Source: Escherichia coli
GTDB lineage: Bacteria; Pseudomonadota; Gammaproteobacteria; Enterobacterales; Enterobacteriaceae
Length of the DNA stretch: 64,000 nt
Reading direction: 5' to 3' (one strand)
Assembly (NCBI RefSeq): GCF_044324785.1
Contig: NZ_CP172127.1
Shown here: positions 1-64,000 of the stretch, one piece after another
Numbering within the stretch: the first letter of the stretch is position 1
How the letters are laid out: the number at the start of each line of letters is the position of its first letter
Position numbers and translations under genes: made by a program
Notes under the pieces: model-generated
The model's database searches: none
Told to the model about the DNA's origin: nothing
What the model saw: only the letters and a program-made list of their open reading frames with translations

Positions 1-2468
1 AAGCCTAACCCTTTGAGATCCGAGCGAACCAGCACGGCAAATTCGGCATCGATGTTATCAGGGTCGGAGATCGCACGCGTGACGCCGAGGATCTCTTCCG
101 TTTGATCAATACGTCGTACCGCTACAAATGCCATTTCCCGATCGTAGTCGATCTGCGTCATGTTGGCTAAATCTTCATGGGTAAATTCGTTGATCTCGCT
201 AAAGTAGCGGTAATAAAGATCTTCTTTGGTGACTCGCGAAATGAACTGCTGAAGTTGTGGCTCATCTTCTGGCAAAATCGGGCGGAACAAGCAGCGTTCA
301 CCGTTTTTCAATTCTACCCACTCTTCCAGCTGATGTGGATAAGGGCGCACTGCCAGCCGGCTCTCGTTATCGCCTTCAAACGGCGCGATATCCAGCGTGA
401 CATCCAGCGCGGTAAATTCACTGCCAGAAGCCAGCAAAGGATGAATATCCAGACGTTGAATTTCCGGACAATCGACAATCAAGTTGGAAACCTGTACCAG
501 AAGCTGGCTCAAGCCTGCAACATCCAATGGGCGTAGCGCACTGCGCGCACGAATCTTTTTACTTTTGATCCCCTGAATAACCAGATAGCGGGCCAGGTTC
601 ATGTTCAGCGGCGGCAGTGCGACGACGGCTTGATCTTCAGGACGCCACTCCACACCGCCTTCACCCAGCATGATTAACGGCCCGAAAACCGGATCGTGCT
701 CAACCACAACCCGCAACTCCTGAGCGCCAGCACGGTTAGCCATACTTTGCACCAACAGGCCGTGGACCCGCGCCTGCGGCCAGGCCATTTTTACGCGATC
801 GAAAATAGCGTTTGCCGCTTGCTGGACTTCATTAGCTGTACGCAGGTAGAGCATTACGCCCTGAACTTCCGATTTATGTGGAATATCCGGCGAGCGCAAT
901 TTCAGTGCCACCGGATAGCCAATCTGTTCGGCAATATGTACCGCTTCGGTGCTATCACTGGCAATCCAGGTAGGGAGAGTATTCATACCATACGCTTGCA
1001 GGATGGGCTGAACTTCATGGGTATCGAGCGACGTAGCCCCTTCGGCAATCGCCTGTTGCAACAGAAGATGCGCTTCTGCGGTATTGGAAGTCAGATTGCT
1101 GGGCAACGCCGGCGTTTCGCGTAGTTGCTTCTGATTACGCCGGTACTCGACCATATGCATAAAAGCAGTGATGGTTCCTTCCGGAGTACGGTAAGTCGGC
1201 AGCCCGGCTTCGCTGAATAAACGTCGTGCCTCTTGCGAGGAGTGCTCGCCGCACCAGTTCGTCAGCAAAGAGACATATTTGCTGCGGGGATGATGCTTTA
1301 CCGCTTCAATTAATACTTGCGCGCTTTCTGTTGCGGGAGCAGCGGCGCTGGGCGAATGAATAACCATCAGCGCATCAAAATCCTGGCTGTGGAGCAGAAT
1401 GTCCAGCGTTTTGACATAATGCTCGCTGCTGGCGTCATCGCGCAGATCGAGCGGGTTAGAGATTGCCACATGCCCTGGCAGTGCATCGCGCAGTTTCTGG
1501 CAGGTTTCTTCGCTTAGCGTTGCCAGCTTGCCATTACGTGACCATAAGGCATCCAGCGCCAGCGCGGCAGGCGCAGCACCGTTGCTGATAATCATCAATC
1601 GGTCGCCACGCAGCGGGCGCATATGGCTAAGGGTTTCCACCGCCGAAAACAGTTCGTGGGTGTCCTGTACCCGCAACAAACCGGCACGCTGAATAGCTGC
1701 ATCCCACGCCGGATCCATTCCTGCCGTGGTGTTCAACAGACGTTGAGCCGCCGGGCTACGTCCGCTTTTAATCACCAGAATCGGTTTATTGCGCGAGGCA
1801 CTACGGGCTGCCGAAACAAAGCGCCTCGCGTCGCTTAACTGTTCGAGATAGAGCAGGATGGCGCTGGTTTTACTGTCGCGCGCCAGATAGTCGAGCAATT
1901 CATCAACGTCGATATCCAGGCTGTCGCCGAGCGCAATAAAGTAGGAAAAGCCCATCTCACGCTGTTGCGCCCAGTCGAGGATGGTGTTGGAGACAGCAGC
2001 CGATTGCGAAATAAACGCCAGCTTGCCGCGTTTAATCGGCACAGGCGAAAAGCTGGCATTCAGACCTTGCCAGGGAGCCAGTAAGCCCAGACTGTTTGGT
2101 CCTAGCAGGCGCATGTTATGGCGCAGGGCGCAGGCGCGGAGATCTTCGTGTTGCGATGCCGGGGCGGAAAGAATAATGCAGGTTTTACAGCCTTTCTCGC
2201 CGAGCTCTTCCAGAAGAGCAAGATTACGGCTGGCATTGGTACATAAAACCGCAAGGTCGGGTGTAAAGGGCAAGCTGGCAATATCCGGCCAGGCCAACAC
2301 ACCCAACACCGCTTTCCAGGCTGGCGTCACCGGGAGTACCGGTCCGTTAAAGCCTCCCGCCAGCAGGTTACGCATCATCAGGTAACCTGCGCGATTGGGT
2401 TTCATCGACGCGCCAATTACCGCTATCGATTTTGGTCGCAGTAGTGCTTCCAGTCCTCGCTGACTCAT
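1..2468 (-). CDS. patZ: Protein lysine acetyltransferase PatZ/Pka (YfiQ), N-terminal ~822 codons; 3' end runs off the window edge
   Basis: Reverse-strand ATG at 2466-2468 reads MSQRGLEALLRPKSIAVIGAS; frame taken to run open to position 1 because no ORF-track entry (not traced codon by codon); directly downstream of yfiP as in E. coli. Confidence 0.8.
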   Translation of the reverse strand, partial: MSQRGLEALLRPKSIAVIGASMKPNRAGYLMMRNLLAGGFNGPVLPVTPAWKAVLGVLAWPDIASLPFTPDLAVLCTNASRNLALLEELGEKGCKTCIILSAPASQHEDLRACALRHNMRLLGPNSLGLLAPWQGLNASFSPVPIKRGKLAFISQSAAVSNTILDWAQQREMGFSYFIALGDSLDIDVDELLDYLARDSKTSAILLYLEQLSDARRFVSAARSASRNKPILVIKSGRSPAAQRLLNTTAGMDPAWDAAIQRAGLLRVQDTHELFSAVETLSHMRPLRGDRLMIISNGAAPAALALDALWSRNGKLATLSEETCQKLRDALPGHVAISNPLDLRDDASSEHYVKTLDILLHSQDFDALMVIHSPSAAAPATESAQVLIEAVKHHPRSKYVSLLTNWCGEHSSQEARRLFSEAGLPTYRTPEGTITAFMHMVEYRRNQKQLRETPALPSNLTSNTAEAHLLLQQAIAEGATSLDTHEVQPILQAYGMNTLPTWIASDSTEAVHIAEQIGYPVALKLRSPDIPHKSEVQGVMLYLRTANEVQQAANAIFDRVKMAWPQARVHGLLVQSMANRAGAQELRVVVEHDPVFGPLIMLGEGGVEWRPEDQAVVALPPLNMNLARYLVIQGIKSKKIRARSALRPLDVAGLSQLLVQVSNLIVDCPEIQRLDIHPLLASGSEFTALDVTLDIAPFEGDNESRLAVRPYPHQLEEWVELKNGERCLFRPILPEDEPQLQQFISRVTKEDLYYRYFSEINEFTHEDLANMTQIDYDREMAFVAVRRIDQTEEILGVTRAISDPDNIDAEFAVLVRSDLKGLG

Positions 2469-2499
2469 ACCGGTCTCCCGCAGAAGTGACCGAATGATT

Positions 2500-3198
2500 T
2501 TAAACGCTTTCTAACTGTTCTGCTGTGATGCTACCCAGATGTTGCGTTTTTCCTGCCAGATAGCGTGTTTTAAAGCGGGTAAAATGCTCGCCTAACCCTG
2601 CTGCCGCCCCGGTATCGCCGGCCATATCTAACAGTGCGATGGCTACCTCGGCAGTACAATATTGGCCTTCAGCCTGGGCTTCACGCAGGCGATAGGCAGA
2701 AAGCCGGGAAAGATCGACGGAAATGACGGGAAGATTATCCAGATACGGACTTTTACGAAACATTTTGCGAGCTTCCGGCCAGGTACCATCGAGCATGATA
2801 AACAGCGGTGGCTTACCGGCAGGTGGTGTGAAGATCACTTCCCGTTGCTCATCAGCATACGAGGCGGGAAAGACCACCATTGGCTGATAATCCGGGTTTT
2901 GTACCAGATCCAGCAAATCTTGCGAGGGTTCGGTACGCGACCATTGAAACGCAACGGTATCAGGCAAAATATCAGCAATCAGACGCCCGGTATTACTGGG
3001 CTTCATTGGCTCGGTGTCGAACATCAGCAAACAGAAGCGACTTTTTGCTTGTGCTGGGGTAATTGTCGAACAGAGACATAATTTCTCTGGCAAAAGACAG
3101 CGTTGGCAGCGAAGAACGCGATTACCGCGGGCAAGAAAAGGACGTGTTGCGCGCGCAATACGCTCGGCGCGTAACTGAAGAACAGCGTTTTCGGTCAT
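2500..3198 (-). CDS. yfiP: DTW-domain tRNA-uridine aminocarboxypropyltransferase (YfiP/TapT), 232 aa
   Basis: ORF 2500..3249; internal Met (MTENAVLQ...) gives the 232-aa length recalled for YfiP; CxxC...CxC and DGTW motifs. Confidence 0.85.
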   Translation of the reverse strand: MTENAVLQLRAERIARATRPFLARGNRVLRCQRCLLPEKLCLCSTITPAQAKSRFCLLMFDTEPMKPSNTGRLIADILPDTVAFQWSRTEPSQDLLDLVQNPDYQPMVVFPASYADEQREVIFTPPAGKPPLFIMLDGTWPEARKMFRKSPYLDNLPVISVDLSRLSAYRLREAQAEGQYCTAEVAIALLDMAGDTGAAAGLGEHFTRFKTRYLAGKTQHLGSITAEQLESV

Positions 3199-3266
3199 AA
3201 GAGAGCGTCGAAAAAACGCCATTGTCGCAGAGGAGAAAACGGGGCACAAGATGCGCCCCGGTAAGA

Positions 3267-3686
3267 TTAAAGCGATTCGTTCAGCCAGCTATCGAACGGC
3301 GCTTTCGGTACTGCGCCATTAAGCATGTCGACAACCTGACCGTTTTTGAAAATCATGATCGTCGGTATACTACGAATTCCAAAGCGACTGCTCAATTCAC
3401 GTTCAGCTTCGGTATTCACTTTCACAAAGCGCACTTTACCGCTACGCTCTTGCGCGACATCTTCAAAAATTGGTGCGAAATTACGGCAGGGGCCGCACCA
3501 CGGTGCCCAGAAGTCGATCACCACTGGTAGATCATCTTTCAGCAATTTGTCGAGCGTTTCACCGGTCGCATTAATCACCTCTCCGTCAAACAAGTCGTGA
3601 CCGCAGCGTCCGCATTTTGCCGCATCTTCGATCCGATCGTCGGGAATGCGATTGATGGCCTGACAATGGGTACAAACGGTATTCAT
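3267..3686 (-). CDS. trxC: Thioredoxin 2
   Basis: 139 aa; WCGPC active site plus N-terminal paired CxxC zinc-binding motifs typical of Trx2. Confidence 0.95.
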
Positions 3687-3892
3687 AACTAACCTCGGGA
3701 TGAGTAAGGAGACTTATCGGCAACGACGCCGGTATGTTTCTAATATGTTACATATTATCGGGGACATTGTTCCAGACAACAATCTGTTTTATTCAATAGG
3801 TATGATAGTCGCAGGCTTTGGTACGAAATCATGGCGAACCGCGCGGACTTCGGGTAATCTGCGCGCTTCGCGCAGCGCTGGTGGAGAAAAGC

Positions 3893-4930
3893 ATGAACGA
3901 TGAAATGAAAGGTAAAAGCGGCAAGGTCAAAGTGATGTATGTCCGCAGTGATGATGATTCTGATAAACGTACCCACAACCCGCGTACCGGGAAAGGGGGC
4001 GGGCGTCCAGGAAAATCTCGTGCTGACGGTGGCCGTCGCCCCGCCCGCGATGACAAACAGAGTCAGCCCCGTGACCGCAAGTGGGAAGATTCGCCGTGGC
4101 GCACGGTTTCCCGCGCGCCGGGTGATGAGACGCCGGAAAAGGCCGATCACGGTGGCATCAGTGGTAAAAGTTTTATTGATCCAGAAGTTTTGCGTCGTCA
4201 GCGTGCGGAAGAAACCCGCGTCTACGGCGAAAATGCATGTCAGGCACTGTTCCAGAGCCGTCCGGAAGCGATTGTTCGCGCCTGGTTTATCCAGAGCGTA
4301 ACGCCACGTTTTAAAGAAGCCTTGCGCTGGATGGCGGCAAACCGCAAAGCGTACCATGTGGTGGATGAAGCGGAATTGACAAAAGCGTCAGGCACGGAAC
4401 ATCACGGCGGCGTTTGCTTCCTGATCAAAAAGCGTAATGGCACAACTGTGCAGCAGTGGGTAAGCCAGGCAGGTGCGCAGGATTGCGTTCTGGCACTGGA
4501 AAACGAATCTAACCCGCATAACCTGGGGAGCATGATGCGCAGCTGCGCGCACTTCGGCGTGAAAGGCGTTGTGGTGCAGGATGCGGCACTGCTGGAGTCG
4601 GGTGCGGCTATCCGTACCGCAGAAGGCGGCGCAGAGCACGTTCAGCCGATTACTGGCGACAACATTGTTAACGTGCTGGATGATTTCCGTCAGGCGGGTT
4701 ACACCGTAGTGACAACTTCCAGCGAGCAGGGGAAACCGCTGTTCAAAACCAGTCTGCCAGCGAAAATGGTACTGGTGCTGGGTCAGGAATATGAAGGGTT
4801 ACCGGATGCCGCACGCGATCCAAACGATCTGCGCGTGAAGATTGACGGTACTGGCAACGTTGCCGGGCTAAATATCTCTGTCGCAACTGGCGTTTTGCTT
4901 GGTGAATGGTGGCGTCAGAATAAAGCCTGA
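3893..4930 (+). CDS. yfiF: SpoU/TrmH-family RNA 2'-O-methyltransferase with K/R-rich N-terminal extension (YfiF), 345 aa
   Basis: ORF 3818..4930; ATG at 3893 preceded by GGAG; product matches recalled YfiF. Confidence 0.85.
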
Positions 4931-4977
4931 TAAATCAGCCGGGTGGCAACGCTGCCATCCGGCGTTTTCCTGCAAAT

Positions 4978-5667
4978 TTACTCACTCTCTGCCGGTAATA
5001 CTGGCATCCAGTCAATCGGTTTCTCGCCACGTTGTTCCAGCCACTGATTTGCCAGCACAAAATGGTTGCAGCCAAAGAACCCGCGATGCGCAGAAAGCGG
5101 TGATGGATGCGGCGCTTTCAGTACGTGATGGCGTTGCTTATCAATAATCGCCCCTTTCTTTTGCGCATGTGAGCCCCACAACAAAAACACCACGCCTTCG
5201 CGATGCTGGTTAATCAGGCTGATGACTTTATCGGTGAAGGTCTCCCAGCCGAGGCTGGCGTGGGAATGCGCCTGACCTGCGCGAACCGTCAACACAGTAT
5301 TGAGTAGCAGAACGCCCTGACGCGCCCAGCTTTCAAGATAACCATGATTAGGGCGGGTGAAACCGGGAATAGTATTTTCCAGCTCTTTATACATATTCAG
5401 CAGTGACGGCGGTGTCGCAATGCCGGGGCGAACGGAAAATGCCAGACCATGCGCCTGTCCCGGTCCGTGATAAGGATCCTGGCCGAGAATCACCACTTTA
5501 ACGTCACCCAACTCTGTAAAGCGGAACGCGTTAAAAACATCCTTTTGTGGCGGATAGATAGTGACGCCGGACTGCCGCTCGCTGGCGACGGTCTGTAGGG
5601 TATTAAGAAAATAGGGTTGTTGCTTCTCTTCAGCCAGCACGTCATGCCAGGTTAATTCGTTTGCCAT
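4978..5667 (-). CDS. ung: Uracil-DNA glycosylase
   Basis: 229 aa; GQDPYH active-site motif; full-length match to recalled Ung. Confidence 0.95.
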
Positions 5668-5797
5668 CTCGCTCTCCCGCGAATCTTCAATCCGCCTAGC
5701 TTAACTGCTTCTTTCTACAGAACAAAATCATGCTCATTTTTTAGACTTAAACGAGTGCAAAAAAATGTAAATTGGTAAAATTTCACACCTGCATAAG

Positions 5798-5864
5798 TTG
5801 ATGTAAAACAATAAAATCCATTTGCGACCATACTTGATGTGTGGTTTTTATTGATTTAAATCAA
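5798..5864 (+). promoter_or_regulatory. grcA promoter with two FNR boxes: TTGATgtaaAACAA (5798-5811) and TTGATttaaATCAA (5851-5864)
   Basis: Two TTGAT-N4-ATCAA-type palindromes with centres 53 bp apart, about 108 bp upstream of the grcA ATG; matches the recalled -93.5/-40.5 FNR architecture of yfiD/grcA. Confidence 0.75.
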
Positions 5865-5971
5865 AGATTCAAGGGTGTTTGAGGAGTATATATACACTCA
5901 AGCAACAATGGTTTTACCAATTGGCCGCGACAGGCTGAACAAATCAAATAATTTTGCCGGGGAGGCATCAC

Positions 5972-6355
5972 ATGATTACAGGTATCCAGATTACTAAAGC
6001 CGCTAACGACGATCTGCTGAACTCTTTCTGGCTGCTGGACAGCGAAAAAGGCGAAGCGCGTTGCATCGTTGCGAAAGCAGGTTTTGCAGAAGACGAAGTG
6101 GTTGCAGTAAGCAAACTGGGTGACATTGAGTACCGTGAAGTTCCAGTAGAAGTGAAACCAGAAGTTCGCGTTGAAGGTGGTCAACACCTGAACGTAAACG
6201 TTCTGCGTCGTGAAACTCTGGAAGATGCAGTTAAGCATCCGGAAAAATATCCGCAGCTGACCATCCGTGTATCCGGTTATGCAGTTCGCTTTAACTCTCT
6301 GACTCCGGAACAGCAGCGCGACGTTATCGCTCGTACCTTTACTGAAAGCCTGTAA
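5972..6355 (+). CDS. grcA: Autonomous glycyl-radical cofactor GrcA (YfiD), 127 aa
   Basis: ORF 5954..6355; ATG at 5972 after GGGGAGG; C-terminal glycyl-radical motif RVSGYAV. Confidence 0.95.
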
Positions 6356-6375
6356 GGCTTAAGTAGCAAGTTACT

Positions 6376-6408
6376 AAGCGGAAGAGGGCAACTTCTTCCG
6401 CTTTTTTC
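6376..6408 (+). terminator. Rho-independent terminator of grcA
   Basis: AAGCGGAAGA / TCTTCCGCTT stem followed by a T-run. Confidence 0.8.
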
Positions 6409-6409
6409 G

Positions 6410-6997
6410 TTAATAGAATATGCGTACCGCACAATAGACCAGCAACAGGGCAAGCACGATATTTAACTGGCGACCATACTGGCGAAACAATCGCTGAAAC
6501 AGATGCCCCGCCAGCGCCCAGCACACATTGCCAAACGTCCCAATCATCGCCAGCAAAACGCTGACGCCAACTACCCAGCTTAGCGCCTGCGTTTGCGGCA
6601 GGACAAACGTCGACAGTGCCGTAACGCCATACAAAATGATTTTGACGTTCACAAACTGCAAAGCAAAGCTGGCCCAAAAGCTGATTGGTTTTGCCTGAAG
6701 TCCGTCTTCCTTTGTTGGACTGGTAGCGATTTTCCACGCCAGCCAGACAATGTATGCCGCTCCTGCCCAACTCAACAGATGCACTGCTGCCGGGTCGATA
6801 ACAGCCAGTGAAAACGAAATTCCCGCACACAGCAACATGACGATTAAAAATCCCAGACTCATCCCTGCCAGCACGCGGGTACTCTGACGAAATCCGTGCG
6901 ATGTGGCTGAGCTAAGGGCGAGAATATTGTTCGGTCCTGGCGTCATGGCGGTAATCAGGGTGTAAGTCCAAAAAGCACTTAAAAGGGTCGGTGTCAC
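6410..6997 (-). CDS. eamB: LysE-family cysteine/O-acetylserine exporter EamB (YfiK), 195 aa, GTG start
   Basis: ORF-track match; start codon is reverse-strand GTG (cac at 6995-6997). Confidence 0.9.
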   Translation of the reverse strand: MTPTLLSAFWTYTLITAMTPGPNNILALSSATSHGFRQSTRVLAGMSLGFLIVMLLCAGISFSLAVIDPAAVHLLSWAGAAYIVWLAWKIATSPTKEDGLQAKPISFWASFALQFVNVKIILYGVTALSTFVLPQTQALSWVVGVSVLLAMIGTFGNVCWALAGHLFQRLFRQYGRQLNIVLALLLVYCAVRIFY

Positions 6998-7099
6998 TTG
7001 TTATCTCCTCTGTTTTGGTAGACAGTACCCGACACGGAACATTTAAAAAAATGAATGTTTTTACATTCTAAATTCGATATTTTCGATAGGTTTGGAGTT

Positions 7100-7981
7100 A
7101 TGGATCTGCGCCGTTTTATTACGCTTAAAACCGTGGTGGAAGAGGGTTCCTTTTTGCGAGCTTCGCAAAAATTGTGCTGTACACAATCGACGGTGACTTT
7201 TCATATTCAGCAGCTTGAACAGGAGTTCTCGGTACAGTTGTTTGAGAAAATTGGTCGACGGATGTGCCTCACTCGCGAAGGAAAAAAGCTGCTGCCGCAC
7301 ATCTATGAACTTACCCGAGTGATGGATACGCTTCGTGAGGCTGCCAAAAAAGAGTCGGATCCGGACGGGGAACTACGCGTTGTTTCGGGCGAAACGTTGC
7401 TCTCTTACCGAATGCCGCAGGTGTTGCAGCGTTTTCGGCAACGTGCACCAAAAGTACGTTTATCGCTGCAGTCGCTGAACTGTTACGTGATCCGTGATGC
7501 ACTACTGAATGATGAGGCCGATGTTGGCGTCTTTTATCGCGTAGGAAATGATGATGCTTTGAACCGACGAGAGTTGGGTGAACAATCGCTGGTGCTGGTG
7601 GCTTCACCACAAATTGCAGATGTCGATTTTACTGAGCCGGGAAGACATAACGCCTGTAGCTTTATTATCAACGAACCGCAATGTGTCTTCCGGCAGATAT
7701 TTGAGAGCACGCTGCGACAGCGGCGGATCACGGTGGAAAACACCATTGAGCTTATAAGTATCGAAAGCATCAAGCGTTGTGTCGCGGCGAATATCGGGGT
7801 CAGTTACTTGCCGCGCTTTGCGGTGGCAAAAGAGCTTGAGAGCGGAGAATTAATTGAATTGCCTTTTGGCGAACAGTCGCAGACCATTACGGCCATGTGC
7901 GCACACCATGCTGGAAAAGCGGTTAGCCCGGCGATGCACACTTTTATTCAGTGTGTTGAAGAGTGTTTTTTGCCGGGATAA
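7100..7981 (+). CDS. yfiE: LysR-family transcriptional regulator YfiE, 293 aa
   Basis: ORF 7055..7981; internal ATG at 7100 gives the recalled length; N-terminal HTH, divergent from eamB. Confidence 0.85.
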   Translation: MDLRRFITLKTVVEEGSFLRASQKLCCTQSTVTFHIQQLEQEFSVQLFEKIGRRMCLTREGKKLLPHIYELTRVMDTLREAAKKESDPDGELRVVSGETLLSYRMPQVLQRFRQRAPKVRLSLQSLNCYVIRDALLNDEADVGVFYRVGNDDALNRRELGEQSLVLVASPQIADVDFTEPGRHNACSFIINEPQCVFRQIFESTLRQRRITVENTIELISIESIKRCVAANIGVSYLPRFAVAKELESGELIELPFGEQSQTITAMCAHHAGKAVSPAMHTFIQCVEECFLPG

Positions 7982-7985
7982 AAAT

Positions 7986-8012
7986 AATGCCGGGCTTAAA
8001 CCCGGCATTGAA
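7986..8012. terminator. Hairpin between convergent yfiE and srmB (bidirectional terminator)
   Basis: AATGCCGGG cttaaa CCCGGCATT inverted repeat. Confidence 0.6.
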
Positions 8013-8013
8013 A

Positions 8014-9348
8014 TTACTCTTCTGTCGTTTGCGGTGGCACGCCCGTTCCGCTTGGTTTACGGCGCTTACCAATATTTTTGGTGTCGCGATGGCGTTTTTT
8101 CACCCGCGGCTTCTCTTTCTCTTTAGCTTTTTTCTTCTCGGCACGTTTAGCCAGTACTTTCTTCGATGGCTTGCCGGTCTGCTTTTCGCTTGGCGCACGC
8201 GTTTTCGGGCGTAACTCATCAATAACGCGAGCTTTAATTGGCTCTTCAATATAGCGGCCTACTTTGCCCAGCAGCAGATGGTCATGAGCTTCAACCAGCG
8301 AAATCGCTGTTCCCTTACGACCGGCGCGCGCGGTACGTCCGATACGGTGCAAATAAGTATCACCACTGCGCGGCATATCGAAGTTAAAGACGTGGCTGAC
8401 GTCTGGAATGTCGATACCGCGTGCAGCAACGTCGGTGGCAACCAGTACGTTTACGCGGCCTTCGGTCAGACGTTTAATCGCTTCGTTACGCTTACCTTGT
8501 ACCATCTCGCCTTCGAGATAGCAGTTGTTGATGCCCGCTTCGCGCAGCCAGTTTGCCAGCTCATGCACACGCTCACGCTTACGCACAAATACGATTGAGC
8601 GAGTCGCTTCCGGCTGTTTTAACAGGTGCACCAGCAACGCGGTTTTATGTTCCAGGTCATCGGCGCGGTAATACCACTGATGAATTTTTTTGCGCTCACG
8701 GGTGGAGGGATGGGCAGAAACTTCCACCGGATCTTCCAGCAGACGCTCGGCAAAGTCCTGAATCGCATCGCCTTCCAGCGTTGCCGAAAAGAGCAGGGTC
8801 TGTTTACGCCAGCGAGTTTCGCCAGCAATATGTTCGATATCCTGAGCGAAGCCCATATCCAGCATACGGTCAGCTTCGTCGAGGATCAGCGTTTCAACTG
8901 CGCGGCAATCGAAGTTCTCTTCTTTTATGTATTGCAGCAGACGTCCGGTCGTGGCGACCACGATGTCCTGGTTTTCGCTGAAAACTTCTGCGTGGTTCAT
9001 ATAGGCCACGCCGCCGGTGATAGTGGCGATATCCAGATGCGTATGTTTCGCCAGTTCGCGGGCATGATCGGCCACCTGCATCGCCAGCTCGCGAGTTGGG
9101 GTGAGGATCAAAATACGCGGCGGACCGGATTTCTTACGTGGGAAATCGAGCAGGTGCTGCAACGCTGGCAGCAGATACGCCGCCGTTTTACCGGTGCCTG
9201 TCGGCGCAGAACCGAGTACATCACGGCCATCGAGCGCAGGCGGAATGGCGGCAGCCTGAATGGCGGTCGGGCGAGTGAAACCTTTATCCTGGAGGGCTTC
9301 CAGCAGGCTTTCGTCGAGTTCAAGTTCGGAAAAAGTCGTTACAGTCAT
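8014..9348 (-). CDS. srmB: DEAD-box ATP-dependent RNA helicase SrmB
   Basis: 444 aa; GTGKT Walker A, DEAD box, SAT and HRIGRTAR motifs; lysine-rich C-terminus. Confidence 0.95.
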
Positions 9349-9479
9349 GTTCTACCTCTGTGTGGGGCGCTGATTATAGACGTTACGGCTGCAATCTTCA
9401 TCTGTTTGTATGGATATCGCTTCTCGGGTATTGTTCTCACCCGGTGCTATCGCCGTTTTTCCTGCAAGGTTTTATTTTC

Positions 9480-11922
<2,443 letters not shown>

Positions 11923-12079
11923 CGCTGACGCAGGGCGGCGAGAAAAAGAGAAGTTACTGGCTGGTGGAGGATTAGGTGGTGAAATAAAAAGGCCGTTGGG
12001 TTACTCTTCAGGCAGTTAAATGGGCATTTCTACACAGATAATGCGATGTTCAGATTCTGTAGACTTATAATGATAGATA

Positions 12080-12235
12080 ATGATCCGTCTACAGCATGAC
12101 AAACAAAAACAGATGCGTTACGGAACTTTACAAAAACGAGACACTCTAACCCTTTGCTTGCTCAAATTGCAGCTAATGGAGTGGCGTTTCGATAGCGCGT
12201 GGAAATTTGGTTTGGGGAGACTTTACCTCGGATGA
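12080..12235 (+). CDS. rseD: rpoE leader peptide RseD, 51 aa (MIRLQHDKQKQMRYG...GRLYLG)
   Basis: ATG 12080 to TGA 12233-12235; its stop overlaps the rpoE ATG (ATGA); below the ORF-track size cutoff; matches the recalled rpoE leader ORF. Confidence 0.6.
   Translation: MIRLQHDKQKQMRYGTLQKRDTLTLCLLKLQLMEWRFDSAWKFGLGRLYLG
12122..12149 (+). promoter_or_regulatory. SigmaE-dependent rpoE promoter (GGAACTT-N16-TCTAA)
   Basis: Exact sigmaE -35/-10 consensus with 16-nt spacer, about 85 bp upstream of the rpoE ATG and inside rseD. Confidence 0.8.
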
Positions 12236-12807
12236 GCGAGCAGTTAACGGACCAGGTCCTGGTTGAACGGGTCCAGAAGGGAGATCAGAAAGCCTTTAAC
12301 TTACTGGTAGTGCGCTATCAGCATAAAGTGGCGAGTCTGGTTTCCCGCTATGTGCCGTCGGGTGATGTTCCCGATGTGGTACAAGAAGCTTTTATTAAAG
12401 CCTATCGTGCGCTGGATTCGTTCCGGGGAGATAGCGCTTTTTATACATGGCTGTATCGGATTGCTGTAAATACAGCAAAAAATTACCTGGTTGCTCAGGG
12501 GCGTCGTCCACCTTCCAGTGATGTGGATGCCATTGAAGCTGAAAACTTCGAAAGTGGCGGCGCGTTGAAAGAAATTTCGAACCCTGAGAACTTAATGTTG
12601 TCAGAAGAACTGAGACAGATAGTTTTCCGAACTATTGAGTCCCTCCCGGAAGATTTACGCATGGCAATAACCTTGCGGGAGCTGGATGGCCTGAGCTATG
12701 AAGAGATAGCCGCTATCATGGATTGTCCGGTAGGTACGGTGCGTTCACGTATCTTCCGAGCGAGGGAAGCTATTGATAACAAAGTTCAACCGCTTATCAG
12801 GCGTTGA
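12232..12807 (+). CDS. rpoE: RNA polymerase sigma-E factor, 191 aa
   Basis: ORF 12199..12807; internal ATG at 12232 (MSEQLTDQ...); ECF sigma regions 2 and 4. Confidence 0.97.
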   Translation: MSEQLTDQVLVERVQKGDQKAFNLLVVRYQHKVASLVSRYVPSGDVPDVVQEAFIKAYRALDSFRGDSAFYTWLYRIAVNTAKNYLVAQGRRPPSSDVDAIEAENFESGGALKEISNPENLMLSEELRQIVFRTIESLPEDLRMAITLRELDGLSYEEIAAIMDCPVGTVRSRIFRAREAIDNKVQPLIRR

Positions 12808-12839
12808 CGATAGCGGGATACTGGATAAGGGTATTAGGC

Positions 12840-13490
12840 ATGCAGAAAGAACAACTTTCCGCTTTAATGGATGGCGAAACGCTGGATAGTGAGCTGCTTA
12901 ACGAACTGGCTCATAACCCAGAAATGCAGAAAACCTGGGAAAGCTATCACTTAATCCGTGACTCAATGCGGGGTGATACTCCCGAGGTGCTCCATTTCGA
13001 TATCTCTTCACGCGTGATGGCCGCCATTGAAGAAGAGCCAGTACGTCAACCGGCGACATTGATCCCGGAAGCCCAGCCTGCGCCGCATCAATGGCAGAAA
13101 ATGCCATTCTGGCAGAAAGTACGTCCGTGGGCGGCACAGCTTACCCAAATGGGCGTAGCAGCATGCGTATCGCTTGCAGTTATCGTTGGCGTCCAGCACT
13201 ATAATGGACAATCTGAAACGTCCCAGCAGCCCGAAACGCCGGTATTTAATACACTGCCGATGATGGGTAAAGCCAGCCCGGTTAGTCTGGGAGTACCTTC
13301 TGAAGCGACCGCAAATAATGGTCAACAGCAGCAGGTACAGGAGCAGCGTCGTCGCATTAATGCAATGTTGCAGGATTACGAACTGCAACGCCGACTCCAC
13401 TCTGAACAGCTTCAGTTTGAGCAGGCACAAACTCAGCAAGCCGCTGTACAGGTGCCAGGAATTCAAACTTTAGGAACGCAATCGCAGTAA
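12840..13490 (+). CDS. rseA: Anti-sigma-E factor RseA, 216 aa
   Basis: ORF 12804..13490; internal ATG 12840 (MQKEQLSALMDGE...); single TM segment and Q-rich C-terminus. Confidence 0.95.
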   Translation: MQKEQLSALMDGETLDSELLNELAHNPEMQKTWESYHLIRDSMRGDTPEVLHFDISSRVMAAIEEEPVRQPATLIPEAQPAPHQWQKMPFWQKVRPWAAQLTQMGVAACVSLAVIVGVQHYNGQSETSQQPETPVFNTLPMMGKASPVSLGVPSEATANNGQQQQVQEQRRRINAMLQDYELQRRLHSEQLQFEQAQTQQAAVQVPGIQTLGTQSQ

Positions 13491-14446
13491 TGAAGCAACT
13501 TTGGTTTGCCATGTCATTAGTGACAGGTAGCCTGTTATTCTCTGCTAACGCCTCGGCCACTCCCGCGTCCGGGGCGTTATTACAGCAGATGAACCTGGCC
13601 AGTCAGTCACTGAATTACGAGCTGTCATTTATCAGCATCAATAAACAGGGTGTTGAGTCTCTGCGTTATCGACATGCACGCCTCGATAACCGTCCTCTTG
13701 CACAATTGTTGCAAATGGATGGCCCGCGCCGGGAAGTGGTACAGCGCGGCAATGAAATCAGCTATTTTGAACCGGGACTTGAACCGTTCACGCTTAATGG
13801 CGATTACATTGTTGATTCTCTGCCATCGCTCATCTATACCGATTTCAAACGCCTTTCTCCTTACTACGACTTTATCTCCGTCGGGCGCACGCGTATTGCT
13901 GATCGTCTTTGCGAAGTCATTCGCGTGGTTGCCCGAGATGGTACACGCTACAGCTACATCGTGTGGATGGACACCGAATCGAAATTACCGATGCGGGTTG
14001 ATCTCCTTGATCGCGATGGTGAAACGCTGGAACAATTTCGCGTGATTGCTTTTAACGTCAATCAGGATATCGGCAGCAGTATGCAGACGCTGGCGAAGGC
14101 AAATTTGCCGCCGTTGCTTTCTGTTCCTGTAGGTGAAAAAGCTAAATTCAGCTGGACGCCAACCTGGTTGCCACAGGGTTTTAGCGAAGTTTCCAGTAGT
14201 CGACGTCCGCTACCGACGATGGACAACATGCCTATCGAATCACGTCTCTATTCCGACGGATTATTCAGCTTCTCGGTAAACGTTAACCGCGCTACGCCAT
14301 CGAGCACCGATCAGATGTTGCGCACCGGGCGCAGAACCGTCAGTACAAGCGTACGTGATAACGCCGAAATCACCATTGTCGGTGAACTGCCGCCGCAAAC
14401 GGCGAAACGCATTGCCGAGAATATTAAGTTCGGGGCAGCGCAATGA
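13490..14446 (+). CDS. rseB: SigmaE regulatory protein RseB
   Basis: 318 aa with signal peptide; start overlaps the rseA stop (TAATG). Confidence 0.95.
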   Translation: MKQLWFAMSLVTGSLLFSANASATPASGALLQQMNLASQSLNYELSFISINKQGVESLRYRHARLDNRPLAQLLQMDGPRREVVQRGNEISYFEPGLEPFTLNGDYIVDSLPSLIYTDFKRLSPYYDFISVGRTRIADRLCEVIRVVARDGTRYSYIVWMDTESKLPMRVDLLDRDGETLEQFRVIAFNVNQDIGSSMQTLAKANLPPLLSVPVGEKAKFSWTPTWLPQGFSEVSSSRRPLPTMDNMPIESRLYSDGLFSFSVNVNRATPSSTDQMLRTGRRTVSTSVRDNAEITIVGELPPQTAKRIAENIKFGAAQ

Positions 14447-14922
14447 TCAAAGAGTGGGCTACCGTCGTCTCCTGGGAAAACGGGCAGGCGCTGGTTAGTT
14501 GTGATGTTAAAGCCTCATGCAGCAGCTGCGCTTCACGCGCCGGTTGCGGTAGCCGCGTGTTGAATAAACTTGGCCCGCAAACCACGCATACCATTGTCGT
14601 ACCCTGTGATGAGCCGTTAGTGCCGGGGCAAAAAGTGGAATTGGGGATCGCCGAAGGCAGCCTGCTTAGCTCCGCATTACTGGTTTATATGTCGCCGCTG
14701 GTGGGATTATTTCTCATCGCTTCGCTATTTCAGCTACTCTTTGCTTCAGATATTGCAGCATTATGCGGTGCGATTCTCGGTGGCGTTGGTGGATTCCTGA
14801 TTGCACGTGGCTGCTCTCGAAAGTTTGCTGCCCGGTCTGAATGGCAACCGATCATCTTAAGCGTGGCATTGCCGCCTGGCCTTGTGCGATTTGAAACATC
14901 TTCGGAAGACGCGAGCCAGTGA
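14443..14922 (+). CDS. rseC: SoxR-reducing system / sigmaE regulatory protein RseC
   Basis: 159 aa; N-terminal Cys cluster and two TM helices; start overlaps the rseB stop (ATGA). Confidence 0.9.
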   Translation: MIKEWATVVSWENGQALVSCDVKASCSSCASRAGCGSRVLNKLGPQTTHTIVVPCDEPLVPGQKVELGIAEGSLLSSALLVYMSPLVGLFLIASLFQLLFASDIAALCGAILGGVGGFLIARGCSRKFAARSEWQPIILSVALPPGLVRFETSSEDASQ

Positions 14923-15119
14923 TTTCACTGGCTTTGTTGCATTTTGCATAACAAATGCGAGGACGTTTCCAGATACCACAATCCATACGGTATGAACATT
15001 TCCTCGCCTCAATGTTGTAGTGTAGAATGCGGCGTTTCTATTAATACAGACGTTAAGCTCAGAACAGCGACTTCTAAAAGCCTGGTTAACCGGGCATTAA
15101 GGCACAATAATCATACTTT

Positions 15120-16919
<1,800 letters not shown>

Positions 16920-16934
16920 CCCTTAGGAGTTGGC

Positions 16935-17909
16935 ATGGCGAATATGTTTGCCCTGATTCTGGTGATTGCCACACTGGTGACGGGCATTTTATGGTGCGTG
17001 GATAAATTCTTTTTCGCACCTAAACGGCGGGAACGTCAGGCAGCGGCGCAGGCGGCTGCCGGTGACTCACTGGATAAAGCAACACTGAAAAAGGTTGCGC
17101 CGAAGCCTGGCTGGCTGGAAACTGGTGCTTCTGTTTTTCCTGTGCTGGCTATCGTATTGATTGTGCGTTCGTTTATTTATGAACCGTTCCAGATCCCGTC
17201 AGGTTCGATGATGCCGACTCTGTTAATCGGTGATTTTATTCTGGTAGAGAAGTTTGCTTATGGCATTAAAGATCCTATCTACCAGAAAACGCTGATCGAA
17301 ACCGGTCATCCGAAACGCGGCGATATCGTGGTCTTTAAATATCCGGAAGATCCAAAGCTTGATTACATCAAGCGCGCGGTGGGTTTACCGGGCGATAAAG
17401 TCACTTATGATCCGGTCTCAAAAGAGCTGACGATTCAACCGGGATGCAGTTCCGGCCAGGCATGTGAAAACGCGCTGCCGGTCACCTACTCAAACGTGGA
17501 ACCGAGCGATTTCGTTCAGACCTTCTCACGCCGTAATGGTGGGGAAGCGACCAGCGGATTCTTTGAAGTGCCGAAAAACGAAACCAAAGAAAATGGAATT
17601 CGTCTTTCCGAGCGTAAAGAGACACTGGGTGATGTGACGCACCGCATTCTGACAGTGCCGATTGCGCAGGACCAGGTGGGGATGTATTACCAGCAGCCAG
17701 GGCAACAACTGGCAACCTGGATTGTTCCGCCGGGACAATACTTCATGATGGGTGACAACCGCGACAACAGCGCGGACAGCCGTTACTGGGGCTTTGTGCC
17801 GGAAGCGAATCTGGTCGGTCGGGCAACGGCTATCTGGATGAGCTTCGATAAGCAAGAAGGCGAATGGCCGACAGGTGTGCGCTTAAGTCGCATTGGCGGC
17901 ATCCATTAA
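16935..17909 (+). CDS. lepB: Signal peptidase I
   Basis: 324 aa; catalytic Ser in SGSMMPTL and Lys in KRAVGLPGD. Confidence 0.97.
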   Translation: MANMFALILVIATLVTGILWCVDKFFFAPKRRERQAAAQAAAGDSLDKATLKKVAPKPGWLETGASVFPVLAIVLIVRSFIYEPFQIPSGSMMPTLLIGDFILVEKFAYGIKDPIYQKTLIETGHPKRGDIVVFKYPEDPKLDYIKRAVGLPGDKVTYDPVSKELTIQPGCSSGQACENALPVTYSNVEPSDFVQTFSRRNGGEATSGFFEVPKNETKENGIRLSERKETLGDVTHRILTVPIAQDQVGMYYQQPGQQLATWIVPPGQYFMMGDNRDNSADSRYWGFVPEANLVGRATAIWMSFDKQEGEWPTGVRLSRIGGIH

Positions 17910-17922
17910 TAGCCCATCTTCG

Positions 17923-17962
17923 TTCACGTTGTCGCCGTTATGGCGACAACGTGAATTATTTA
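17923..17962 (+). terminator. Rho-independent terminator after lepB
   Basis: 14-bp perfect stem TTCACGTTGTCGCC / GGCGACAACGTGAA followed by a T-rich tract. Confidence 0.8.
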
Positions 17963-17984
17963 TGAGATAAATCTCCCGTGGCTA

Positions 17985-18013
17985 ACGACATCCCCCGTCG
18001 TTGTGTATAGAAT
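17985..18013 (+). promoter_or_regulatory. Putative rnc promoter (ACGACA-N17-TAGAAT)
   Basis: Sigma70-like -35/-10 pair about 170 bp upstream of the rnc ATG, ahead of the leader stem-loop. Confidence 0.4.
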
Positions 18014-18054
18014 ATTCCCCCGAAGTTTAAGGTTGGCACCTCCAGGTTGCCACG

Positions 18055-18148
18055 GCACACGAAACAGCGTTGGTCCCCATATACCGGTAAACTGAAACTG
18101 CAGCGAAGCAGTTAGCAGAGCCATGTATATCAGGTCTGTTTCGTGTGC
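18055..18148 (+). promoter_or_regulatory. rnc 5' leader stem-loop (RNase III autoregulatory target)
   Basis: Perfect 13-nt arms GCACACGAAACAG (18055-18067) and CTGTTTCGTGTGC (18136-18148) enclosing 68 nt, 34 nt upstream of the rnc ATG. Confidence 0.7.
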
Positions 18149-18151
18149 TGA

Positions 18152-19764
<1,613 letters not shown>

Positions 19765-19775
19765 GAGTAACTCCG

Positions 19776-20504
19776 ATGGAAGGCTGGCAGCGCGCATTTG
19801 TCCTGCATAGTCGCCCGTGGAGCGAAACCAGCCTGATGCTGGACGTCTTCACGGAGGAATCGGGTCGCGTGCGTCTGGTTGCCAAAGGCGCACGCTCTAA
19901 ACGCTCTACTCTGAAAGGTGCATTACAGCCTTTCACCCCTCTCTTGCTACGTTTTGGCGGGCGTGGCGAAGTCAAAACGCTGCGCAGTGCTGAAGCTGTC
20001 TCGCTGGCGCTGCCATTAAGCGGTATCACGCTTTACAGCGGTCTGTACATCAACGAACTTCTCTCCCGCGTACTGGAATACGAGACGCGCTTCTCTGAAC
20101 TCTTTTTCGATTACTTGCACTGCATTCAGTCACTTGCAGGTGCCACTGGTACGCCAGAACCCGCGCTGCGCCGCTTTGAACTGGCACTGCTCGGGCATCT
20201 GGGCTATGGCGTCAATTTTACTCATTGTGCGGGTAGCGGCGAGCCGGTAGATGACACCATGACGTATCGTTATCGCGAAGAAAAAGGGTTTATCGCAAGC
20301 GTCGTTATCGACAATAAAACGTTCACCGGAAGGCAGTTAAAAGCGTTAAACGCGCGGGAATTTCCTGACGCAGACACACTGCGCGCCGCGAAACGCTTTA
20401 CCCGCATGGCGCTTAAGCCGTATCTTGGCGGTAAACCATTAAAGAGCAGGGAACTGTTCCGGCAGTTTATGCCTAAGCGAACGGTGAAAACACATTATGA
20501 ATGA
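19776..20504 (+). CDS. recO: DNA repair protein RecO
   Basis: 242 aa; full-length match to recalled RecO. Confidence 0.95.
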
Positions 20505-20515
20505 TGAGGATTGTC

Positions 20516-21247
20516 ATGGCTGAATTACTGTTAGGCGTCAACATTGACCATATTGCAACGCTGCGTAACGCACGCGGTACTGCTTACCCGGATCCGGTGC
20601 AGGCGGCGTTTATTGCCGAGCAGGCGGGAGCAGACGGCATTACCGTGCATTTACGTGAAGATCGCCGCCACATTACTGACCGCGATGTGCGCATCCTGCG
20701 TCAGACGCTGGATACCCGCATGAATCTGGAGATGGCGGTGACCGAAGAGATGCTGGCGATCGCCGTTGAGACGAAGCCACATTTTTGCTGCCTGGTACCG
20801 GAAAAGCGTCAGGAAGTAACAACCGAAGGCGGCCTGGACGTCGCTGGACAGCGTGAAAAAATGCGCGATGCCTGCAAACGTTTGGCGGAGGCCGGGATCC
20901 TGGTTTCTCTGTTTATCGACGCCGATGAAGAGCAGATCAAAGCTGCGGCAGAGGTTGGCGCACCGTTTATCGAGATCCACACCGGTTGCTATGCTGATGC
21001 CAAAACTGACGCCGAACAGGCGCAAGAGCTTGCGCGTATCGCCAAAGCCGCGACCTTTGCCGCAAGTCTCGGTCTGAAAGTTAACGCCGGACACGGTCTG
21101 ACATATCACAACGTGAAAGCCATTGCCGCCATTCCTGAGATGCACGAACTGAATATCGGTCATGCCATTATTGGTCGTGCAGTGATGACCGGACTGAAAG
21201 ATGCGGTGGCAGAAATGAAGCGTCTGATGCTGGAAGCGCGTGGCTAA
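20516..21247 (+). CDS. pdxJ: Pyridoxine 5'-phosphate synthase, 243 aa
   Basis: ORF 20501..21247; internal ATG 20516 ([21 protein letters not shown]...). Confidence 0.95.
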
Positions 21248-21627
21248 TGGCAATATTAGGTTTAGGCACGGATATTGTGGAGATCGCTCGCATCGAAGCG
21301 GTGATCACCCGATCCGGTGATCGCCTGGCACGCCGCGTATTAAGCGATAACGAATGGGCTATCTGGAAAACGCACCACCAGCCGGTGCGTTTTCTGGCGA
21401 AGCGTTTTGCTGTGAAAGAAGCGGCGGCAAAAGCGTTTGGCACCGGGATCCGCAATGGTCTGGCGTTTAATCAGTTTGAAGTATTCAATGATGAGCTCGG
21501 CAAACCACGGCTACGGCTATGGGGTGAGGCATTAAAACTGGCGGAAAAGCTCGGCGTTATAAATATGCATGTAACGCTTGCCGATGAGCGCCACTATGCT
21601 TGTGCCACGGTAATTATTGAAAGTTAA
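21247..21627 (+). CDS. acpS: Holo-[acyl-carrier-protein] synthase
   Basis: 126 aa; [17 protein letters not shown]-terminus; start overlaps the pdxJ stop (TAATG). Confidence 0.95.
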
Positions 21628-21644
21628 AAATAATACCGTTCTCT

Positions 21645-21726
21645 TTATAAAGTAAAACCCCCGAACTGGTAAGGAACGGGGGTTTTACTTTTTAACTTTA
21701 ATTTTGTGCAGCACACGATTCCAACG
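21645..21726 (-). ncRNA. ohsC: Probable OhsC antitoxin sRNA of the shoB type I toxin-antitoxin pair (boundaries approximate)
   Basis: Plus-strand 21706-21724 (GTGCAGCACACGATTCCAA) repeats shoB 5'-UTR 21955-21973 at 18 of 19 positions, so a minus-strand transcript is antisense to the shoB leader; candidate minus-strand -10 CATAAT (complement of 21733-21738); terminator at 21652-21688. Confidence 0.35.
21652..21693. terminator. Bidirectional intrinsic terminator (acpS on plus strand; probable OhsC 3' end on minus strand)
   Basis: GTAAAACCCCCG / CGGGGGTTTTAC 12-bp stem with T-rich flanks on both strands. Confidence 0.75.
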
Positions 21727-22048
21727 GAAATGATTATGGATCAATTTCGTTATCCTGTACAAGCAACTTGCAATCTCTGACATAAAAAACGCGAGCCTTT
21801 ACGAAGAAATCGACATTGATGAAAAGATTAACGTGACCGCTTTTTGATAAGTACATTAAAATCGGTTTCGTTATTGGCAATTTTGCTGTGCTTTACACCA
21901 TGCCACTGAATTCCCCCATTGAAACGAGTGGTGTCGTCAAAGCTCTGGTGTGGAGTGCAGCACTCGATTCCAATAACTCGCACGTTCAGTTTTGGGGAGA
22001 TGTAAGGGCTAATCTGAACGGCTGCATTCCTTGTTTAAGGAAAAACGA

Positions 22049-22129
22049 ATGACTGATTGCCGATACCTGATTAAACGGGTCATCAAAATCATCATTGCTG
22101 TTTTACAGCTGATCCTTCTGTTCTTATAA
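22049..22129 (+). CDS. shoB: Type I toxin ShoB, 26 aa (MTDCRYLIKRVIKIIIAVLQLILLFL)
   Basis: ATG 22049 to TAA 22127-22129, preceded by AAGGAAAAA; hydrophobic single-helix peptide; lies in the acpS-yfhL gap; below ORF-track cutoff. Confidence 0.85.
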   Translation: MTDCRYLIKRVIKIIIAVLQLILLFL

Positions 22130-22146
22130 CATAAGGAAACGTACTT

Positions 22147-22185
22147 AAGGCGCGTCAGGTTAACCAGCCAGGCGCGCCTTTAATA
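22147..22185. terminator. Hairpin after shoB (AAGGCGCG ... CGCGCCTT)
   Basis: GC-rich inverted repeat 22147-22154 / 22173-22180 downstream of the shoB stop. Confidence 0.55.
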
Positions 22186-22322
22186 ATTATAAATAAATGT
22201 CTGGGCAGATATTATATAAATTCATTTGGTGAATAATTATGCTAATGTCATCAATTAAATAAATATAATGGCGTTAAGGCTTCCCTGTAAAATAATTAAC
22301 ACTCTACCTCCAGAGTAGAATA

Positions 22323-22619
<297 letters not shown>

Positions 22620-22638
22620 TTATACGCGCATTCTTTAC

Positions 22639-23487
22639 TCAGACCAGTTTTTTCACCAGCGCTTCACTATGACGAATACGTTCTGGTGCCAGTTCCAGAT
22701 CCTGCTGAATCAGCGCAATGAACAGCAAATCCGTTAACATTCCCTGCGCGTGGCAAGCAGAGATTGAAGCACTGTTTGTCGCTTGTTCTTCGGCAATGGT
22801 ATACAGGCAATGAGAAGCACGCTGTTGCAGGGCATTGGGAGTAAAGCCGGTAATCGCCAGCACTTTTCCGCCCACTCGCAGCATCTCATCTGCCGCCAGG
22901 TTTAACTCGCGTCGTACACCGGTGTAGGAAATGGCTAATAACAGATCGTCAGGGGACGACGCCTGTACTGTAGCGAGTAGCGCATGCATATCGCGCACTG
23001 CGGCAGCATTGAAGCCAATCTTCATCAGCTTCCAGGCAAAGTTTTGCGCCACCAGACCCGAAGCGCCAATACCGGTCAGAATTATCCGCCGTGCAGAGCG
23101 CAACATTGCCACGCACTCATGCAGCTTCTCTTCACTATTAACGTTTAGCGTTGCGTACATGGCGGCAGTATTTTCTTTAATCAGTTTTTCGCCGACCAGC
23201 CGTAACGGATCATCACCGCGGATTTGGTTATGAATGGGCACGGAGGGAGATTCCGGCTGGCTTGCCAGCGCTTCACTCAACGCCAACTTAAGTGCCGGAA
23301 AACCTTTATAGCCGAGTTTTTGCGCAAACTTCACGACGCTGGACTGACTGACTCCGGCTTCGTTGGCCAGTTGCTGAGAGCTTAAATGGCGCGCCGTATC
23401 AGGTTGTAGCAGCAGATAATCCGCCAGTTTTTTATCACTCTGGGCAAGCCCCTGGTAACGCTGACGGATACGAAGTAAGCCGTTCAT
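22639..23487 (-). CDS. yfhH: RpiR-family (HTH + SIS domain) transcriptional regulator YfhH, 282 aa
   Basis: ORF 22639..23559; internal ATG (cat 23485-23487) gives MNGLLRIRQRYQGL... Confidence 0.8.
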   Translation of the reverse strand: MNGLLRIRQRYQGLAQSDKKLADYLLLQPDTARHLSSQQLANEAGVSQSSVVKFAQKLGYKGFPALKLALSEALASQPESPSVPIHNQIRGDDPLRLVGEKLIKENTAAMYATLNVNSEEKLHECVAMLRSARRIILTGIGASGLVAQNFAWKLMKIGFNAAAVRDMHALLATVQASSPDDLLLAISYTGVRRELNLAADEMLRVGGKVLAITGFTPNALQQRASHCLYTIAEEQATNSASISACHAQGMLTDLLFIALIQQDLELAPERIRHSEALVKKLV

Positions 23488-23695
23488 ATCTTTCCTCGCG
23501 ATGAAATAGTGGCGACAACAGGCAATATGAGACACACGCGAGTGAATTTTATATTCCATTGCCGCTAATTGCCATGAATTAAAAATTCCAGTTAGCCATG
23601 ATGCGGTCGATTGTTGCCGGAAAAGTGATGATCTATCTGTTAGGCTATGTAGTAGCGAAAATTAATCAGGATGTTTCAGTCCAGAGGAGTATGGT

Positions 23696-24331
23696 TTGGC
23701 AACTCACGAGCGTCGTGTGGTGTTTTTTGACTTAGATGGAACATTGCATCAGCAGGATATGTTCGGCAGTTTTCTGCGCTATTTACTGCGTCGCCAACCG
23801 CTGAATGCGTTACTTGTCCTGCCGTTGTTGCCGATTATAGCCATTGCGTTATTGATAAAAGGTCGTGCGGCACGCTGGCCGATGAGTCTGCTTCTGTGGG
23901 GATGCACTTTTGGTCACAATGAAGCGCGTTTGCAGGCGTTGCAGGCCGATTTCGTACGCTGGTTTCGTGACAATGTTACCGCCTTTCCGCTGGTTCAGGA
24001 GCGATTAACCACCTACCTGTTAAGTTCCGATGCTGATATCTGGTTGATTACCGGCTCTCCGCAGCCGCTGGTTGAAGCGGTTTATTTCGATACGCCCTGG
24101 CTGCCGCGGGTTAATCTTATCGCCAGTCAGTTTCAGCGTGGCTATGGTGGTTGGGTATTGACGATGCGTTGCCTCGGGCATGAGAAGGTCGCGCAACTGG
24201 AGCGTAAAATCGGCACGCCACTGCGGTTGTACAGTGGCTATAGCGACAGTAATCAGGACAACCCGCTGCTTTATTTCTGTCAGCATCGCTGGCGAGTAAC
24301 CCCGCGCGGTGAACTCCAGCAACTGGAATAG
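23696..24331 (+). CDS. pgpC: Phosphatidylglycerophosphatase C (YfhB), TTG start
   Basis: 211 aa; HAD motif FFDLDGTL; TTG at 23696 preceded by GAGGAG. Confidence 0.85.
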   Translation: MATHERRVVFFDLDGTLHQQDMFGSFLRYLLRRQPLNALLVLPLLPIIAIALLIKGRAARWPMSLLLWGCTFGHNEARLQALQADFVRWFRDNVTAFPLVQERLTTYLLSSDADIWLITGSPQPLVEAVYFDTPWLPRVNLIASQFQRGYGGWVLTMRCLGHEKVAQLERKIGTPLRLYSGYSDSNQDNPLLYFCQHRWRVTPRGELQQLE

Positions 24332-24343
24332 AGTAAAGCATAG

Positions 24344-26445
<2,102 letters not shown>

Positions 26446-26610
26446 TTAGTTAATTCTCTGTGTCGTGCGCGTCCCAGCTTGAAAAAACGTAATAATAGTG
26501 AAAGGTTTACTCATAAATGAGCGGCATTTTGCGTAAACCTGCGCCAGTTGGCAACTTATTACAGCCATTGGCGGCACGCGTTGCTAATTCTCGATGGTGA
26601 TTTTATTTCC

Positions 26611-26649
26611 ACGCAAACGGTTTCGTCAGCGCATCAGATTCTTTATAAT
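26611..26649 (+). promoter_or_regulatory. purL promoter: PurR box ACGCAAACGGTTTCGT (26611-26626) plus -10 TATAAT (26644-26649)
   Basis: Close match to the PurR operator consensus placed over the -35 region, upstream of the purL ATG. Confidence 0.75.
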
Positions 26650-26702
26650 GACGCCCGTTTCCCCCCCTTGGGTACACCGAAAGCTTAGAAGACGAGAGAC
26701 TT

Positions 26703-29700
26703 ATGATGGAAATTCTGCGTGGTTCGCCTGCATTGTCGGCATTCCGAATCAACAAACTGCTGGCACGTTTTCAGGCTGCCAGGCTCCCGGTTCACACTAT
26801 TTACGCCGAGTATGTCCATTTTGCTGACCTCAATGCGCCGTTAAACGATGATGAGCACGCACAACTTGAACGCCTGCTGAAATATGGCCCGGCACTCGCC
26901 AGCCACGCCCCGCAAGGCAAACTCCTGCTGGTGACCCCGCGTCCTGGCACCATCTCTCCCTGGTCTTCGAAAGCGACCGATATTGCCCATAACTGCGGGC
27001 TGCAACAGGTAAACCGTCTTGAGCGCGGCGTGGCTTACTATATAGAAGCCGGTACGCTGACCAATGAACAATGGCAGCAGGTTACCGCTGAACTGCACGA
27101 CCGCATGATGGAAACGGTCTTTTTTGCTTTAGATGATGCAGAGCAGCTGTTTGCACACCATCAACCGACTCCGGTCACCAGCGTTGATTTGCTGGGGCAG
27201 GGCCGTCAGGCGCTAATCGACGCTAACCTGCGTCTTGGCCTGGCACTGGCGGAAGATGAAATTGACTATTTGCAGGATGCTTTCACAAAGCTTGGTCGTA
27301 ACCCGAACGACATCGAACTGTATATGTTTGCCCAGGCGAACTCCGAGCACTGCCGCCACAAAATTTTTAACGCCGACTGGGTTATCGATGGTGAACAGCA
27401 GCCGAAATCGCTGTTTAAGATGATCAAAAACACCTTCGAAACCACGCCGGATCACGTTCTCTCTGCTTATAAAGATAACGCCGCCGTAATGGAAGGTTCT
27501 GAAGTGGGCCGCTACTTTGCTGACCACGAAACGGGCCGCTACGATTTCCATCAGGAACCGGCGCATATTCTGATGAAAGTCGAAACTCACAACCACCCGA
27601 CTGCGATTTCTCCGTGGCCGGGCGCGGCGACCGGTTCCGGCGGTGAAATCCGCGATGAAGGTGCCACCGGACGTGGCGCAAAGCCGAAAGCTGGTTTGGT
27701 TGGTTTCTCCGTTTCCAACCTGCGAATTCCTGGCTTCGAACAGCCGTGGGAAGAAGATTTCGGTAAGCCTGAGCGCATTGTCACCGCGCTGGACATCATG
27801 ACCGAAGGCCCGCTGGGCGGCGCGGCATTTAACAACGAATTTGGTCGTCCGGCACTGAACGGCTACTTCCGTACTTATGAAGAAAAAGTGAACAGCCACA
27901 ATGGCGAAGAGCTGCGCGGTTATCACAAACCGATCATGCTGGCGGGTGGGATCGGCAACATTCGCGCCGATCACGTACAAAAAGGCGAGATCAACGTTGG
28001 TGCGAAGCTGGTCGTTCTCGGCGGCCCGGCAATGAACATCGGTCTTGGCGGCGGCGCGGCGTCTTCCATGGCATCTGGTCAGTCTGATGCCGACCTCGAC
28101 TTTGCTTCCGTACAGCGCGACAACCCGGAGATGGAGCGTCGCTGCCAGGAAGTGATCGACCGTTGCTGGCAGCTTGGTGATGCCAACCCAATCCTGTTTA
28201 TCCACGACGTTGGCGCAGGCGGTCTTTCTAACGCCATGCCGGAACTGGTGAGCGACGGCGGGCGCGGCGGTAAATTTGAACTGCGCGATATCCTGAGCGA
28301 CGAACCGGGCATGAGCCCGCTGGAAATCTGGTGTAACGAATCCCAGGAACGCTACGTGCTGGCGGTTGCTGCCGATCAGTTACCGCTGTTTGACGAACTG
28401 TGTAAGCGTGAACGAGCGCCATACGCGGTGATTGGCGAGGCCACCGAAGAATTACATCTTTCTCTGCACGATCGTCATTTTGATAATCAACCCATCGATC
28501 TGCCGCTGGACGTGCTACTCGGCAAAACGCCGAAGATGACTCGCGATGTACAAACGCTGAAAGCGAAAGGCGACGCGCTGGCCCGTGAAGGGATCACCAT
28601 CGCTGACGCGGTGAAACGCGTGCTGCATCTGCCGACCGTGGCGGAGAAAACTTTCCTGGTGACCATTGGTGACCGCAGCGTAACCGGCATGGTAGCGCGC
28701 GATCAGATGGTGGGTCCGTGGCAGGTGCCGGTCGCTAACTGCGCGGTCACTACCGCCAGCCTCGATAGCTACTACGGCGAAGCGATGGCAATTGGCGAGC
28801 GTGCGCCGGTTGCGCTGCTGGATTTCGCCGCCTCTGCCCGTCTGGCGGTCGGTGAAGCGTTAACCAATATTGCCGCAACACAGATTGGCGATATCAAACG
28901 CATTAAACTTTCCGCGAACTGGATGGCAGCGGCAGGTCATCCAGGCGAAGATGCGGGCCTGTATGAAGCCGTTAAAGCTGTGGGCGAAGAGCTTTGTCCG
29001 GCGCTGGGCCTGACGATCCCGGTGGGTAAAGACTCTATGTCGATGAAAACCCGCTGGCAGGAAGGTAACGAAGAGCGCGAAATGACGTCGCCGCTGTCGC
29101 TGGTGATTTCTGCATTTGCCCGTGTGGAAGATGTGCGTCACACCATCACGCCGCAGCTTTCTACCGAAGATAACGCATTACTGCTGATTGATCTGGGCAA
29201 AGGCAATAACGCGCTGGGCGCAACGGCGCTGGCGCAGGTTTATCGTCAGCTTGGCGACAAACCGGCAGATGTACGCGACGTCGCGCAACTGAAAGGTTTC
29301 TATGACGCGGTTCAGGCGCTGGTAGCACAGCGTAAGCTGCTCGCGTACCACGACCGCTCTGATGGCGGCCTGCTGGTAACGCTGGCGGAAATGGCCTTTG
29401 CTGGTCATTGCGGCATTGACGCGGATATCGCCACTCTGGGTGACGATCGCCTGGCGGCGTTGTTTAACGAAGAACTGGGTGCGGTGATTCAGGTTCGAGC
29501 CGCTGACCGTGAAGCCGTTGAAGTGGTACTGGCACAGCATGGGCTTGCTGATTGCGTCCATTATGTTGGCCAGGCGGTTTCCGGTGACCGTTTTGTGATT
29601 ACCGCCAACGGGCAGACTGTATTCAGCGAAAGCCGCACTACGTTGCGTGTCTGGTGGGCAGAAACTACCTGGCAGATGCAGCGCCTGCGTGACAACCCGG

Positions 29701-30590
29701 AGTGTGCCGATCAGGAACATCAGGCGAAATCCAACGACGCCGATCCGGGCCTGAATGTGAAACTGTCGTTCGATATTAACGAAGATGTAGCAGCTCCGTT
29801 TATCGCTACTGGCGCGCGCCCGAAAGTTGCCGTACTGCGTGAGCAAGGCGTGAACTCGCATGTTGAAATGGCGGCAGCTTTCCACCGTGCGGGCTTTGAT
29901 GCTATCGACGTGCATATGAGCGACCTGCTGACTGGACGCACGGGACTGGAGGATTTCCACGCCCTGGTCGCGTGCGGTGGTTTCTCCTACGGTGATGTGC
30001 TGGGTGCCGGTGAAGGTTGGGCGAAGTCTATCCTGTTCAATGACCGTGTACGCGATGAGTTTGCAACCTTCTTCCACCGTCCGCAAACGCTGGCGCTGGG
30101 GGTATGTAACGGTTGCCAGATGATGTCTAATCTGCGTGAACTGATCCCAGGTAGTGAGTTGTGGCCACGTTTTGTGCGCAATACCTCCGATCGCTTTGAA
30201 GCGCGTTTCAGCCTGGTTGAAGTGACCCAAAGCCCATCGCTGCTATTGCAGGGGATGGTGGGCTCACAGATGCCGATTGCTGTGTCTCACGGTGAAGGGC
30301 GCGTGGAAGTGCGCGATGCGGCGCATCTGGCGGAGCTGGAAAGTAAAGGGCTGGTGGCACTGCGCTATGTCGATAACTTCGGTAAAGTCACTGAAACCTA
30401 CCCGGCTAACCCGAACGGTTCTCCGAATGGTATTACGGCGGTTACGACTGAAAGTGGTCGAGTCACCATTATGATGCCGCACCCGGAACGTGTTTTCCGT
30501 ACTGTCAGCAACTCCTGGCATCCGGAAAACTGGGGCGAGGATGGCCCATGGATGCGCATTTTCCGCAATGCGCGTAAGCAGTTGGGGTAA
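26703..30590 (+). CDS. purL: Phosphoribosylformylglycinamidine synthase
   Basis: 1295 aa single-chain FGAM synthase with C-terminal glutaminase domain (GVCNGCQ). Confidence 0.98.
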
Positions 30591-30647
30591 GCCGTCAGTC
30601 CATTGGTTTTACAGCCGGATGAGGCATTAAGCACCAACCACTATTAT

Positions 30648-30673
30648 AAGCTCCCAACTTCGGGAGCTTTTTT
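30648..30673 (+). terminator. Rho-independent terminator of purL
   Basis: AAGCTCCC aacttc GGGAGCTT followed by TTTTTT. Confidence 0.85.
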
Positions 30674-30674
30674 G

Positions 30675-30788
30675 TGTCTGTAAATCACGACAATGGGTGG
30701 TTTACCGTGTCGCTTTCTGGCGACACTTAACTGATTGATTTTAATAGTATCTAATAAGTTTATCTTAAGTTGTCTCTTTTTAGCGACA
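30675..30788 (+). promoter_or_regulatory. Three GlrR (QseF-type) activator sites TGTC-N10-GACA at 30675-30692, 30708-30725 and 30771-30788
   Basis: Three exact TGTC-N10-GACA repeats 100-230 bp upstream of the sigma54 promoter; fits the recalled glmY upstream activating sequences. Confidence 0.75.
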
Positions 30789-30877
30789 CAGTGGCTGATT
30801 TACATTCAAATAGCGAAGAAGCCATAAATCCCTCAAAGCAGCGTATAATCAGTACGTTACCAAACTATTTTCTTTAT

Positions 30878-30897
30878 TGGCACAGTTACTGCATAAT
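30878..30897 (+). promoter_or_regulatory. Overlapping sigma54 (TGGCAC-N5-CTGCAT) and sigma70 (-10 CATAAT) promoters of glmY
   Basis: GG at 30879-30880 and GC at 30891-30892 have the canonical 12-nt -24/-12 spacing; CATAAT at 30892-30897 overlaps the -12 element. Confidence 0.8.
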
Positions 30898-30904
30898 AGT
30901 AACC

Positions 30905-31088
30905 AGTGGCTCATTCACCGACTTATGTCAGCCCCTTCGGGACGTGCTACATAAAATTCGAATGACGCACAACAAGGTGCCTGCCGTCCAACTTCTGATA
31001 TCAGCGTAGCTATATCAACCATCGGGCGAAACGTCGAGTTAGGCACCGCCTTATTCCATAACAAAGCCGGGTAATTCCCGGCTTTGTT
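30905..31088 (+). ncRNA. glmY: GlmY small RNA (SroF/tke1), about 184 nt
   Basis: Starts about 12 nt after the -12 element (AGTGGCTCATTCACC...) and ends at terminator hairpin AAAGCCGGG taatt CCCGGCTTT (31063-31085) plus GTTGT; in the purL-glrK gap next to the GlrK/GlrR genes. Confidence 0.75.
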
Positions 31089-31146
31089 GTATCTGAACTT
31101 CCCCTCGGTTAGCATCAGGCTATTCGCGTCTGACGAGAGTAACACC

Positions 31147-32574
31147 TTGAAACGCTGGCCCGTTTTTCCCCGCTCATTACGACAACTGGTAATGCTGGCA
31201 TTTTTGCTGATTCTGCTGCCCCTGTTGGTGCTGGCATGGCAAGCCTGGCAAAGCCTGAATGCGCTTAGCGATCAGGCGGCGCTGGTTAACCGCACTACGC
31301 TTATTGATGCCCGGCGTAGTGAAGCGATGACCAACGCGGCGCTGGAGATGGAGCGTAGTTACCGTCAGTATTGCGTGCTGGACGACCCAACCCTGGCGAA
31401 GGTTTATCAAAGCCAGCGCAAGCGTTACAGCGAAATGCTCGATGCCCACGCAGGCGTGCTGCCGGACGATAAACTCTACCAGGCATTACGTCAGGATTTG
31501 AACAATCTGGCTCAACTTCAGTGTAACAACAGCGGTCCCGATGCTGCCGCCGCCGCACGTCTTGAAGCCTTTGCCAGTGCCAATACCGAAATGGTACAGG
31601 CCACGCGCACAGTGGTGTTCTCTCGTGGGCAGCAGCTTCAGCGTGAAATTGCCGAACGCGGGCAATATTTTGGTTGGCAATCGCTGGTGCTATTTCTGGT
31701 GAGTCTGGTGATGGTGCTACTTTTCACGCGGATGATTATCGGTCCGGTGAAAAATATTGAACGGATGATCAACCGGCTGGGGGAAGGGCGTTCTCTGGGC
31801 AATAGCGTTTCGTTCAGTGGACCGAGTGAGTTACGCTCGGTTGGGCAACGTATTCTTTGGTTAAGTGAGCGCCTGTCATGGCTGGAATCCCAACGTCATC
31901 AATTCTTAAGACATTTATCTCATGAATTAAAAACGCCGCTGGCGAGTATGCGCGAGGGCACTGAATTACTGGCTGACCAGGTTGTCGGGCCGCTTACGCC
32001 AGAGCAAAAAGAGGTGGTGAGCATTCTTGATAGCAGCAGCCGCAATTTGCAAAAGTTGATCGAACAACTGCTTGATTACAACCGTAAACAGGCGGACGGT
32101 GCGGTGGAACTGGAGAATGTTGAGTTAGCGCCACTGGTGGAAATGGTGGTTTCTGCTCATAGCCTGCCCGCACGGGCTAAAATGATGCATACCGACGTCG
32201 ATCTCAAAGCAACAGCTTGCCTGGCGGAGCCAATGCTGCTGATGAGCGTACTGGATAATCTTTACTCCAATGCGGTGCACTACGGGGCTGAATCCGGTAA
32301 CATTTGCCTTCGCAGCAGTTTACATGGCGCGCGGGTTTATATTGATGTCATCAATACAGGCACACCCATTCCGCAAGAGGAACGCGCCATGATCTTTGAA
32401 CCCTTTTTTCAGGGAAGCCACCAGCGAAAAGGGGCGGTGAAGGGCAGCGGTCTGGGATTAAGCATTGCCAGGGATTGTATTCGCCGTATGCAAGGGGAAC
32501 TGTATCTGGTCGACGAGAGCGGGCAAGACGTTTGCTTCCGCATTGAATTGCCGTCGTCGAAAAACACGAAATAA
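31147..32574 (+). CDS. glrK: Sensor histidine kinase GlrK (YfhK/QseE), 475 aa, TTG start
   Basis: ORF 31084..32574; TTG at 31147 gives MKRWPVFPRSL... of recalled length; HAMP, H-box HELKTPL, and ATPase N/G boxes. Confidence 0.85.
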   Translation: MKRWPVFPRSLRQLVMLAFLLILLPLLVLAWQAWQSLNALSDQAALVNRTTLIDARRSEAMTNAALEMERSYRQYCVLDDPTLAKVYQSQRKRYSEMLDAHAGVLPDDKLYQALRQDLNNLAQLQCNNSGPDAAAAARLEAFASANTEMVQATRTVVFSRGQQLQREIAERGQYFGWQSLVLFLVSLVMVLLFTRMIIGPVKNIERMINRLGEGRSLGNSVSFSGPSELRSVGQRILWLSERLSWLESQRHQFLRHLSHELKTPLASMREGTELLADQVVGPLTPEQKEVVSILDSSSRNLQKLIEQLLDYNRKQADGAVELENVELAPLVEMVVSAHSLPARAKMMHTDVDLKATACLAEPMLLMSVLDNLYSNAVHYGAESGNICLRSSLHGARVYIDVINTGTPIPQEERAMIFEPFFQGSHQRKGAVKGSGLGLSIARDCIRRMQGELYLVDESGQDVCFRIELPSSKNTK

Positions 32575-32738
32575 TGCTAACAGCCTATCCCATCAGGCTA
32601 TTTTATTTGCCAGTTTGGCCCTGGGCAGTGCTCGAAATCCTCACGTACGACGTGTACGCTCCGGTTTCTCCGCGCTGTCCATGTCCAGACTGCCTGCAAT
32701 AATTACGCCCACTGGGATAGGCATTAAGTCTGGTGAAT

Positions 32739-33452
32739 ATGCGACACATTTTTCAACGATTATTGCCCCGACGGCTGTGGCTGGCAGGGCTGCCATGTCT
32801 GGCATTGCTGGGTTGCGTGCAGAGTCACAATAAACCAGCCATTGATACGCCAGCAGAAGAAAAAATTCCGGTTTATCAACTGGCTGACTATCTTTCTACT
32901 GAATGTAGCGACATCTGGGCGCTGCAAGGTAAATCAACCGAAACCAATCCGCTTTACTGGCTGCGGGCGATGGATTGTGCTGATCGTTTAATGCCTGCGC
33001 AGTCGCGTCAGCAAGCCCGCCAATATGATGACGGCAGCTGGCAAAATACCTTTAAACAAGGGATTTTGCTCGCCGATGCCAAAATTACGCCGTATGAGCG
33101 CCGCCAGCTGGTCGCGCGTATTGATGTGTTAAGTACCGAGATCCCGGCACAGGTTCGCCCACTGTATCAACTCTGGCGCGACGGTCAGGCGCTGCAACTG
33201 CAACTGGCGGAAGAGCGCCAACGCTACAGCAAACTTCAGCAGTCCAGCGACAGCGAGCTTGATACTTTGCGCCAGCAACATCACGTTCTACAACAGCAAC
33301 TGGAACTCACCACCCGCAAGCTGGAAAACCTGACCGATATTGAACGCCAGCTCTCGACCCGCAAACCGGCTGGAAATTTCTCGCCGGATACGCCGCACGA
33401 GGGTGAAAAGCCCGCGCCATCCACCCATGAGGTCACGCCTGATGAGCCATAA
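32739..33452 (+). CDS. qseG: Outer-membrane lipoprotein QseG (YfhG), 237 aa
   Basis: ORF 32733..33452; ATG at 32739; lipobox LLGC; Q-rich coiled-coil C-terminus. Confidence 0.8.
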   Translation: MRHIFQRLLPRRLWLAGLPCLALLGCVQSHNKPAIDTPAEEKIPVYQLADYLSTECSDIWALQGKSTETNPLYWLRAMDCADRLMPAQSRQQARQYDDGSWQNTFKQGILLADAKITPYERRQLVARIDVLSTEIPAQVRPLYQLWRDGQALQLQLAEERQRYSKLQQSSDSELDTLRQQHHVLQQQLELTTRKLENLTDIERQLSTRKPAGNFSPDTPHEGEKPAPSTHEVTPDEP

Positions 33453-34776
33453 ACCTGCGCATTTATTATTGGTCGATGACGATCCGGGATTGCTGAAACT
33501 GCTTGGCCTGCGTCTGACCAGCGAAGGCTACAGCGTGGTTACGGCGGAAAGTGGTGCTGAAGGATTACGGGTACTGAATCGCGAAAAAGTAGATTTAGTC
33601 ATCAGCGACCTGCGGATGGATGAAATGGACGGTATGCAGCTGTTTGCTGAAATCCAGAAAGTGCAGCCGGGAATGCCAGTAATTATTCTTACTGCGCATG
33701 GTTCTATTCCCGATGCCGTTGCTGCAACACAGCAGGGCGTTTTTAGTTTCCTCACCAAGCCTGTCGATAAAGACGCGCTATATCAGGCAATTGACGATGC
33801 GCTGGAACAATCCGCGCCAGCCACCGATGAACGCTGGCGCGAGGCGATTGTCACCCGCAGCCCGCTGATGCTGCGTTTGCTGGAACAGGCGCGGCTGGTG
33901 GCACAATCAGACGTTAGCGTTTTGATTAACGGCCAGAGCGGCACCGGGAAAGAGATTTTCGCCCAGGCTATCCACAACGCCAGCCCGCGCAACAGCAAAC
34001 CATTTATTGCTATTAACTGTGGTGCATTGCCCGAGCAATTGCTGGAGTCGGAGCTGTTTGGTCATGCGCGTGGAGCGTTTACTGGCGCTGTCAGCAATCG
34101 CGAAGGTTTATTCCAGGCGGCGGAAGGCGGTACGCTATTTCTCGATGAGATTGGCGATATGCCCGCACCGTTGCAGGTTAAACTGCTGCGCGTGTTGCAG
34201 GAGCGTAAAGTGCGCCCGCTGGGCAGTAACCGCGATATTGATATCGACGTGCGGATTATTTCTGCCACTCACCGCGACCTGCCAAAAGCGATGGCGCGCG
34301 GGGAATTCCGTGAAGATCTTTATTACCGCCTCAACGTTGTCAGCCTGAAAATTCCGGCACTGGCGGAGCGCACAGAAGACATTCCGCTACTGGCAAATCA
34401 CCTGTTGCGCCAGGCGGCAGAGCGACATAAACCGTTTGTCCGCGCGTTCTCTACCGATGCGATGAAACGCCTGATGACCGCGAGCTGGCCGGGTAATGTG
34501 CGCCAGTTGGTCAACGTGATTGAACAGTGCGTGGCGCTGACCTCATCTCCGGTGATTAGTGATGCGCTGGTGGAGCAGGCGCTGGAGGGTGAAAATACGG
34601 CGCTGCCAACCTTTGTTGAGGCACGTAATCAGTTTGAACTCAACTATTTGCGTAAGCTGCTGCAAATTACCAAAGGCAACGTCACCCACGCGGCGAGAAT
34701 GGCGGGGCGCAACCGGACAGAATTTTATAAACTGCTTTCCCGACACGAGCTGGATGCAAACGATTTCAAGGAATGA
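33442..34776 (+). CDS. glrR: Sigma54-dependent response regulator GlrR (YfhA/QseF), 444 aa
   Basis: ORF 33340..34776; internal ATG 33442; receiver domain, AAA+ with GAFTGA, C-terminal HTH; overlaps the qseG 3' end by 11 nt. Confidence 0.9.
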
Positions 34777-34800
34777 ATTGGCGTTATGTGTTACGTTTAG

Positions 34801-35175
<375 letters not shown>

Positions 35176-35188
35176 ACCGCGTCAAGGG

Positions 35189-35214
35189 TTGCCGGATGTT
35201 TCCATCCGGCAACA
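35189..35214. terminator. Bidirectional terminator between convergent glnB and hmp
   Basis: GTTGCCGGATG ttt CATCCGGCAAC perfect hairpin. Confidence 0.8.
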
Positions 35215-35219
35215 TCAAA

Positions 35220-36410
35220 TCACAGCACCTTATGCGGGCCAAAGCATTCGTAATGAATGTTTTCCTGCTTCACGCCCAGATCCACTAACTGTTTCGCGGC
35301 AAACTGCATGAAGCCAACCGGGCCGCAGAGATAGAACTGCATTGTCGGATCGCTGAACGCACCTTCCAGTTTGCTCAAATCCATCAGACCTTCGCTATCA
35401 AACTGACCTTTAGCGCGATCGGCTTCGCTTGGCTGACGATACCAGGTGTGCGCGGTAAAGCGCGGCAGTGCTTGCCCCAGTTCCTTAACTTCATCGGCAA
35501 AGGCGTGAACATCGCCATTTTCTGCCGCATGGAACCAGTTCACTTGTGCTGTGTGGCCAGCTTTTGCCAGCGTGTCGAGCATTGCCAGCATTGGCGTTTG
35601 ACCGACACCGGCAGAGATTAACGTCACTGGTGTGTCATCTGCGACAGCCATAAAGAAATCACCTGCTGGAGCAACCAGTTTCACGACATCGCCAACATTG
35701 GCGTGATTGTGCAGCCAGTTGGATACCTGCCCGCCCTCTTCGCGTTTCACCGCAATACGATAGCCTTTGCCATCCGGTTTGCGAGTCAAAGAGTACTGAC
35801 GAATTTCCTGATGCGGGAAACCTTCCGGCTTCAGCCAGACGCCGAGATATTGCCCCGGACGGTATTCTGCCACTGCGCCACCGTCGACCGGCTCCAGTTC
35901 GAAGCTGGTGATAAGTGCGCTGCGCGGTGTTTTAGCCACAATGCGGAAATCGCGAGTACCTTCCCAGCCACCGGCTTTGCTGGCGTTTTCGTTATAGATT
36001 TCCGCCTCGCGATTGATAAATACATTAGCCAGTACGCCATAGGCTTTACCCCACGCGTCCAGCACTTCCTGGCCCGGGCTGAACATTTCGTCCAGCGTCG
36101 CCAACAGGTGTTCGCCGACGATGTTGTACTGTTCCGGTTTGATCTGGAAACTGGTGTGCTTCTGCGCGATTTTTTCTACCGCTGGCAGCAGCGCAGGCAG
36201 GTTTTCAATATTACTGGCGTAGGCGGCAATGGCGTTAAACAGGGCTTCACGTTGATCGCCATTACGCTGGTTACTCATGTTAAAAATTTCTTTGAGTTCT
36301 GGGTTATGAGTAAACATACGGTCGTAGAAATGGGCGGTTAACTTTGGCCCTGTTTCCACCAGTAAAGGGATGGTGGCTTTTACTGTAGCGATGGTTTGAG
36401 CGTCAAGCAT
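35220..36410 (-). CDS. hmp: Flavohaemoglobin (NO dioxygenase), 396 aa
   Basis: ORF 35220..36431; internal ATG (cat 36408-36410) gives [17 protein letters not shown]...; globin plus FAD/NAD reductase domains. Confidence 0.97.
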
Positions 36411-36427
36411 ATGGTCTTCCTTTTTTT

Positions 36428-36461
36428 GCATCTTAATTGATGTATCTCAAATGCATCTTAT
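36428..36461. promoter_or_regulatory. hmp promoter operator: NsrR-type palindrome (AAGATGCATTTGAGATACATCA on the hmp strand) with overlapping FNR-like TTGATgtatCTCAA
   Basis: Palindrome 18-51 bp upstream of the hmp ATG with a duplicated TGCATCTTA element; matches the recalled NsrR/FNR repression site. Confidence 0.7.
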
Positions 36462-36605
36462 AAAAAATAGCCCTGCAATGTAAATGGTTCTTTGGTGTTT
36501 TTCAGAAAGAATGTGATGAAGTGAAAAATTTGCATCACAAACCTGAAAAGAAATCCGTTTCTGGTTGCAAGCTCTTTATTCTCCAAAGCCTTGCGCAGCC
36601 TGAAG

Positions 36606-36621
36606 GTAATCGTTTGCGTAA
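36606..36621 (+). promoter_or_regulatory. Possible PurR operator in the glyA promoter (GTAATCGTTTGCGTAA)
   Basis: Contains the CGTTTGCGT core of the PurR box about 120 bp upstream of glyA. Confidence 0.4.
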
Positions 36622-36737
36622 ATTCCTTTGTCAAGACCTGTTATCGCACAATGATTCGGTTATACTGTTCGCCGTTGTCCAACAGGACCGCCTATAAAGG
36701 CCAAAAATTTTATTGTTAGCTGAGTCAGGAGATGCGG

Positions 36738-37991
36738 ATGTTAAAGCGTGAAATGAACATTGCCGATTATGATGCCGAACTGTGGCAGGCTATGGAGCAG
36801 GAAAAAGTACGTCAGGAAGAGCACATCGAACTGATCGCCTCCGAAAACTACACCAGCCCGCGCGTAATGCAGGCGCAGGGTTCTCAGCTGACCAACAAAT
36901 ATGCTGAAGGTTATCCGGGCAAACGCTACTACGGCGGTTGCGAGTATGTTGATATCGTTGAACAACTGGCGATCGATCGTGCGAAAGAACTGTTCGGTGC
37001 TGACTACGCTAACGTCCAGCCGCACTCCGGCTCCCAGGCTAACTTTGCGGTGTACACCGCGCTGCTGGAACCAGGTGATACCGTTCTGGGTATGAACCTG
37101 GCGCATGGCGGTCACCTGACTCACGGTTCTCCGGTTAACTTCTCCGGTAAACTGTACAACATCGTTCCTTACGGTATCGATGCTAGCGGTCATATCGACT
37201 ACGCCGATCTGGAAAAACAAGCCAAAGAACACAAACCGAAAATGATTATCGGTGGCTTCTCTGCATATTCCGGCGTGGTTGACTGGGCGAAAATGCGTGA
37301 AATCGCTGACAGCATCGGTGCTTACCTGTTCGTTGATATGGCGCACGTTGCGGGCCTGGTTGCTGCTGGCGTCTACCCGAACCCGGTTCCTCATGCTCAC
37401 GTTGTTACTACCACCACTCACAAAACCCTGGCGGGTCCGCGCGGTGGCCTGATCCTGGCGAAAGGTGGTAGCGAAGAGCTGTACAAAAAACTGAACTCTG
37501 CCGTTTTCCCTGGTGGTCAGGGCGGTCCGTTGATGCACGTAATCGCCGGTAAAGCGGTTGCTCTGAAAGAAGCGATGGAGCCTGAGTTCAAAACTTACCA
37601 GCAGCAGGTCGCGAAAAACGCTAAAGCGATGGTAGAAGTGTTCCTCGAGCGCGGCTACAAAGTGGTTTCCGGCGGTACTGATAACCACCTGTTCCTGGTT
37701 GATCTGGTTGATAAAAACCTGACCGGTAAAGAAGCTGACGCCGCTCTGGGCCGTGCTAACATCACCGTTAACAAAAACAGCGTACCGAACGATCCGAAGA
37801 GCCCGTTTGTGACCTCCGGTATTCGCGTGGGTACTCCGGCGATTACCCGTCGTGGCTTTAAAGAAGCCGAAGCGAAAGAACTGGCTGGCTGGATGTGTGA
37901 CGTGCTGGACAGCATCAATGATGAAGCGGTTATTGAGCGCATCAAAGGTAAAGTTCTCGACATCTGCGCACGTTACCCGGTTTACGCATAA
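36738..37991 (+). CDS. glyA: Serine hydroxymethyltransferase, 417 aa
   Basis: ORF 36732..37991; ATG 36738 after AGGAG; PLP-lysine motif [14 protein letters not shown]. Confidence 0.98.
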
Positions 37992-38024
37992 GCGAAACGG
38001 TGATTTGCTGACAATGTGCTCGTT

Positions 38025-38128
38025 GTTCATGCCGGAAGCGGCATGAACGCCTTATCCGGCCTACAAAACTTTGCAAATTCAATATATTGCAATATCCGTG
38101 TAGGCCTGATAAGCGTAGTGCATCAGGC
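38025..38128. repeat. REP/BIME cluster downstream of glyA
   Basis: Hairpin GTTCATGCCG...CGGCATGAAC, then REP copies GCCTTATCCGGCCTAC and inverted GTAGGCCTGATAAGCG...CATCAGGC. Confidence 0.8.
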
Positions 38129-38149
38129 AATCTTAGGTTTGTGATCATC

Positions 38150-38171
38150 AAGGCTTCCTTCGGGAAGCCTT
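38150..38171. terminator. Hairpin AAGGCTTCC ttcg GGAAGCCTT between glyA and yphH (putative terminator)
   Basis: Perfect 9-bp stem with tetraloop; flanks are not strongly T-rich. Confidence 0.45.
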
Positions 38172-38188
38172 TCTACGTTATTGCGCCA

Positions 38189-39382
38189 TCAAATCTGCCG
38201 TAACTGCGCCTCAACATACAAATAGCCAATTCCCAGCACCTGTTGTGCGCGGCTTAATTGCCCAAAGCCAATCTGTGTCGCTTTCACGCTCGGTCCTTCG
38301 TCGCGGTCGAAAGGGTTAAATCCCGTCTGGCGAATGATGGTATTAAGCCAGTTCTCACCAAAGGCACAACTGCGACCGTACAACCAAATCTGATTAATAT
38401 TGAGGATGTTGAGGAAGTTATACAGACTCAAACCAATGGCGTTGGCAGAGCGATCAACCCAACTGGTGATCCACGGTTCTCCACTCTGCCAGGCAGCGAT
38501 TAACTGCGCAGTAGTCAGTTTTTCAGGATCAAGCTGAGTATTAACCGGTTGTGATTTTAGCCATACCCGCGCCTGTTTTTTTAATGCGCTTAACGAGGCG
38601 ACGGTTTCCAGGCAGCCATAACGTCCGCAGTCGCAGACGACGCCATCCGGATTAACGATGGTGTGACCAATCTGTCCGCTACCATACAAACTGCCGCGAT
38701 AAATTTGCTCGTTAATCACGAACGACGAGCCAATGCCGTAATCAACGTTGATCACGCAGAAATCCCGGCCCTGCGAATTATTTTGCCATTTCTCCGCCAG
38801 CGCCAGCATCACGCAGTCATTATCGACCATCACCCGAATGCCGAGCTTCTCTTCCAGCAGATACTTTACCTCAACCGGCGTTGTCCACGGTGCTTGCGGC
38901 ATGGTTTGCGACACGCCAGTCACCGGATCAACCTGACCGTGGATTGCCAGCGCCAGGTTGATGGTACGGTCCGGCCACAATTTACGGTGGCGATGCCAGC
39001 ATTTTTCGATTTCGGACAGCAGCGCCTGCGGCGTCGGTGCATCAATCTGTAAATACTCAAATTCACCTTTCGGACTTAAACAGGCGTTAGCGACCTGACA
39101 CTCAATACTGGTGGGCGTCACGTTCAGGCACAGCGTCCAGTCACCTTCCGGCGCAATCAGCCATGTACCGCTACTATGCCCGCGCGTCTGGCTTTCATCG
39201 TCGATATTCACCACCCGTTTTTCGCTTTCCAGTTCCTGCAAAATATTACTGACCGCCGGAATCGAAATTTGCGCCAGCCGGGCCAGGGTTGATTTATTGG
39301 CGCGCTTTTGCCGGTACAGCAGTTCCAGAATCACGCATTTGTTATGGTGGCGAATCTGTTGATTATTAATGCAGGCTCTCAT
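38189..39382 (-). CDS. yphH: ROK (NagC/Mlc)-family transcriptional regulator YphH, 397 aa
   Basis: ORF 38189..39388 (GTG); ATG (cat 39380-39382) gives MRACINNQQIRHH...; N-terminal HTH and ROK CxCGxxGC zinc motif. Confidence 0.85.
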   Translation of the reverse strand: MRACINNQQIRHHNKCVILELLYRQKRANKSTLARLAQISIPAVSNILQELESEKRVVNIDDESQTRGHSSGTWLIAPEGDWTLCLNVTPTSIECQVANACLSPKGEFEYLQIDAPTPQALLSEIEKCWHRHRKLWPDRTINLALAIHGQVDPVTGVSQTMPQAPWTTPVEVKYLLEEKLGIRVMVDNDCVMLALAEKWQNNSQGRDFCVINVDYGIGSSFVINEQIYRGSLYGSGQIGHTIVNPDGVVCDCGRYGCLETVASLSALKKQARVWLKSQPVNTQLDPEKLTTAQLIAAWQSGEPWITSWVDRSANAIGLSLYNFLNILNINQIWLYGRSCAFGENWLNTIIRQTGFNPFDRDEGPSVKATQIGFGQLSRAQQVLGIGYLYVEAQLRQI

Positions 39383-39499
39383 CTTCACTAAACCTTGTTT
39401 AGTTAATTGCGTGATTATTCCGCGAAAACATTGCCAGATTGTTCAATACACTGCCACAAATCTTTTAATTCAGTATGTCTTGTTAATATTGAGGGCACC

Positions 39500-42400
39500 A
39501 TGACTCCAGTAAAAGTGTGGCAAGAGCGCGTTGAGATCCCGACCTATGAAACCGGGCCGCAGGATATACATCCCATGTTCCTGGAAAATCGCGTTTATCA
39601 GGGATCGTCCGGCGCGGTTTATCCCTACGGCGTGACCGATACGCTGAGCGAGCAGAAAACCCTGAAATCCTGGCAGGCGGTGTGGCTGGAAAACGACTAC
39701 ATCAAAGTGATGATCCTGCCGGAACTGGGCGGTCGGGTGCATCGCGCGTGGGATAAAGTGAAACAGCGCGATTTTGTCTATCACAATGAAGTCATTAAAC
39801 CGGCGCTGGTGGGGCTGCTGGGACCGTGGATCTCCGGCGGGATTGAGTTTAACTGGCCGCAACACCATCGCCCGACCACCTTTATGCCCGTTGATTTCAC
39901 CCTCGAAGCCCATGAAGACGGCGCACAGACGGTGTGGGTAGGCGAAACGGAGCCGATGCATGGTTTACAGGTGATGACAGGTTTCACCCTGCGTCCTGAC
40001 CGGGCGGCGCTGGAAATCGCCAGCCGCGTCTATAACGGCAACGCCACGCCGCGTCATTTCTTGTGGTGGGCCAACCCGGCAGTGAAAGGGGGTGAAGGGC
40101 ATCAGAGCGTTTTCCCACCGGATGTGACTGCGGTGTTTGATCACGGCAAACGGGCCGTCTCTGCTTTCCCCATCGCCACCGGCACTTACTACAAAGTGGA
40201 CTACTCCGCTGGAGTGGACATTTCTCGCTATAAAAATGTGCCTGTTCCAACCTCATATATGGCTGAAAAATCACAGTACGATTTTGTTGGCGCGTGGTGT
40301 CACGATGAAGATGGCGGTTTGCTGCACGTTGCCAACCACCATATTGCGCCAGGTAAAAAACAGTGGAGTTGGGGACACAGTGAATTTGGCCAGGCGTGGG
40401 ATAAGAGTCTGACCGACAATAACGGCCCGTATATCGAACTGATGACTGGTATTTTTGCCGATAACCAGCCCGATTTTACCTGGCTTGATGCTTACGAAGA
40501 GAAGCGTTTCGAGCAGTATTTCCTGCCTTATCATTCTCTGGGCATGGTGCAAAATGCCTCCCGCGATGCGGTGATAAAACTCCAGCGTAGTGAGCGGGGG
40601 ATTGAGTGGGGGCTGTATGCCATCTCTCCGTTGAACGGATACCGCCTGGCGATCCGCGAAATCGGCAAATGCAACGCGTTACTTGATGATGCCGTGGCCT
40701 TGACACCAGCGACCGCCATCCAGGGCGTGTTGCACGGTATCAATCCTGAAAGGCTGACCATTGAGCTCTCCGATGCCGACGGCAATATTGTACTGAGTTA
40801 TCAGGAACATCAGCCGCAAGAGTTGCCGTTGCCGGACGTCGCCAAAGCGCCACTGGCAGCACAAGACATTACCAGTACAGATGAAGCCTGGTTTATCGGT
40901 CAGCATCTGGAGCAATATCATCACGCCAGCCGTTCACCGTTCGATTACTACCTGCGCGGCGTGGCGCTGGATCCGCTGGATTATCGCTGTAATCTGGCGC
41001 TGGCGATGCTGGAATATAACCGCGCAGATTTCCTGCAAGCGGTGGCGTATGCCACTCAGGCGCTGAAACGCGCACATGCGCTGAACAAAAATCCGCAGTG
41101 CGGACAGGCGAGTTTGATTCGCGCCAGTGCTTACGAACGTCAGGGGCAATATCAACAAGCCGAAGAGGATTTCTGGCGTGCGGTCTGGAGCGGCAACAGT
41201 AAAGCCGGTGGCTATTATGGTCTGGCACGGCTGGCGGCGCGTAATGGTCACGTCGACGCTGGTCTGGATTTTTGCCAACAAAGTCTTCGCGCCTGCCCAA
41301 CCAATCAGGAAGTGCTTTGCCTGCATAATCTGCTGCTGGTGTTAAGTGGTCGTCAGGACAACGCGCGTTTGCAGCGTGAGAAACTGCTGCGTGATTATCC
41401 GCTGAACGCCACTCTGTGGTGGCTGAACTGGTTCGATGGTCGTAGCGAATCAGCCCTCGCGCAGTGGCGCAGTCTGTGTCAGGGACGCGACGTTAACGCC
41501 CTGATGACCGCCGGGCAACTGATTAACTGGGGAATGCCCACCCTGGCGGCAGAGATGCTGAACGCACTGGACTGCCAGCGCACGCTGCCGCTTTACTTGC
41601 AAGCCAGCATGCTGCCGAAAGCTGAACGCGGCGAACTGGTCACAAAAGCCATTTATGTCTTCCCGCAGTTTGTCCGTTTCCCGAATACGCTGGAAGAAGT
41701 GGCGGCGCTGGAGAGTATTGAAGAGTGCTGGTTTGCCCGTCATTTACTGGCCTGCTTCTACTACAACAAGCGCAGCTACAACAAAGCCATTACTTTATGG
41801 CAACGTTGCGTAGAGATGTCGCCGGAGTTTGCCGACGGCTGGCGCGGGTTAGCGATCCATGCGTGGAATAAGCAACACGATTATGAGCTGGCCGCGCGTT
41901 ATCTTGATAATGCTTATCAGCTTGCTCCGCAGGATGCACGTCTGCTTTTCGAACGGGATTTGCTGGATAAGTTAAGCGGAGCCACACCGGAGAAACGACT
42001 GGCGCGTCTGGAAAATAATCTGGAAATTGCGCTGAAACGCGACGACATGACCGCAGAACTGCTCAATTTGTGGCATCTCACGGGTCAAGCAGACAAAGCG
42101 GCGGACATTCTCGCCACGCGCAAATTCCACCCGTGGGAAGGCGGGGAAGGGAAGGTCACCAGTCAGTTTATCCTCAACCAGTTATTACGCGCCTGGCAGC
42201 ATCTTGATGCCAGAGAGCCGCAGCAGGCCAGCGAACTGCTTCATGCCGCGCTGCATTATCCGGAGAATTTAAGCGAAGGCCGTTTACCGGGGCAAACTGA
42301 CAACGACATCTGGTTCTGGCAGGCGATATGCGCCAACGCGCAGGGTGATGAAACTGAAGCGACGCGTTGTTTACGTCTGGCGGCGACTGGCGATCGCACC

Positions 42401-42781
42401 ATTAACATTCACAGTTATTACAACGATCAGCCGGTTGATTATCTCTTCTGGCAAGGAATGGCGCTGCGACTGCTGGGCGAACAACAAATCGCACAGCAAC
42501 TGTTTAGTGAAATGAAACAGTGGGCGCAAGAGATGGCGAAAACCAGTATCGAGGCGGATTTCTTTGCTGTTTCACAACCTGACCTGTTGTCGCTGTATGG
42601 CGATTTACAACAGCAGCATAAAGAAAAATGCCTGATGGTGGCGATGCTGGCGTCCGCGGGACTAGGGGAGGTTGCGCAATATGAATCTGCTCGTGCTGAA
42701 TTGACGGCGATTAATCCGGCCTGGCCGAAAGCAGCATTATTCACCACCGTGATGCCTTTTATTTTTAACCGCGTTCACTAA
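39500..42781 (+). CDS. yphG: Large TPR-repeat protein YphG (start uncertain: ATG 39500 with GAGGG RBS, or TTG 39407)
   Basis: Continuous ORF 39407..42781 (1124 codons from TTG, 1093 from ATG); TPR-like repeats in the C-terminal two-thirds. Confidence 0.8.
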   Translation: MTPVKVWQERVEIPTYETGPQDIHPMFLENRVYQGSSGAVYPYGVTDTLSEQKTLKSWQAVWLENDYIKVMILPELGGRVHRAWDKVKQRDFVYHNEVIKPALVGLLGPWISGGIEFNWPQHHRPTTFMPVDFTLEAHEDGAQTVWVGETEPMHGLQVMTGFTLRPDRAALEIASRVYNGNATPRHFLWWANPAVKGGEGHQSVFPPDVTAVFDHGKRAVSAFPIATGTYYKVDYSAGVDISRYKNVPVPTSYMAEKSQYDFVGAWCHDEDGGLLHVANHHIAPGKKQWSWGHSEFGQAWDKSLTDNNGPYIELMTGIFADNQPDFTWLDAYEEKRFEQYFLPYHSLGMVQNASRDAVIKLQRSERGIEWGLYAISPLNGYRLAIREIGKCNALLDDAVALTPATAIQGVLHGINPERLTIELSDADGNIVLSYQEHQPQELPLPDVAKAPLAAQDITSTDEAWFIGQHLEQYHHASRSPFDYYLRGVALDPLDYRCNLALAMLEYNRADFLQAVAYATQALKRAHALNKNPQCGQASLIRASAYERQGQYQQAEEDFWRAVWSGNSKAGGYYGLARLAARNGHVDAGLDFCQQSLRACPTNQEVLCLHNLLLVLSGRQDNARLQREKLLRDYPLNATLWWLNWFDGRSESALAQWRSLCQGRDVNALMTAGQLINWGMPTLAAEMLNALDCQRTLPLYLQASMLPKAERGELVTKAIYVFPQFVRFPNTLEEVAALESIEECWFARHLLACFYYNKRSYNKAITLWQRCVEMSPEFADGWRGLAIHAWNKQHDYELAARYLDNAYQLAPQDARLLFERDLLDKLSGATPEKRLARLENNLEIALKRDDMTAELLNLWHLTGQADKAADILATRKFHPWEGGEGKVTSQFILNQLLRAWQHLDAREPQQASELLHAALHYPENLSEGRLPGQTDNDIWFWQAICANAQGDETEATRCLRLAATGDRTINIHSYYNDQPVDYLFWQGMALRLLGEQQIAQQLFSEMKQWAQEMAKTSIEADFFAVSQPDLLSLYGDLQQQHKEKCLMVAMLASAGLGEVAQYESARAELTAINPAWPKAALFTTVMPFIFNRVH

Positions 42782-42797
42782 ACCTTATTAACTGTAA

Positions 42798-42834
42798 TAT
42801 TTGAGCGGCACGCGCTGCCGCTCACGCTCAAATA
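42798..42834. other. Nested inverted repeat between yphG and yphF
   Basis: TATTTGAGCG...CGCTCAAATA outer arms with inner GAGCGGCA/TGCCGCTC arms; 17 nt after the yphG stop. Confidence 0.5.
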
Positions 42835-42877
42835 ATTAAAATAAGCCGTTGTAAATAAAAACCCTACAGGAGGCACT

Positions 42878-43861
42878 ATGCCTAAAAAAATGAGAACAAC
42901 CCGTAATCTATTATTAATGGCTACGCTATTAGGTAGCGCACTATTCGCCAGGGCTGCGGATAAAGAAATGACCATTGGCGCAATATACCTTGATACCCAG
43001 GGATATTACGCTGGCGTGCGTCAGGGCGTTCAGGATGCGGCAAAAGATTCTTCAGTACAGGTACAGTTAATTGAAACTAACGCCCAGGGTGATATTTCGA
43101 AAGAAAGTACCTTTGTTGATACCCTCGTGGCGCGTAATGTCGATGCCATTATTTTATCGGCAGTGTCTGAAAATGGCAGTAGCCGTACCGTTCGTCGCGC
43201 CAGTGAAGCGGGTATTCCGGTGATTTGCTACAACACCTGTATTAATCAAAAAGGCGTCGATAAATATGTCTCGGCGTATCTGGTCGGCGATCCGCTGGAA
43301 TTTGGTAAAAAACTGGGTAACGCTGCCGCCGATTATTTTATTGCCAACAAAATTGACCAGCCGAAAATTGCCGTTATCAATTGCGAAGCCTTTGAAGTTT
43401 GTGTGCAACGACGTAAAGGGTTTGAAGAAGTATTAAAAGCCCGCGTTCCCGGCGCGCAAATTGTCGCTAATCAGGAAGGGACTGTTTTAGATAAAGCGAT
43501 TTCCGTTGGTGAAAAACTAATTATCTCCACGCCGGATCTCAACGCCATTATGGGCGAATCGGGCGGTGCGACACTCGGCGCGGTAAAAGCGGTACGTAAT
43601 CAAAATCAGGCCGGAAAAATTGCTGTTTTCGGTTCTGATATGACCACTGAAATTGCTCAGGAGCTGGAAAACAACCAGGTGCTGAAAGCGGTGGTGGATA
43701 TTTCCGGTAAGAAAATGGGCAATGCTGTTTTCGCGCAAACTTTGAAGGTTATCAATAAACAAGCCGACGGTGAAAAAGTGATTCAGGTGCCTATCGATCT
43801 CTATACCAAAACGGAAGACGGTAAACAGTGGCTGGCAACGCACGTTGATGGTCTGCCCTAA
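42878..43861 (+). CDS. yphF: ABC transporter periplasmic sugar-binding protein YphF
   Basis: 327 aa with signal peptide; AGGAGG RBS. Confidence 0.9.
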   Translation: MPKKMRTTRNLLLMATLLGSALFARAADKEMTIGAIYLDTQGYYAGVRQGVQDAAKDSSVQVQLIETNAQGDISKESTFVDTLVARNVDAIILSAVSENGSSRTVRRASEAGIPVICYNTCINQKGVDKYVSAYLVGDPLEFGKKLGNAAADYFIANKIDQPKIAVINCEAFEVCVQRRKGFEEVLKARVPGAQIVANQEGTVLDKAISVGEKLIISTPDLNAIMGESGGATLGAVKAVRNQNQAGKIAVFGSDMTTEIAQELENNQVLKAVVDISGKKMGNAVFAQTLKVINKQADGEKVIQVPIDLYTKTEDGKQWLATHVDGLP

Positions 43862-43883
43862 TCGCTGATTCGCAGAGGTCCCT

Positions 43884-45395
43884 ATGTTCACGGCAACAGA
43901 GGCAGTCCCGGTAGCAAAAGTGGTGGCAGGAAATAAGCGTTATCCCGGCGTCGTTGCGTTGGATAACGTTAACTTCACGCTCAATAAAGGCGAAGTTCGT
44001 GCGCTGTTAGGCAAAAACGGCGCGGGCAAATCGACCCTCATTCGAATGCTTACCGGTAGCGAACGTCCGGATAGCGGTGATATCTGGATTGGCGAGACGT
44101 GACTGGAAGGTGACGAAGCTACGCTGACTCGCCGTGCCGCTGAACTGGGGGTACGCGCGGTTTATCAGGAGTTAAGTCTGGTGGAAGGGCTGACGGTGGC
44201 GGAAAACCTCTGCCTCGGTCAATGGCCCCGCCGCAACGGCATGATTGATTACCCGCAAATGGCGCAGGATGCCCAACGTTGCTTACTGGCGCTGGGCGTT
44301 GACGTTAGTCCTGAACAACTTGTTTCAACACTAAGCCCGGCGCAAAAGCAGCTGGTGGAAATTGCGCGGGTGATGAAAGGCGAGCCGCGCGTGGTCATTC
44401 TTGATGAACCTACCAGTTCGCTTGCCAGTGCGGAAGTTGAACTGGTGATCAGCGCGGTTAAAAAGATGTCGGCACTGGGCGTGGCGGTGATTTATGTCAG
44501 CCACCGGATGGAAGAAATTCGCCGCATTGCCTCCTGTGCCACCGTTATGCGCGATGGTCAGGTGGCGGGCGATGTGATGCTCGAAAACACCTCCACGCAT
44601 CATATTGTGTCGCTAATGCTCGGGCGCGATCACGTTGATATTGCGCCGGTTTCCCCTCAGGAAATTGTCGATCAGGCCGTGCTGGAAGTCCGTGCGTTAC
44701 GCCATAAGCCCAAGCTGGAGGATATCAGCTTTACGCTCCGTCGTGGCGAAGTACTCGGCATTGCTGGCCTGCTGGGGGCAGGGCGCAGTGAATTGTTGAA
44801 AGCCATAGTTGGGCTGGATACGTATGAACAGGGCGAAATTGTTATCAACGGCGAGAAAATCACGCGCCCCGATTACGGCGACATGCTGAAACGCGGCATT
44901 GGCTATACGCCAGAAAACCGCAAAGAAGCGGGGATCATTCCCTGGCTGGGCGTTGACGAAAATACGGTGCTGACCAATCGGCAAAAAATCAGCGCCAACG
45001 GTGTGCTGCAATGGTCCACCATCCGCCGCCTGACCGAAGAGGTGATGCAGCGGATGACGGTCAAGGCCGCCAGTAGCGAAACGCCCATCGGCACGCTTTC
45101 TGGCGGCAATCAGCAAAAAGTGGTGATCGGTCGTTGGGTCTATGCCGCCAGCCAGATTTTGTTGCTCGACGAGCCAACGCGTGGCGTCGATATCGAAGCC
45201 AAACAGCAGATTTACCGTATTGTCCGCGAGCTGGCTGCCGAAGGAAAAAGCGTGGTGTTTATCTCCAGTGAAGTGGAGGAGTTGCCGCTGGTGTGTGACC
45301 GCATCCTGTTATTACAGCACGGCACGTTCTCGCAGGAGTTTCACGCTCCGGTCAATGTGGATGAGCTGATGTCCGCCATTCTGTCTGTGCACTGA
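43884..45395 (+). pseudogene. yphE: Sugar ABC transporter ATP-binding protein YphE interrupted by an in-frame TGA at codon 73 (44100-44102)
   Basis: ORF-track entries 43884..44102 (72 aa, Walker [10 protein letters not shown]) and 44181..45395 (404 aa) are in the same frame; the only break is TGA 44100-44102; 72+1+430 codons = 503, the recalled intact YphE length. Confidence 0.85.
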
Positions 45396-45419
45396 TGAAT
45401 TTTACCGAGGAACCTGAAG

Positions 45420-46418
45420 ATGTCTGCTTCGTCATTACCATTGCCGCAGGGCAAGAGCGTCTCGCTCAAACAATTTGTCAGTCGCCATATTAATGAGATC
45501 GGTTTGCTGGTGGTGATTGCCATTCTTTATCTGGTCTTCTCCCTGAACGCGCCTGGCTTTATCTCATTGAATAACCAGATGAACGTGCTGCGCGATGCCG
45601 CCACCATCGGGATCGCCGCCTGGGCGATGACGCTGATTATTATCTCTGGTGAAATTGATGTCAGCGTTGGGCCGATGGTGGCTTTTGTCTCGGTGTGCCT
45701 GGCATTTTTGCTGCAATTTGAAGTTCCGCTGGCGGTGGCGTGTCTGCTGGTGTTGCTGTTAGGCGCGCTGATGGGAACGCTGGCCGGGGTGCTGCGCGGC
45801 GTGTTTAACGTACCAAGTTTCGTGGCCACGCTGGGGCTGTGGAGCGCCCTGCGCGGAATGGGGCTGTTTATGACCAACGCACTGCCAGTGCCGATTGACG
45901 AAAATGAGGTGTTGGACTGGTTGGGGGGACAATTTCTCGGTGTGCCGGTATCTGCGCTGATCATGATGGTGCTGTTTGCGCTGTTTGTGTTCATTAGCCG
46001 CAAAACCGCCTTCGGGCGCTCGGTTTTTGCCGTTGGCGGTAATGCCACGGCGGCGCAGTTATGCGGTATTAACGTTCGTCGGGTACGCATTCTTATTTTT
46101 ACCCTTTCGGGATTATTAGCAGCGGTGACCGGCATTTTGTTGGCGGCGCGCCTCGGTTCTGGTAACGCAGGTGCGGCAAACGGTCTGGAGTTTGACGTCA
46201 TCGCCGCGGTCGTGGTCGGCGGTACGGCACTTTCCGGCGGTCGCGGTTCCCTGTTCGGTACATTGCTTGGTGTGCTGGTGATTACGCTAATCGGTAACGG
46301 TCTGGTGCTGCTCGGTATTAACTCCTTTTTCCAGCAGGTGGTACGCGGCGTCATCATCGTGGTGGCGGTGCTGGCGAATATCTTGCTGACCCAGCGAAGC
46401 AGTAAAGCGAAACGCTAA
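45420..46418 (+). CDS. yphD: ABC transporter permease YphD
   Basis: 332 aa multi-TM permease (ribose/xylose-type); RBS GAGG. Confidence 0.9.
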   Translation: MSASSLPLPQGKSVSLKQFVSRHINEIGLLVVIAILYLVFSLNAPGFISLNNQMNVLRDAATIGIAAWAMTLIIISGEIDVSVGPMVAFVSVCLAFLLQFEVPLAVACLLVLLLGALMGTLAGVLRGVFNVPSFVATLGLWSALRGMGLFMTNALPVPIDENEVLDWLGGQFLGVPVSALIMMVLFALFVFISRKTAFGRSVFAVGGNATAAQLCGINVRRVRILIFTLSGLLAAVTGILLAARLGSGNAGAANGLEFDVIAAVVVGGTALSGGRGSLFGTLLGVLVITLIGNGLVLLGINSFFQQVVRGVIIVVAVLANILLTQRSSKAKR

Positions 46419-46483
46419 ACCTTAACGCCCCTGGCGCGGGTGCGGCAGGGATGAAAATTAATCGTATTGTTAATGAGGGATTT

Positions 46484-47545
46484 ATGAAAACGATGCTGGC
46501 AGCTTATTTACCAGGAAATTCGACCGTCGATCTGCGGGAAGTTGCGGTGCCGACGCCGGGGATTAACCAGGTACTGATCAAAATGAAATCCTCCGGAATT
46601 TGCGGAAGCGATGTCCACTATATCTACCACCAGCACCGCGCTACGGCGGCGGCACCCGATAAACCGTTATACCAGGGATTTATCAACGGTCATGAACCGT
46701 GCGGGCAAATTGTGGCGATGGGGCAAGGCTGCCGCCATTTTAAAGAGGGCGACCGTGTGCTGGTGTATCATATTTCTGGCTGTGGTTTTTGCCCGAACTG
46801 CCGTCGTGGTTTTCCTATCTCTTGTACTGGCGAAGGAAAAGCGGCTTACGGCTGGCAGCGTGACGGCGGCCATGCTGAATACCTGCTGGCGGAAGAAAAA
46901 GATCTGATCCTGCTCCCGGACGCGCTGAGCTATGAAGATGGTGCGTTTATCAGTTGCGGCGTTGGTACAGCGTATGAAGGGATTTTGCGCGGCGAAGTTT
47001 CCGGCAGTGATAACGTGCTGGTGGTCGGTCTGGGGCCGGTCGGCATGATGGCGATGATGCTGGCGAAAGGTCGCGGTGCAAAACGGATCATCGGCGTTGA
47101 TATGCTGCCGGAACGTCTGGCGATGGCAAAACAGTTAGGGGTGATGGATCACGGCTATTTAGCGACCACCGAAGGTCTGCCGCAGATAATTGCTGAACTT
47201 ACCCACGGTGGCGCGGATGTTGCGCTCGATTGTTCTGGTAATGCCGCAGGTCGCTTGCTGGCACTGCGATCCACCGCTGACTGGGGACGGGTGGTTTACA
47301 TCGGAGAAACCGGAAAAGTGGAGTTCGAGGTCAGCGCCGATCTGATGCACCATCAACGGCGGATTATCGGCTCCTGGGTGACCAGTCTGTTCCATATGGA
47401 AAAATGCGCCCATGATCTGACGGACTGGAAACTGTGGCCGCGTAACGCCATTACCCATCGCTTCACGCTGGAACAGGCAGGTGATGCCTATGCGCTGATG
47501 GCGAGCGGCAAATGCGGGAAAGTTGTGATTAACTTCCCGGATTAA
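46484..47545 (+). CDS. yphC: Zinc-dependent alcohol/sugar dehydrogenase YphC, 353 aa
   Basis: ORF 46451..47545; ATG 46484 after GAGGGA; MDR motifs GHEPCG and GLGPVG. Confidence 0.85.
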   Translation: MKTMLAAYLPGNSTVDLREVAVPTPGINQVLIKMKSSGICGSDVHYIYHQHRATAAAPDKPLYQGFINGHEPCGQIVAMGQGCRHFKEGDRVLVYHISGCGFCPNCRRGFPISCTGEGKAAYGWQRDGGHAEYLLAEEKDLILLPDALSYEDGAFISCGVGTAYEGILRGEVSGSDNVLVVGLGPVGMMAMMLAKGRGAKRIIGVDMLPERLAMAKQLGVMDHGYLATTEGLPQIIAELTHGGADVALDCSGNAAGRLLALRSTADWGRVVYIGETGKVEFEVSADLMHHQRRIIGSWVTSLFHMEKCAHDLTDWKLWPRNAITHRFTLEQAGDAYALMASGKCGKVVINFPD

Positions 47546-47556
47546 GGAGTTAGCGG

Positions 47557-48429
47557 ATGACCATCTATACCTTGTCCCACGGGTCGCTAAAGCTGGGCGT
47601 TTCTGACCAGGGCGGCGTAATCGAAGGCTTCTGGCGCGATACGACGCCGCTCTTACGTCCTGGTAAAAAAAGCGGTGTGGCAACCGATGCCTCTTGTTTT
47701 CCGCTGGTGCCATTTGCAAACCGGGTGAGCGGCAACCGTTTTGTCTGGCAGGGGCGTGAGTATCAACTGCAACCGAATGTTGAGTGGGATGCGCACTATC
47801 TGCACGGCGACGGCTGGCTGGGGCAGTGGCAATGTGTCTCGCGCAGCGAAGATAGCTTGTGTCTGGTGTATGAACATCGCAGCGGTGTTTATCACTATCG
47901 GGTAAGTCAGGCGTTTCATTTAACGGCGGATACGCTGACGGTGACGCTCTCTGTCACCAATCAAGGGGCAGAGACGCTGCCATTTGGTACCGGCTGGCAT
48001 CCTTATTTTCCGTTGTCACCACAAACGCGGATTCAGGCGCAGGCGAGCGGTTACTGGCTGGAGCGGGAGCAGTGGCTGGCGGGTGAGTTTTGCGAGCAGC
48101 TACCGCAGGAGCTGGATTTCAACCAGCTCGCGCCGTTGCCGCACCAGTGGGTAAACAATGGCTTTGCCGGATGGAATGGTCAGGCCCGCATCGAGCAGCC
48201 GCAGGAGGGTTATGCCATCATCATGGAAACGACGCCACCTGCACCATGTTATTTCATCTTTGTTTCCGACCCGGCGTTTGATAAAGGATATGCGTTTGAT
48301 TTCTTCTGTCTGGAACCGATGAGCCATGCGCCGGATGACCATCATCGCCCGGAAGGGGGTGATCTCATTGCGCTTGCACCAGGGGAATCAACAACTTCAG
48401 AGATGTCGTTGCGGGTTGCGTTACTGTAA
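47557..48429 (+). CDS. yphB: Aldose 1-epimerase-family protein YphB
   Basis: 290 aa; ORF-track match, RBS AAGGAG. Confidence 0.85.
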   Translation: MTIYTLSHGSLKLGVSDQGGVIEGFWRDTTPLLRPGKKSGVATDASCFPLVPFANRVSGNRFVWQGREYQLQPNVEWDAHYLHGDGWLGQWQCVSRSEDSLCLVYEHRSGVYHYRVSQAFHLTADTLTVTLSVTNQGAETLPFGTGWHPYFPLSPQTRIQAQASGYWLEREQWLAGEFCEQLPQELDFNQLAPLPHQWVNNGFAGWNGQARIEQPQEGYAIIMETTPPAPCYFIFVSDPAFDKGYAFDFFCLEPMSHAPDDHHRPEGGDLIALAPGESTTSEMSLRVALL

Positions 48430-48437
48430 TTTATAAA

Positions 48438-48477
48438 ATGCCGGATAAGGCGTTCACGCCGCATCCGGCATGTTTTT
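48438..48477. repeat. REP-type palindrome between yphB and yphA, also serving as terminator
   Basis: ATGCCGGAT aaggcgttcacgccgc ATCCGGCAT followed by GTTTTT. Confidence 0.75.
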
Positions 48478-48898
48478 AACGCCGATCGAGAGAAATTGCC
48501 CCCGGCCCGGTAATTGCCAACAGCAGGAATGCGCCAGCGATACTGACATTCTTCCAGAAATTAATCATATTTGGCCCAACCGCATCGCCGGTCATATCCC
48601 AGTAATGGTGACCAATTACCGCTGTACCCAGCGTGTAGAAAATAAACAGCACCGCCAGCGGACGGGTGAAAAAGCCAAGCACGATTAATATCGCGGCGGG
48701 CACTTCCATAACTACCGCAATAATCGCTGCCAGCATCGGCATTGGCGCGCCCAGCGAGGCCATATATTGGACCGTACCGTCAAAACCCATCATTTTGGGA
48801 AAACCAAAAATAATGAAAATTAAGACCACGGCGATACGGGCAATTAATAACAAAACGGGGCGTGCAGCACCAAAATCAAAATAACGTAGTGAGTTCAT
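48476..48898 (-). CDS. yphA: DoxX-family inner membrane protein YphA, 140 aa
   Basis: ORF 48476..48970; internal ATG (cat 48896-48898) gives [14 protein letters not shown]... Confidence 0.85.
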
Positions 48899-48994
48899 AA
48901 CCAATCCCTTTGCAAGATAATGTGATTTAAACGTAATACACACTCTGGTACCTCGCCACGCCCCAGGCATTGAGATATTCGCTAATTATCCTGG

Positions 48995-50206
<1,212 letters not shown>

Positions 50207-51019
50207 TTAAAGATCCAGCCCAGCCGCTACGTGGCGAATGCCGCGAATCGCTAAACCCGCATCAGCGTTGATCATCACACCGCTTAATGCGCGATTATTG
50301 CGCCGCGATGCCAACATCACATACGGACCCGTAAAATCCGCCGGTTGCGGGAAAAATTGCAGCGGTAAAATGGCGGCAATTTTCTCAGGCGTCAGAGACT
50401 GCATTATCGAGGTTTCACTTTGCCCGAGCGCCTGTGGGCCGCGCAGGTCGCTGGCCATACCACACGGGCCGACGCCATTCACCCGCACTTTCGGTGCCAG
50501 TTCATAAGCCAGTTGGCGAATAAGTCCGGTTGCGGCATGTTTACTGGCGGTGTACAGCGGGCCACCGCCGCCGGGATACCAGGCGGCGTTTGACAGTGTG
50601 AAAATCATGCTGCCTTCACTGGCGATTAACGCCGGAGCGCAGGCTTTTGCGCCCAGCAGGTAACCGAGTACGTTGACGTTAAACAGCTCGTGGAAGCCAG
50701 TTTCGAGCGTCTCTGCAGGAGTATTAACCAGTGAGGCATTGTGATCCCAGATGCCCGCATTGCCGATAAAACAATCCAGCTTGCCAGAACGAGTCAGGAT
50801 CTGATCGACCGCGCGTTGATAATCGGCATAACAGGTCACGTTACCTTCCACCGCCAGAATATGTTCGCCAAATCGCTGACGCAGACTGGCGACTTTTGCC
50901 GCCGACAGTTCCAGCGTGGCAACCTGCGCGCCTTCTTCGATAAATCGCTCGACCAGCGCCAGGCCTAATCCCGATCCGCCGCCGGTAATAAAGATGGACT
51001 CGTTATGCAGATCGCTCAT
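50207..51019 (-). CDS. hcaB: 2,3-dihydroxy-2,3-dihydrophenylpropionate dehydrogenase (SDR)
   Basis: 270 aa; SDR motifs TGGGSGLG and YTASK. Confidence 0.95.
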
Positions 51020-51335
51020 GGCTGCGCCTCCGGTAAGTCGATGAAGATGTCACCACCTTCAACGTGTACTGGATAAGTGGTGAGCGGATCGGTGGCGGGC
51101 AGGCATAATGCTTTCCCCGTTTTCAGGCAAAAACTGGCGGCGTGCAGCGGGCACTCCACCGTGGCGTCATCTTCCAGATACCCTTCTGACATCGACGCAT
51201 TACCATGGCTGCAACGATCGTTAATGGCATAAAACTCGCCGCCTACGTTGAACAGGGCGATGACGGGCGAGGTATCGATCCGGAGAGCCTCACCCTCCGG
51301 CACATCCGCAACGGGACACGCATAAATTCGATTCA

Positions 51336-51336
<1 letters not shown>
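51016..51336 (-). CDS. hcaC: Rieske ferredoxin subunit of 3-phenylpropionate dioxygenase
   Basis: 106 aa; Rieske CSH...CPLH motifs. Confidence 0.95.
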
Positions 51337-53248
<1,912 letters not shown>

Positions 53249-53347
53249 CTATTTTTGTGCCATAAGGATGTTGCTGGTTGGTTGCTAATATGTGAAATAG
53301 TTAATTTCTACCAGCTGAGACGTTTTTTCGATAACAAGGGGAAGGTG

Positions 53348-54238
53348 ATGGAACTACGGCATTTACGCTATTTCGTCGCAGTGGCGCAGGCACTGAACTT
53401 TACCCGTGCGGCGGAAAAACTGCATACCTCACAGCCTTCGTTAAGCAGCCAGATCCGCGATCTTGAAAACTGTGTCGGTGTTCCGTTGCTGGTGAGGGAT
53501 AAGCGCAAAGTCGCGTTGACGGCGGCGGGAGAATGTTTTCTCCAGGACGCGCTGGCAATCCTCGAACAAGCGGAAAATGCCAAATTACGGGCGCGGAAAA
53601 TTGTTCAGGAAGACAGACAATTAACCATTGGCTTTGTGCCATCGGCGGAAGTGAATTTACTGCCAAAAGTATTACCGATGTTTCGTCTCAGACAGCCAGA
53701 TACCTTAATTGAGCTGGTGAGTTTAATCACCACGGAACAGGAAGAAAAAATTCGCCGTGGTGAACTCGACGTCGGCTTAATGCGCCATCCTGTTTATAGC
53801 CCGGAGATTGATTATCTGGAGCTTTTTGACGAACCATTAGTGGTGGTGTTACCGGTTGATCACCCTTTAGCACATGAAAAAGAGATCACTGCCGCGCAAC
53901 TGGATGGCGTGAATTTCGTCAGTACTGATCCAGCGTATTCCGGTTCGCTTGCGCCGATCGTTAAAGCGTGGTTTGCGCAAGAAAACAGCCAGCCAAATAT
54001 CGTCCAGGTGGCAACGAATATTCTGGTGACCATGAATCTGGTGGGGATGGGGCTGGGCGTCACTTTGATACCCGGTTATATGAATAATTTTAATACCGGC
54101 CAGGTGGTATTTCGACCCATTGCCGGAAATGTGCCTTCCATTGCTTTACTGATGGCGTGGAAGAAAGGGGAGATGAAGCCGGCATTACGCGATTTCATCG
54201 CCATTGTGCAGGAACGTTTGGCAAGCGTAACGGCATAA
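53348..54238 (+). CDS. hcaR: LysR-family activator of the hca operon, 296 aa
   Basis: ORF 53255..54238; ATG 53348 after AAGGTG; divergent from hcaE. Confidence 0.9.
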   Translation: MELRHLRYFVAVAQALNFTRAAEKLHTSQPSLSSQIRDLENCVGVPLLVRDKRKVALTAAGECFLQDALAILEQAENAKLRARKIVQEDRQLTIGFVPSAEVNLLPKVLPMFRLRQPDTLIELVSLITTEQEEKIRRGELDVGLMRHPVYSPEIDYLELFDEPLVVVLPVDHPLAHEKEITAAQLDGVNFVSTDPAYSGSLAPIVKAWFAQENSQPNIVQVATNILVTMNLVGMGLGVTLIPGYMNNFNTGQVVFRPIAGNVPSIALLMAWKKGEMKPALRDFIAIVQERLASVTA

Positions 54239-54397
54239 TTACGCATTATTTTTGCAACATGCGTCGCGGATCGCAGTTTTTTAGTGCTTGTGAACTGGTG
54301 TTACAGACATCGGGAAGCAGGCTCGAATATTCTTATTTTTCAACTTGCACCAACATTCGATTAACCCCAGACTAACGCCTCCTGACGGGAGGGACTC

Positions 54398-55537
54398 ATG
54401 GTTTTGCAATCCACGCGCTGGTTGGCGCTCGGCTATTTCACATACTTTTTTAGTTACGGCATTTTTCTACCTTTCTGGAGCGTCTGGCTTAAGGGGATTG
54501 GTTTAACGCCAGAAACCATCGGCCTGTTATTGGGGGCAGGTCTGGTTGCCCGTTTTCTCGGGAGCTTGCTCATCGCGCCCCGCGTCAGCGATCCTTCTCG
54601 CCTGATTTCCGCCTTGCGCGTGCTGGCACTGCTGACACTTCTCTTTGCTGTCGCATTCTGGGCGGGGGCGCACGTAGCGTGGCTGATGCTGGTGATGATT
54701 GGCTTTAACCTCTTTTTCTCACCACTGGTACCGTTGACCGATGCACTGGCGAATACGTGGCAAAAGCAGTTCCCGCTTGATTACGGCAAAGTGCGATTGT
54801 GGGGCTCGGTGGCGTTTGTCATTGGCTCGGCGCTGACGGGCAAACTGGTCAGTATGTTTGATTATCGGGTGATCCTCGCGCTGTTGACGTTGGGCGTGGC
54901 ATCCATGCTGCTCGGCTTTCTCATCCGTCCGACGATTCAGCCACAAGGGGCAAGCCGCCAGCAGGAGAGCACCGGTTGGTCTGCGTGGTTGGCGTTGGTT
55001 CGCCAGAACTGGCGCTTTCTGGCCTGCGTTTGTTTATTGCAGGGGGCGCATGCGGCCTATTACGGTTTTAGCGCCATTTACTGGCAGGCTGCTGGCTACT
55101 CGGCCTCGGCGGTGGGCTATTTGTGGTCGCTGGGCGTGGTGGCGGAAGTCATTATCTTTGCGCTGAGTAATAAACTTTTCCGCCGTTGTAGTGCACGCGA
55201 TATGCTGTTGATCTCAGCGATTTGCGGCGTAGTGCGCTGGGGCATTATGGGAGTAACTACGGCGTTGCCGTGGTTGATAGTGGTGCAAATTCTGCATTGT
55301 GGCACCTTCACGGTCTGCCACCTGGCCGCCATGCGCTATATTGCCGCTCGCCAGGGTAGCGAAGTCATCCGTTTACAGGCGGTTTACTCTGCCGTCGCGA
55401 TGGGCGGCAGTATTGCGATCATGACCGTTTTCGCCGGTTTCCTGTATCAATATCTGGGGCACGGCGTGTTCTGGGTGATGGCGCTGGTGGCGCTTCCGGC
55501 AATGTTTTTGCGCCCGAAAGTTGTTCCCTCATGCTGA
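54398..55537 (+). CDS. hcaT: MFS transporter HcaT (putative 3-phenylpropionate permease)
   Basis: 379 aa, 12-TM MFS-like. Confidence 0.9.
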   Translation: MVLQSTRWLALGYFTYFFSYGIFLPFWSVWLKGIGLTPETIGLLLGAGLVARFLGSLLIAPRVSDPSRLISALRVLALLTLLFAVAFWAGAHVAWLMLVMIGFNLFFSPLVPLTDALANTWQKQFPLDYGKVRLWGSVAFVIGSALTGKLVSMFDYRVILALLTLGVASMLLGFLIRPTIQPQGASRQQESTGWSAWLALVRQNWRFLACVCLLQGAHAAYYGFSAIYWQAAGYSASAVGYLWSLGVVAEVIIFALSNKLFRRCSARDMLLISAICGVVRWGIMGVTTALPWLIVVQILHCGTFTVCHLAAMRYIAARQGSEVIRLQAVYSAVAMGGSIAIMTVFAGFLYQYLGHGVFWVMALVALPAMFLRPKVVPSC

Positions 55538-56809
55538 TTCGAGCATTTTGCGGATCTGCTCCTGTTGATGTGTTGTCAGCGTCAAGTCCGTATAGATCAG
55601 CGGTGGTGAAAAGAGCGGTAACGGCATGGTATAAGGCGCAATAATCAGTGCCGCGCCGCGCGGAGCGCCTGTCTGCAAAAATACCTTTACCGACATATGT
55701 TTAATGTTGAGCGGCAGTAACGTTAGTTCGCGTAGCTGCTGCTCAATCTGCGCTTCTCGCTCGCTATCATTCCCGGTCAGTAGAATAATCTGTTTCTCAT
55801 GCAGGTCGTTTTCCTGCATTAGCCAGGCACCGAAAATCACCGCGACCAGACCGCTTTCCTCATCAGAAAGATGGACGCCGTATTCACTTTCAAATCCGGC
55901 CAGCGCCGCGCGGGTGGTGCGCACCAGGCGTGGATACAGGCGGGCGAACTCTTCCGGCAGGGTGTTATCAATACCGATGGCAAACAAACTGCGATTTAAC
56001 GCCTGGGCGAGGTGGGTATAAAGCTGATCGCACAACCCCTGTTCATCATAAAAACGAACATTTCCCAGCTCACGAAAGTGGTTTACTAGACGTTTGATAG
56101 ACTTACGCAGTTGTCTGTCCCGCTGATGCGCATCCCGCAGTGGATCGGGAACCCGCAACATGGAAAAAAGTAATGCCATAAACAGTGGCTCATCAGGCGG
56201 TACAGGCTGGAGCGCCCGACGCTGCCAGTGGCGTCCAATTTCCTGCGCTACCTGAAATTCAAGGCAGGATTCCGCCCAGCGACGTTGGAGCGGATTAAAC
56301 TGAGGCGTAATTCCAGCGTGGTGTTGCAGCAAACAATATTGCAGATACAGACACAGGAAATGAATATCGCGCGTTTCAAAGCGTTTTTGCAGCCGTCGGG
56401 AGCAGAGATTCACTAACGCTTGTAGATTGGTATCGTCGTAAAAGTTACGCGCAATTCCGCGTCGCTTCAGTTCACTCTTCAGGGCGGGGGTGAAATGGCT
56501 GGTAATAAATGACGGACACAGACGGAAACCACGTCGTAGCCAGTGAAATAAACACAAACGTTGGTTAAGCACTGTACCTTCAACCCGGTAGCTACCGTCA
56601 TAACCAGTAGTCAGTGTGAGTTGATGATAGCGCAGGATCTCACGTCCTGTTTCGCTGATATCAAGACTGGCAATATCATCATCCACACCATTAAGCTCGC
56701 TGAAAGTTGCCGTGGTGGCGGTCAACCCCGGCTGAAAGAGTGTCAGCAAGATCTGGCAGCGGCGCTGGGGAGCCGAAAGGACAGATGGTGGAGCAAGCGT
56801 AGGCATCAT
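55529..56809 (-). CDS. csiE: Stationary-phase-inducible protein CsiE, 426 aa
   Basis: ORF 55529..56830; ATG (cat 56807-56809) gives MMPTLAPPSV...; 3' end overlaps hcaT by 9 nt. Confidence 0.85.
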   Translation of the reverse strand: MMPTLAPPSVLSAPQRRCQILLTLFQPGLTATTATFSELNGVDDDIASLDISETGREILRYHQLTLTTGYDGSYRVEGTVLNQRLCLFHWLRRGFRLCPSFITSHFTPALKSELKRRGIARNFYDDTNLQALVNLCSRRLQKRFETRDIHFLCLYLQYCLLQHHAGITPQFNPLQRRWAESCLEFQVAQEIGRHWQRRALQPVPPDEPLFMALLFSMLRVPDPLRDAHQRDRQLRKSIKRLVNHFRELGNVRFYDEQGLCDQLYTHLAQALNRSLFAIGIDNTLPEEFARLYPRLVRTTRAALAGFESEYGVHLSDEESGLVAVIFGAWLMQENDLHEKQIILLTGNDSEREAQIEQQLRELTLLPLNIKHMSVKVFLQTGAPRGAALIIAPYTMPLPLFSPPLIYTDLTLTTHQQEQIRKMLESA

Positions 56810-56999
56810 CTGTAGATCTCCCATAAGCATAATTGATAAGAATAGCTAAAGTTTGCTCAGGGAAATGGCGAAGGGAATGCTAATCATCAGAAATGTTGGC
56901 AAGCGTCACAGAATTTTTCTCATCTTAAACTGTTCTGACCAGTGGATTAGCATGTCTTAAGGTAGTTTTGTGAATGATTATCGTGCTAGCGATCATGGG

Positions 57000-57854
57000 T
57001 TAGTTCTGCGGATTCAACGCGCTAAGGATAAAATCCACTATCTGTTCGCGATAAACATCGCCGTGACGATCGGAAAAAGCATCAATGTGTTCGCCATCCG
57101 GGATTAGGATCAACCGTTTTGGCTCTTTTGCCAGGCTATACAACTTTTCGCTGTGCTGCCATGGGATAACGTGATCAGCTTTACCGTGAATCAGTAAAAG
57201 CGGGATCGGGCTGACGCTGGCGATGTAATTTTCGCCGCTGTAACTCTCATCAAGTAAGTAGCCACTGCCGGGGATCATCTGGTTGGCGATGGTCGCATAA
57301 GAGGCAAATGTGGAGTCGAGGATCACCGCACGTATGCCTTCACGATCACCCTGACCAATAACATCCAGAATATTCGCCCCGCCAATACTCTGCCCGAACA
57401 GCACCAGCCGTTGTGGGTTTACATCACTGCGATGGCGCACCACATTGATGGCACTTTGCGTATCGTCCAGCAATCCGGCCTGGGACGGCGTGCCTTTTGA
57501 TTTACCGAATCCACGATAATCAAACATAAAAACATTGAAATTACGTTCGGGTAACCAACTGACCAGCGGCCAGTGGGCGGACATATTTCCGGCATTGCCG
57601 TGAGCATGAATAATGGTAGCAATGGCGTTATCAGCAGGGCCCGTCGAAGAAGGGATAAACCAGCCTTGCAGATGAGTACCGTCCTTAGCCGTAAATTCGA
57701 CGGATTCCGCCGACCAGGGTTCGGGACCGTAGATTTTGTCGTCAGGGTAATAGAAAAAATTGATGGCGATGCGCGGTATTAAATAAATGCAGAAGGCAAC
57801 AACAAAGAGAATAAACAGAATTTTGAGAACGCGTTTGTTCACTGGCAGCGCCAT
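57000..57854 (-). CDS. yfhR: Alpha/beta-hydrolase-fold protein YfhR, 284 aa
   Basis: ORF 57000..57881; ATG (cat 57852-57854) gives MALPVNKRVLK...; N-terminal TM anchor and nucleophile elbow GQSIGG. Confidence 0.85.
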   Translation of the reverse strand: MALPVNKRVLKILFILFVVAFCIYLIPRIAINFFYYPDDKIYGPEPWSAESVEFTAKDGTHLQGWFIPSSTGPADNAIATIIHAHGNAGNMSAHWPLVSWLPERNFNVFMFDYRGFGKSKGTPSQAGLLDDTQSAINVVRHRSDVNPQRLVLFGQSIGGANILDVIGQGDREGIRAVILDSTFASYATIANQMIPGSGYLLDESYSGENYIASVSPIPLLLIHGKADHVIPWQHSEKLYSLAKEPKRLILIPDGEHIDAFSDRHGDVYREQIVDFILSALNPQN

Positions 57855-57998
57855 AACCTTTCCTTGCGACTTCTTTATCATCCATTAATCGGGGAAAGAT
57901 GGTGGGAGAGTGGCGAAAGAAAGTAAAGCGGTGAGGAAGTATTTCGGAATAGCGCCTGAAAGGCGAGGGCGGGTGAGTGACATCACCCGCCAGAGTCA

Positions 57999-58802
57999 TT
58001 AACGCTTCAGGGCGTCGCTTAACTCGTCACGCATGTTCGCCAGCATGGCTTTAACAACGCGCGGGTTACCAGCAACGATGTTACCGGTCAGCATGTAGTT
58101 ATGACCACCGGTGAAGTCGCTGACGATGCCGCCCGCTTCACGAACCAGCAGCTCGCCTGCGGCGAAATCCCACGGACGCAGACCGATTTCAAAGAAACCG
58201 TCAACGCGACCCGCAGCAACGTAAGCCAGATCCAGCGCCGCAGAACCGGTACGACGGAAGTCAGCGCATTCGTTGAACAGTTTGCCGACGATGTTGATGT
58301 AGGTGGTGGCGTACTGTTTTGCTTTGAACGGGAAGCCGGTCGCCAGAATAGTACCGTCGAGATCGCGAGCGGTGCTGCCGCGCAGACGGTAGCCGTTCAG
58401 CTGTGCGCCCTGACCGCGAGTGGCGGTGAACAGTTCGTTACGCATAGGATCGTAAACCACAGCAACTTCAGTGCGGCCTTTGATACGAACGGCGATAGAT
58501 ACCGCGAAGTGCGGCAGACGTTTGATAAAGTTGGTAGTGCCATCCAGTGGATCGATAACCCATTGAACATCCTGATCAGTACCTTCAAGTTCACCGCTTT
58601 CTTCGGTGATGATGGTGTGCTGTGGGTAAGATTTACGAATCGTGTCGATAATCACCGCTTCGGCAGCTTTATCTACGTTGGTCACGAAGTCGTTACTGCC
58701 TTTCTGGCTCGCTTCTACAGCGTCCGGGGTTTCATAGTTTTTGGCAATTAAATTACCCGCCTTGCGCGCTGCGCGCACGGCGATGTTCAGCATCGGATGC
58801 AT
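57999..58802 (-). CDS. suhB: Inositol monophosphatase SuhB
   Basis: 267 aa; IMPase motifs DPLDGT and WDFAAG. Confidence 0.97.
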   Translation of the reverse strand: MHPMLNIAVRAARKAGNLIAKNYETPDAVEASQKGSNDFVTNVDKAAEAVIIDTIRKSYPQHTIITEESGELEGTDQDVQWVIDPLDGTTNFIKRLPHFAVSIAVRIKGRTEVAVVYDPMRNELFTATRGQGAQLNGYRLRGSTARDLDGTILATGFPFKAKQYATTYINIVGKLFNECADFRRTGSAALDLAYVAAGRVDGFFEIGLRPWDFAAGELLVREAGGIVSDFTGGHNYMLTGNIVAGNPRVVKAMLANMRDELSDALKR

Positions 58803-58920
58803 CGGTCTCTCTCACTGGATGTTAAAGAACGGGAAAACGGCGCAGAGTATAGCAGCGAGATCGGCATCTGTCTTCGTTTTATGATAAGATGCGCGAATAA
58901 TCTTTAGACGAAGAAAGACA

Positions 58921-59661
58921 ATGCTGCAAAATATTCGAATTGTGCTGGTGGAGACGTCACACACCGGCAATATGGGTTCTGTTGCCCGTGCCATGAAAAC
59001 AATGGGATTAACCAATCTGTGGCTGGTTAATCCACTGGTGAAACCTGACTCCCAGGCGATTGCCCTGGCAGCAGGGGCCAGCGATGTGATTGGTAATGCT
59101 CATATCGTCGATACGCTCGACGAAGCGTTAGCCGGTTGTAGCCTGGTGGTGGGCACCAGCGCACGCTCCCGCACGCTGCCGTGGCCGATGCTCGACCCGC
59201 GCGAATGTGGTCTGAAAAGCGTCGCTGAAGCGGCAAATACCCCGGTGGCGCTGGTTTTTGGTCGTGAGCGTGTTGGCTTGACCAATGAAGAGTTGCAGAA
59301 ATGCCATTATCATGTCGCGATTGCTGCGAACCCGGAATACAGTTCGCTGAACCTGGCGATGGCGGTTCAGGTTATTGCCTATGAAGTGCGCATGGCCTGG
59401 CTGGCAACTCAGGAAGATGGCGAACAAGTCGAGCATGAAGAGACGCCGTATCCGCTGGTCGATGATCTGGAGCGTTTTTATGGTCATCTGGAACAAACGC
59501 TGCTGGCAACCGGTTTTATTCGTGAAAACCATCCGGGGCAGGTGATGAATAAATTGCGCCGTCTGTTTACCCGTGCGCGCCCGGAAAGCCAGGAATTGAA
59601 TATCCTGCGCGGGATTCTGGCTTCTATAGAGCAGCAGAATAAAGGTAATAAGGCCGAATAA
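58921..59661 (+). CDS. trmJ: tRNA (cytidine/uridine-2'-O)-methyltransferase TrmJ (YfhQ)
   Basis: 246 aa SpoU-class methyltransferase. Confidence 0.95.
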
Positions 59662-59669
59662 CAGTGGTT

Positions 59670-59753
59670 GCCTGATGCGACGCTTAATGCGTCTTATCAG
59701 GCCTACAATGTACAGAACCGTAGGTCGGATAAGGTGTTCACACCGCATCCGAC
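59670..59753. repeat. REP/BIME pair between trmJ and iscR
   Basis: GCCTGATGCGACGCTTAATGCGTCTTATCAGGCCTAC and GTAGGTCGGATAAGGTGTTCACACCGCATCCGAC in inverted arrangement. Confidence 0.8.
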
Positions 59754-59799
59754 AACAGGTACAAACGCCACGATAAAAAAATGGCACTGAAGGTTAAAT

Positions 59800-59880
59800 A
59801 CCCGACTAAATCAGTCAAGTAAATAGTTGACCAATTTACTCGGGAATGTCAGACTTGACCCTGCTATGCAATACCCCCAC
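59800..59880 (+). promoter_or_regulatory. iscR promoter with tandem IscR type-1 binding sites
   Basis: AAATACCCGACTAAATCAGTCAAGTAAATAGTTGACC and AATTTACTCGGGAATGTCAGACTTGACCC upstream of iscR; match the recalled IscR autoregulatory sites. Confidence 0.7.
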
Positions 59881-59930
59881 TTTTACAATAAAAAACCCCG
59901 GGCAGGGGCGAGTTTGAGGTGAAGTAAGAC

Positions 59931-60419
59931 ATGAGACTGACATCTAAAGGGCGCTATGCCGTGACCGCAATGCTTGACGTTGCGCTCAACTCTGAAGCGG
60001 GCCCGGTACCGTTGGCTGATATTTCCGAACGTCAGGGAATTTCCCTTTCTTATCTGGAACAACTGTTTTCCCGTCTGCGTAAAAATGGTCTGGTTTCCAG
60101 CGTACGTGGACCAGGCGGTGGTTATCTGTTAGGCAAAGATGCCAGCAGCATCGCCGTTGGCGAAGTGATTAGCGCCGTTGACGAATCTGTAGATGCTACC
60201 CGTTGTCAGGGTAAAGGCGGCTGCCAGGGCGGCGATAAATGCCTGACCCACGCGCTGTGGCGTGATTTGAGCGACCGTCTCACCGGTTTTCTCAACAACA
60301 TTACTTTAGGCGAACTGGTTAATAACCAGGAAGTGCTGGATGTGTCTGGTCGTCAGCATACTCACGACGCGCCACGCACCCGCACACAAGACGCGATCGA
60401 CGTTAAGTTACGCGCTTAA
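59931..60419 (+). CDS. iscR: Fe-S cluster regulator IscR
   Basis: 162 aa Rrf2-family; cluster-ligating Cys residues (CQGKGGC...C). Confidence 0.97.
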
Positions 60420-60530
60420 TAAAAAGTATTCAGAATCAGGCCGGAGTGTTTAACACTCCGTAAACACGGTCGTACATCCAGCCGGTAGCCTGGTTCCTTG
60501 CATTGAGTGATGTACGGAGTTTATAGAGCA

Positions 60531-61745
60531 ATGAAATTACCGATTTATCTCGACTACTCCGCAACCACGCCGGTGGACCCGCGTGTTGCCGAGAAAATGA
60601 TGCAGTTTATGACGATGGACGGAACCTTTGGTAACCCGGCCTCCCGTTCTCACCGTTTCGGCTGGCAGGCTGAAGAAGCGGTAGATATCGCCCGTAATCA
60701 GATTGCCGATCTGGTCGGCGCTGACCCGCGTGAAATCGTCTTTACCTCTGGTGCAACCGAATCTGACAACCTGGCGATCAAAGGTGCAGCCAACTTTTAT
60801 CAGAAAAAAGGCAAGCACATCATCACCAGTAAAACCGAACACAAAGCGGTACTGGATACCTGCCGTCAGCTGGAGCGCGAAGGTTTCGAAGTCACCTACC
60901 TGGCACCGCAGCGTAATGGCATTATCGACCTGAAAGAACTGGAAGCAGCGATGCGTGACGACACCATCCTCGTTTCCATCATGCACGTAAATAACGAAAT
61001 CGGCGTGGTGCAGGATATCGCGGCTATCGGCGAAATGTGCCGTGCTCGCGGCATTATCTATCACGTTGATGCAACCCAGAGCGTGGGCAAACTGCCTATC
61101 GACCTGAGCCAGTTGAAAGTTGACCTGATGTCATTCTCCGGTCACAAAATCTATGGCCCGAAAGGGATCGGTGCGCTGTATGTGCGTCGTAAACCGCGCG
61201 TACGCATCGAAGCGCAAATGCACGGCGGCGGTCACGAGCGCGGTATGCGTTCCGGCACTCTGCCTGTTCACCAGATCGTTGGTATGGGCGAAGCCTATCG
61301 CATCGCAAAAGAAGAGATGGCGACCGAGATGGAACGTCTGCGCGGCCTGCGTAACCGTCTGTGGAACGGCATCAAAGATATCGAAGAAGTTTACCTGAAC
61401 GGTGACCTGGAACACGGTGCGCCGAACATTCTCAACGTCAGCTTCAACTACGTTGAAGGTGAGTCGCTGATTATGGCGCTGAAAGACCTCGCGGTTTCTT
61501 CCGGCTCCGCCTGTACGTCGGCAAGCCTCGAACCGTCCTACGTGCTGCGCGCGCTGGGGCTGAACGACGAGCTGGCACATAGCTCTATCCGTTTCTCTTT
61601 AGGTCGTTTTACTACTGAAGAAGAGATCGACTACACCATCGAGTTAGTTCGTAAATCCATCGGTCGTCTGCGTGACCTTTCTCCGCTGTGGGAAATGTAC
61701 AAGCAGGGCGTGGATCTGAACAGCATCGAATGGGCACATCATTAA
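60531..61745 (+). CDS. iscS: Cysteine desulfurase IscS, 404 aa
   Basis: ORF 60507..61745 (GTG); ATG 60531; PLP-lysine [12 protein letters not shown] and active-site SSGSACTS. Confidence 0.98.
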
Positions 61746-61772
61746 TCGGTATCGGAATCAGGAGAATTTATA

Positions 61773-62159
61773 ATGGCTTACAGCGAAAAAGTTATCGACC
61801 ATTACGAGAATCCGCGTAACGTGGGTTCCTTTGACAACAACGACGAGAACGTCGGCAGCGGCATGGTGGGTGCACCGGCCTGTGGCGACGTGATGAAGTT
61901 GCAGATTAAAGTCAACGATGAAGGTATCATTGAAGACGCGCGTTTTAAAACTTACGGCTGCGGTTCTGCTATCGCTTCCAGCTCCCTGGTCACCGAATGG
62001 GTGAAAGGGAAGTCTCTCGACGAAGCGCAGGCGATCAAAAACACCGATATTGCTGAAGAACTTGAACTGCCGCCGGTGAAAATTCACTGTTCTATTCTGG
62101 CAGAAGACGCGATCAAAGCCGCCATTGCGGACTATAAAAGCAAACGTGAAGCAAAATAA
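61773..62159 (+). CDS. iscU: Fe-S cluster scaffold IscU
   Basis: 128 aa; GAPACGD, LPPVK and HCS motifs. Confidence 0.98.
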   Translation: MAYSEKVIDHYENPRNVGSFDNNDENVGSGMVGAPACGDVMKLQIKVNDEGIIEDARFKTYGCGSAIASSSLVTEWVKGKSLDEAQAIKNTDIAEELELPPVKIHCSILAEDAIKAAIADYKSKREAK

Positions 62160-62175
62160 GAGTTGAGGTTTGGTT

Positions 62176-62499
62176 ATGTCGATTACACTGAGCGACAGTG
62201 CAGCAGCGCGAGTAAATACCTTTCTGGCTAACCGCGGCAAAGGGTTTGGCCTGCGTCTGGGCGTGAGAACCTCCGGATGTTCAGGTATGGCTTATGTACT
62301 GGAATTTGTTGACGAACCGACGCCGGAAGACATCGTGTTTGAAGACAAAGGCGTGAAAGTCGTGGTCGATGGCAAAAGCCTGCAATTTCTGGACGGTACG
62401 CAGCTGGACTTCGTAAAAGAAGGCCTGAACGAAGGGTTTAAATTCACCAACCCGAACGTTAAAGATGAGTGTGGTTGCGGCGAAAGCTTCCACGTTTGA
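62176..62499 (+). CDS. iscA: Fe-S cluster carrier IscA, 107 aa
   Basis: ORF 62170..62499 (TTG); ATG 62176; C-terminal CGCGESF. Confidence 0.97.
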
Positions 62500-62512
62500 T
62501 GCGCATACCGAT

Positions 62513-62550
62513 AACCCCACCGTGGTCGCCTGCGCGTGGGGTTTGTTTTA
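62513..62550 (+). terminator. Hairpin plus T-tract between iscA and hscB (partial terminator/attenuator)
   Basis: AACCCCAC...GTGGGGTT followed by TGTTTTA. Confidence 0.5.
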
Positions 62551-62594
62551 CCTGATTCGCCGTTATCGCGGCGGATCGCAGCCCTGAGAATGTT

Positions 62595-63110
62595 ATGGAT
62601 TACTTCACCCTCTTTGGCTTGCCTGCCCGTTATCAACTCGATACCCAGGCGCTGAGCCTGCGTTTTCAGGATCTACAACGTCAGTATCATCCTGATAAAT
62701 TCGCCAGCGGAAGCCAGGCGGAACAACTCGCCGCCGTACAGCAATCTGCAACCATTAACCAGGCCTGGCAAACGCTGCGTCATCCGTTAATGCGCGCGGA
62801 ATATTTGCTTTCTTTGCACGGTTTTGATCTCGCCAGCGAGCAGCATACTGTGCGCGACACCGCGTTCCTGATGGAACAGCTGGAGCTGCGCGAAGAACTG
62901 GACGAGATCGAACAGGCGAAAGATGAAGCGCGGCTGGAAAGCTTTATCAAACGTGTGAAAAAGATGTTTGATACCCGCCATCAGTTGATGGTTGAACAGT
63001 TAGACAACGAGACGTGGGACGCGGCGGCGGATACCGTGCGTAAGCTGCGTTTTCTCGATAAACTGCGAAGCAGTGCCGAACAACTCGAAGAAAAACTGCT
63101 CGATTTTTAA
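62595..63110 (+). CDS. hscB: Co-chaperone HscB (J-domain)
   Basis: 171 aa; J-domain HPD motif. Confidence 0.95.
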
Positions 63111-63126
63111 TTTCTGGAAGCTAAAC

Positions 63127-64000
63127 ATGGCCTTATTACAAATTAGTGAACCTGGTTTGAGTGCTGCGCCGCATCAGCGTCGTCTGGCGGCCGGTATCGA
63201 CCTGGGCACAACCAACTCGCTGGTGGCGACAGTGCGCAGCGGTCAGGCCGAAACGTTAGCCGACCATGAAGGCCGTCACCTGCTGCCGTCTGTTGTTCAC
63301 TATCAACAGCAAGGGCATTCGGTGGGTTATGACGCGCGTACTAACGCAGCGCTTGACACCGCCAACACCATTAGTTCTGTTAAACGCCTGATGGGGCGCT
63401 CGCTGGCTGATATCCAGCAACGCTATCCGCATCTGCCTTATCAATTCCAGGCCAGCGAAAACGGCCTGCCGATGATTGAAACGGCGGCGGGGCTGCTGAA
63501 CCCGGTGCGCGTTTCTGCGGACATCCTCAAAGCACTGGCGGCGCGGGCAACTGAAGCCCTGGCAGGCGAGCTGGATGGTGTCGTTATCACCGTTCCGGCG
63601 TACTTTGACGATGCCCAGCGTCAGGGCACCAAAGACGCGGCGCGTCTGGCGGGGTTGCATGTTCTGCGCTTACTTAACGAACCGACCGCTGCGGCTATCG
63701 CCTACGGGCTGGATTCCGGTCAGGAAGGCGTGATCGCCGTTTATGACCTCGGCGGCGGGACGTTTGATATTTCCATTCTGCGCTTAAGTCGCGGCGTGTT
63801 TGAAGTGCTGGCGACCGGCGGTGATTCTGCGCTCGGCGGCGATGATTTCGACCATCTGCTGGCGGATTACATTCGCGAGCAGGCGGGCATTCCTGATCGT
63901 AGCGATAACCGCGTTCAGCGTGAACTGCTGGATGCTGCCATTGCGGCCAAAATCGCGCTGAGCGATGCGGACTCCGTGACCGTTAACGTTGCGGGCTGGC
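63127..64000 (+). CDS. hscA: Hsp70-type chaperone HscA, N-terminal ~291 codons; 3' end beyond window
   Basis: ATG 63127 ([31 protein letters not shown]...); Hsp70 ATPase motifs DLGGGTFD; open to window end so absent from ORF track. Confidence 0.9.

Follow-up and report, generated by a model that had tools for sequence, protein, structure and literature searches.

Upstream of grcA (yfiD), in a 64,000-nucleotide stretch of the Escherichia coli contig NZ_CP172127.1 (hereafter “the window,” whose own positions are used throughout), two FNR boxes stand one behind the other, and the question that they raise is what the more distant box is for: whether it helps the nearer one to switch grcA on when oxygen is lacking, works against it, serves the neighboring gene, or does nothing at all.

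The two boxes and their promoter

Both boxes lie in the 304-bp intergenic region between ung and grcA, as read in the window and from E. coli annotation. The elements of the locus are the following.

4978–5667, minus strand: ung (uracil-DNA glycosylase), the divergent neighbor, outside the FNR module and given for context only
5798–5811, no strand assigned: distal FNR box (FNR II), TTGATgtaaAACAA / TTGATGTAAAACAA, centre 5804.5, equal to −93.5
5851–5864, no strand assigned: proximal FNR box (FNR I), TTGATttaaATCAA / TTGATTTAAATCAA, centre 5857.5, equal to −40.5
5887–5892, plus strand: putative −10 hexamer TATATA, assigned by its position relative to the transcription start
5888–5919, plus strand: predicted ArcA site, which spans −10 to +22 and so covers part of the core promoter (Park et al., 2013)
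5898, plus strand: grcA transcription start (+1), from literature coordinates on the identical K-12 sequence
5906–5922, no strand assigned: conserved palindrome cAAtGGTtttACCAATT (CAATGGTTTTACCAATTGG), centred at about +17, downstream of the transcription start
5961–5965, plus strand: Shine–Dalgarno sequence GGAGG, 83–100% conserved, ending 6 nt short of the ATG (5972)
5972–6355, plus strand: grcA (yfiD) coding sequence, 127 aa, autonomous glycyl-radical cofactor, from the open reading frame and RefSeq annotation
6376–6403, plus strand: intrinsic terminator hairpin of grcA, a 12-bp stem followed by a T-run

The original prediction had placed a perfect-consensus box at 5851–5864 and a second one at 5798–5811, with centres 53 bp apart, and these positions were found exactly so in the window. 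The proximal box is a perfect TTGAT-N4-ATCAA inverted repeat, and the distal box, read as TTGATGTAAAACAA, departs from it by one mismatch, at position 11. At 10.5 bp per turn, 53 bp amounts to about 5.05 turns, so both FNR dimers are expected on the same face of the helix. The perfect motif occurs once in the 64-kb window (the proximal box) against 0.06 expected from shuffled sequence. If one mismatch is allowed, there are 7 boxes where 2.27 would be expected, and 7 was reached in 2 of 100 shuffles. The five further one-mismatch boxes are at 1585–1598, 13628–13641, 36437–36450, 43742–43755, and 63293–63306. The open reading frame running from the ATG at 5972 to the stop at 6355 is b2579 in the K-12 annotation and is annotated as grcA in E. 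coli genomes, which settles the identity of the downstream gene in favor of the prediction.

To place published data on this sequence, window 5660–5980 (321 bases) was aligned with K-12 MG1655. The two differ by three SNPs, none of them in the boxes: two fall in the first bases of ung and one at 5792, 6 bp upstream of the distal box, and from 5792 onwards to the grcA ATG the sequences are identical. We presume that the SNP at 5792 is neutral for the promoter. Since the sequence is otherwise that of K-12, experiments done in K-12 apply directly to the promoter in the window. Coordinates were converted as window position = 2722421 minus the NC_000913.3 coordinate, with U00096.2 being the version 3 coordinate minus 1978. 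The conversion is verified by Table S6 of Myers et al. (2013; PMC3688515), both of whose motifs coincide exactly with the two boxes: the “yfiD/ung” motif TTGATTTAAATCAA at 2714579, with a score of 17.25, falls on 5851–5864, and TTGTTTTACATCAA, on the other strand at 2714632, with a score of 13.87, falls on 5798–5811. With the lower matrix score (13.87 vs. 17.25) and one mismatch vs. none, both being sequence proxies, the distal site would have the weaker affinity for FNR.

The in vivo data leave the assignment of both boxes to FNR on firm ground, as had been proposed: Myers et al. (2013; PMC3688515) list both of them as FNR motifs, and the accompanying ChIP-chip/ChIP-seq peak, at 2714605/2714607, maps to 5836–5838, between the boxes. 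The same work counts yfiD among the genes “directly activated by FNR” and assigns it a site at −40.5 (main table), and yfiD is present both in the FNR-dependent Table S8 (“Activated”) and in the O2-dependent Table S12, where a ratio of 0.11 corresponds to about ninefold more mRNA anaerobically, the direction of the ratio having been inferred from aegA and narQ. The σ70 ChIP-seq peak at 2714546 maps to 5897. Occupancy by σ70 at this peak is higher aerobically (323 vs. 224; Table S2) and so does not simply mirror the anaerobic induction of grcA. Table S6 additionally flags an overlapping IHF ChIP-chip peak for yfiD.

The transcription start follows from ArcA data: in Park et al. (2013; PMC3798270; Tables S1, S4, and S7), an ArcA ChIP peak is given together with a motif of three repeats at 2714524–2714555, and because this −10/+22 site maps to window 5888–5919, +1 is at 5898, where a start had been expected. 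The FNR sites are thereby centred at −40.5 and −93.5, and the predicted dual layout is borne out by this start together with the −40.5 of Myers et al. (2013). The core of the −10 hexamer (TATA, 5887–5890) is 98–100% conserved in the 62-sequence footprint described below, and the hexamer begins 29.5 bp past the centre of the proximal box in 48/61 loci. A generic σ70 scan of 5600–6450 returned no complete −35/−10 promoter and no −35 match; an absent −35 is expected, since a class II promoter depends on its activator, and it does not speak against a promoter here.

A perfect site centred at −40.5, inside the range of 39.5–42.5 bp upstream of the start (about 41.5 bp) that is typical of class II sites, a −10 element without a −35, and occupancy in vivo (start and occupancy being taken from the K-12 literature) make this a class II FNR promoter, and the second box 53 bp upstream, at −93.5, together with the identity to the K-12 promoter, makes it one of the yfiD tandem type. 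We have very little doubt that the locus is the published E. coli grcA/yfiD two-site FNR promoter, combining class II activation with a damping site. It is the same locus as the yfiD promoter of K-12, in which FNR I is centred at −40.5 and FNR II at −93.5 (Green, 1998; Marshall, 2001; Wyborn, 2002), and there is no functional difference between the two. The tandem boxes are thus real and functional but already known, and nothing new on E. coli follows from them; the original prediction amounts to a correct annotation call of a textbook regulatory region.

What the distal box does

The one correction to the prediction concerns the purpose of the pair. Tandem sites for anaerobic induction would, read literally, mean that both boxes cooperate, the distal FNR being a co-activator of class I type that strengthens anaerobic induction. 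One half of this stands: grcA is activated by FNR, and its expression is higher under anaerobic conditions. The other half does not, as the distal box lowers expression and mutants in it show more.

Experimental evidence comes from reporter constructs of the yfiD promoter (Metab Eng 2023, PMC10208419), the published primers of which match the window sequence. By these primers, the construct yfiD-WT spans roughly window 5789–5915; yfiD-m alters exactly G3 and C12 of the box at 5798–5811, giving ttTatgtaaaaAaa; and yfiD-P1 starts at window 5838, and thus is without the distal box. Anaerobic fluorescence of both yfiD-m and yfiD-P1 was much above that of the wild type, while yfiD-WT was described as “too weak” in strict anaerobiosis and was stronger when oxygen fell slowly. 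The latter behavior agrees with the microaerobic expression maximum of yfiD attributed to Marshall et al. (2001), as cited elsewhere. The title of Green, Baldwin & Richardson (1998) already announces downregulation when FNR occupies the −93.5 site and points to AR1 of the upstream FNR as the face involved, and by secondary accounts the upstream site cuts yfiD expression even with the downstream site occupied.

Against this, a cooperative pair can draw on the synergy of tandem activator sites that is possible at other CRP/FNR promoters, on upstream CRP, which can enhance or repress according to its position (mBio 2012, PMC3445967), on the 53-bp spacing that sets both dimers on one helical face, and on the net anaerobic induction of grcA (Myers et al., 2013, Tables S8 and S12). 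It is contradicted by the much higher anaerobic expression after mutation or deletion of the distal box, by the title of the 1998 paper, by the repression that upstream FNR at −85 to −95 is said to exert in synthetic promoters, and by a distal site that is sub-optimal in 61/61 species (see below), which would be odd for a co-activator. We therefore consider cooperation highly improbable. The distal box damps expression instead of aiding it: the pair tempers induction under full anaerobiosis, and expression peaks at low oxygen.

Damping of this kind has parallels in related systems. Synthetic tandem-FNR promoters derived from melR likewise combine a class II site with an upstream repressing site, and in secondary accounts of Barnard, Green & Busby (2003) FNR at −85 to −95 represses strongly; the −93.5 site of grcA falls inside this range. 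The melR-derived promoters are engineered and carry consensus sites, whereas in grcA the distal site is sub-optimal by nature and has been conserved in that state. At tandem CRP promoters (acsP2; PMC3445967), a second upstream dimer likewise reduces activation by the proximal one; repression there acts through the αCTD of RNA polymerase, but at yfiD the αCTD is not involved (mBio 2012, PMC3445967). Finally, FNR-repressed promoters of the ndh type also have two FNR sites, the upstream one negative, and, according to a secondary account, tandem FNR sites are otherwise seen only at repressed promoters. The difference is that grcA is net FNR-activated, with its proximal site at the class II activating position, and an assignment of grcA to the ndh type was rejected, yfiD being FNR-activated in Myers et al. 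(2013).

Conservation in Enterobacterales and a different layout in Pasteurellaceae

Within E. coli, an 801-bp query around the boxes was matched in 5425 of the 5426 complete genomes, and a 141-bp promoter core was single-copy in 5425/5426. In three of the more divergent strains, the SNPs are confined to two stretches, the spacer and the one that separates the proximal box from the −10; indels are absent, and both boxes are intact. The grcA loci of E. coli and E. albertii are 100% identical.

We scanned for the GrcA protein in one genome per species, which gave 80 loci, 65 from Enterobacterales and 15 from Pasteurellaceae. The box pair was found in 61/65 Enterobacterales species, at 53 bp in 55 loci and at 52 bp in 6, and no other box offset was found in more than 2 of the 65 loci. 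At any one locus, a box with no more than two mismatches would fall by chance into a given slot of two positions with a probability of about 0.002. In a MAFFT footprint built from 62 sequences, identity to the window base was 0.92 for the distal and 0.93 for the proximal box vs. 0.53 for the spacer between them and 0.37 for the far upstream flank; as the species are phylogenetically related, the relevant control is the spacer, which lies between the boxes and drifts freely.

This bears on whether the distal box is a functionless, chance FNR-like sequence in AT-rich intergenic DNA. The five other one-mismatch boxes in the window, and the roughly two per 64 kb that shuffles yield, do make such sequences easy to come by; but a box that is 92% conserved at a fixed spacing in 61/65 species, next to a spacer at 53%, is not one of them, and it furthermore lies under an FNR ChIP peak and has published mutants with a phenotype. 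A chance origin is excluded by the conservation, and we attach next to no probability to it.

The two boxes differ in how well they match the consensus. The distal box has one mismatch in 48 loci, two in 13, and none in 0/61, and the proximal box is perfect in 35/61, with one mismatch in 25 and two in 1; just 1/61 loci has its stronger box on the distal side. The non-consensus A at position 11 of the distal box is retained in 54/61, and the four loci with T at this position are each mismatched elsewhere. Yersinia, Pectobacterium, and Hafnia have AACAT variants of the distal box. Spacing is likewise held tightly: the standard deviation of the distance is 0.3 bp from box to box, against 29 bp from the distal box to the ung start and 12 bp from it to the grcA ATG. 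Taken together, geometry and the weak-over-strong affinity order are consistent with selection, and a selected geometry and affinity order are what a dose-dependent model of “activate first, damp later” requires.

The same distances argue about the gene that the distal box serves. A palindromic box in a shared 304-bp intergenic region could face either gene, and the distal box might accordingly belong to the divergent ung promoter and not to grcA; the peak label of Myers et al. (2013) reads “yfiD/ung,” and since ung is the neighbor of grcA everywhere (divergent in 65/65 Enterobacterales loci), synteny cannot discriminate between the two. However, the distal box keeps a fixed distance from the proximal box and lies anywhere from 112 to 300 bp from the ung start, ung/b2580 is missing from Tables S8 (FNR) and S12 (O2) of Myers et al. 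(2013), both of which list yfiD, and mutation of the distal box alters grcA-promoter reporters without ung (Metab Eng 2023, PMC10208419). We give a role at ung very little credence, and take the distal box to be part of the grcA promoter. In the ung-proximal half of the intergenic region, small conserved islands (75–95%) at 5724–5728, 5749–5761, and 5765–5772 are possibly elements of the ung promoter; inspection by eye of these islands gave no convincing −35/−10 pair, and a CRP site near 5766–5787 was rejected by eye, its half-sites being 12 nt apart instead of 6.

Some Enterobacterales depart from the common pattern. Three Pantoea loci (L049, L064, L070) and a Plesiomonas MAG (L076) have a single FNR-like box (e.g., TTGACccagGTCAA), no distal partner, and a shorter leader; it looks as though the damping site had been lost naturally or was never present. 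Conversely, five loci (L033, L035, L041, L067, L072), among Pseudescherichia, Klebsiella sp., and Rahnella, have a third box that resembles an FNR site (e.g., TTGATAATTTACAA or TTGATAAAAAACAA) about 43–44 bp upstream of the distal one, at −207 to −215 from the ATG; no counterpart of it was found at window 5755–5768.

The 15 Pasteurellaceae loci (L043, L045, L046, L048, L051–L055, L058, L060, L062, L063, L066, L073) are built differently. Their promoter is about 40–140 bp upstream of the grcA ATG (locus position 1501), and site positions are given relative to an assumed transcription start. Here grcA has a highly conserved σ70 promoter, TTGAAA followed after about 17 bp by an extended −10, TGATAAAAT, which is apparently self-sufficient. 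Relative to the assumed start, a box with at most one mismatch lies at about −89.5 to −92.5 in 11/15 loci (9 of these boxes are perfect) and at −100.5 in 3 more, and in 7/15 there is also a weaker box, around −46.5 to −48.5, with a spacing of 42–44 bp. The order of strength, strong upstream and weak near the promoter, is the reverse of that in Enterobacterales. The title of Green & Baldwin (1997) refers to enhanced class I activation by HlyX, the FNR homologue of Pasteurellaceae, and the layout may be linked to this property.

On this basis we lean, if only slightly, towards the view that in Enterobacterales the distal site has been held at a five-turn distance and at sub-optimal strength by long-term purifying selection in favor of a band-pass, microaerobic response to the FNR dose, and that Pasteurellaceae have rewired grcA. 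The breadth and precision of the conservation in Enterobacterales, and the different layout in Pasteurellaceae, are the new part of this work, and we regard them as modest additions.

Further inputs, proposed mechanism, and significance

Several other elements are found in and around the promoter. The palindrome at 5906–5922 is part of a block (5904–5926) that is about 85% conserved, with surroundings at about 50%, and 74–98% conserved per base over 5904–5920 in the 62 sequences; it overlaps the predicted ArcA site at 5888–5919. It resembles the PdhR operator consensus, AATTGGTnnnACCAATT, and on the grounds of this resemblance and of its conservation it is probably the PdhR operator. Between the FNR boxes, at 5826–5849, is a terminator-like hairpin, GACCATACTTGATGTGTGGTT, with a T-run; the hairpin (5826–5846) was rejected as a functional element, its stem being poorly conserved, as was a stray TTGAT half-site at 5834–5838, which is also poorly conserved and reads ATCGAT in some E. 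coli strains. Just upstream of the proximal box, a T-tract (GGTTTTT, 5843–5849) is moderately conserved, at 61–80%, and might act as a bend or an UP-like element.

PdhR is reported to repress yfiD, a repression relieved by pyruvate (PMC3181329). ArcA is described as acting at yfiD by anti-repression of FNR. The sign of its effect is negative in Table S7 of Park et al. (2013; PMC3798270) vs. a positive effect reported by Wyborn (2002).

The mechanism that we propose starts from falling oxygen, at which [4Fe-4S]-FNR dimers would first fill the perfect, high-affinity box at −40.5 (5851–5864). FNR bound there would recruit and activate RNA polymerase, the promoter having a TATATA −10 but no usable −35, and transcription would start at 5898. 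Under full anaerobiosis more FNR is active, and the weaker box at −93.5 (5798–5811), with its one conserved mismatch, would also be filled; this second dimer, bound on the same helical face five turns further upstream, would reduce the activation by the proximal FNR, by way of a molecular contact that we infer. Expression would thus peak microaerobically, when the spare glycyl-radical protein rescues oxygen-damaged pyruvate formate-lyase. ArcA, at −10/+22 and reported to counter the repression by FNR, and PdhR, the pyruvate-relieved repressor, would be further inputs.

The yfiD promoter has also been put to use as an engineered oxygen-responsive promoter. The grcA promoter remains the standard case, among natural promoters, of self-limitation by an activator through a second, weaker upstream site, so that expression is maximal at an intermediate signal. 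The fixed 52–53 bp phasing and the persistently weak distal site lend modest support to the view that this band-pass design is selected, and not incidental, in the Enterobacterales.

Follow-up and report, generated by a model that had tools for sequence, protein, structure and literature searches.

In Escherichia coli, the operon that encodes sigmaE is described as rseD-rpoE-rseA-rseB-rseC, with promoters located 'upstream of, or within' rseD, and the autoregulated rpoE promoter is designated P6 in the six-promoter scheme (formerly P2). The open reading frame (ORF) now called rseD was reportedly introduced as 'ORF51', a frame whose stop overlaps the rpoE start and to which rpoE is said to be translationally coupled, loss of the coupling reportedly decreasing rpoE translation by more than 50%. 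The naming paper is also said to have mapped CsrA to three leader sites, of which two cover the Shine-Dalgarno sequence (SD) and the AUG. CsrA is further established to bind the rpoE leader as a repressor of translation, its sites lying over the SD and the AUG, and the accounts given in reviews describe a distant rpoE SD that is linked to the AUG by a bulged U-rich stem stabilised by polyamines. A chromosomal lacZ translational fusion had validated the rseD frame before it was detected by PIRT-seq in a genome-wide reporter-transposon study of 2025; in the ribosome-profiling and small-protein papers examined, no mention of rseD was found in the main texts, nor in the PIRT-seq supplements. The gene is already known: its name dates from 2017, and both the coupling to rpoE and the positions of the promoters have been published.

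To compare the locus with these descriptions, we use positions of the window, that is, the whole stretch of 64,000 nucleotides (64 kb) of E. coli DNA that was analysed. The genes and codons concerned are the following.

10202-11824, minus strand: nadB
255-nt intergenic region: the gap between nadB and rseD, followed by rseD, rpoE, rseA, rseB, rseC and lepA, all on the plus strand
12080-12235, plus strand: rseD coding sequence, 51 codons plus TGA (12233-12235), found in the ORF list, as a RefSeq CDS and by NCBIfam NF033697
12113-12115, plus strand: in-frame ATG (Met12), the start of some annotated 40-aa RseD proteins
12176-12178, plus strand: in-frame internal ATG (Met33), the start of a 19-codon ORF that runs to the same TGA
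12232-12235, plus strand: ATGA, the overlap of the rpoE start codon (12232-12234) with the rseD stop codon (12233-12235), as read in the sequence
12232-12807, plus strand: rpoE coding sequence (sigmaE, 191 aa), from the ORF list and RefSeq

The initial annotation had described a 51-codon ORF from ATG 12080 to TGA 12233-12235, which the sequence, the ORF list and the RefSeq coordinates confirm, and had named it rseD, the leader ORF of rpoE; this name is correct, as shown by RefSeq at identical coordinates, by NCBIfam NF033697 and by the operon literature. RefSeq labels exactly 12080-12235 as 'rpoE leader peptide RseD' (b4725), and in E. coli K-12 MG1655 b4725 is located at 2710009-2710164 (YP_009518806.1 / WP_001303621.1). 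Translation of 12080-12235 yields a product of 51 aa, MIRLQHDKQKQMRYGTLQKRDTLTLCLLKLQLMEWRFDSAWKFGLGRLYLG, which matched the NCBIfam equivalog NF033697 leader_RseD with 104.2 bits (cut-off 35; E=3e-30), the match comprising residues 7-51 only, on profile positions 1-45 of 45. When 5.8 billion proteins were searched, the homologues retrieved were the RseD entries of Escherichia, Shigella and Citrobacter, with the exception of a few unnamed entries and of one 'partial' entry that is labelled Pseudomonas aeruginosa and carried on a 320-nt contig. One homologue (P0006), an RseD of 40 aa, matches 78% of the query at 100% identity; among the RseD entries in RefSeq, some are 40 aa long and start from Met12, and others are of 33-48 or 64 aa. 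As entry lengths differ and NF033697 covers residues 7-51 only, the true rseD start is not uniformly annotated.

The analysis shows the identity of the ORF, its geometry, the promoter inside it, the pattern of conservation and the predicted structures; its translation, and a contribution of coupling that reportedly exceeds half of rpoE translation, come from the literature. The reading that we favour, with a probability of roughly 0.85, is that rseD is the known translated leader of the rpoE operon, that its translation is coupled to that of rpoE and that its peptide is probably a by-product. On transcripts from promoters located 5' of 12080, ribosomes would translate the 51 codons, traverse the structured, CsrA-bound rpoE initiation region and, once they reach UGA 12233-12235, initiate again at AUG 12232, with which it overlaps; this coupling would raise sigmaE synthesis. 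We infer that the melting of the structure and the displacement of CsrA constitute the physical basis of the coupling. Transcripts from the sigmaE promoter would begin near 12156, without the rseD start, and on these mRNAs rpoE would rely on its own distant SD, modulated by CsrA and polyamines. It is probably the act of translation that counts, and the RseD peptide would have no function of its own.

The promoter elements of the locus are as follows.

12122-12149, plus strand: sigmaE-dependent autoregulated rpoE promoter, -35 GGAACTT (12122-12128) and -10 TCTAA (12145-12149), in rseD codons 15-24
12066-12071, plus strand: TATAAT hexamer, a candidate -10 located 8 nt 5' of the rseD ATG, 80-90% conserved in Enterobacteriaceae

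The claim that a perfect sigmaE promoter is embedded in the ORF held: GGAACTT-N16-TCTAA at 12122-12149 on the plus strand is unique in the 64 kb, with 0 expected in shuffled sequence. A relaxed sigmaE promoter match was present 70-80 nt 5' of rpoE in 32 of 32 Enterobacterales sequences (the window and 31 loci), and a relaxed search of the window for further sigmaE promoters returned the rpoE promoter only. From the usual promoter geometry, the sigmaE transcript would start at about 12155-12157. A scan of 11800-12300 for sigma70 promoters and terminators gave no hits, and no -35 that would match TATAAT 12066-12071 was recognisable. A transcript from this candidate hexamer would be nearly leaderless, because its start would fall at or within a few nucleotides of the rseD AUG; the hexamer may be one of the published upstream promoters.

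In the rpoE initiation region, which is also the 3' part of rseD, two features are relevant.

12210-12233, plus strand: local hairpin joining the distant SD to the AUG in the minimum free energy (MFE) fold, 93% paired in 32 Enterobacterales
12178-12232, plus strand: four GGA motifs in the sequence (12178, 12201, 12216 and 12230), candidate CsrA sites, the assignment of single sites being putative

The rpoE SD, GGGGAG at 12214-12219, is unusually distant, 12 nt before the AUG, and the SD-to-AUG stretch 12214-12231, GGGGAGAC(A/T)TTACCTCGGATGAGCGAGCAG, is almost invariant across Enterobacterales. In the MFE fold predicted for the sigmaE transcript, 12210-12217 is paired with 12226-12233, and across the 32 species nearly all substitutions in the SD-AUG hairpin preserve pairing. 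The hairpin at 12210-12233 matches the bulged U-rich stem that reviews of the polyamine modulon describe for rpoE. An Rfam scan of 11700-12500 at E<=1 yielded no match. Further upstream within rseD, the conserved block GAGTGGCGTTTCGAT..ACGCGTGGA at 12179-12203 ends in GGA 12201-12203, which is better conserved than GGA 12178. GGA 12201-12203 may be the third CsrA site.

As the sigmaE promoter lies inside the ORF, the initial annotation had noted that its transcripts would carry only the last 19 codons, from an internal ATG at 12176. This is arithmetically right: sigmaE-promoter transcripts lack ATG 12080 (and 12113) and keep only the 19-codon in-frame ORF, and in the sequence ATG 12176 is in frame as codon 33, with 19 codons remaining. 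An alternative to translation of the whole leader is that this 19-codon ORF is translated on the abundant sigmaE-promoter transcripts and gives the same coupling, the short upstream ORF being the one that operates under stress. Some 20 nt separate the internal ATG from the inferred 5' end, and the frame that it opens ends at the same ATGA; Serratia and Photorhabdus carry a 19-codon ATG ORF at the same place, E. cloacae one of 21 codons, and in most Enterobacterales no stop interrupts the frame 3' of the sigmaE start site. No SD precedes 12176, but this holds likewise for the rseD start, since no recognisable SD is found in the sequence before ATG 12080, which is yet reported to be translated. 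However, an ATG at -56 to -62 was found in only 9 of the 32 Enterobacterales, few parts of the leader are less conserved than the adjacent columns, and ATG 12176 overlaps a GGA motif that is itself a possible CsrA site. In the literature examined we found no experimental evidence for the short ORF. Sequence comparisons thus support its use weakly, and we consider it unlikely that it is the operative frame.

The favoured reading, a leader whose translation matters more than its product, was then set against the conservation of the region. Codon-periodic conservation with a third-position excess, a sign of purifying selection on a small protein, was absent in rseD, although this absence is no strict proof against the function of a short lineage-specific peptide. 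Among Enterobacteriaceae, identity to E. coli at the first, second and third codon positions was 0.75/0.71/0.76 for rseD versus 0.97/0.99/0.71 for rpoE. Between E. coli and Citrobacter, the 21 rseD differences are distributed 6/8/7 over the codon positions, versus 3/1/32 in rpoE, and the two rseD differences between E. coli and E. albertii are both non-synonymous. The amino-acid variation between E. coli and Citrobacter sits in the promoter spacer, and the conserved residues lie over the -35, the -10 and the RNA elements. At the nucleotide level, the conserved blocks are TATAAT 12066-12071, the A-rich tract together with the -35, the -10, TGCTTGCTC at 12157-12165, the block at 12179-12203 and the SD-to-AUG stretch; they overlie promoter elements, the SD, GGA motifs and the arms of a predicted helix (see below). 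Enterobacter sp. Bisph1 and a related metagenome-assembled genome (MAG) carry a frameshifting indel of 1 nt in the best-conserved segment. Conservation of ATG 12080 and of the Met12 ATG ends with Escherichia and Citrobacter: about 40% of Enterobacteriaceae keep the T of ATG 12080, and other genera have at rpoE upstream ATG ORFs of 19-69 codons, or none. Open codons number just 8-20 in Siccibacter, Shimwellia, Mixta, some Pantoea and Tatumella. With the start codons kept in two genera only and so short an open frame in several Enterobacterales, coupling to a long upstream ORF is not universal.

Within E. coli, a 476-nt query around rseD found a match in 5,425 of 5,426 complete genomes, and rseD is intact and annotated in essentially all of these 5,425. 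Over the 221 nt of 12040-12260, identity was 99% or higher in every one of the 5,425 matching genomes and 100% in 38 of the 40 that were sampled along the ranking; over the whole 476-nt query, 1,064 E. coli genomes showed only 95-99% identity. Intergenic DNA just 5' of 12040-12260 varies by up to 5-10% among E. coli genomes. As the near-invariance within E. coli takes in the non-coding flank from 12040, the constraint is on nucleotides.

These data bear on a second alternative, in which RseD itself would function in the envelope-stress response as a small protein that works in trans, as do RseA, RseB and RseC, and would overlap rpoE only for co-expression. This possibility was reportedly raised by the discoverers when the gene was named. 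The ORF is translated in vivo according to the PIRT-seq and lacZ fusion literature, it is intact and annotated throughout the E. coli genomes, and it has an equivalog model of its own in NCBIfam. Against a protein-level role, the codon periodicity is missing, with the even spread of the differences from Citrobacter; the variable residues are those of the promoter spacer and the conserved ones those of the -35, the -10 and the RNA elements; the frame is shifted in Enterobacter sp. Bisph1 and its relative; homologues are confined to Escherichia, Shigella and Citrobacter; and the near-invariance in E. coli, reaching into the non-coding flank, fits constraint at the nucleotide level. We regard a protein-level function as very unlikely. 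Taken together, the comparative data suggest that the translation of rseD matters and the peptide does not, and we conclude that rseD is a translated leader whose product is probably irrelevant.

We then considered how much of the arrangement could be due to chance. The initial annotation had taken the ATGA as the classic arrangement for coupling. The stop/start overlap with rpoE is indeed present on the plus strand; as a coupling signature, however, it is uninformative and was rejected, because RpoE begins with Met-Ser (ATG AGC), which makes the TGA in the +1 frame automatic. The ATGA was found in most of 80 gammaproteobacterial rpoE loci, whether an upstream ORF is present or not. The size of the ORF alone likewise means little, as 191 ATG-initiated ORFs of at least 51 codons occur in the window. 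When the upstream 240 nt were shuffled, however, a run of 52 or more open codons at the rseD position had P=0.03, and an ATG ORF of 51 or more codons P=0.008. In 32 Enterobacterales, the median open length upstream of rpoE is 38 codons in the rseD frame versus 18 and 13 in the other frames, an excess that is supportive but gives no formal probability because the species are related. That the ORF is functionless, its TGA forced by the Met-Ser start and its frame open by a chance lack of stops in dense regulatory sequence, would agree with the ubiquity of the ATGA, the 191 comparable ORFs and a conservation wholly at the nucleotide level, but is highly improbable in view of the roughly 2-fold longer rseD frame in the 32 species, the shuffle P=0.008, the translation shown by published translational fusions and PIRT-seq, and the coupling effect that is reportedly published.

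ORFs that end in ATGA on the rpoE start were also seen elsewhere. In Zobellella (L046) and a related MAG (L059), ORFs of 74-75 codons at about 1280-1504, unrelated in sequence to RseD, end in this way, as does a 19-codon ORF (MYEFERL...) in two Shewanella loci (L063 and L064). ORFs that abut rpoE from upstream seem to have arisen repeatedly.

Returning to rseD as a translated leader, the conserved block with which the sigmaE transcript begins has the complementarity to base-pair with the start of rpoE, and the two segments are the arms of a predicted helix.

12154-12164, plus strand: 5' arm of the helix, UUGCUUGCUCA, at the 5' end of the sigmaE transcript and in rseD codons 26-29; from the MFE fold, RNAalifold, and register and shuffle tests
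12233-12243, plus strand: 3' arm of the helix, UGAGCGAGCAG, comprising the UG of the rpoE AUG and codons 2-4

The two arms form a predicted helix of 11 bp that is stacked on the SD-AUG hairpin, and the predicted fold sets the rpoE AUG between this closing helix of the 5' end and the hairpin. The RNAalifold consensus includes the helix 12154-12164/12233-12243, the 5' arm is conserved as strongly as the promoter hexamers, and complementarity between the 5' arm and the start extends over 9-16 bp in nearly all Enterobacterales. In the aligned sequences 87% of the helix cells are paired, versus 23-45% in slid registers, and the helix is better than those of shuffled leaders (p<=0.026) in 30 of 31 sequences, the exception being a Pantoea MAG (L021); a Photorhabdus locus (L029), which was outside the shuffle test, has a helix of 10 bp. 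In the core helix of 8 bp, every substitution in the 5' arm keeps the pairing (U replacing C opposite G, and G replacing A opposite U), bar one cell in the same Pantoea MAG. No two-sided covariation was found in the rpoE initiation region within Enterobacterales, and in the closing helix none is possible within the order because the 3' arm is fixed by coding. Fold energies of the whole leader were no better than those of shuffles (z -0.86 and -0.55), so that the structural argument consists of conservation and local complementarity only.

Three loci, beyond the order or on its margin, carry changes that look compensatory: in L032, codon 2 is AAT for AGC and the lead has a C-to-U change; in an Alteromonadaceae locus (L057), GAA for GAG is accompanied by GUUUGCU for GCUUGCU; and a Siccibacter locus (L040) has a differing lead, CUGCUCGC, and retains complementarity to GCGAGCAG. 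In Aeromonas, Zobellella, Idiomarinaceae, Neptunicella and Shewanella, GAGCC, GGGCC or UUCGAGC is complementary to GGCUC(G) just 5' of the AUG, and further leader-to-start pairings in Gammaproteobacteria join GCUUGC or GUUUGCU to GCGAGC or AGCGAAC. Duplex z-scores were -2.4 to -4.2 in several of the loci with GAGCC, GGGCC or UUCGAGC, some of these duplexes (Shewanella, L061) taking in promoter sequence 5' of the start site. Leader-to-start pairing was not found in Pasteurellaceae or Rheinheimera, and Vibrio gave a weak signal only. A covariance model of the enterobacterial leader had weak hits only outside the order, driven by the coding start, and provided no usable cross-order alignment. We found no description of the helix in the literature or in Rfam, in a search whose scope did not include the primary rseD paper.

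We tentatively propose, while holding it to be less probable than its absence, that the conserved block 12154-12164 exists to pair with the rpoE AUG and codons 2-4, so that this helix and the SD-AUG hairpin would jointly enclose the start codon in the whole leader. Such pairing could lower the translation of the autoregulated mRNA, shield the 5' end of this mRNA and be the structure that is opened by rseD-translating ribosomes and thus the physical basis of the coupling. The helix is a lead and not a result, and it is possibly the sole new one.

What the analysis adds to the annotation is this conserved complementarity between the 5' end and the start codon, together with the evidence against protein-level selection on the peptide, and nothing else. 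As rseD behaves as a translated regulatory leader and not as a protein gene, a search for a trans-acting RseD function is disfavoured, and attention shifts to the RNA elements under the ORF: the promoters, the CsrA sites, the polyamine-responsive hairpin and the possible helix between the 5' end and the start codon. If true, the helix would provide a mechanistic account of differing sigmaE synthesis from stress-induced (sigmaE-promoter) and upstream-promoter transcripts, and would explain what rseD-translating ribosomes must open.

Compared with known systems, the locus is the same gene as E. coli K-12 rseD (b4725), with the same 51 codons, ATGA overlap and embedded sigmaE promoter, and no difference. 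It resembles coupled AUGA/UGAUG pairs (trpE-trpD, trpB-trpA and the ribosomal protein operons) in the stop/start overlap and, reportedly, in downstream initiation aided by arriving ribosomes, and it may resemble them in a weak or structured downstream initiation region, the rpoE SD being 12 nt from the AUG and in a predicted hairpin. In contrast to these pairs, the upstream frame of rseD is short and has no protein-level conservation, and a major promoter inside it gives mRNAs that would bypass the coupling. With the attenuation leader peptides (trpL, hisL and pheL), rseD shares a short leader ORF and the term 'leader peptide'; unlike them, it has no terminator/antiterminator, no Rfam family and no regulatory codon run, and its reported effect is on initiation of translation of the next gene and not on termination of transcription. 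The possibility that rseD is an attenuation leader was rejected, because neither a terminator-like site (in 11800-12300) nor an Rfam leader family was found. Among the polyamine-modulon initiation regions (oppA, rmf, cpxR and rpoE; Terui et al. 2009), the rpoE region, as reviews present it, is the same RNA as the 3' third of rseD, with the distant SD and the bulged U-rich stem at 12210-12233, and the CsrA-repressed leader is again the same RNA, with GGA motifs over the SD and the AUG. The polyamine and CsrA studies treat this region as an untranslated leader, whereas on upstream-promoter transcripts it is translated as rseD.

What the first reader, a model, noticed from the sequence alone, without database searches (positions are those of the whole stretch)
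18055..18148. Long perfect inverted repeat in the rnc 5' leader
Perfect 13-nt arms (GCACACGAAACAG at 18055-18067 and CTGTTTCGTGTGC at 18136-18148) enclose 68 nt and end 34 nt before the rnc ATG. A long imperfect dsRNA stem in the leader is the expected substrate for RNase III autoregulatory cleavage of its own mRNA.
Basis: partly seen in the sequence, partly recalled or inferred. Interest (0 to 1): 0.35.

Follow-up and report, generated by a model that had tools for sequence, protein, structure and literature searches.

The report
Known RNase III self-regulation hairpin (rncO)
The inverted repeat is the base of the large hairpin in the E. coli rnc mRNA leader (rncO), which RNase III cuts to destabilise its own message; it is real and correctly interpreted, but it has been known since 1989-1996.

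Summary
GCACACGAAACAG (18055-18067) and its exact reverse complement (18136-18148) are present, 68 nt apart, and the repeat ends 33 nt before the rnc ATG at 18182. In RNA the stem extends to 15 bp (18053-18067 / 18136-18150).

The window is E. coli, with the gene order lepA-lepB-rnc-era-recO. The leader matches K-12 MG1655 except for one base in an internal loop.

Rfam family RF00552 (rncO) matches 18022-18236 over its full length at 258 bits, against a gathering score of 43. The hairpin 18053-18150 folds at -41.2 kcal/mol (z = -5.3).

Across 72 Enterobacterales leaders the basal stem is 96.7% paired, with two compensatory positions.

The literature (Bardwell 1989; Matsunaga 1996, 1997; later reviews) establishes the mechanism. 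RNase III cleaves this leader hairpin, and the shortened mRNA is then degraded rapidly through RNase E. This gives negative autoregulation of rnc-era.

One side observation: only a core of about 21 bp is conserved across genera. That core is the 15-bp stem, a 2x2 internal loop and a UUGG/UCAG helix. The apical ~56 nt seen in E. coli is a variable, lineage-specific expansion.

The parts
17985..18013 (+). Sigma-70-like rnc promoter (ACGACA, 17-nt spacer, TAGAAT) just upstream of the leader start.
   Evidence: Consensus scan, 9 of 12 matches. The block CTAACGAC...GTATAGAATATTCCCCCGAAGTTT is conserved across genera. [quoted passage not shown]
18022..18236 (+). rncO, the whole leader element as modelled by Rfam RF00552.
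   Evidence: cmscan gives 258.4 bits against a gathering score of 43, E = 3e-61, covering model positions 1-214 of 214.
18022..18033 (+). Unpaired 5' segment of the leader.
   Evidence: Rfam consensus structure line.
18034..18052 (+). Stem-loop I (7 bp, UCCA loop, one bulged U).
   Evidence: Present in the Rfam consensus and in the MFE fold. Six of its 7 pairs show compensatory changes across 72 Enterobacterales leaders.
18053..18150 (+). Stem-loop II, the irregular long hairpin that is the RNase III substrate.
   Evidence: MFE -41.2 kcal/mol, z = -5.3. Rfam consensus structure. The literature describes RNase III cleavage of the irregular hairpin in the rnc 5' UTR.
18053..18067 (+).
   Evidence: Across 72 sequences the helix is 96.7% paired, with 8 of 15 pairs invariant and 2 pairs compensatory.
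18136..18150 (+).
18068..18073 (+). Conserved CG (5' half of a 2x2 internal loop) followed by UUGG (5' strand of the second conserved helix).
   Evidence: Conserved in long and short forms of the hairpin. The UUGG/UCAG pairs are 89-96% paired.
18130..18135 (+). Conserved UCAG (3' strand of the second helix) followed by GU (3' half of the 2x2 internal loop).
18074..18129 (+). Apical extension of stem-loop II. It is variable between genera. It contains G18120, the only difference from K-12 within the leader.
   Evidence: The distance between the 15-nt arms ranges from 16 to 92 nt across genera. RNAalifold finds no consensus structure in this part. The SNP is shown.
18151..18181 (+). Single-stranded, AU-rich linker (AAUUGUUGACGCAUUUAUUUAUUGGUAUCGC) carrying the rnc translation-initiation region. 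It is inferred to be the entry region for RNase E after RNase III cleavage.
   Evidence: Unpaired in the Rfam consensus. Highly conserved across genera. The RNase E role comes from the literature; the exact site is inference.
18182..18862 (+). rnc coding sequence (RNase III, 226 aa), the first gene of rnc-era-recO.
   Evidence: ORF list. RefSeq annotation of identical sequence.
18202..18221 (+). Stem-loop III (8 bp, AACG loop), inside the first codons of rnc.
   Evidence: Rfam consensus. It is 93.9% paired but shows no compensatory change, so coding constraint cannot be separated from structure.

Best explanation
The inverted repeat is the basal 15-bp helix of stem-loop II of rncO, the cis-acting operator in the 160-nt leader of the E. 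coli rnc-era-recO mRNA.

Transcription starts at about 18022. The nascent leader folds into stem-loop I (18034-18052) and the long irregular stem-loop II (18053-18150). While these are intact, the 5' structures keep the message stable.

RNase III, the product of the first gene, binds the double-stranded stem-loop II and cleaves it. This removes the protective 5' structure and leaves a monophosphorylated, largely unstructured 5' end. RNase E then attacks, probably in the AU-rich linker 18151-18181, and the rnc-era message decays quickly.

Because RNase III is scarce and is titrated by abundant substrates such as pre-rRNA, this gives negative feedback that tracks demand.

Basis of each step:
- Shown here: sequence identity to the E. 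coli leader, family membership, the fold, and cross-genus conservation with covariation.
- Taken from the literature: the cleavage itself and the RNase E-dependent decay.
- Inferred: that the cut lies in or just above the conserved lower helix, and that the AU-rich linker is the RNase E entry site.
For: - Family match: Rfam RF00552 rncO over its full length, 258 bits against a gathering score of 43.
- Genomic context: lepA-lepB-rnc-era-recO-pdxJ-acpS, identical to the K-12 order. The 361-nt region is present in 5425 of 5426 complete E. coli genomes, always on the chromosome and essentially single-copy.
- Identity: the leader equals K-12 except G18120, which lies in an internal loop.
- Fold: stem-loop II at -41.2 kcal/mol, z = -5.3.
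- Comparative support across 72 Enterobacterales leaders: stem I has 6 of 7 pairs with compensatory changes. The basal stem of II is 96.7% paired, with compensatory switches at two pairs (A-U 28 / C-G 36 / G-C 1, and G.U 48 / A-U 14 / U-A 4). Overall 94% of cells are paired, against 36-46% when the partners are slid by 1-3 columns.
- Family range: all 20 loci tested from other genera pass the Rfam gathering score.
- Literature: RNase III cleaves a hairpin in its own 5' UTR, causing rapid decay (PMC5371410). Cleavage creates an unstructured 5'-monophosphate end recognised by RNase E (PMC3867540). Both rnc and era mRNAs are destabilised (PMC8708148). [quoted passage not shown]
Against: Nothing found here contradicts this explanation. 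The limits are as follows.
- The primary papers (Bardwell 1989; Matsunaga 1996) and the supplementary cleavage-site tables are not held, so I could not place the exact cut sites on the window.
- Most basal-stem pairs are invariant in sequence and so say nothing for or against pairing. Covariation in that helix rests on only two positions.
- Stem III has no covariation support.
- Rfam's consensus pairing just above the basal stem (CC/GG) differs from the MFE and comparative pairing (UUGG/UCAG). The fine structure there is not settled by my data.
Confidence: 0.95

Rival explanations
1. The hairpin is an intrinsic terminator or attenuator that stops lepA-lepB read-through transcription before rnc.
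For: It is a strong hairpin in the lepB-rnc intergenic region.
Against: The stem is followed by AAUUGUUGACG, with no U-tract, and the terminator scan does not call it. The terminator-like hairpin with a T-rich tail is a different element, at 17922-17956 directly after the lepB stop codon. This hairpin lies downstream of the rnc promoter and inside the mature leader.
Confidence: 0.02
2. The conserved function of the structure is mainly to stabilise the 5' end or to control translation. On this view RNase III cleavage is a secondary feature specific to E. coli.
For: Only a hairpin of about 21 bp is conserved across genera, and the long apical part is lineage-specific. From my recollection of Matsunaga 1996 (not verified here), stem-loops I and II stabilise the message when RNase III is absent.
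Against: Stabilisation and cleavage are two halves of one published mechanism, not alternatives. The conserved core is about two helical turns long, the usual size of a bacterial RNase III substrate (general knowledge). The title of Matsunaga 1997 states that autoregulation is independent of rnc translation (reference list).
Confidence: 0.04
3. The repeat acts at the DNA level, as a palindromic protein-binding site or as a copy of a dispersed repeat or mobile element (REP- or MITE-like).
For: The inverted arms are perfect.
Against: The 13-mer occurs only at these two positions in the window. The locus is single-copy in nearly every E. coli genome and is never on plasmids. The arms are 68 nt apart here and 16-92 nt apart elsewhere. 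G.U pairs and compensatory changes fit RNA pairing rather than DNA symmetry.
Confidence: 0.01
4. The signal belongs to something on the minus strand: an antisense RNA, or the mechanical ORFs 18027-18164 (45 aa) and 17960-18238 (92 aa).
For: Minus-strand ORFs exist. Rfam gives a weak minus-strand rncO hit of 22.9 bits.
Against: The minus-strand hit is below the gathering score of 43 and covers only the palindromic hairpin, so it is an echo of the plus-strand match. RefSeq annotates nothing on that strand here. The minus-strand ORFs overlap the hypervariable apical region, whose length changes by tens of nucleotides between genera.
Confidence: 0.01

Closest known systems
rncO (Rfam RF00552), the rnc leader operator of E. 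coli (Bardwell et al. 1989; Matsunaga, Simons & Simons 1996)
   Same: It is this element. The Rfam match is full-length, the gene context is the same, and the sequence is identical to K-12 apart from one internal-loop base. The layout is also the same: an unpaired 5' segment, then stem-loops I, II and III.
   Different: Only the A-to-G difference at 18120 relative to K-12, a variant shared with other E. coli genomes (one search reports 100% identical records).
The RNase III site in the rpsO-pnp intergenic leader, which controls pnp expression
   Same: It is also a long irregular hairpin upstream of a ribonuclease gene. RNase III cleavage there likewise initiates decay of the downstream message.
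   Different: It is a different sequence and locus. The regulated enzyme, PNPase, is not the one that makes the first cut, and PNPase itself is needed for the subsequent step (reference titles).
The rne 5' UTR (RNase E autoregulation)
   Same: It is a cis-acting structured leader through which a ribonuclease feeds back on the stability of its own mRNA.
   Different: RNase E recognises a stem-loop (hp2) and cleaves single-stranded RNA. There is no double-strand cut and no sequence relationship.

Membership tests
rncO (Rfam RF00552) | Scores above the curated gathering threshold of the family covariance model, over its full length. | tested here: met
   258.4 bits against 43, model positions 1-214 of 214, E = 3e-61; repeated on the whole window.
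rncO (Rfam RF00552) | Located in the leader and first codons of rnc, the first gene of the rnc-era-recO operon, downstream of lepB. | tested here: met
   The ORFs 16935-17909 (lepB), 18182-18862 (rnc), 18859-19764 (era) and 19776-20504 (recO) are listed. They are colinear with the K-12 annotation and with the RefSeq labels.
rncO (Rfam RF00552) | Architecture: an unpaired 5' segment, a small stem-loop I, a large irregular stem-loop II, a single-stranded initiation region, and a small stem-loop III in the coding region. | tested here: met
   The MFE and centroid folds reproduce stem-loops I and II. Stem-loop III is seen here only as the Rfam consensus pairing, because the stretches I folded end at 18185 and 18150. 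Covariation supports stem I, with 6 of 7 pairs compensatory. It also supports the base of stem II, which is 96.7% paired with 2 compensatory pairs. Stem III is paired but has no covariation.
rncO (Rfam RF00552) | Begins at the transcription start of the rnc promoter, giving a 160-nt UTR. | tested here: met
   A promoter-like -35/-10 lies at 17985-18013. The model start at 18022 is 160 nt before the ATG at 18182, matching 'rnc 5'-UTR (nucleotides 1-160)' in PMC10037077. The start site itself was not mapped here.
rncO (Rfam RF00552) | Stem-loop II is cleaved by RNase III, and the cleavage lowers rnc-era mRNA stability and expression. | not testable with these tools
   This was established experimentally for the E. 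coli K-12 leader (literature). The window differs from K-12 by one unpaired base. The exact cut positions could not be retrieved.

The most novel reading that the evidence does not exclude
The functional operator may be only the conserved core of about 21 bp: the 15-bp basal helix, a 2x2 internal loop (CG/GU), and the UUGG/UCAG helix. The 56-nt apical part of the E. coli hairpin would then be a dispensable, lineage-specific expansion. Comparable expansions appear to have arisen separately in the Escherichia/Salmonella/Citrobacter group, in Kosakonia/Phytobacter and in Raoultella.

Both arm sequences are almost invariant: 8 of 15 pairs never change across Enterobacterales, including Erwinia, Pantoea and Edwardsiella. 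That would imply sequence-specific recognition beyond simple pairing, such as RNase III reactivity determinants or a second factor.

I could not check whether this has already been described.
Probability: 0.3. Interest if true: 0.3.

Novelty: already known. Interest (0 to 1): 0.08.

Why it matters
The element is a classic example of a ribonuclease controlling its own synthesis through mRNA stability. It also sets the level of the essential GTPase Era, which is encoded downstream. For a genome scan, the value here is as a positive control: a reader working from sequence alone found a real regulatory RNA and interpreted it correctly. Nothing new about E. coli follows from it. The only lead is comparative. 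Most Enterobacteriaceae carry a much shorter hairpin with the same, nearly invariant base. That points to the minimal operator and could be tested simply.

Tried and rejected
- Primary papers. I tried to read Bardwell 1989 (PMC401487), Matsunaga 1996 (PMC1369450) and Court 2013 (PMC6311387). None is held.
- Cleavage coordinates. I looked for nucleotide-level cleavage coordinates of the rnc leader. Altuvia 2018 excludes rnc from its main tables and its supplements are not held. Gordon 2017 Table S1 has no lepB or rnc-region entry. No supplements are held for PMC10037077. The p19 paper has nothing on rnc. The exact cut sites are therefore not placed on the window.
- Apical structure. RNAalifold on 20 long-form hairpins gave a consensus only for the conserved core, with no shared apical structure. 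I therefore make no claim of covariation in the apical stem.
- Terminator reading. Rejected: there is no U-tract, and the terminator-like hairpin after lepB is at 17922-17956.
- Dispersed-repeat reading. Rejected: the sequence is single-copy.
- Minus-strand Rfam hit. The 22.9-bit hit is a sub-threshold palindromic echo.
- Outliers. My regex anchor missed two leaders: L081 (Serratia microhaemolytica) and L089 (Enterobacterales bacterium CwR94). L081 still passes Rfam at 68 bits but is rearranged. I did not analyse it further.

Full report
**Observation**

The sequence read shows GCACACGAAACAG at 18055-18067 and CTGTTTCGTGTGC at 18136-18148. The repeat finder reports them as a 13-nt, 100% complementary pair with 68 nt between them. 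A pattern search finds the 13-mer only at these two places in the 64-kb window, even with one mismatch allowed, against 0.10 expected by chance.

The rnc ORF starts at 18182, so 33 nt separate the 3' arm from the ATG. As RNA the helix continues through G18054.U18149 and C18053-G18150 to 15 bp.

In 200 dinucleotide-preserving shuffles of the window, perfect inverted repeats of 13 nt with a 3-100 nt spacer averaged 0.11 k-mer hits. Only 7.5% of shuffles had any. The real window has three such loci: the hairpin just after lepB, this one, and one in the ohsC region.

The hairpin 18053-18150 folds at -41.2 kcal/mol, against -24.1 +/- 3.2 for shuffles. That is z = -5.3, and none of 200 shuffles folds as well.

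**What it is**

The window is Escherichia coli. The 361 bases around the feature match 5425 of 5426 complete E. coli genomes, always on the chromosome and almost always once. The features annotated under the match are lepB (signal peptidase I) and rnc (ribonuclease III). The K-12 MG1655 annotation gives the order rseB-rseC-lepA-lepB-rnc-era-recO-pdxJ-acpS, which the window's ORFs follow.

Aligned to K-12, the lepB-rnc region differs in two places. One is a C-run indel at about 17913, outside the transcript. The other is a single substitution, G18120 in the window versus A in K-12, in an unpaired part of the hairpin.

An Rfam scan matches family RF00552 (rncO) at 18022-18236 on the plus strand. 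The score is 258.4 bits against a gathering score of 43, and all 214 model positions are covered (repeated). A 22.9-bit minus-strand hit over the hairpin alone is below threshold and reflects the hairpin's palindromic nature.

**Anatomy**

From the Rfam consensus and the MFE folds, the parts are as follows.
- An unpaired 5' segment, 18022-18033.
- Stem-loop I, 18034-18052.
- Stem-loop II, 18053-18150.
- A single-stranded AU-rich linker with the initiation region, 18151-18181.
- The rnc start codon at 18182.
- Stem-loop III, 18202-18221, inside the coding sequence. This one is seen only in the Rfam consensus, because the folded stretches end at 18185 and 18150.

A sigma-70-like promoter (ACGACA, 17-nt spacer, TAGAAT) lies at 17985-18013. 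A transcription start at 18022 gives a 160-nt UTR. This agrees with a 2023 paper that clones 'rnc 5'-UTR (nucleotides 1-160)' and uses 'nucleotides 1-129' as an in vivo RNase III substrate. Nucleotides 1-129 correspond to 18022-18150, which ends exactly at the end of stem-loop II.

**Comparative evidence**

I aligned 72 non-redundant leaders and counted pairs for the named structure.

- Overall, 94% of cells form standard pairs. This falls to 32-46% when the 3' partners are slid by 1-3 columns.
- Stem I has compensatory changes at 6 of its 7 pairs.
- The basal helix of stem II is 96.7% paired. Eight of its 15 pairs never vary. Two pairs show compensatory switches: C-G 36 / A-U 28 / G-C 1, and G.U 48 / A-U 14 / U-A 4.
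- Stem III is 93.9% paired but has no compensatory change. It lies in coding sequence, so this is uninformative.

All 20 loci from other genera that I scanned pass the Rfam gathering score, at 68-231 bits.

**Mechanism**

The papers I could read give a consistent account.
[quoted passage not shown] - Both rnc and era mRNAs are destabilised (PMC8708148).
- The title of Matsunaga 1997, seen in a reference list, says autoregulation is independent of rnc translation.

The primary papers (Bardwell 1989; Matsunaga 1996) are not held. My recollection of them is from memory and was not verified here. As I recall, stem-loop II carries the cleavage site, stem-loops I and II stabilise the uncut message, and the first ~215 nt suffice for regulation.

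I could not retrieve the exact cut positions. My inference is that the cut lies in or just above the conserved lower helix. Two points support this. The product is described as having an unstructured 5' end. And a fusion ending at nt 129 releases a functional guide RNA after cleavage. If the cut were far up the hairpin, a stable 15-bp duplex would remain.

**Rival explanations**

- Terminator or attenuator. There is no U-tract after the stem, and the terminator-like hairpin with a T-rich tail is the separate element at 17922-17956, right after lepB.
- DNA palindrome or dispersed repeat. The sequence is single-copy, the arm spacing varies between genera, and the G.U pairs and compensatory changes argue for RNA pairing.
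- Minus-strand feature. The only signals are mechanical ORFs and a sub-threshold echo of the plus-strand hit.

**Side observation**

The distance between the two 15-nt arms differs widely between genera.
- 16-22 nt: Enterobacter, Klebsiella, Kluyvera, Lelliottia, Leclercia, Pluralibacter, Siccibacter, Franconibacter, most Kosakonia, Trabulsiella, Citrobacter koseri, Pantoea, Erwinia and Izhakiella.
- 26-28 nt: Shimwellia and Edwardsiella.
- 58-74 nt: Escherichia, Salmonella, most Citrobacter, Intestinirhabdus, Phytobacter diazotrophicus and Kosakonia sp. S29.
- 90-92 nt: Raoultella.

The short forms fold as a 15-bp stem, a 2x2 internal loop (CG/GU), a 4-bp UUGG/UCAG helix and a loop of about 5 nt. 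That is roughly two helical turns. The same CG-UUGG and UCAG-GU elements flank the apical extension in E. coli, at 18068-18073 and 18130-18135.

RNAalifold on 20 long forms recovers only this core. The comparative pairing UUGG/UCAG differs from the CC/GG pairing drawn in the Rfam consensus. The apical inserts of the Escherichia group, of Kosakonia/Phytobacter and of Raoultella do not align with one another, which suggests independent expansions. I could not check whether this has been described before.

**Verdict**

It is the long-known rncO operator, so novelty is nil and interest is low.

Noticed in passing
window 18074-18129; loci L002-L121: The apical part of rncO stem-loop II is hypervariable in length across Enterobacterales. 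The spacing between the arms is 16-22 nt in most genera, 58-74 nt in Escherichia, Salmonella and most Citrobacter, and 90-92 nt in Raoultella. The 15-bp base, the 2x2 internal loop and the UUGG/UCAG helix are nearly invariant. The comparative pairing above the basal stem differs from the Rfam consensus drawing.
   Followed up: partly
window 17922-17956: A perfect 14-nt inverted repeat (16 pairs if G-U pairs are counted), followed by TATTTATGAG, lies 13 nt after the lepB stop codon. It looks like the intrinsic terminator of the lepA-lepB operon, just upstream of the rnc promoter.
   Followed up: partly
window 17984-18002: A palindrome, AACGAC-N7-GTCGTT, overlaps the predicted -35 of the rnc promoter. 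The block CTAACGAC...GTCGTTGTGTATAGAAT is conserved in many genera, although the 3' half-site is broken in some (for example L010 and L011). It could be a regulator site or simply promoter conservation.
   Followed up: no
window 18151-18181: The 31-nt linker between stem-loop II and the rnc ATG (AAUUGUUGACGCAUUUAUUUAUUGGUAUCGC) is about as conserved across genera as the coding sequence. It is AU-rich and has only a weak Shine-Dalgarno-like sequence. It may combine the RNase E entry site with translation-initiation signals.
   Followed up: no
window 14407-15238 (-): Rfam RF02746 AsrC (antisense RNA of rseC mRNA) matches at 507 bits. It was also found at the syntenic place in several other genera.
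   Followed up: no
window 21649-21725 (-): Rfam RF02495 ohsC, the antitoxin sRNA of the shoB-ohsC type I toxin-antitoxin pair, matches here. This locus contains the window's third perfect inverted repeat of 13 nt or more (21649-21691).
   Followed up: no
window 30905-31052 (+) and 60420-60529 (+): Rfam matches to GlmY (RF00128, 147 bits) and to the iscRS stability element (RF01517, 132 bits). Both are known E. coli RNA elements.
   Followed up: no
L081 (Serratia microhaemolytica), about 140 nt upstream of rnc: This rnc leader passes the Rfam rncO threshold at only 68 bits and lacks the GCACACGAAAC arm motif. It appears to be a rearranged or divergent version of the operator.
   Followed up: partly

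Follow-up and report, generated by a model that had tools for sequence, protein, structure and literature searches.

The shoB-ohsC pair of Escherichia coli is a type I toxin-antitoxin locus, reportedly described by Fozo et al. in 2008. Intergenic regions that occur in 'switched' forms are said to have been recognized by Oren et al. in 2014. AT-rich DNA of foreign origin is targeted by H-NS in xenogeneic silencing, and untranslated 3' tails whose transcription is stopped by Rho have been mapped in K-12 (Adams et al. 2021, PMC7815308). Here, we analyzed an AT-rich interval that lies between the shoB terminator and yfhL in a 64-kb stretch of E. coli DNA (hereafter, the window) and that resembles each of these systems in part. 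We consider it probable that the interval is a passive spacer and a Rho-terminated untranslated tail of yfhL, located at the near-neutrally evolving end of an inserted type I toxin-antitoxin module that is specific to the lineage. According to this explanation, the interval would be non-coding filler without a dedicated sequence-specific function.

The features of the locus are listed in Table 1. The gene order agrees with the RefSeq annotation of homologous loci, and the 12 kb around the interval show 95-99% identity to all 5425 matching complete E. coli genomes, the best reaching 98.9%. A first-pass annotation of the window had delimited the AT-rich segment by the shoB terminator and the 3' end of yfhL. 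These boundaries are borne out by the terminator stem, by the mRNA 3' end known from K-12 and by the yfhL stop codon. K-12 Term-seq revealed a strong shoB 3' end at 2700059(-) in three of three conditions (PMC7815308), which corresponds to window position ~22187, 9 nt past the shoB hairpin. Moreover, the terminator stem carries compensatory substitutions between haplotypes. The sequence quoted in the first-pass annotation spans 22181-22332 and slightly exceeds the stated coordinates, by 5 nt at the left end and by 10 nt at the right end.

Table 1. Features of the acpS-yfhL region in the window (coordinates are window positions).
Feature	Position	Strand	Basis or remark
recO	19776-20504	+	ORF list
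pdxJ	end at 21247	+	ORF list
acpS	21247-21627	+	ORF list
Insert, 694 bp, lineage-specific, between acpS and yfhL	21629-22322	.	GC 0.38; holds ohsC, shoB and the AT-rich interval
TTAAA direct repeat, left copy	21624-21628	.	Junction alignment; takes in the acpS stop codon
TTAAA direct repeat, right copy	22323-22327	.	Junction alignment; takes in the yfhL stop codon (TTA on +)
ohsC antitoxin sRNA	21649-21725	-	Rfam RF02495, 101.3 bits, E 9e-17, full length
shoB toxin CDS, 26 aa	22049-22129	+	ORF list; RefSeq annotation of homologous loci
shoB intrinsic terminator	22149-22187	+	Stem 22149-22178 (inverted repeat), then T-tract; mRNA 3' end ~22187
AT-rich non-coding interval, 135 bp	22188-22322	.	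GC 0.27; without ORF, terminator or Rfam match
Dimorphic ('switched') patch, 116 bp	22197-22312	.	Two discrete haplotype classes in E. coli
Longest invariant block, AATAAATATAA	22258-22268	.	All nine alleles, including E. albertii and L004 type
Sigma-70 promoter-like site TTTACA-18-TATATT	22262-22291	- (yfhL strand)	10/12 matches; predicted
yfhL, 4Fe-4S dicluster ferredoxin, 86 aa	22323-22583	-	ORF list; RefSeq annotation of homologous loci
yfhL stop codon	22323-22325	-	ORF list
yfhH	low-coordinate end 22639	-	ORF list
pgpC	start 23696	+	ORF list

The segment 22186-22322 had been described as far more A/T-rich than its surroundings, and our data confirm this: its GC content is 0.270 versus 0.524 for the 64-kb window. 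Among the 63,864 overlapping 137-bp windows of the stretch, it has the 23rd lowest GC, and the minimum itself (0.263) belongs to the 137-bp window starting at 22178, at the same locus. Only one other locus in the 64 kb, 5721-5896, is comparably low. GC contents nearby are 0.49 for the shoB terminator zone, 0.46 for yfhL and 0.38 for the entire acpS-yfhL gap.

The first-pass annotation had also seen no ORF, no hairpin terminator and no recognizable operator in this segment, and our scans agree with it on each count. There is no ORF of at least 20 aa in 22186-22322, a terminator scan of 21500-22800 on both strands returned 0 sites, and consensus scans for IHF, CRP, Nac and Lrp gave no match in the interval. 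One match to a very degenerate Fis core was found at 22228-22242, which is not kept in K-12. When 21000-23500 was scanned against Rfam 15 (E<=1), no match fell in 22186-22322; those obtained were ohsC and weak sub-threshold matches on that same ohsC stretch. Likewise, the K-12 record NC_000913.3, which includes curated small proteins, has zero annotation between yfhL and shoB. RNA folding of the interval did not differ significantly from 200 dinucleotide shuffles (z-score 0.03 for the plus strand and -1.26 for the minus strand). As yfhL-sense RNA, the interval is weakly structured, with a minimum free energy of -22.9 kcal/mol over 135 nt, and the hairpin at its center in the window allele, which pairs 22211-22232 with 22248-22269, is out of register in the alternative, L004-type allele described below. 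A structured non-coding RNA or small RNA in the interval is not supported.

The same holds for a very small protein, for which the interval offers micro-ORFs of 7-16 codons. The peptide MLMSSIK is preceded by a Shine-Dalgarno-like GGTGA motif and always stops at an invariant TAA, and the minus-strand micro-ORF MNLYNICPDIYL is unchanged in frame and length among alleles of the window type, the L004 type and E. albertii. However, no micro-ORF is common to all alleles, most lack a Shine-Dalgarno sequence, the 12-codon ORF MNLYNICPDIYL has no start codon in K-12-type alleles, and nothing of at least 20 aa is present or, in NC_000913.3, annotated. We regard a small protein as barely credible; the non-conservation of the micro-ORFs has already largely refuted it. 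A degenerate second copy of shoB was also considered, because 17 nt match the shoB CDS in inverted orientation and one micro-ORF, starting with GTG, is hydrophobic. This candidate was rejected: the interval aligns with the rest of the insert below the level of shuffles (p=0.94 and 0.98 for the two strands), and the GTG micro-ORF is not conserved among alleles. Local alignment detected no similarity of the interval to the remainder of the insert, ohsC and shoB included.

To place the interval in a wider context, we located acpS and shoB in 80 loci encoding YfhL relatives, with one genome per species. Among the 49 Enterobacterales loci that have acpS beside yfhL in convergent orientation, 29 show a 4-nt overlap of the two genes, as in Arsenophonus (...GATAAAATTTAACTTTCCATAAT...) and, equivalently, in Citrobacter, Enterobacter, Kosakonia, Pluralibacter and others. 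Other lineages carry small fillers of 6-150 bp between acpS and yfhL or, in two Yersinia species, 1.8 kb. Within this sample, which is without Salmonella, Shigella and E. fergusonii, shoB was found only in Escherichia loci. One of these, labeled E. coli (L012), has a 695-bp acpS-yfhL gap, and the window shares its layout. In E. albertii, the contig stops short of acpS; the distance between shoB and yfhL is unchanged and the first 140 bp past yfhL have a GC content of 0.24.

The junctions of the filled site can be read directly from the window. A 694-bp insert (21629-22322) lies between TTAAA direct repeats, with its left junction between GAAAGTTAAA and AATAATACC and its right junction between GTAGAATA and TTAAATTTTATCC. 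The empty site rebuilt from these flanks, ...GAAAGTTAAATTTTATCC..., agrees with real empty sites such as that of Arsenophonus (L051). The insert is therefore a presence/absence polymorphism at a precise site with a TTAAA duplication. Such a repeat is the trace expected of a staggered-cut insertion, and it is equally demanded by selection, because both stop codons were contained in the ancestral TTAA(A) and their retention would give the same repeat. We found no convincing terminal inverted repeats at the ends of the insert and, in the comparison of E. coli genomes, no second copy of the interval, which is single-copy in each genome.

The first-pass annotation had suggested a remnant of an acquired element, and a stronger form of this claim holds: the whole 694-bp gap, with the interval, is absent from the other genera sampled. 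The acquired, AT-rich segment comprises ohsC, shoB and, at the end nearest yfhL, the interval. We propose that it entered the genome of an Escherichia ancestor precisely where acpS and yfhL overlap by 4 nt, and that the insertion would have duplicated TTAAA, leaving acpS and yfhL each with a stop codon. Plasmids and phages were searched for a source of the insert. The four plasmid matches are mislabeled chromosomes, and a pattern scan of viral contigs yielded chance AT-rich matches plus two contigs that contain the host flanks of a prophage integrated in yfhL.

After its arrival, the interval seems to have evolved under little constraint. When a 210-bp query centered on it was compared with 5425 E. 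coli genomes, identity was 95-99% in 25 genomes, 90-95% in 3559, 80-90% in 1263 and 60-80% in 578, versus 97-100% for the flanking genes. Rather than being uniformly conserved and untranscribed, which the first-pass annotation had named as the finding that would speak against it, the interval is a divergence hotspot and lies between yfhL and a yfhL-strand Rho termination region. For ordinary alleles, its identity to the window allele follows that of the third codon positions of yfhL and acpS: 0.93 versus 0.94 for K-12, 0.87 versus 0.85 for O145 and 0.84 versus 0.86 for L012. Since interval identity tracks third codon positions, we infer that these alleles are near-neutral and diverge at approximately the synonymous rate. 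The interval would thus drift under an AT-biased composition.

More importantly, the interval exists in two discrete forms. An alternative form, the L004 type, is present at >=95% identity in 530 of 5426 E. coli genomes (521 at >=99%), among them an O15:H18 strain of ST69. Another 4889 genomes share 60-80% identity with this form, and intermediates are absent. Comparison of loci L003 and L004 (strains A10 and SW4848) revealed 47 differences within 22197-22312, comprising 21 transitions, 25 transversions and 1 gap, versus 7 differences in the remaining ~1.3 kb aligned. Despite these 47 changes, the alternative allele is nearly the same in length (136 versus 135 bp) and GC content (0.29 versus 0.26-0.27). 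It is 61-69% identical to the other alleles, whereas the E. albertii allele is 83-90% identical to them. Plain drift does not explain the alternative allele.

In about 10% of E. coli, the 116-bp core would have been replaced by a highly diverged homologous allele. This patch was probably imported by recombination through its conserved flanks, which consist of the terminator and TTTAATAATTATAAATAA on one side and of GCAGAATATTAAATTTTA and yfhL on the other. We found no donor of the L004-type patch. Two other origins were rejected: the reverse complement showed no match by eye, which disfavors an inversion, and a quasi-palindrome (template-switch) origin explains at most ~10 of the 47 changes. 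The two forms are divergent sequences with <90% identity between the same flanking genes, which is the definition of a switched intergenic region.

Natural disruptions show that the interval can be interrupted or partly lost. Strain CT01 carries an IS1 in the interval, with a 9-bp target duplication at 22229-22237, and a second, IS5-like element after ~22299. In SCPM-O-B-9504, an IS5-like element is accompanied by a deletion of 21832-22241, so that shoB and the leftmost third of the interval are lost. In total, 32 genomes cover less than 80% of the interval query. The gap between yfhL and shoB has also served as an engineered CAST integration site (PMC8464060), and the evidence presented here supports its use as a neutral integration site. 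yfhL itself has been reported as an insertion site of Stx2b prophages. The interval was rejected as the phage attB, as host-phage junctions lie at the yfhL 5' end: phage records share window positions 22536-22660, and IMG/VR contigs break at 22573.

What, then, is transcribed across the interval? On the yfhL strand, K-12 Term-seq called no 3' end between the yfhL stop codon and ohsC in three conditions, and a Rho termination region was assigned to 2700120(+) with a Rho score of 3.75 and p=2.3e-8 (PMC7815308). The counts upstream and downstream of this region were 90 and 29 in untreated cells and 120 and 145 with bicyclomycin (PMC7815308). This bicyclomycin-sensitive loss of downstream transcription in the published K-12 data is Rho-dependent termination. 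The K-12 position corresponds to window ~22126, antisense to the end of shoB and ~60 nt past the interval; Rho scores are computed over 800-nt windows, so that the position is approximate and a start of the terminated transcript at yfhL is not distinguishable from one inside the interval. The yfhL-sense RNA of the interval contains 14% C and 13% G, and its central 78-nt windows contain 14% C and 8% G. Though unstructured, this RNA is poor in C and looks like unprotected RNA rather than a classical rut site.

We infer that yfhL read-through is the transcript that Rho terminates. According to this model, yfhL would lack an intrinsic terminator of its own, RNA polymerase leaving yfhL would travel through the interval and the reverse side of the shoB hairpin, and Rho would stop yfhL transcripts around or just beyond the shoB stop codon. 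The interval would be passive in two ways, as the separator of the shoB terminator from yfhL and as the untranslated tail of yfhL. It could be argued that the reverse side of the shoB hairpin, or the interval, acts as an intrinsic, possibly bidirectional terminator for yfhL, as bidirectional hairpins are frequent between convergent genes and the strong shoB stem (22149-22178) persists when the yfhL-sense RNA is folded. However, what follows the hairpin on the yfhL strand is UUAAGUACG rather than a U-tract, and the terminator scan was empty. Furthermore, the gap yielded no yfhL-strand 3' end in any of the three conditions, and transcription beyond it is bicyclomycin-sensitive. Intrinsic termination of yfhL is therefore very unlikely, and Rho-dependent termination of read-through is the explanation we retain.

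The main loose end against the passive-spacer explanation is the longest invariant block (Table 1). Its 11 columns are invariant across nine alleles (permutation p=0.005), it is kept even in the 40%-diverged allele, and it overlaps -10-like hexamers on both strands. Sequence comparison suggests that at least one short element in the interval may be constrained. One rival explanation posits a yfhL-strand promoter with its -10 in this block, producing an unannotated, Rho-terminated RNA antisense to the shoB 3' end and CDS. The promoter-like site TTTACA-18-TATATT matches at 10 of 12 positions (22291-22262, minus strand), its TATATT lies in the sole block that is invariant in all alleles, and one Rho termination region lies antisense to shoB (PMC7815308). 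In addition, a Nac overexpression dataset showed shoB up 82-fold and yfhL down ~50-fold (PMC5217608), which fits antagonism of convergent transcripts, but tiny genes dominate this table, which may be noisy.

Against such a promoter, promoter-like sites are not enriched in the region (5 versus 3.2 +/- 2.0 in shuffles, that is, at chance level), and both K-12 (ATTACT) and the L004 type (TTATAG) have a poor -35. An RNA from the yfhL strand has no stable 3' end called in K-12 Term-seq, no significant fold and no Rfam family, and the Rho signal is explained by yfhL read-through alone. We therefore consider the promoter improbable, along with the second antisense layer on the toxin that it would imply. 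Also improbable is that yfhL-strand transcription, arising from read-through and possibly from the allele-variable promoter and passing the reverse side of the shoB terminator to enter shoB until Rho ends it, forms an OhsC-independent convergent brake on shoB that is tuned by the allele switch, or that the switch tunes the fate of yfhL mRNA. If this were true, a 116-bp allele switch present in ~10% of E. coli would tune the shoB brake or yfhL mRNA fate.

Nucleoid proteins offer an explanation that is compatible with the passive spacer. The interval may be an H-NS nucleation or binding site, through which the AT-rich insert is coated and both the toxin locus and spurious promoters are damped. 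Its AT content is 73% (62% for the whole insert), its TpA density is 0.156 versus 0.042 for the window, and matches of 7-8/10 to the H-NS nucleation motif TCGATAAATT occur at 22190, 22213, 22251 and 22256, the one at 22213 reaching 8/10. The insert is lineage-specific, acquired DNA, and IS1 and IS5 insertions cluster in the interval. IS1 and IS5 are known to favor AT-rich, H-NS-bound DNA. However, IPOD-HR data contain no EPOD boundary in 2,698,000-2,701,999 in six conditions, which weighs little because EPODs need ~1 kb or more. The strength of the shoB mRNA 3' end in all three Term-seq conditions indicates that the locus is not silent, and the insert offers little length for a stable H-NS filament. 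H-NS binding is thus possible, although we lean against it.

The first-pass annotation had also raised the possibility of curved DNA, and this did not hold up. An intrinsically curved architectural element built from phased A-tracts has nothing in its favor except the high AT content. The interval has only one A4 tract. Shuffled sequences show at least as much AA/TT periodicity near 10.5 bp, the power of the interval at 9.5-11.5 bp falling below the shuffle mean (p=0.90). We consider curvature of this kind highly improbable.

Taken together, the passive-spacer explanation accords the interval itself little weight. All properties of this unannotated spacer belong to known kinds, namely acquired AT-rich DNA, a Rho-terminated 3' tail, a switched intergenic patch and an IS target. 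The shoB-ohsC module becomes datable and precisely delimited as a 694-bp insertion in the 4-nt acpS/yfhL overlap, providing a clean example of the arrival of a chromosomal type I toxin-antitoxin locus.

Compared with the shoB-ohsC type I toxin-antitoxin locus itself (PMC2887945), the interval belongs to the same 694-bp insert, abuts the shoB terminator and shares the narrow distribution in Escherichia. However, it lies outside both transcripts (the shoB mRNA ends at ~22187 and ohsC occupies 21649-21725), it is similar to neither gene, and it contains neither a toxin ORF nor an antisense pairing region.

Like the Rho-terminated untranslated 3' tails of K-12 (PMC7815308), the interval is untranslated, weakly structured and downstream of a stop codon, with no intrinsic terminator and with a bicyclomycin-sensitive drop in coverage shortly after it. 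It differs from them in that its RNA is A/U-rich and C-poor, not C-rich and G-poor, and in that the mapped Rho region lies ~60 nt beyond it, inside antisense shoB, in data from another strain, K-12.

The interval shares with H-NS-targeted acquired DNA a GC content far below the genome average, a high TpA density, a lineage-specific distribution and the attraction of IS1 and IS5. The short length of the segment and the clear expression of the neighboring toxin mRNA set it apart from typical targets of xenogeneic silencing.

Finally, the interval can be compared with 'switched' intergenic regions (Thorpe et al. 2018, Piggy, PMC5890482). Its two forms differ from these in that they are still alignable (~64% identity, equal length), and the exchange involves only 116 bp in a double-terminator gap, with no downstream promoter exchanged. 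As in switched regions, two discrete, divergent sequences are found between the same conserved flanking genes, with no intermediates and with one class near-uniform (>=99% in 521 genomes). This two-state, ~40%-diverged 116-bp patch in otherwise 99.5%-identical DNA provides a natural test case for any effect of switching in double-terminator gaps.

The terminator stem of shoB, the toxin gene, occurs in two haplotypes, and allele comparison showed that the substitutions between them are paired and compensatory. The form found in the window is that of E. albertii, and the other form is carried by K-12 and O157. The ohsC zone (ohsC being the antitoxin sRNA) together with the shoB 5' UTR likewise falls into two haplotype families, with the window sharing 88-92% identity with K-12 and O145 and 96-100% identity with the others. 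The ohsC/5' UTR haplotypes combine mosaically with those of the terminator and of the AT-rich spacer between this terminator and the yfhL 3' end, in combinations that differ by strain, suggesting recombination within the 694-bp Escherichia-specific insert that carries all of these elements.

Features in and around the acpS/yfhL junction and elsewhere in the window
Feature	Position (window)	Strand	Detail
AT-rich stretch outside the insert	5721-5896		minimum GC 0.27
Second ohsC_RNA match	21606-21691	+	34.9 bits
ohsC zone and shoB 5' UTR	21628-22048		two haplotype families
Term-seq 3' end in shoB 5' UTR	approximately 21905		K-12 2700341(-)
shoB terminator stem	22149-22178		GGCGCGTCAGG...CCAGGCGCGCC vs GGTGCGTCCGG...TCGGACGCACC
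IS insertion points in spacer	22229-22237, ~22242, ~22299		loci L005 and L010
Prophage integration site, yfhL 5' end	~22536-22583		

The spacer itself has received independent IS1 and IS5-like (ISKpn26) insertions in two E. coli genomes, one of them accompanied by a deletion that removes shoB. Beyond Escherichia, other genera have independently gained filler DNA at the convergent acpS/yfhL junction (loci L016, L024, L028 and L045-L058). These segments measure 6-150 bp, some of them being REP-like, as in Citrobacter youngae, while those of two Yersinia species reach about 1.8 kb. Such independent fillings make the junction a recurrent landing site.

A composition scan of the 64 kb revealed only one other stretch that matches the AT-richness of the spacer, located in the gap after the minus-strand ORF 4978-5667. 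Over 12 kb of the window (16000-28000), all complete E. coli genomes compared showed 95-99% identity, and none in the collection searched was closer than 98.9%; judged from these identities, the source strain is an outlying lineage, or is itself a close relative that bears another label.

An Rfam scan detected a second, sub-threshold ohsC_RNA match on the strand opposite to ohsC (gathering score, 50), which is the palindromic ohsC terminator in reverse reading. This palindrome lies directly after the acpS stop, and when read in reverse it may double as a terminator for acpS. In K-12, both exponential-phase conditions gave a strong Term-seq 3' end within the shoB 5' UTR (PMC7815308). It lies 144 nt ahead of the ORF and possibly arises by processing or attenuation of the toxin mRNA. 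Nac overexpression in K-12 raised shoB 82-fold and lowered yfhL about 50-fold, and a single ChIP-seq peak within yfhL was tied to both changes (PMC5217608). The two convergent genes changed in opposite directions; the table reporting this is rich in tiny genes, so the effect may be noise.

We also observed a prophage integration site at the yfhL 5' end. Window positions 22536-22660 (125 bp at 100% identity) are common to three Escherichia phage records, and homology to the window stops at 22573 in two IMG/VR contigs, one of which (L155) encodes a YfhL with a changed N-terminus, MSLLITKR... In the literature, yfhL is given as a Stx2b prophage site.

Follow-up and report, generated by a model that had tools for sequence, protein, structure and literature searches.

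PurR is a dimeric repressor whose corepressors are hypoxanthine and guanine, and its helix-turn-helix binds the palindromic PUR box with the minor groove opened, so that RNA polymerase loses access to the promoter (2024 review, PMC10912719). Many complexes of PurR with corepressor and operator are available in the PDB, e.g. 1PNR, 1QPZ and 1BDI, and in the solved complexes the hinge helices of PurR are inserted at the central CpG of the operator (PMC10912719). The PUR boxes of E. coli (purF, purMN, purHD, purEK, purC, purT and others) share a 16-bp imperfect palindrome, the central CpG and the same corepressor logic. The roadblock operators of purB and of purR autoregulation use the same protein and motif, but they lie downstream of the transcription start and block elongation. 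PurR of Bacillus and Lactococcus has only its name and the regulated pathway in common with the E. coli repressor: it is an unrelated PRT-fold protein which senses PRPP and (p)ppGpp and recognizes another motif. The Bacillus-type PurBox has the motif AWWWCCGAACWWT and lies upstream of the promoter.

The PurR box of purL is already known: it belongs to the textbook pur regulon of E. coli, and its in vivo binding has been published. In the ChIP-chip study of Cho et al. (2011; PMC3159470, Table 1), the PurR-bound region at purL spans 2,693,490-2,693,714 and contains the motif ACGAAACCGTTTGCGT at 2,693,642-657. The log2 enrichment of this region was 1.88 in the presence of adenine, and no peak was found in its absence (Cho et al. 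2011, PMC3159470). Adenine represses the full set of eleven genes from PRPP to IMP, purL included, in the wild type but not in a purR deletion mutant, and the Discussion of the same study names purL among the genes under PurR-hypoxanthine repression (PMC3159470).

We analyzed a 64,000-nucleotide stretch of E. coli DNA, here called the window, in which purL is preceded by a divergent open reading frame ending at 26445 that corresponds to MltF. The box lies in the 257-bp divergent intergenic region between mltF and purL on the E. coli chromosome, and the coordinates of the features discussed are collected in Table 1. Of 5426 complete E. coli genomes, 5425 contain the 361 bases around the box, which are always chromosomal and annotated as purL and mltF. 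The purR gene itself lies outside the window; it is annotated in MG1655 and present in 5424 of the 5426 complete genomes.

Table 1. Features of the purL gene and its control region, in window coordinates.
Feature	Position	Strand	Basis
A+T-rich tract GATTTTATTTC, -58 to -48, directly 5' of the operator	26599..26609	+	Conservation
PurR operator (PUR box), 16-bp imperfect palindrome ACGCAAACGGTTTCGT	26611..26626	+	Sequence, position weight matrix, published ChIP-chip motif, conservation
-35 hexamer position, TTTCGT, the last six bases of the operator	26621..26626	+	Inferred by position, from the fixed 17-bp gap to the -10
-10 hexamer TATAAT, -13 to -8	26644..26649	+	Sequence; conservation; sigma-70 -10 listed for the mapped purL start site
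Discriminator GACGCCC, G+C-rich	26650..26656	+	Box-anchored stack
Transcription start +1, G	26657	+	Mendoza-Vargas 2009; one 454 read, frequency 1, low confidence class
purL leader, 46 nt	26657..26702	+	Conservation
purL coding sequence, phosphoribosylformylglycinamidine synthase, 1295 aa	26703..30590	+	NCBIfam equivalogs NF003672 and TIGR01735, E = 0; RefSeq annotation

The initial annotation of this stretch, made from the sequence alone, had called a PurR box over the purL promoter, and this call is borne out: the 16 bases at this position are the exact reverse complement of the purL ChIP-chip motif of Cho et al. (2011). As the observation which would speak against its call, the annotation had named an absence of PurR-dependent repression of purL; the published data show such repression (Cho et al. 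2011, PMC3159470). Taken together with the sequence comparisons described below, ACGCAAACGGTTTCGT is almost certainly the operator through which PurR, a purine repressor of the LacI/GalR family, controls purL, the gene for step four of the de novo purine pathway. The box is of little value as a discovery and serves as a calibration point, at which operator, target gene and promoter geometry were all read correctly from sequence alone.

The box is self-complementary at 12 of its 16 positions, with the central CpG at C26618-G26619 (positions 8-9). Of the 14 positions that the published PurR consensus ACGNAAACGTTTGCNT specifies, the box agrees with 13 when read on the - strand and with 12 on the + strand, and it differs from ACGCAAACGTTTTCGT by one mismatch. 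To score its strength, a position weight matrix was derived from published PurR motifs (Cho et al. 2011, Table 1, PMC3159470); purL was excluded, and the 27 remaining sites were used. Such a scan had been proposed as a check in the initial annotation, and it gave the purL box 22.4 bits against a matrix maximum of 25.5, which ranks it 7th to 9th among the 28 published sites. A score of 22.4 bits was reached in 1 of 200 random first-order Markov sequences of 64 kb, and in none of 200 with glyA excluded from the matrix as well; the chance probability of such a PurR box is thus about 0.005 or less per 64 kb. The box was the sole position to score positive in the mltF-purL intergenic region, and no second PurR site was found by the matrix in the conserved block after the -10 (at most 1.4 bits). 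With a mid-to-upper score among the 28 sites, the purL site shows no difference of substance from the other PUR boxes of E. coli. A Bacillus-type PurBox was rejected as a candidate: there was no match with one mismatch or fewer near purL, and the window as a whole held three matches versus 1.9 expected by chance.

The box had also been described as lying over the -35 region of a promoter with its -10 hexamer, TATAAT, at 26644-26649. The gap from the box to this hexamer is exactly 17 bp, and it is the same in 29 of the 29 enterobacterial sequences stacked. Since 17 bp is the optimal spacing between -35 and -10 elements, the last six bases of the operator (26621-26626) fill the -35 position. A single 454 read of low confidence class places a purL transcription start at -46 relative to the start codon; the -10 is listed as attcTTTATAATgacg (Mendoza-Vargas et al. 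2009, Table S1, PMC2760140). Counted from the ATG at 26703, this makes G26657 the +1 and puts the operator at -46 to -31, centered at -38.5. G26657 is 7 nt after the -10, the expected distance; the start site tables of Kim 2012 and Ettwiller 2016 are without a purL entry near the expected coordinate. A position over the RNA polymerase contacts, as seen here, is typical for PurR operators according to Cho et al. (2011; PMC3159470).

The statement that the operator overlaps the -35 describes a position and not a recognizable hexamer, as TTTCGT matches TTGACA at only two of six bases. A consensus scan of the + strand did not call the purL promoter, there being no hexamer 16-18 bp 5' of TATAAT with more than two of six matches to TTGACA. 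PATSER likewise called no -35 for purL (Mendoza-Vargas 2009, PMC2760140). The promoter was missed by the consensus scan because its -35 is weak, and this negative result would have been misleading if read alone.

With the operator at -46 to -31, filling the -35 position and adjoining the A+T-rich tract, bound PurR should block RNA polymerase contacts. When purines are abundant, hypoxanthine or guanine would bind the PurR dimer as corepressor and bring it onto the imperfect palindrome. Each half-site would be contacted in the major groove by one helix-turn-helix, and at the central CpG the minor groove would be opened and kinked by the hinge helices. PurR bound in this way would keep sigma-70 region 4 and the alpha C-terminal domains off the promoter, with the result that there would be no initiation at G26657. 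When purines fall, the corepressor would be lost, PurR would leave the DNA and the perfect -10 would drive purL transcription. We infer steric exclusion of RNA polymerase at purL from this geometry, and in the literature consulted we found no direct RNA polymerase competition experiment at this promoter. As the box lies upstream of +1, it would act at initiation, and the roadblock mode of purB and purR is excluded by position. The A+T-rich tract may provide an UP-element-like contact.

Conservation of the box was assessed at purL loci picked by a degenerate pattern for the PurL N-terminus, M-x-I-L-R-G-x-P-A-L-x-x-F, with one genome per species and without use of the box itself. The pattern scan yielded 120 loci, among which 28 from Enterobacterales were assessable, having enough upstream DNA. 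The box was present in all 28 of these upstream regions, at 20.2-22.3 bits, and the identical 16-mer was found in 22 of them. Carriers of the identical 16-mer include Escherichia albertii, Citrobacter, Enterobacter, Klebsiella, Yersinia, Serratia, Rahnella and Pectobacterium as well as Photorhabdus, Xenorhabdus, Providencia, Arsenophonus and Budvicia. On the + strand, the purL box departs from the consensus at position 10 (G) and position 13 (T); these two bases are specific to purL, and the Enterobacterales keep them. In Pseudomonas, Pseudoalteromonas, Aeromonas, Fibrobacter and other taxa that are neither enteric nor Vibrio, scores were 11.3 bits or less, with the presence of purR scored in E. 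coli only.

An ungapped, box-anchored stack of 29 enterobacterial sequences has TATAAT in 27 and TATACT in two, always 17 bp after the box. All 16 bases of the box are conserved in this stack, including the 10 that precede the -35 position. Conservation is only 40-70% over the first ~10 bp of the spacer to the -10, and the DNA further upstream varies. The A+T-rich tract GATTTTATTTC is conserved in Enterobacteriaceae, and in other families the corresponding DNA is A+T-rich only. The invariant 17-bp distance across the Enterobacterales indicates that the operator supplies the -35 position. This invariance is a modest addition to what is known of purL and was not found stated in the literature consulted, as is also the case for the displaced box of the Vibrionaceae described below.

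Among 5426 E. coli genomes, 5402 share the same sequence over the 45-base segment that begins just 5' of the box and ends with the -10, and the box itself is unchanged in at least this number; by contrast, the surrounding 361 nt show 1-5% divergence in 1370 genomes. The genomes are not phylogenetically independent, and these counts are therefore no more than supportive. The single variant inspected, in ETEC1738, has its change at 26610, immediately outside the box.

In the Vibrionaceae, the box stands before the orthologous gene and scores 16-25 bits; downstream of it are a perfect TATAAT and a G+C-rich discriminator. Of 14 loci, 12 reached 16 bits or more (L007, L009, L018, L037, L039, L049, L056, L061, L075, L090, L094 and L106). 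The box is preceded by an A-tract and lies 29 bp from the -10 (27 bp in L007), which is ~12 bp, or about one helical turn, further upstream than in the Enterobacterales. In contrast to the enterobacterial arrangement, the box does not supply the -35 in these species, and a separate conserved GTTACA occupies that position.

Three other loci carry degenerate or decayed forms of the box. Aeromonas (L031 and L103) has a degenerate version, AGAAAAACGTTTGTTC, which scores 5.6 bits and is still at the enterobacterial distance of 17 bp from TATAAT. In the symbiont Candidatus Enterovibrio escacola (L016), the box has decayed to AAGAAAATAATTGCCA (-2.7 bits), and the -35 GTTACG and TATAAT are kept.

Downstream of the -10, the discriminator has the form G/A-N-CGCCC in most Enterobacterales. 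The discriminator and the transcript start (26650-26667; start GTTTCCCCCCC) are together conserved across enterobacterial families nearly as well as the operator, a second modest addition that was not found stated in the literature consulted. The leader begins with the conserved GTTT(T)CCCCC(C) at 26657-26667 and contains a conserved GAAGAC at 26688-26693, followed by a Shine-Dalgarno-like GAGAGA at 26694-26699. A comparison of the leader to Rfam returned no family, the only match being a chance snoRNA hit (E = 9.6). Pairing of the 5' GUUUUC with GAAGAC was considered as a conserved leader helix and set aside as unsupported; many species have the bases needed to form the helix, but substitutions disrupt its pairs and compensatory changes are absent.

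It is conceivable, though we rate it as unlikely, that purL receives a second input beyond PurR, from ppGpp/DksA or from nucleotide levels, through the discriminator and the G-UUU(U)-CCCCCC start. Such an input might operate by short-lived open complexes or by slippage along the run of U. Promoters inhibited by ppGpp typically have a G+C-rich discriminator, a rule that is not predictive (PMC9304144), and stringent control of purL by ppGpp/DksA is put forward here only as a hypothesis derived from this general rule. We consider it similarly unlikely, as a separate matter, that the 16/16 identity of the operator across more than 15 genera reflects a double constraint, acting on the operator and on a -35 or upstream contact.

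The operator could in principle be shared, governing also a divergent mltF promoter with -35-like and -10-like hexamers that lie around the box and partly within it. On the - strand, a match of the form CTGACG-18-TAAAAT (26629..26600) encloses the box with nine of 12 consensus matches, and its TAAAAT sits in the conserved GATTTTATTTC tract. We regard this reading as improbable. The element is a consensus match, of which the region has two versus 0.8 expected by chance; its "-35" is mostly conserved as part of the box, and the A+T-rich tract is not conserved beyond the Enterobacteriaceae. The start site table that lists purL has no entry for mltF/yfhD (Mendoza-Vargas 2009), and Cho et al. (2011) assign the ChIP peak to purL only and do not report mltF as PurR-dependent. 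If the - strand promoter were real, PurR would gate mltF too.

Even less probable is that a paralogous repressor of the LacI family, such as RbsR, is the main or an additional occupant of the purL box. Among the solved paralogues of PurR, RbsR is the closest (E = 4.6e-95), and it recognizes a similar AAACGTTT core, with which the right half of the box, GTTTCG, is presumably compatible, as in rbs-type operators. RbsR is also a reported repressor of purHD, but its action is mentioned in the review at purHD only (PMC10912719). The purL box is in the better-scoring half of the genuine PurR sites, the ChIP-chip enrichment of PurR falls exactly at this box, and the repression of the pathway genes is published as PurR-dependent, all of which favors PurR itself as the regulator.

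That the box is conserved merely as promoter DNA (-35 or UP-proximal), with its likeness to a PurR site coincidental and PurR inactive here, has next to no probability and is in effect refuted by the ChIP-chip and expression results already published: although some constraint would follow from promoter function alone, given that the box fills the -35 position with a constant spacing to the -10, TTGACA-like bases would then be expected, yet the conserved hexamer has two of six; all 16 bases are conserved, 10 of them upstream of the -35 position; the Vibrionaceae keep the box at another distance along with a separate -35, so its conservation is independent of the -35; PurR occupancy has been published in vivo; and a chance match of this strength is rare, as calculated above.

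We also looked at other candidate sites in the window. An 18-base sequence, TAACTGATTGATTTTAAT, lies at 30728-30745, between purL and the next open reading frame (31084), which is probably glrK. It has one mismatch to a predicted IHF site labelled "purL" (Mendoza-Vargas 2009, file 6), and this site was rejected as a part of the purL promoter since it maps 3' of the gene. Within the purL coding sequence, a PurR-like match, CCGCAAACGCTGGCGC, at 30081-30096 scores 11.8-12.1 bits, less than would be expected by chance in 64 kb; this match is most likely fortuitous.

The sole other site in the window of a strength comparable to the purL box is the glyA operator, AGGTAATCGTTTGCGT, at 36604-36619 in the hmp-glyA divergent region, ~128 bp 5' of the open reading frame at 36732 (glyA). 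It scores 21.7-22.5 bits, is itself published (Cho et al. 2011, Table 1, PMC3159470) and served here as an internal positive control. The purL and glyA sites are 9,993 bp apart in the window versus 9,994 bp by the published motif coordinates in MG1655.

A weaker PurR-like site, ATGCAAACGATTTCAA, is present on the + strand at 34754-34769, inside the 3' end of the preceding open reading frame and ~68 bp 5' of glnB (34837-35175). Its score of 11.4-11.9 bits is below the 64-kb chance level (mean random maximum, 15.5 bits). A glnB operator was characterized earlier and was missed by ChIP-chip (Cho et al. 2011, PMC3159470), and the site at 34754-34769 is probably this operator.

Follow-up and report, generated by a model that had tools for sequence, protein, structure and literature searches.

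The interval between purL and glrK in this stretch of DNA raises the question of whether it encodes the small regulatory RNA GlmY together with everything that controls its transcription, or whether its motifs, and the open reading frames which run through it, are to be read in some other way. The window analysed here is the whole stretch of 64,000 nucleotides from Escherichia coli (contig NZ_CP172127.1 of assembly GCF_044324785.1). An initial annotation, made from the letters alone, had recognised the architecture of glmY, and this reading is borne out by a match to Rfam family RF00128, by the annotation of the K-12 counterpart and by the presence of every motif at the position proposed for it. 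Positions 30675-31091 can be assigned with very high confidence to glmY on an Escherichia coli-type chromosome, and they take in the whole of its transcriptional control region. At the locus itself the evidence consists of the presence and integrity of the sequence, its conservation and the fold of the RNA; the mechanism is taken from published work on K-12 (PMC3045617, PMC4152352, PMC6075780).

The identity of the RNA emerges from an Rfam scan of the whole window, in which GlmY_tke1 (RF00128) matched positions 30905-31052 on the + strand at 147.1 bits (E = 8e-33), the gathering score of the family being 33. A covariance-model search had been named at the outset as the means of checking the assignment; the resulting match covers the model end to end (positions 1-163 of 163), its 5' end lies exactly at the predicted +1, 30905, and its span of 148 nt is that of the active RNA after processing. 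The K-12 MG1655 counterpart, which lies between purL and glrK, is annotated as 'small regulatory RNA GlmY' (b4441, 184 nt) and was formerly named tke1 or sroF. It has the same position, length and ends as the window copy, with 183 of its 184 bases identical, and it maps onto the exact ends of the predicted primary transcript at 30905..31088 on the + strand. The stretch of about 184 nt of non-coding sequence that had been proposed here is this same 184-nt interval, the ends agreeing base for base with those of K-12 glmY. More widely, a match to the 551-bp region is present in 5,425 of 5,426 complete E. coli genomes, the identity being 90-99%, or 95-99% as given for the intergenic region. In K-12 processing removes the 3' end of the 184-nt transcript and leaves an active RNA of 148 nt (PMC4152352); in the window this processed core, which comprises stem-loops 1 and 2 and would represent the RapZ-binding form, is placed at 30905..31052 (+) by RF00128 and the same publication.

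Folded as a single sequence, the 184-nt stretch 30905..31088 reaches -64.2 kcal/mol (z = -5.5). Two stem-loops and a terminator hairpin are obtained, the single-sequence fold, the terminator fold and a fold of 96 sequences all matching the structure line of Rfam. The intrinsic terminator of glmY, at 31058..31091 (+), is a G+C-rich hairpin of 14 pairs with the loop UAAUU, followed by UUUGUUGU (-23.4 kcal/mol, z = -7.3), and the strong terminator first read at 31063-31085 proves to be its core. A consensus promoter/terminator scan of 30500-31300 did not flag the glmY terminator, because the T-run is interrupted (TTTGTTGT), and made a single call, the terminator of purL.

An overlapping sigma-54/sigma-70 promoter has been described at K-12 glmY by Gopel et al. 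in 2011 (PMC3045617) and, reportedly, by Reichenbach et al. in 2009. In the window the sigma-54 promoter (-24 TGGCAC, N5, -12 CTGCAT) occupies 30878..30894 on the + strand and is the sole match; a pattern search for TGGCAC-N5-CTGCA likewise returned the copy at 30878-30893 as the single match in 64 kb. When two mismatches were allowed, 41 matches to the element were found across the whole window against 44 expected, so that no excess is seen. Positions 30877-30893 are identical to TTGGCACAGTTACTGCA, the motif given for K-12 glmY on the basis of sigma-54 ChIP-seq (PMC4591121). The predicted -10 hexamer of a weak, overlapping sigma-70 promoter, CATAAT, lies at 30892..30897 (+) and overlaps the GC of the -12 element (30891-30892), and both elements, with their overlap, are where the initial annotation had put them. 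This hexamer is identical to the characterised -10 hexamer of K-12, and the sigma-70 promoter of E. coli glmY to which that -10 belongs overlaps the sigma-54 -12 element, transcription from both promoters having one start site (PMC3045617). No good -35 is found near glmY, and the consensus scan of 30500-31300 calls no sigma-70 promoter there, the poor -35 being the reason that it is missed. Having passed over both this promoter and the glmY terminator, the scan is uninformative on these two features. The sigma-70 promoter is held to be real on the strength of published mutagenesis of the -10, the sequence alone being insufficient to recognise it. Transcription of glmY in K-12 is dependent on rpoN, glrR and IHF in vivo (PMC3045617).

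Upstream of the promoter lie three GlrR (QseF) sites of the form TGTC-N10-GACA: ABS1 (TGTCTGTAAATCACGACA, an exact palindrome) at 30675..30692, ABS2 (TGTCGCTTTCTGGCGACA) at 30708..30725 and ABS3 (TGTCTCTTTTTAGCGACA) at 30771..30788. They stand at -230, -197 and -134 from the glmY start, each is an exact match, and each is the same in K-12. All three had been picked out as exact repeats in the first reading, and a pattern search of both strands shows them to be the only exact occurrences in the 64 kb window. A count of three is by itself weak, since 0.8 would be expected and at least three were found in 6 of 100 shuffles; all three, however, fall inside 114 bp, and the background for the exact motif, counted in 1,800 control segments of 270 nt taken from related loci, is 0.009 per segment. 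With one mismatch allowed, 14 matches were found in the whole window against 21 expected, which is no excess over chance. As neither the relaxed GlrR search nor the relaxed sigma-54 search rises above chance, only exact matches are informative. In many related loci an exact GlrR match begins at the offset of ABS2 (-197). Three TGTCN10GACA sites for GlrR have been described more than 100 bp upstream of E. coli glmY, of which ABS2, required by the sigma-54 promoter, and ABS3 are both essential and ABS1 is dispensable and less conserved (PMC3045617).

Two predicted sites for IHF, both exact matches to the consensus WATCARNNNNTTR, are found in the same region. The distal site, AATCAATCAGTTA, lies upstream of ABS3 at 30728..30740 on the - strand, and the proximal site, AATCAGTACGTTA, lies between ABS3 and the promoter at 30847..30859 on the + strand and is the same in K-12. 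The exact consensus occurs six times in the 64 kb window, and two of these occurrences flank ABS3. An equivalent arrangement has been published, in which two IHF-like sites flank ABS3 and the distal one (site 1) is essential for sigma-54 activity (PMC3045617). Judged by its position, 30728-30740 would be this essential distal site, and the proximal site at 30847-30859 would, going by the literature, be functional. The distal site has one difference from K-12, at 30733, within the N4 part of the consensus. A separate observation concerns the window as a whole, in which the IHF consensus with one mismatch gives 115 matches against 80.8 expected, a number that no shuffle reaches; this window-wide excess may be a compositional effect.

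The genes on either side place the locus in its usual setting. Upstream lies purL (26703-30590; NF003672, 2274 bits, above the curated cut-off), and directly downstream, on the same strand as glmY, lies glrK(qseE)-qseG-glrR(qseF), a synteny which has been stated to be conserved (PMC6075780). The sensor histidine kinase gene glrK/qseE, encoding 475 aa from a TTG start, is placed at 31147..32574 (+) by RefSeq annotation of homologous DNA, and in NCBIfam it attracts generic histidine-kinase matches alone, none of them over a curated cut-off. It is followed by qseG at 32733..33452 (+; NF007997, 359 bits against a cut-off of 234), whose product is an outer-membrane lipoprotein needed for the activity of GlrK/GlrR (PMC6075780). 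The binder of ABS1-3, the sigma-54-dependent response regulator GlrR (QseF), is encoded at 33442..34776 (+; NF011695 equivalog, 982 bits against a cut-off of 763), and glnB lies downstream at 34837-35175 (NF008111, 243 bits against 202). Between glmY and glrK is a spacer of 58 nt (31089..31146, +), the same as in K-12, which would carry the separate sigma-70 promoter that has been located directly downstream of glmY and serves glrK(qseE)-qseG-glrR (PMC6075780). The published start of transcription from this promoter, 25 bp ahead of the initiation codon of qseE, would fall at about 31122 in the window; no autoregulation of the qseEGF operon by qseF or qseG was found (Gopel and Gorke 2018, PMC6075780). 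On the other side of the locus, the intrinsic terminator of purL (8-bp stem and T-run, 30648-30674) abuts ABS1, which starts at 30675, and it is in the stretch from the purL stop to this terminator (30592-30645) that most of the differences from K-12 and from E. coli strain VCSW5 are found. The promoter within the spacer, the two IHF sites and the 3' processing from 184 to 148 nt were absent from the initial annotation, in which no statement was found to be wrong.

The architecture of glmY recurs in about 100 other species of Enterobacterales. A species-representative genome collection was scanned with a glmY-specific pattern, which yielded 120 loci, about 104 of them true Enterobacterales glmY; upstream features were counted in the 102 glmY loci for which the sequence extended 270 nt or more upstream. 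Of these, 101 have the sigma-54 element, in the form TGGCAY-N5-NTGCH, with its first base between -26 and -28, and 89 have three TGTC-N10-GACA sites, no more and no fewer, when up to one mismatch is allowed, for which the background amounts to 0.075 in 270 nt. CATAAT occupies the -10 position of the window in 38 of the 102, and the window belongs to this CATAAT group. The glmY genes of other Enterobacterales, such as Salmonella, Citrobacter, Enterobacter, Yersinia, Serratia and Photorhabdus, share with the window copy a sigma-54 promoter at about -27, three GlrR sites whose offsets are conserved, and the core of two stem-loops. From 96 distinct processed-GlmY sequences, aligned with MAFFT, RNAalifold derived a consensus of 31 pairs, 6 of them with compensatory changes, which reproduces the Rfam helices; the pattern used to fetch the loci fixes three segments of GlmY, so that the invariance of those columns, and the lack of divergent homologues, are partly built in.

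Two of the fetched loci differ from this picture. In Edwardsiella hoshinae (L024:2193-2351) the 270 nt upstream of glmY are without a recognisable sigma-54 element and without a GlrR site even at one mismatch, the sole such case among the 102 loci. In Escherichia albertii NBRC 107761 (L005:9953-10100), which is of the same genus as the window, the glmY promoter has no exact GlrR site and two with one mismatch; the sequence around -24 differs and CATAAT is kept.

Differences from K-12, counted over an aligned 560 bp, all spare the specified bases of the regulatory motifs. The 314-bp purL-glmY intergenic region accounts for 14 substitutions and a single gap of 1 bp, and the K-12 control region has ABS1-3, the -24/-12 element, CATAAT, the terminator and the specified IHF bases all as in the window. 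Six substitutions cluster at 30811-30841, between ABS3 and the proximal IHF site. It is very unlikely that this cluster, together with the N4 change in the distal IHF site, alters DNA bending and with it the balance between sigma-54 and sigma-70 relative to K-12; against it, ordinary E. coli isolates, VCSW5 among them, carry these alleles too.

A broader doubt would be that the motifs are present and the locus is nevertheless inactive or rewired in this lineage, through decay of the sRNA or loss of the response to GlrR. Across 24000-44000 gene order is fully conserved, and the closest of 5,426 complete E. coli genomes reaches only 98.1-98.5% identity over the 20 kb, so that strain-specific regulatory differences are formally possible; the source may be a lineage that no complete E. 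coli genome represents in the collection. The upstream substitutions and gap just described, and the one substitution within glmY, could be read in the same direction, yet all of them spare the specified bases of ABS1-3, of the IHF sites, of the -24/-12 element and of the -10. The change within glmY, T for A at 30958, affects an unpaired base of an internal loop, and this position varies among species. Furthermore, the window alleles at the glmY locus are also carried by VCSW5, and glrK, qseG and glrR are intact, full-length open reading frames. Loss or rewiring of the locus is therefore regarded as extremely unlikely, and the comparison with K-12 glmY points to no functional difference.

The open reading frames invite a different reading, in which a real small-protein gene overlaps the element. 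Two are present in a mechanical list of open reading frames, one of 79 codons with a TTG start at 30770-31009 (+) and an antisense one of 76 codons at 30915-31145 (-). The overlap of the former with the glmY element had been pointed out in the first reading and is real, the frame beginning one base upstream of ABS3 and running through the promoter into the sRNA. Its TTG start has no visible ribosome-binding site and its product no NCBIfam match, and the K-12 and VCSW5 records contain no CDS annotation at either frame. The stop-free stretch across +1, a crude statistic, measures 27 to 140 codons in related species and 583 and 605 in two further loci, and this variation implies that no reading frame is conserved. 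What is conserved follows the RNA helices and the protein-binding motifs rather than codons, and a small-protein gene on either strand is exceedingly improbable for all that both frames are mechanically there. A coding role for 30770-31009 was rejected on the lack of a family match, of a reference annotation and of a conserved open frame; this frame is almost certainly spurious, and the two are best read as chance open reading frames.

An identification of the RNA with its paralogue GlmZ, which activates glmS by base pairing, instead of with GlmY is vanishingly improbable, and was rejected on clan competition and synteny: the two families belong to one clan (CL00011) and have sequence and structure in common through the first two stem-loops, but GlmY_tke1 is the best-scoring member at 30905-31052 in the Rfam scan, which reports per clan the best-scoring family alone, the purL-glrK location is the conserved position of glmY, the identity to annotated K-12 glmY is 183/184, and E. 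coli glmZ is reported to have a sigma-70 promoter only and no GlrR sites (PMC3045617). The kinship between the two RNAs is nonetheless close. The 5' two-thirds of GlmZ are homologous to GlmY and adopt the same RapZ-binding fold (PMC4152352), and in many genera glmZ has the same GlrR/sigma-54/IHF promoter design as glmY (PMC3045617). They differ in function, as GlmZ pairs with glmS and is a substrate of RNase E/RapZ, whereas GlmY is without that complementarity and acts as a decoy (PMC4152352).

With the locus read as glmY, its operation can be outlined by analogy with K-12. GlrK, aided by QseG, would phosphorylate GlrR, and phosphorylated GlrR would bind the upstream sites ABS1-3. Bending of the DNA by IHF would then allow GlrR to activate sigma-54 RNA polymerase, whilst the weak sigma-70 promoter, with the same start site, would provide basal expression. 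The 184-nt transcript would be shortened from the 3' side until 148 nt are left, and when glucosamine-6-phosphate (GlcN6P) is scarce this 148-nt GlmY would accumulate and, by mimicking GlmZ, sequester RapZ, the adaptor of RNase E. With RapZ titrated, GlmZ would be spared cleavage by RNase E and could pair with the glmS mRNA, activating its translation and so raising the synthesis of GlmS. By homology, the GlmY of the window would thus be a protein-sequestering decoy which acts by titrating RapZ. GlmY is a decoy RNA in the homeostasis of cell-envelope precursors and, in pathogens, has a part in the regulation of virulence.

As far as its sequence goes, the locus is the already known, textbook glmY, and no feature appears to depart from the K-12 paradigm. 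The biology of GlmY is already in the literature, and the copy in the window adds nothing to it. The value of the analysis is that of a quality check, in that the two ends of a known sRNA gene and each of its regulatory motifs were placed to the base by a reading of nothing but raw sequence.

Elsewhere in the window, the relaxed QseF/GlrR consensus TGT-N12-ACA occurs 17 times, and four of these occurrences are clustered at 11503-11922. This cluster, of ~420 bp upstream of the rpoE open reading frame (12199-12807), lies partly inside a divergent open reading frame of 540 aa (10202-11824), and none of its four motifs is an exact TGTC-N10-GACA. The P2 promoter of rpoE is the second published target of sigma-54 and QseF (PMC6075780). 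The Rfam scan also placed four further elements above their gathering thresholds, namely AsrC, the antisense RNA of rseC, at 14407-15238 (-; 507 bits), the rncO leader at 18022-18236 (+; 258 bits), the antitoxin sRNA OhsC at 21649-21725 (-; 101 bits) and the iscRS stability element at 60420-60529 (+; 132 bits).

Follow-up and report, generated by a model that had tools for sequence, protein, structure and literature searches.

Positions 36411-36737 of the window (the whole 64-kb stretch of Escherichia coli DNA that was analysed) constitute, as judged from the sequence and the list of open reading frames, exactly the 327-bp intergenic spacer between two divergent genes, hmp, which acts in nitric-oxide detoxification, on the minus strand and glyA on the plus strand. 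The identities of these genes and their divergent arrangement, proposed in a preliminary description of this DNA, are borne out both by the open reading frames and by the RefSeq annotation, in which the identical start codons are annotated for hmp and glyA and no feature is placed inside the spacer. The spacer is AT-rich (39% GC vs 52% for the window) and is flanked and occupied by the following features:

35220-36410, minus strand: coding sequence of hmp (hmpA), which encodes an NO-inducible flavohaemoprotein, with its start codon at 36410-36408 (open reading frame list and annotation of the corresponding E. coli RefSeq record)
36416-36420, minus strand: Shine-Dalgarno-like GGAAG of hmp (putative, as read from the sequence)
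36424-36434, minus strand: AAGATGCAAAA in the 5' leader of hmp, resembling an additional NsrR half-site and containing the TGCATCTTA copy at 36427-36435 (direct repeat and published 11-mer)
36437-36459, minus strand: NsrR operator, an 11-1-11 inverted repeat AAGATGCATTT-G-AGATACATCAA (consensus scoring, published ChIP-seq, conservation)
36437-36450, plus strand: TTGATgtatCTCAA, an FNR-like box that agrees with the consensus at 9 of 10 positions and lies in the part of the NsrR dyad nearer hmp (pattern search)
36455-36460, minus strand: -10-like hexamer TAAGAT of hmp, about 98% conserved, overlapped by the distal NsrR half-site (consensus scan)
36479-36484, minus strand: -35-like hexamer TTTACA of hmp, 18-bp spacer to the -10, 100% conserved in 79 spacers (consensus scan)
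36522-36534, plus strand: MetR-like box A TGAAAAATTTGCA, the one nearer hmp, 1 mismatch to TGAA-N5-TTCA, mean identity 0.87
36544-36556, plus strand: MetR-like box B TGAAAAGAAATCC, which has 2 mismatches and lies 22 bp away from box A, mean identity 0.96
36604-36619, plus strand: PurR operator AGGTAATCGTTTGCGT, 13 of 16 positions matching, right half 8/8, central CG (pattern search)
36628-36644, plus strand: TTGTCAAGACCTGTTAT, a highly conserved stretch (mean identity 0.97, 11th among 311 windows) that holds TTGTCA, a -35-like hexamer in the promoter region of glyA (consensus scan)
36661-36666, plus strand: conserved TATACT, the better-conserved candidate -10 of glyA
36738-37991, plus strand: glyA coding sequence, serine hydroxymethyltransferase, ATG at 36738 (open reading frame list and RefSeq annotation)

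A 551-bp query across the spacer gave exactly one match in each of 5425 complete E. coli genomes out of 5426, with all matches being chromosomal and located between annotated hmpA and glyA, and comparison with a K-12 derivative revealed two base differences (36562 and 36596), both outside all sites. Hence, the window represents here ordinary E. coli core chromosome. Both mechanically derived open reading frames are lengthened by an in-frame upstream ATG, that is, at 36431-36429 for hmp (seven additional codons, beginning inside the extra NsrR half-site-like element) and at 36732-36734 for glyA (two additional codons), and RefSeq takes the downstream starts. An Rfam scan of 35000-38500 gave no match in the spacer. 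Downstream of glyA it returned two sub-threshold matches (ES036/CssrF at 38066-38107 with 37.1 bits, where the gathering score is 37.6; minus-strand naRNA4 at 38010-38061 with 29.6, where it is 59.5), which together (38010-38107) look like REP-type repeat elements in the gap between glyA and yphH.

For the comparison across genera, a scan for the Hmp protein in one genome per species yielded 80 Enterobacteriaceae loci, from which 79 distinct spacers, including that of the window, were aligned. glyA is divergent from hmp in all 78 loci with enough flank, the spacer is 272-346 bp long, and its mean identity to the window over the whole length is 0.74. The spacer is an already known, classic multi-regulator control region in which the published sites are carried base for base, and we are highly confident that it serves hmp and glyA, the divergent E. 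coli genes on either side, as a common control region that works as published. The regulators of hmp listed in reviews are MetR (activating), FNR (repressing), Fur (weakly repressing) and NsrR (strongly repressing). The term 'multi-input hub' used in the preliminary description is thus a fair one, albeit for a textbook locus.

The NsrR operator and the predicted hmp promoter

The plus-strand 23-mer TTGATGTATCTCAAATGCATCTT at 36437-36459 matches the NsrR consensus AAGATGCATTT-N-AAATGCATCTT at 18 of 22 positions, with the distal half-site (36449-36459) being perfect (11/11) and the hmp-proximal one (36437-36447) matching at 7 of 11. An inverted-repeat finder (seed 6) applied to the spacer found none because the dyad is too imperfect, and the consensus was therefore scored directly. 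When up to four mismatches are allowed the dyad occurs once in the window; it is still the sole match at up to five, and no match was obtained in 200 Markov-1 null windows, so that its occurrence is far above chance. The preliminary description had assigned an NsrR-type dyad to the reverse strand at 36438-36459, and the 22-mer quoted there (AAGATGCATTTGAGATACATCA) is indeed the reverse complement of exactly those positions.

An NsrR site upstream of E. coli hmp, conserved in enterobacteria, was predicted by Rodionov et al. 2005 (PMC1274295), and occupancy was shown in CFT073 by Mehta et al. 2015 (PMC5320621), whose NsrR ChIP-seq peak between glyA and hmp has a motif identical to the 23-mer at 36437-36459, in support of the NsrR reading. 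Two 11-mers are listed at hmp in that study, AAGATGCATTT with a score of 10.92 and AAGATGCAAAA with a score of 5.00, and binding of NsrR in vitro to AAGATGCATTTGATATACATCAT, the orthologous site in Salmonella, is shown by EMSA in a 2023 study. The operator published for E. coli K-12 and CFT073 consists of the same 23 bp at the same position adjacent to hmp and with the same overlap of the -10 region, and no difference was found. Bodenmiller and Spiro 2006 and Partridge 2009 are said to be further sources on the NsrR operator of the E. coli hmp promoter.

The operator overlaps the predicted core promoter of hmp, with the -10-like TAAGAT from the consensus scan lying in the distal half-site. If this promoter is of the sigma-70 type, with its -35 at TTTACA (36484-36479) and its -10 at TAAGAT (36460-36455), the 23-bp operator would cover it from the -10 to about +12, and NsrR would represent a simple steric repressor. 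According to the mechanism in the literature, iron-sulfur NsrR on the operator would block hmp transcription, and damage to its cluster by nitric oxide would make NsrR depart and thereby turn hmp on.

The 11-1-11 arrangement is kept, with one to five mismatches, in all 78 scorable aligned spacers (window included), and the distal half has zero to two. The mean identity over the 79 spacers is 0.96 for the distal half and -10 region (36449-36459) vs 0.76 for the proximal half (36437-36447), and the proximal half of E. coli, with its four mismatches, belongs to the worst class seen among the Enterobacteriaceae spacers. Most genera read AATGATGTAT.T.AAATGCATCTT, which fits the NsrR consensus better and the FNR consensus worse. 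In two species the stretch from the NsrR site and -10 to the conserved TGTAAA (-35) is longer than in E. coli, namely by 18 bp in Buttiauxella massiliensis and by 6 bp in Cedecea sulfonylureivorans; the E. coli -35 can then not serve at the same spacing, and the architecture of the hmp promoter probably differs in these species.

The PurR operator, the glyA promoter region and the MetR-like boxes

The motif scans of the 64-kb window for which the preliminary description had called set the four regulators apart: the NsrR dyad is far above chance, the PurR box at up to three mismatches was seen twice vs 0.68 expected, the FNR box at up to one mismatch seven times vs about 2.3 expected, and the MetR pattern TGAA-N5-TTCA at up to one mismatch is, with 22 matches vs 27.6 expected, no commoner than chance. 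It follows from these numbers that the FNR motif taken alone is weak evidence.

A PurR-like box had been described at 36606-36621; the box is present, but the full operator occupies 36604-36619, two bases away, with the core CGTTTGCGT at 36611-36619. When compared with the PurR consensus ACGCAAACGTTTGCGT, its left half is degenerate and accounts for three mismatches. The right half (36612-36619) is invariant in the 79 spacers (identity 1.00; whole box 0.92), and in some genera the left half is nearer to the consensus, e.g. AGGAAAAC. The other match in the window, ACGCAAACGGTTTCGT at 26611-26626, is the strongest one, with two mismatches. We take it to be, probably, the purL operator, and as such it is a plausible internal positive control. 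When compared with canonical pur operators such as this one, the glyA box has the more degenerate left half.

Occupancy by PurR was shown by others: the identical 16-mer is given for glyA in the PurR ChIP-chip table of Cho et al. 2011 (PMC3159470), in which the reverse complement of the purL operator appears as well, and glyA is among the PurR sites that were cross-validated to 'confirmed' in the RegulonDB evidence paper (PMC3548332), so that the PurR reading of the preliminary description was sound. The published E. coli operator and the one found here agree in the 16-mer and in the distance to the glyA ATG (the box ends 119 bp upstream), with no difference. Steiert 1990/1992 is reportedly the source for the glyA PurR operator of E. 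coli. PurR bound to 36604-36619 when purines are plentiful would lower the transcription of glyA.

The PurR box is located immediately upstream of the core promoter of glyA and ends 8 bp short of the conserved TTGTCA. The consensus scan pairs this hexamer with a -10 AATGAT (36650-36655), which is poorly conserved, and GGTTATACTGTT at 36658-36669, in the region of TATACT, has a mean identity of 0.91 in the 79 spacers. Since the TTGTCAAGACCTGTTAT block, within which the conserved stretch 36634-36644 lies, and TATACT are both highly conserved yet 27 bp apart, the assignment of the core glyA promoter is ambiguous. The conserved glyA leader (36667-36745) does not fold into an RNA more stable than its shuffles (z = -0.48), and a structured leader is thus unsupported.

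Two MetR sites coupling hmp and glyA were not among the elements listed in the preliminary description. Both MetR-like boxes lie in a conserved block (36521-36558; mean identity 0.89, rank 16 of 290), and their spacing of 22 bp puts these adjacent, conserved boxes on the same face of the helix. PMC5002191, citing Lorenz and Stauffer, describes two MetR sites in the regulatory region that the divergent hmp and glyA share, and both genes belong to the enterobacterial MetR regulon (PMC4239095). We infer from the sequence that the published sites correspond to 36522-36534 and 36544-36556: as in the published tandem, there are two TGAA-N5-TTCA-like boxes in the middle of the spacer, here conserved across Enterobacteriaceae, and the match in position is a putative one. 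Lorenz and Stauffer 1995/1996 and Membrillo-Hernandez 1998 are said to be the sources for the tandem sites. MetR at these central sites would activate glyA with homocysteine present, and depletion of homocysteine by nitrosation would make MetR favour hmp. This action of MetR is attributed to Membrillo-Hernandez 1998 and is covered by summaries in the literature (PMC5002191).

The nested FNR box and the repeated element

The FNR-like box, which the preliminary description had placed at 36436-36449, is present one base further on, at 36437-36450. TTGATGTATCTCAA matches the TTGAT-N4-ATCAA dyad at 9 of 10 positions, and the box itself reads TTGAT-N4-CTCAA and overlaps the predicted start-site region, in both respects like the published FNR site of the hmp promoter. 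Poole 1996 and Cruz-Ramos 2002 have reportedly dealt with this FNR site. An FNR-type box at 36437-36450 would provide a second, weaker anaerobic repression of hmp that is likewise sensitive to NO. It lies wholly within the proximal 14 bp of the NsrR dyad, and binding of NsrR and FNR should hence be mutually exclusive. What sets the hmp box apart is that it (i) is nested in the operator of another regulator, (ii) is silent in FNR ChIP-seq (PMC3688515), and (iii) is poorly conserved beyond Escherichia and Citrobacter. Regulator occupancy, on which the preliminary description had made its reading of the region depend, has been demonstrated for NsrR and PurR; in the case of FNR it was not observed in vivo. 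Repression of hmp by FNR is stated in reviews.

Among the seven FNR matches in the window, two form a pair upstream of grcA. These FNR-consensus boxes, TTGATGTAAAACAA at 5798-5811 and the perfect TTGATTTAAATCAA at 5851-5864, are 53 bp apart and lie between ung (4978-5667, minus strand) and grcA/yfiD (glycyl-radical cofactor; open reading frame 5954-6355, plus strand). To us they look like the known tandem yfiD FNR sites.

The duplicated element of the preliminary description, TGCATCTTA, does occur twice, as a direct repeat at 36427-36435 and 36452-36460 with a distance of 25 bp, but the significance implied there is supported neither by statistics nor by conservation: a 9-nt direct repeat arises in about 37% of composition-matched 327-bp sequences and is not significant alone, and the AAGATGCAAAA element at 36424-36434 is confined to Escherichia (mean identity 0.45 in the 79 spacers). 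It had moreover already been published, as the weak NsrR 11-mer 'hmp (19)' of Mehta et al. 2015 (PMC5320621).

It is then of importance to ask which of these motifs have a regulatory role. That all of them are chance consensus matches in an AT-rich spacer is a reading to which we assign practically no weight: short matches are common in such sequence, and neither the MetR nor the FNR pattern taken singly is enriched over chance, but the NsrR dyad does not arise in the null windows, the identical sequences lie under published NsrR (PMC5320621) and PurR (PMC3159470) ChIP peaks, and conservation across genera is strong for both promoter regions as well as for the distal half of the NsrR dyad and the right half of the PurR box. 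For NsrR and PurR, chance is ruled out by the cited occupancy data. The FNR-like box calls for a more differentiated view. It might largely be a by-product of the NsrR palindrome, owing to the similarity of the half-sites, and provide no independent input, with the effects of FNR on hmp in vivo being minor or indirect; we regard this as possible, yet rather unlikely. Of the 10 FNR positions, 6-7 are matched even by an ideal NsrR site, which is thus only three to four mismatches away from the FNR pattern, three to four mismatches are also the commonest class across the spacers, and chance alone is expected to give a one-mismatch box about 2.3 times in 64 kb. The box is not conserved in the orthologous promoters of the 79 Enterobacteriaceae spacers: at most one mismatch is found in only 11 of them (5 from Escherichia, window included, and 6 from Citrobacter), two or more are found in 67 of the 78 scorable spacers, and most Enterobacteriaceae spacers are at the level of an ideal NsrR site. 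This agrees with Rodionov et al. 2005 (PMC1274295), who saw conservation of the FNR site in E. coli and S. typhimurium alone. Myers et al. 2013 (PMC3688515) report a predicted FNR site but no FNR ChIP-seq peak at hmp. The same study, however, reports FNR-dependent expression of hmp and cites earlier in-vitro binding of FNR there, and it is plausible that NsrR occupying the overlapping site is the reason for the missing ChIP signal. Furthermore, the E. coli box reaches 9 of 10 positions, and in Escherichia sp. MOD1-EC7003 (L002) an A in place of C at the equivalent of 36446 yields the perfect FNR consensus TTGATGTATATCAA, with the perfect TTGATgtatATCAA, inside the NsrR dyad. The T at 36437, which creates TTGAT, shifts the site away from the NsrR consensus, also in conflict with a mere by-product. 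The FNR reading of the preliminary description is supported only in part: it agrees with the literature on hmp repression, but lacks a ChIP-seq peak and a good box outside Escherichia and some Citrobacter.

The duplication of TGCATCTTA may likewise be read in functional terms, that is, as marking a third NsrR half-site, AAGATGCAAAA, which would aid hmp repression in Escherichia and compensate for the weak proximal half. We consider this unlikely. The element is an NsrR 11-mer match under the hmp ChIP-seq peak, and binding of NsrR to single 11-bp motifs has been suggested (both PMC5320621); the proximal half it would compensate for is in the worst class, and at least 5133 of the 5426 E. coli genomes carry the 42-mer 36423-36464, which contains AAGATGCAAAA, without any change. 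Against these points, its motif score is less than that of the main half-site (5.00 vs 10.92; PMC5320621), it is not conserved outside Escherichia, composition-matched nulls hold such repeats at the frequency given above, and the resolution of ChIP is too coarse to split the element from the main site 25 bp away.

The finding as such adds nothing new, with the exact sites being contained in literature at the level of RegulonDB. The locus is useful as a calibration, in that a reader working without tools spotted three real operators in raw DNA with errors of one to two bases. What is left is a small question, of specialist interest for the evolution of overlapping operators: do the FNR box inside the NsrR dyad and the additional half-site of Escherichia have a function, or are they incidental? 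One could speculate, although we deem it improbable, that the hmp operator was remodelled in the Escherichia lineage, in that the proximal NsrR half drifted (4/11 mismatches) and acquired, with the T at 36437, a complete FNR half-site, and an extra copy of AAGATGCAAAA arose 25 bp downstream in the leader. If adaptive, such remodelling would represent a lineage-specific rewiring in which affinity for NsrR was traded for competitive access of FNR, with the third half-site compensating, and, if true, it would account for the finding that ChIP shows NsrR bound but does not reveal FNR.

Follow-up and report, generated by a model that had tools for sequence, protein, structure and literature searches.

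Descriptions of REP/BIME elements go back to the 1980s, and the sequence beyond glyA counts among the classical cases: Plamann and Stauffer reportedly found, in 1985 and again in 1990, that a structured region distal to glyA affects both the decay of glyA mRNA and glyA expression.

BIME-1 consists of a y and a z1 REP with a long, well-conserved L linker and frequently an IHF site, and occurs as single copies, whereas BIME-2 combines y and z2 REPs with a short S linker and forms tandem arrays (PMC3333891). Z1 is the short Z type (PMC1584274, PMC3333891), and the requirement of REPs for a GTAG/CTAC foot has also been described (PMC3333891). BIME-1 is known under two other names, RIB (Boccard & Prentki 1993) and RIP (Oppenheim et al. 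1993); the title of the former paper, as cited in PMC3479197, speaks of IHF-binding RIBs as lying at the 3' ends of transcription units. Gyrase cleavage has been documented for BIME-2 (PMC6379681), within which the Y REP is the type that gyrase prefers. REPs in general stabilise mRNA and bind IHF, and the spread of REP/BIME sequences has been attributed to the REP-associated tyrosine transposase TnpA-REP/RAYT (PMC3333891, PMC3479197). About 80% of E. coli REPs were reported as transcribed (PMC4550694), and polymorphism of BIMEs by presence and absence is known as such (Bachellier et al. 1997).

Here we describe the element that follows glyA in a 64-kb stretch of Escherichia coli DNA, referred to below as the window. 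Judged by its sequence, it is almost certainly a BIME-1 (RIB/RIP) copy composed of a Y REP, an L linker and a Z1 REP. It is of an already known kind, an ordinary and well-described repeat with nothing new about it. We are also confident, if a little less so, of the full statement that joins this identity to transcription as the 3' UTR of glyA.

Architecture of the glyA-yphH spacer

The 419-aa ORF upstream of the element was identified as glyA by its match to NCBIfam NF000586 (678 bits, E 3e-204) and by the RefSeq name in matching E. coli records; the convergent gene downstream likewise carries its RefSeq name, yphH. Between the glyA stop (37991) and the yphH stop (38189) lies a 197-nt spacer that houses the BIME-1. 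The spacer allele is closest to that of strain 042 and its relatives (99.4%); identity to the K-12 allele is about 94%. The features of the locus are as follows.

35220-36431, minus strand: hmp
36732-37991, plus strand: glyA coding sequence (serine hydroxymethyltransferase)
37992-38001, plus strand: spacer after the glyA stop codon, GCGAAACGGT
38002-38149: whole BIME-1 repeat unit, 148 nt, delimited by alignment of filled with empty alleles and by the fepA-entD copy; ends accurate to a few bases
38002-38029, plus strand: left outer flank, GATTTGCTGACAATGTGCTCGTTGTTCA; found in the fepA-entD copy, absent from the yaaX-yaaA copy
38025-38048, plus strand: alternative hairpin, GTTCATGCCG/CGGCATGAAC, a perfect 10-bp stem with a GAAG loop (RNA, -16.5 kcal/mol) that overlaps the 5' half of the Y REP
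38030-38064, minus strand: Y-type REP (palindromic unit), in the GTAG orientation on the minus strand and in inverted form, ending CTAC, on the plus strand
38065-38099, plus strand: L linker, 35 nt, A+T-rich, including an IHF-like site, ATTCAATATATTG, at 38077-38089
38100-38129, plus strand: Z1-type (short) REP in the GTAG orientation; hairpin of -11.7 kcal/mol
38130-38149, plus strand: right outer flank, ATCTTAGGTTTGTGATCATC; found in the fepA-entD copy, missing from empty alleles
38150-38171: terminator-like hairpin common to the convergent glyA and yphH, AAGGCTTCC-TTCG-GGAAGCCTT; 9-bp stem, -14.2 kcal/mol
38172-38188: 17-nt tail before the yphH stop
38189-39388, minus strand: yphH (ROK-family, NagC-like regulator), convergent with glyA

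The original prediction had placed a REP/BIME element with two REP copies in opposite orientation downstream of glyA and had proposed a formal search for the REP consensus, and the search bore this out. The Y consensus matched 38030-38064 with two mismatches and the Z1 consensus GTAGGCCTGATAAGCGTAGCGCATCAGGCA matched 38100-38129 with one, with 0.00 matches expected by chance in each case, and the pattern for the REP foot, CTTATCMGGCCTAC, gave four matches in the window when up to one mismatch was allowed, against 0.02 expected. The strings quoted in that prediction were found where it had put them, GCCTTATCCGGCCTAC at 38049-38064, GTAGGCCTGATAAGCG at 38100-38115 and CATCAGGC at 38121-38128. 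The two REPs lie tail to tail around the L linker, with the conserved foot tetranucleotides CTAC (38061-38064) and GTAG (38100-38103) facing each other over its 35 nt; a repeat search found that the feet form a 15-nt inverted repeat, CTTATCCGGCCTACA/TGTAGGCCTGATAAG, that is 93% complementary. A consensus for the 36-nt long-Z (Z2-like) REP gave no match to the element with three mismatches allowed, because neither of its REPs is of the long-Z type. No T-run follows either REP of the element.

Two further statements of the original prediction held in part. A hairpin does exist after the glyA stop, at 38025-38048, but it is not separate from the REPs: the last five bases of the left flank, GTTCA, pair with TGAAC within the Y REP, so that the hairpin is the 5' half of that REP paired with the end of the flank. 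Similarly, the span given for the element, 38025-38128, does contain the quoted strings but is too small, as the repeat unit extends from about 38002 to about 38149; it exceeds the reported span because both outer flanks align with the copy between fepA and entD.

Assignment to BIME-1

All the characters that define a REP are found at 38030-38129, namely palindromes matching the Y and Z1 consensus, the foot tetranucleotide, and an extragenic and dispersed occurrence. The sequence also has those of BIME-1: Y and Z1 REPs that are inverted relative to each other, a conserved long linker with an IHF-type site, and a single unit in the window, situated at the 3' end of a transcription unit. We found nothing essential in which it departs from described BIME-1; what differs is two Y REP substitutions in the window allele that favour the alternative hairpin, and outer flanks that match the fepA-entD copy and not the yaaX-yaaA one. 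The conservation of the linker is most evident in a 20-nt core, TGCAAATTCAATATATTGCA, which is identical in K-12 and in two further Escherichia lineages (L014 and L028) and matches at 19 of 20 positions in the fepA-entD and yaaX-yaaA copies.

The original prediction had named gyrase or IHF as the binding partner. IHF is indeed the partner linked to BIME-1, but gyrase cleavage has been documented for BIME-2, and it is highly improbable that the element after glyA is a gyrase-binding BIME-2. It does contain a Y REP, the type preferred by gyrase within BIME-2, and shares with BIME-2 (for example, the REP pair between trmJ and iscR at 59670-59755) REPs of alternating orientation with GTAG/CTAC feet. 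However, its Z REP is the short 30-nt Z1 and not the long Z2, its linker is a 35-nt L linker with an IHF-type site where the trmJ-iscR pair has 13 nt and lacks such a site, and it is a single unit and not a tandem array; the gyrase enrichment reported in the literature is for BIME-2. We therefore refer to the element below as BIME-1.

Other copies and distribution among strains

Over 143 nt, corresponding to 38005-38148 of the window (query positions 11-153/154), the copy between fepA and entD has 86-88% identity to the element; it includes both outer flanks and is oriented in the same way with respect to the gene upstream of it. In genomes without the element at glyA, this copy was the best remaining match. 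It differs from the glyA copy in lying between co-directional genes and in the last 10 nt of the linker, GGACCAT as against ATATCCGT at glyA. A K-12 copy between yaaX and yaaA (NC_000913.3 5000-6500, L007) shares the Y REP and the L linker but has a long Z REP (Z2-type) and other outer flanks, so the L linker is not confined to Y/Z1 pairs. The RefSeq copy of NC_000913.3 has no repeat features annotated at glyA, nor at yaaX-yaaA; as the latter locus does hold a BIME, the missing repeat annotation is uninformative.

Across complete E. coli genomes the query matched at least 26 places in each of 5,425 of 5,426 genomes, and at least 40 in 4,948 records. At the glyA-yphH site itself, the element was found in 1,932-1,983 of the 5,426 (about 36%), leaving about 64% without it. 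In the empty alleles the sequence TAATCTGTTG(A)AAAAA, 15-16 nt long, stands in place of 38002-38149 in a clean alignment; the counterpart of this segment can be written as TAATCTGTTGAAAAA. Strains of O157:H7 and O111 and strain NQ3 are empty at this site, and the search of Nissle 1917 and of an ST131 strain likewise turned up no full-length match, only the fepA-entD copy. When 30 E. coli records were sampled evenly down the ranking, every element-bearing record matched at the query length of 261 nt, and in the remaining records the match was confined to query sequence lying outside the element; four of those records were aligned and proved empty. The comparison between strains, which had been proposed as a check for copy-number differences, thus showed differences by presence and absence, and no tandem amplification at glyA-yphH was seen in these 30 records.

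Among the species-representative genomes, an element at the same site, the 3' end of glyA, was present in three non-coli Escherichia lineages, L014, L018 (E. whittamii) and L028. About 33 nt are deleted from the interior of the E. whittamii copy, and the yphH genes of L014 and L018 are about 92% identical to that of the window. In Kluyvera, Enterobacter, Pluralibacter and other genera, glyA is followed directly by an A-tract, a GC hairpin and a T-tract, an arrangement like that of the empty E. coli allele. From these sequences we infer that the empty state is ancestral, and that the insertion would be either old or moved between Escherichia species by recombination, with both states persisting. 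It is unlikely, in our estimation, that the filled and empty spacers represent an old polymorphism, perhaps trans-species or spread by recombination, with regulatory consequences; if they did, the alleles could differ in glyA mRNA stability and in read-through from yphH antisense to glyA.

Predicted folding of the RNA

The RNA of the intergenic region, read from the plus strand, had a predicted folding energy of -76.3 kcal/mol (z = -6.0 relative to shuffled sequences), and the K-12 allele of the same region gave -80.6 kcal/mol (z = -6.9). Relative to K-12, the window allele carries two substitutions in the Y REP, one changing GGATGC to GGAAGC (T-to-A at 38037) and the other GGCGTG to GGCATG (G-to-A at 38043). 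Together they weaken the canonical Y hairpin by 5.6 kcal/mol, from -21.3 to -15.7, and make the stem of the alternative hairpin perfect. In K-12, the alternative and the canonical Y hairpins differ little in energy (-21.6 versus -21.3 kcal/mol), and in the window allele the alternative hairpin is better in context by about 6 kcal/mol. This 042-type allele of the Y REP is common to about 145 genomes at 99% identity or above. Being shifted towards the alternative fold, it might escape recognition by TnpA-REP.

A consensus fold predicted with RNAalifold from seven sequences at two loci was three-way. Its first part is the alternative hairpin; the second is a long stem in which the 3' half of the Y REP pairs with the 5' half of the Z1 REP, enclosing the linker; and in the third the left flank, by way of its AAUGUGCUCG in the predicted folds, pairs with the 3' half of the Z1 REP. 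Among these seven sequences, which have little diversity, no compensatory double changes were found in the predicted pairs. All nine one-sided substitutions in predicted pairs keep the pairing on the plus strand, eight by going to G-U and one by changing U-G to U-A, a count that is weak evidence and biased, in that the structure was derived from the same seven sequences on which it is judged.

Small RNA and small protein readings of the element

Two Rfam families align with the element. RF02751 (ES036/CssrF) aligned over its full model length with 38066-38107, scoring 37.1 bits (E 5e-5) against a gathering threshold of 37.6, and 34.2 bits in the K-12 allele. RF02564 (naRNA4/CssrE) aligned with 38010-38061; it scored 29.6 bits in the window and 38.2 in the K-12 allele, against a gathering threshold of 59.5; only its first hairpin, which is a Y REP, was aligned, and 44 model positions were skipped. 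Comparison with the consensus sequences of the two families explains where the alignments fall, as that of ES036 is the L linker plus GTAGGCC and that of naRNA4 is a Y REP hairpin. CssrF and CssrE come from other Shigella loci, dacB/yhbZ and yggN/yggL respectively, and both were detected there by northern blot (PMC3071730), and naRNA4 comes from the REP325 cluster, where Y plus Z2 units are needed (PMC4550694).

That the element is an independent small-RNA gene, of the ES036/CssrF or the naRNA type, is suggested by these two matches on the linker and the Y REP and by the northern detection in Shigella. The reading is nevertheless very unlikely: both scores are below gathering; the models amount to the L linker and the Y REP; the named RNAs belong to other loci; and a promoter scan of 37900-38300 on both strands gave no promoter-like site, with no promoter called in either the filled or the empty allele. 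For naRNA4 in particular, assignment takes at least 59.5 bits and two hairpins (Y and Z2) in one 77-nt unit, and the RNA itself depends on the Y plus Z2 units of REP325. An independent sRNA gene was accordingly rejected. The ES036 and naRNA4 models give near-threshold matches on any BIME-1, and could seed false annotation of sRNAs.

Two open reading frames overlap the element:

38016-38144, plus strand: ORF of 42 aa
37942-38151, minus strand: ORF of 69 aa

Apart from the existence of these frames, the one point in favour of an encoded small protein is that the match coincides with an annotated 'hypothetical protein' in a single RefSeq genome. Its likelihood is virtually nil, since the frames vanish wherever the repeat is missing, the sequence is a multi-copy non-coding repeat, and almost all the nucleotide differences that separate the window allele from that of K-12 alter an amino acid in the plus-strand frame. 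On this substitution pattern, and on the absence of the frames together with the repeat, the small-ORF reading was also rejected.

Possible role of BIME-1 at the 3' end of glyA

The hairpin at 38150-38171 is outside the repeat unit. It was invariant across the filled and empty E. coli alleles examined and was found in other Escherichia too. The tail that follows it, TCTACGTTAT, is moderately T-rich only, and a simple terminator scan did not call this hairpin in either the filled or the empty allele. BIME-1 is probably part of the 3' UTR of glyA, because it lies upstream of this conserved terminator-like structure. Transcription of glyA would then run through BIME-1 as far as the hairpin and yield a highly structured 3' UTR; the filled allele lengthens the region 3' of glyA by about 135 nt of highly stable predicted structure. 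The stable stem-loops of BIME-1 would slow 3'-to-5' exonucleolytic decay of glyA mRNA, and stabilisation of this kind is plausible at glyA by analogy with REPs elsewhere. As DNA, the L linker would be bound and bent by IHF. The site ATTCAATATATTG has one mismatch to the IHF consensus WATCAANNNNTTR, but such matches occur at chance level in the window (56 found, 46.8 expected); as the motif match is no better than chance, putative IHF binding at the linker would be expected only from membership of the BIME-1 family and not from the motif. A search of the available literature gave no IHF ChIP evidence at glyA/yphH. The element itself would have arrived by REP/BIME spreading, with about 15 nt of the ancestral A-tract before the terminator hairpin being replaced.

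It is improbable that the REPs themselves are the terminator of glyA. Such action has been reported for REPs in some contexts (PMC3333891) and the stems here are strong, but neither REP has a T-run after it, and 21 nt further downstream there is a separate hairpin whose tail is T-rich, conserved in other Escherichia and whether or not the BIME is present. A serious rival to the functional reading is a different one, that BIME-1 at glyA, as a neutral or selfish passenger, affects neither glyA nor yphH nor chromosome structure, because two-thirds of the strains are without the element. We regard this as a real possibility, if not the one we favour. The absence from about 64% of complete E. coli genomes, the partial deletion in E. 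whittamii, and the ability of other genera to manage with a bare terminator directly after glyA all fit a passenger, as do the two substitutions that weaken the canonical Y stem in the window allele and the lack of compensatory double changes among the sequences folded. Against it stand the fact that Escherichia lineages whose yphH has diverged by about 8% have kept the element at this site, the retention of plus-strand RNA pairs in the nine one-sided changes (the biased count described above), and the effect on expression that classical genetics is said to have attributed to the glyA distal region. What can be said more firmly is that the element is dispensable, because about 64% of E. coli are without it and the E. 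whittamii copy is internally deleted. Any benefit of BIME-1 at glyA is probably quantitative and small, since most strains do without it.

The insertion also changes the sequence on the yphH strand. On the minus strand after the shared hairpin (38140-38175), the empty allele has a T-run, reading …GGAAGCCTTTTTTC, whereas the filled allele reads …GGAAGCCTTGATGATC, so that the T-run CCTTTTTTC is swapped for CCTTGATGATC. Speculatively, its loss may weaken termination of yphH, and antisense transcripts could then extend into the BIME and glyA.

The assignment matters little beyond correct annotation, that is, of a repeat (BIME-1) and not of an sRNA or a small ORF, and the near-threshold Rfam matches show how easy misannotation as an sRNA is. 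For comparisons of glyA expression between strains it is relevant that two-thirds of E. coli are without the 3' UTR insert, and the glyA-yphH locus offers natural allele pairs for the effect of BIME-1 on mRNA decay and convergent transcription.

Other REP sequences in the window

A second REP pair, with BIME-2-like architecture, is located at 59670-59755, between trmJ (58921-59661) and iscR (59931-60419). A long Z-type unit with CTAC at its end is joined by a 13-nt linker to a Y-like unit that begins with GTAG, and the stem of the Y-like unit carries paired substitutions (GTCGGAT...ATCCGAC; GGTG...CACC). In addition, a solitary Y-type REP that lacks the GTAG/CTAC foot is present on the minus strand at 48436-48470, between the convergent ORFs 47557-48429 (plus strand) and 48476-48970 (minus strand). 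It may act as a terminator, because TTTTT follows it on the plus strand.
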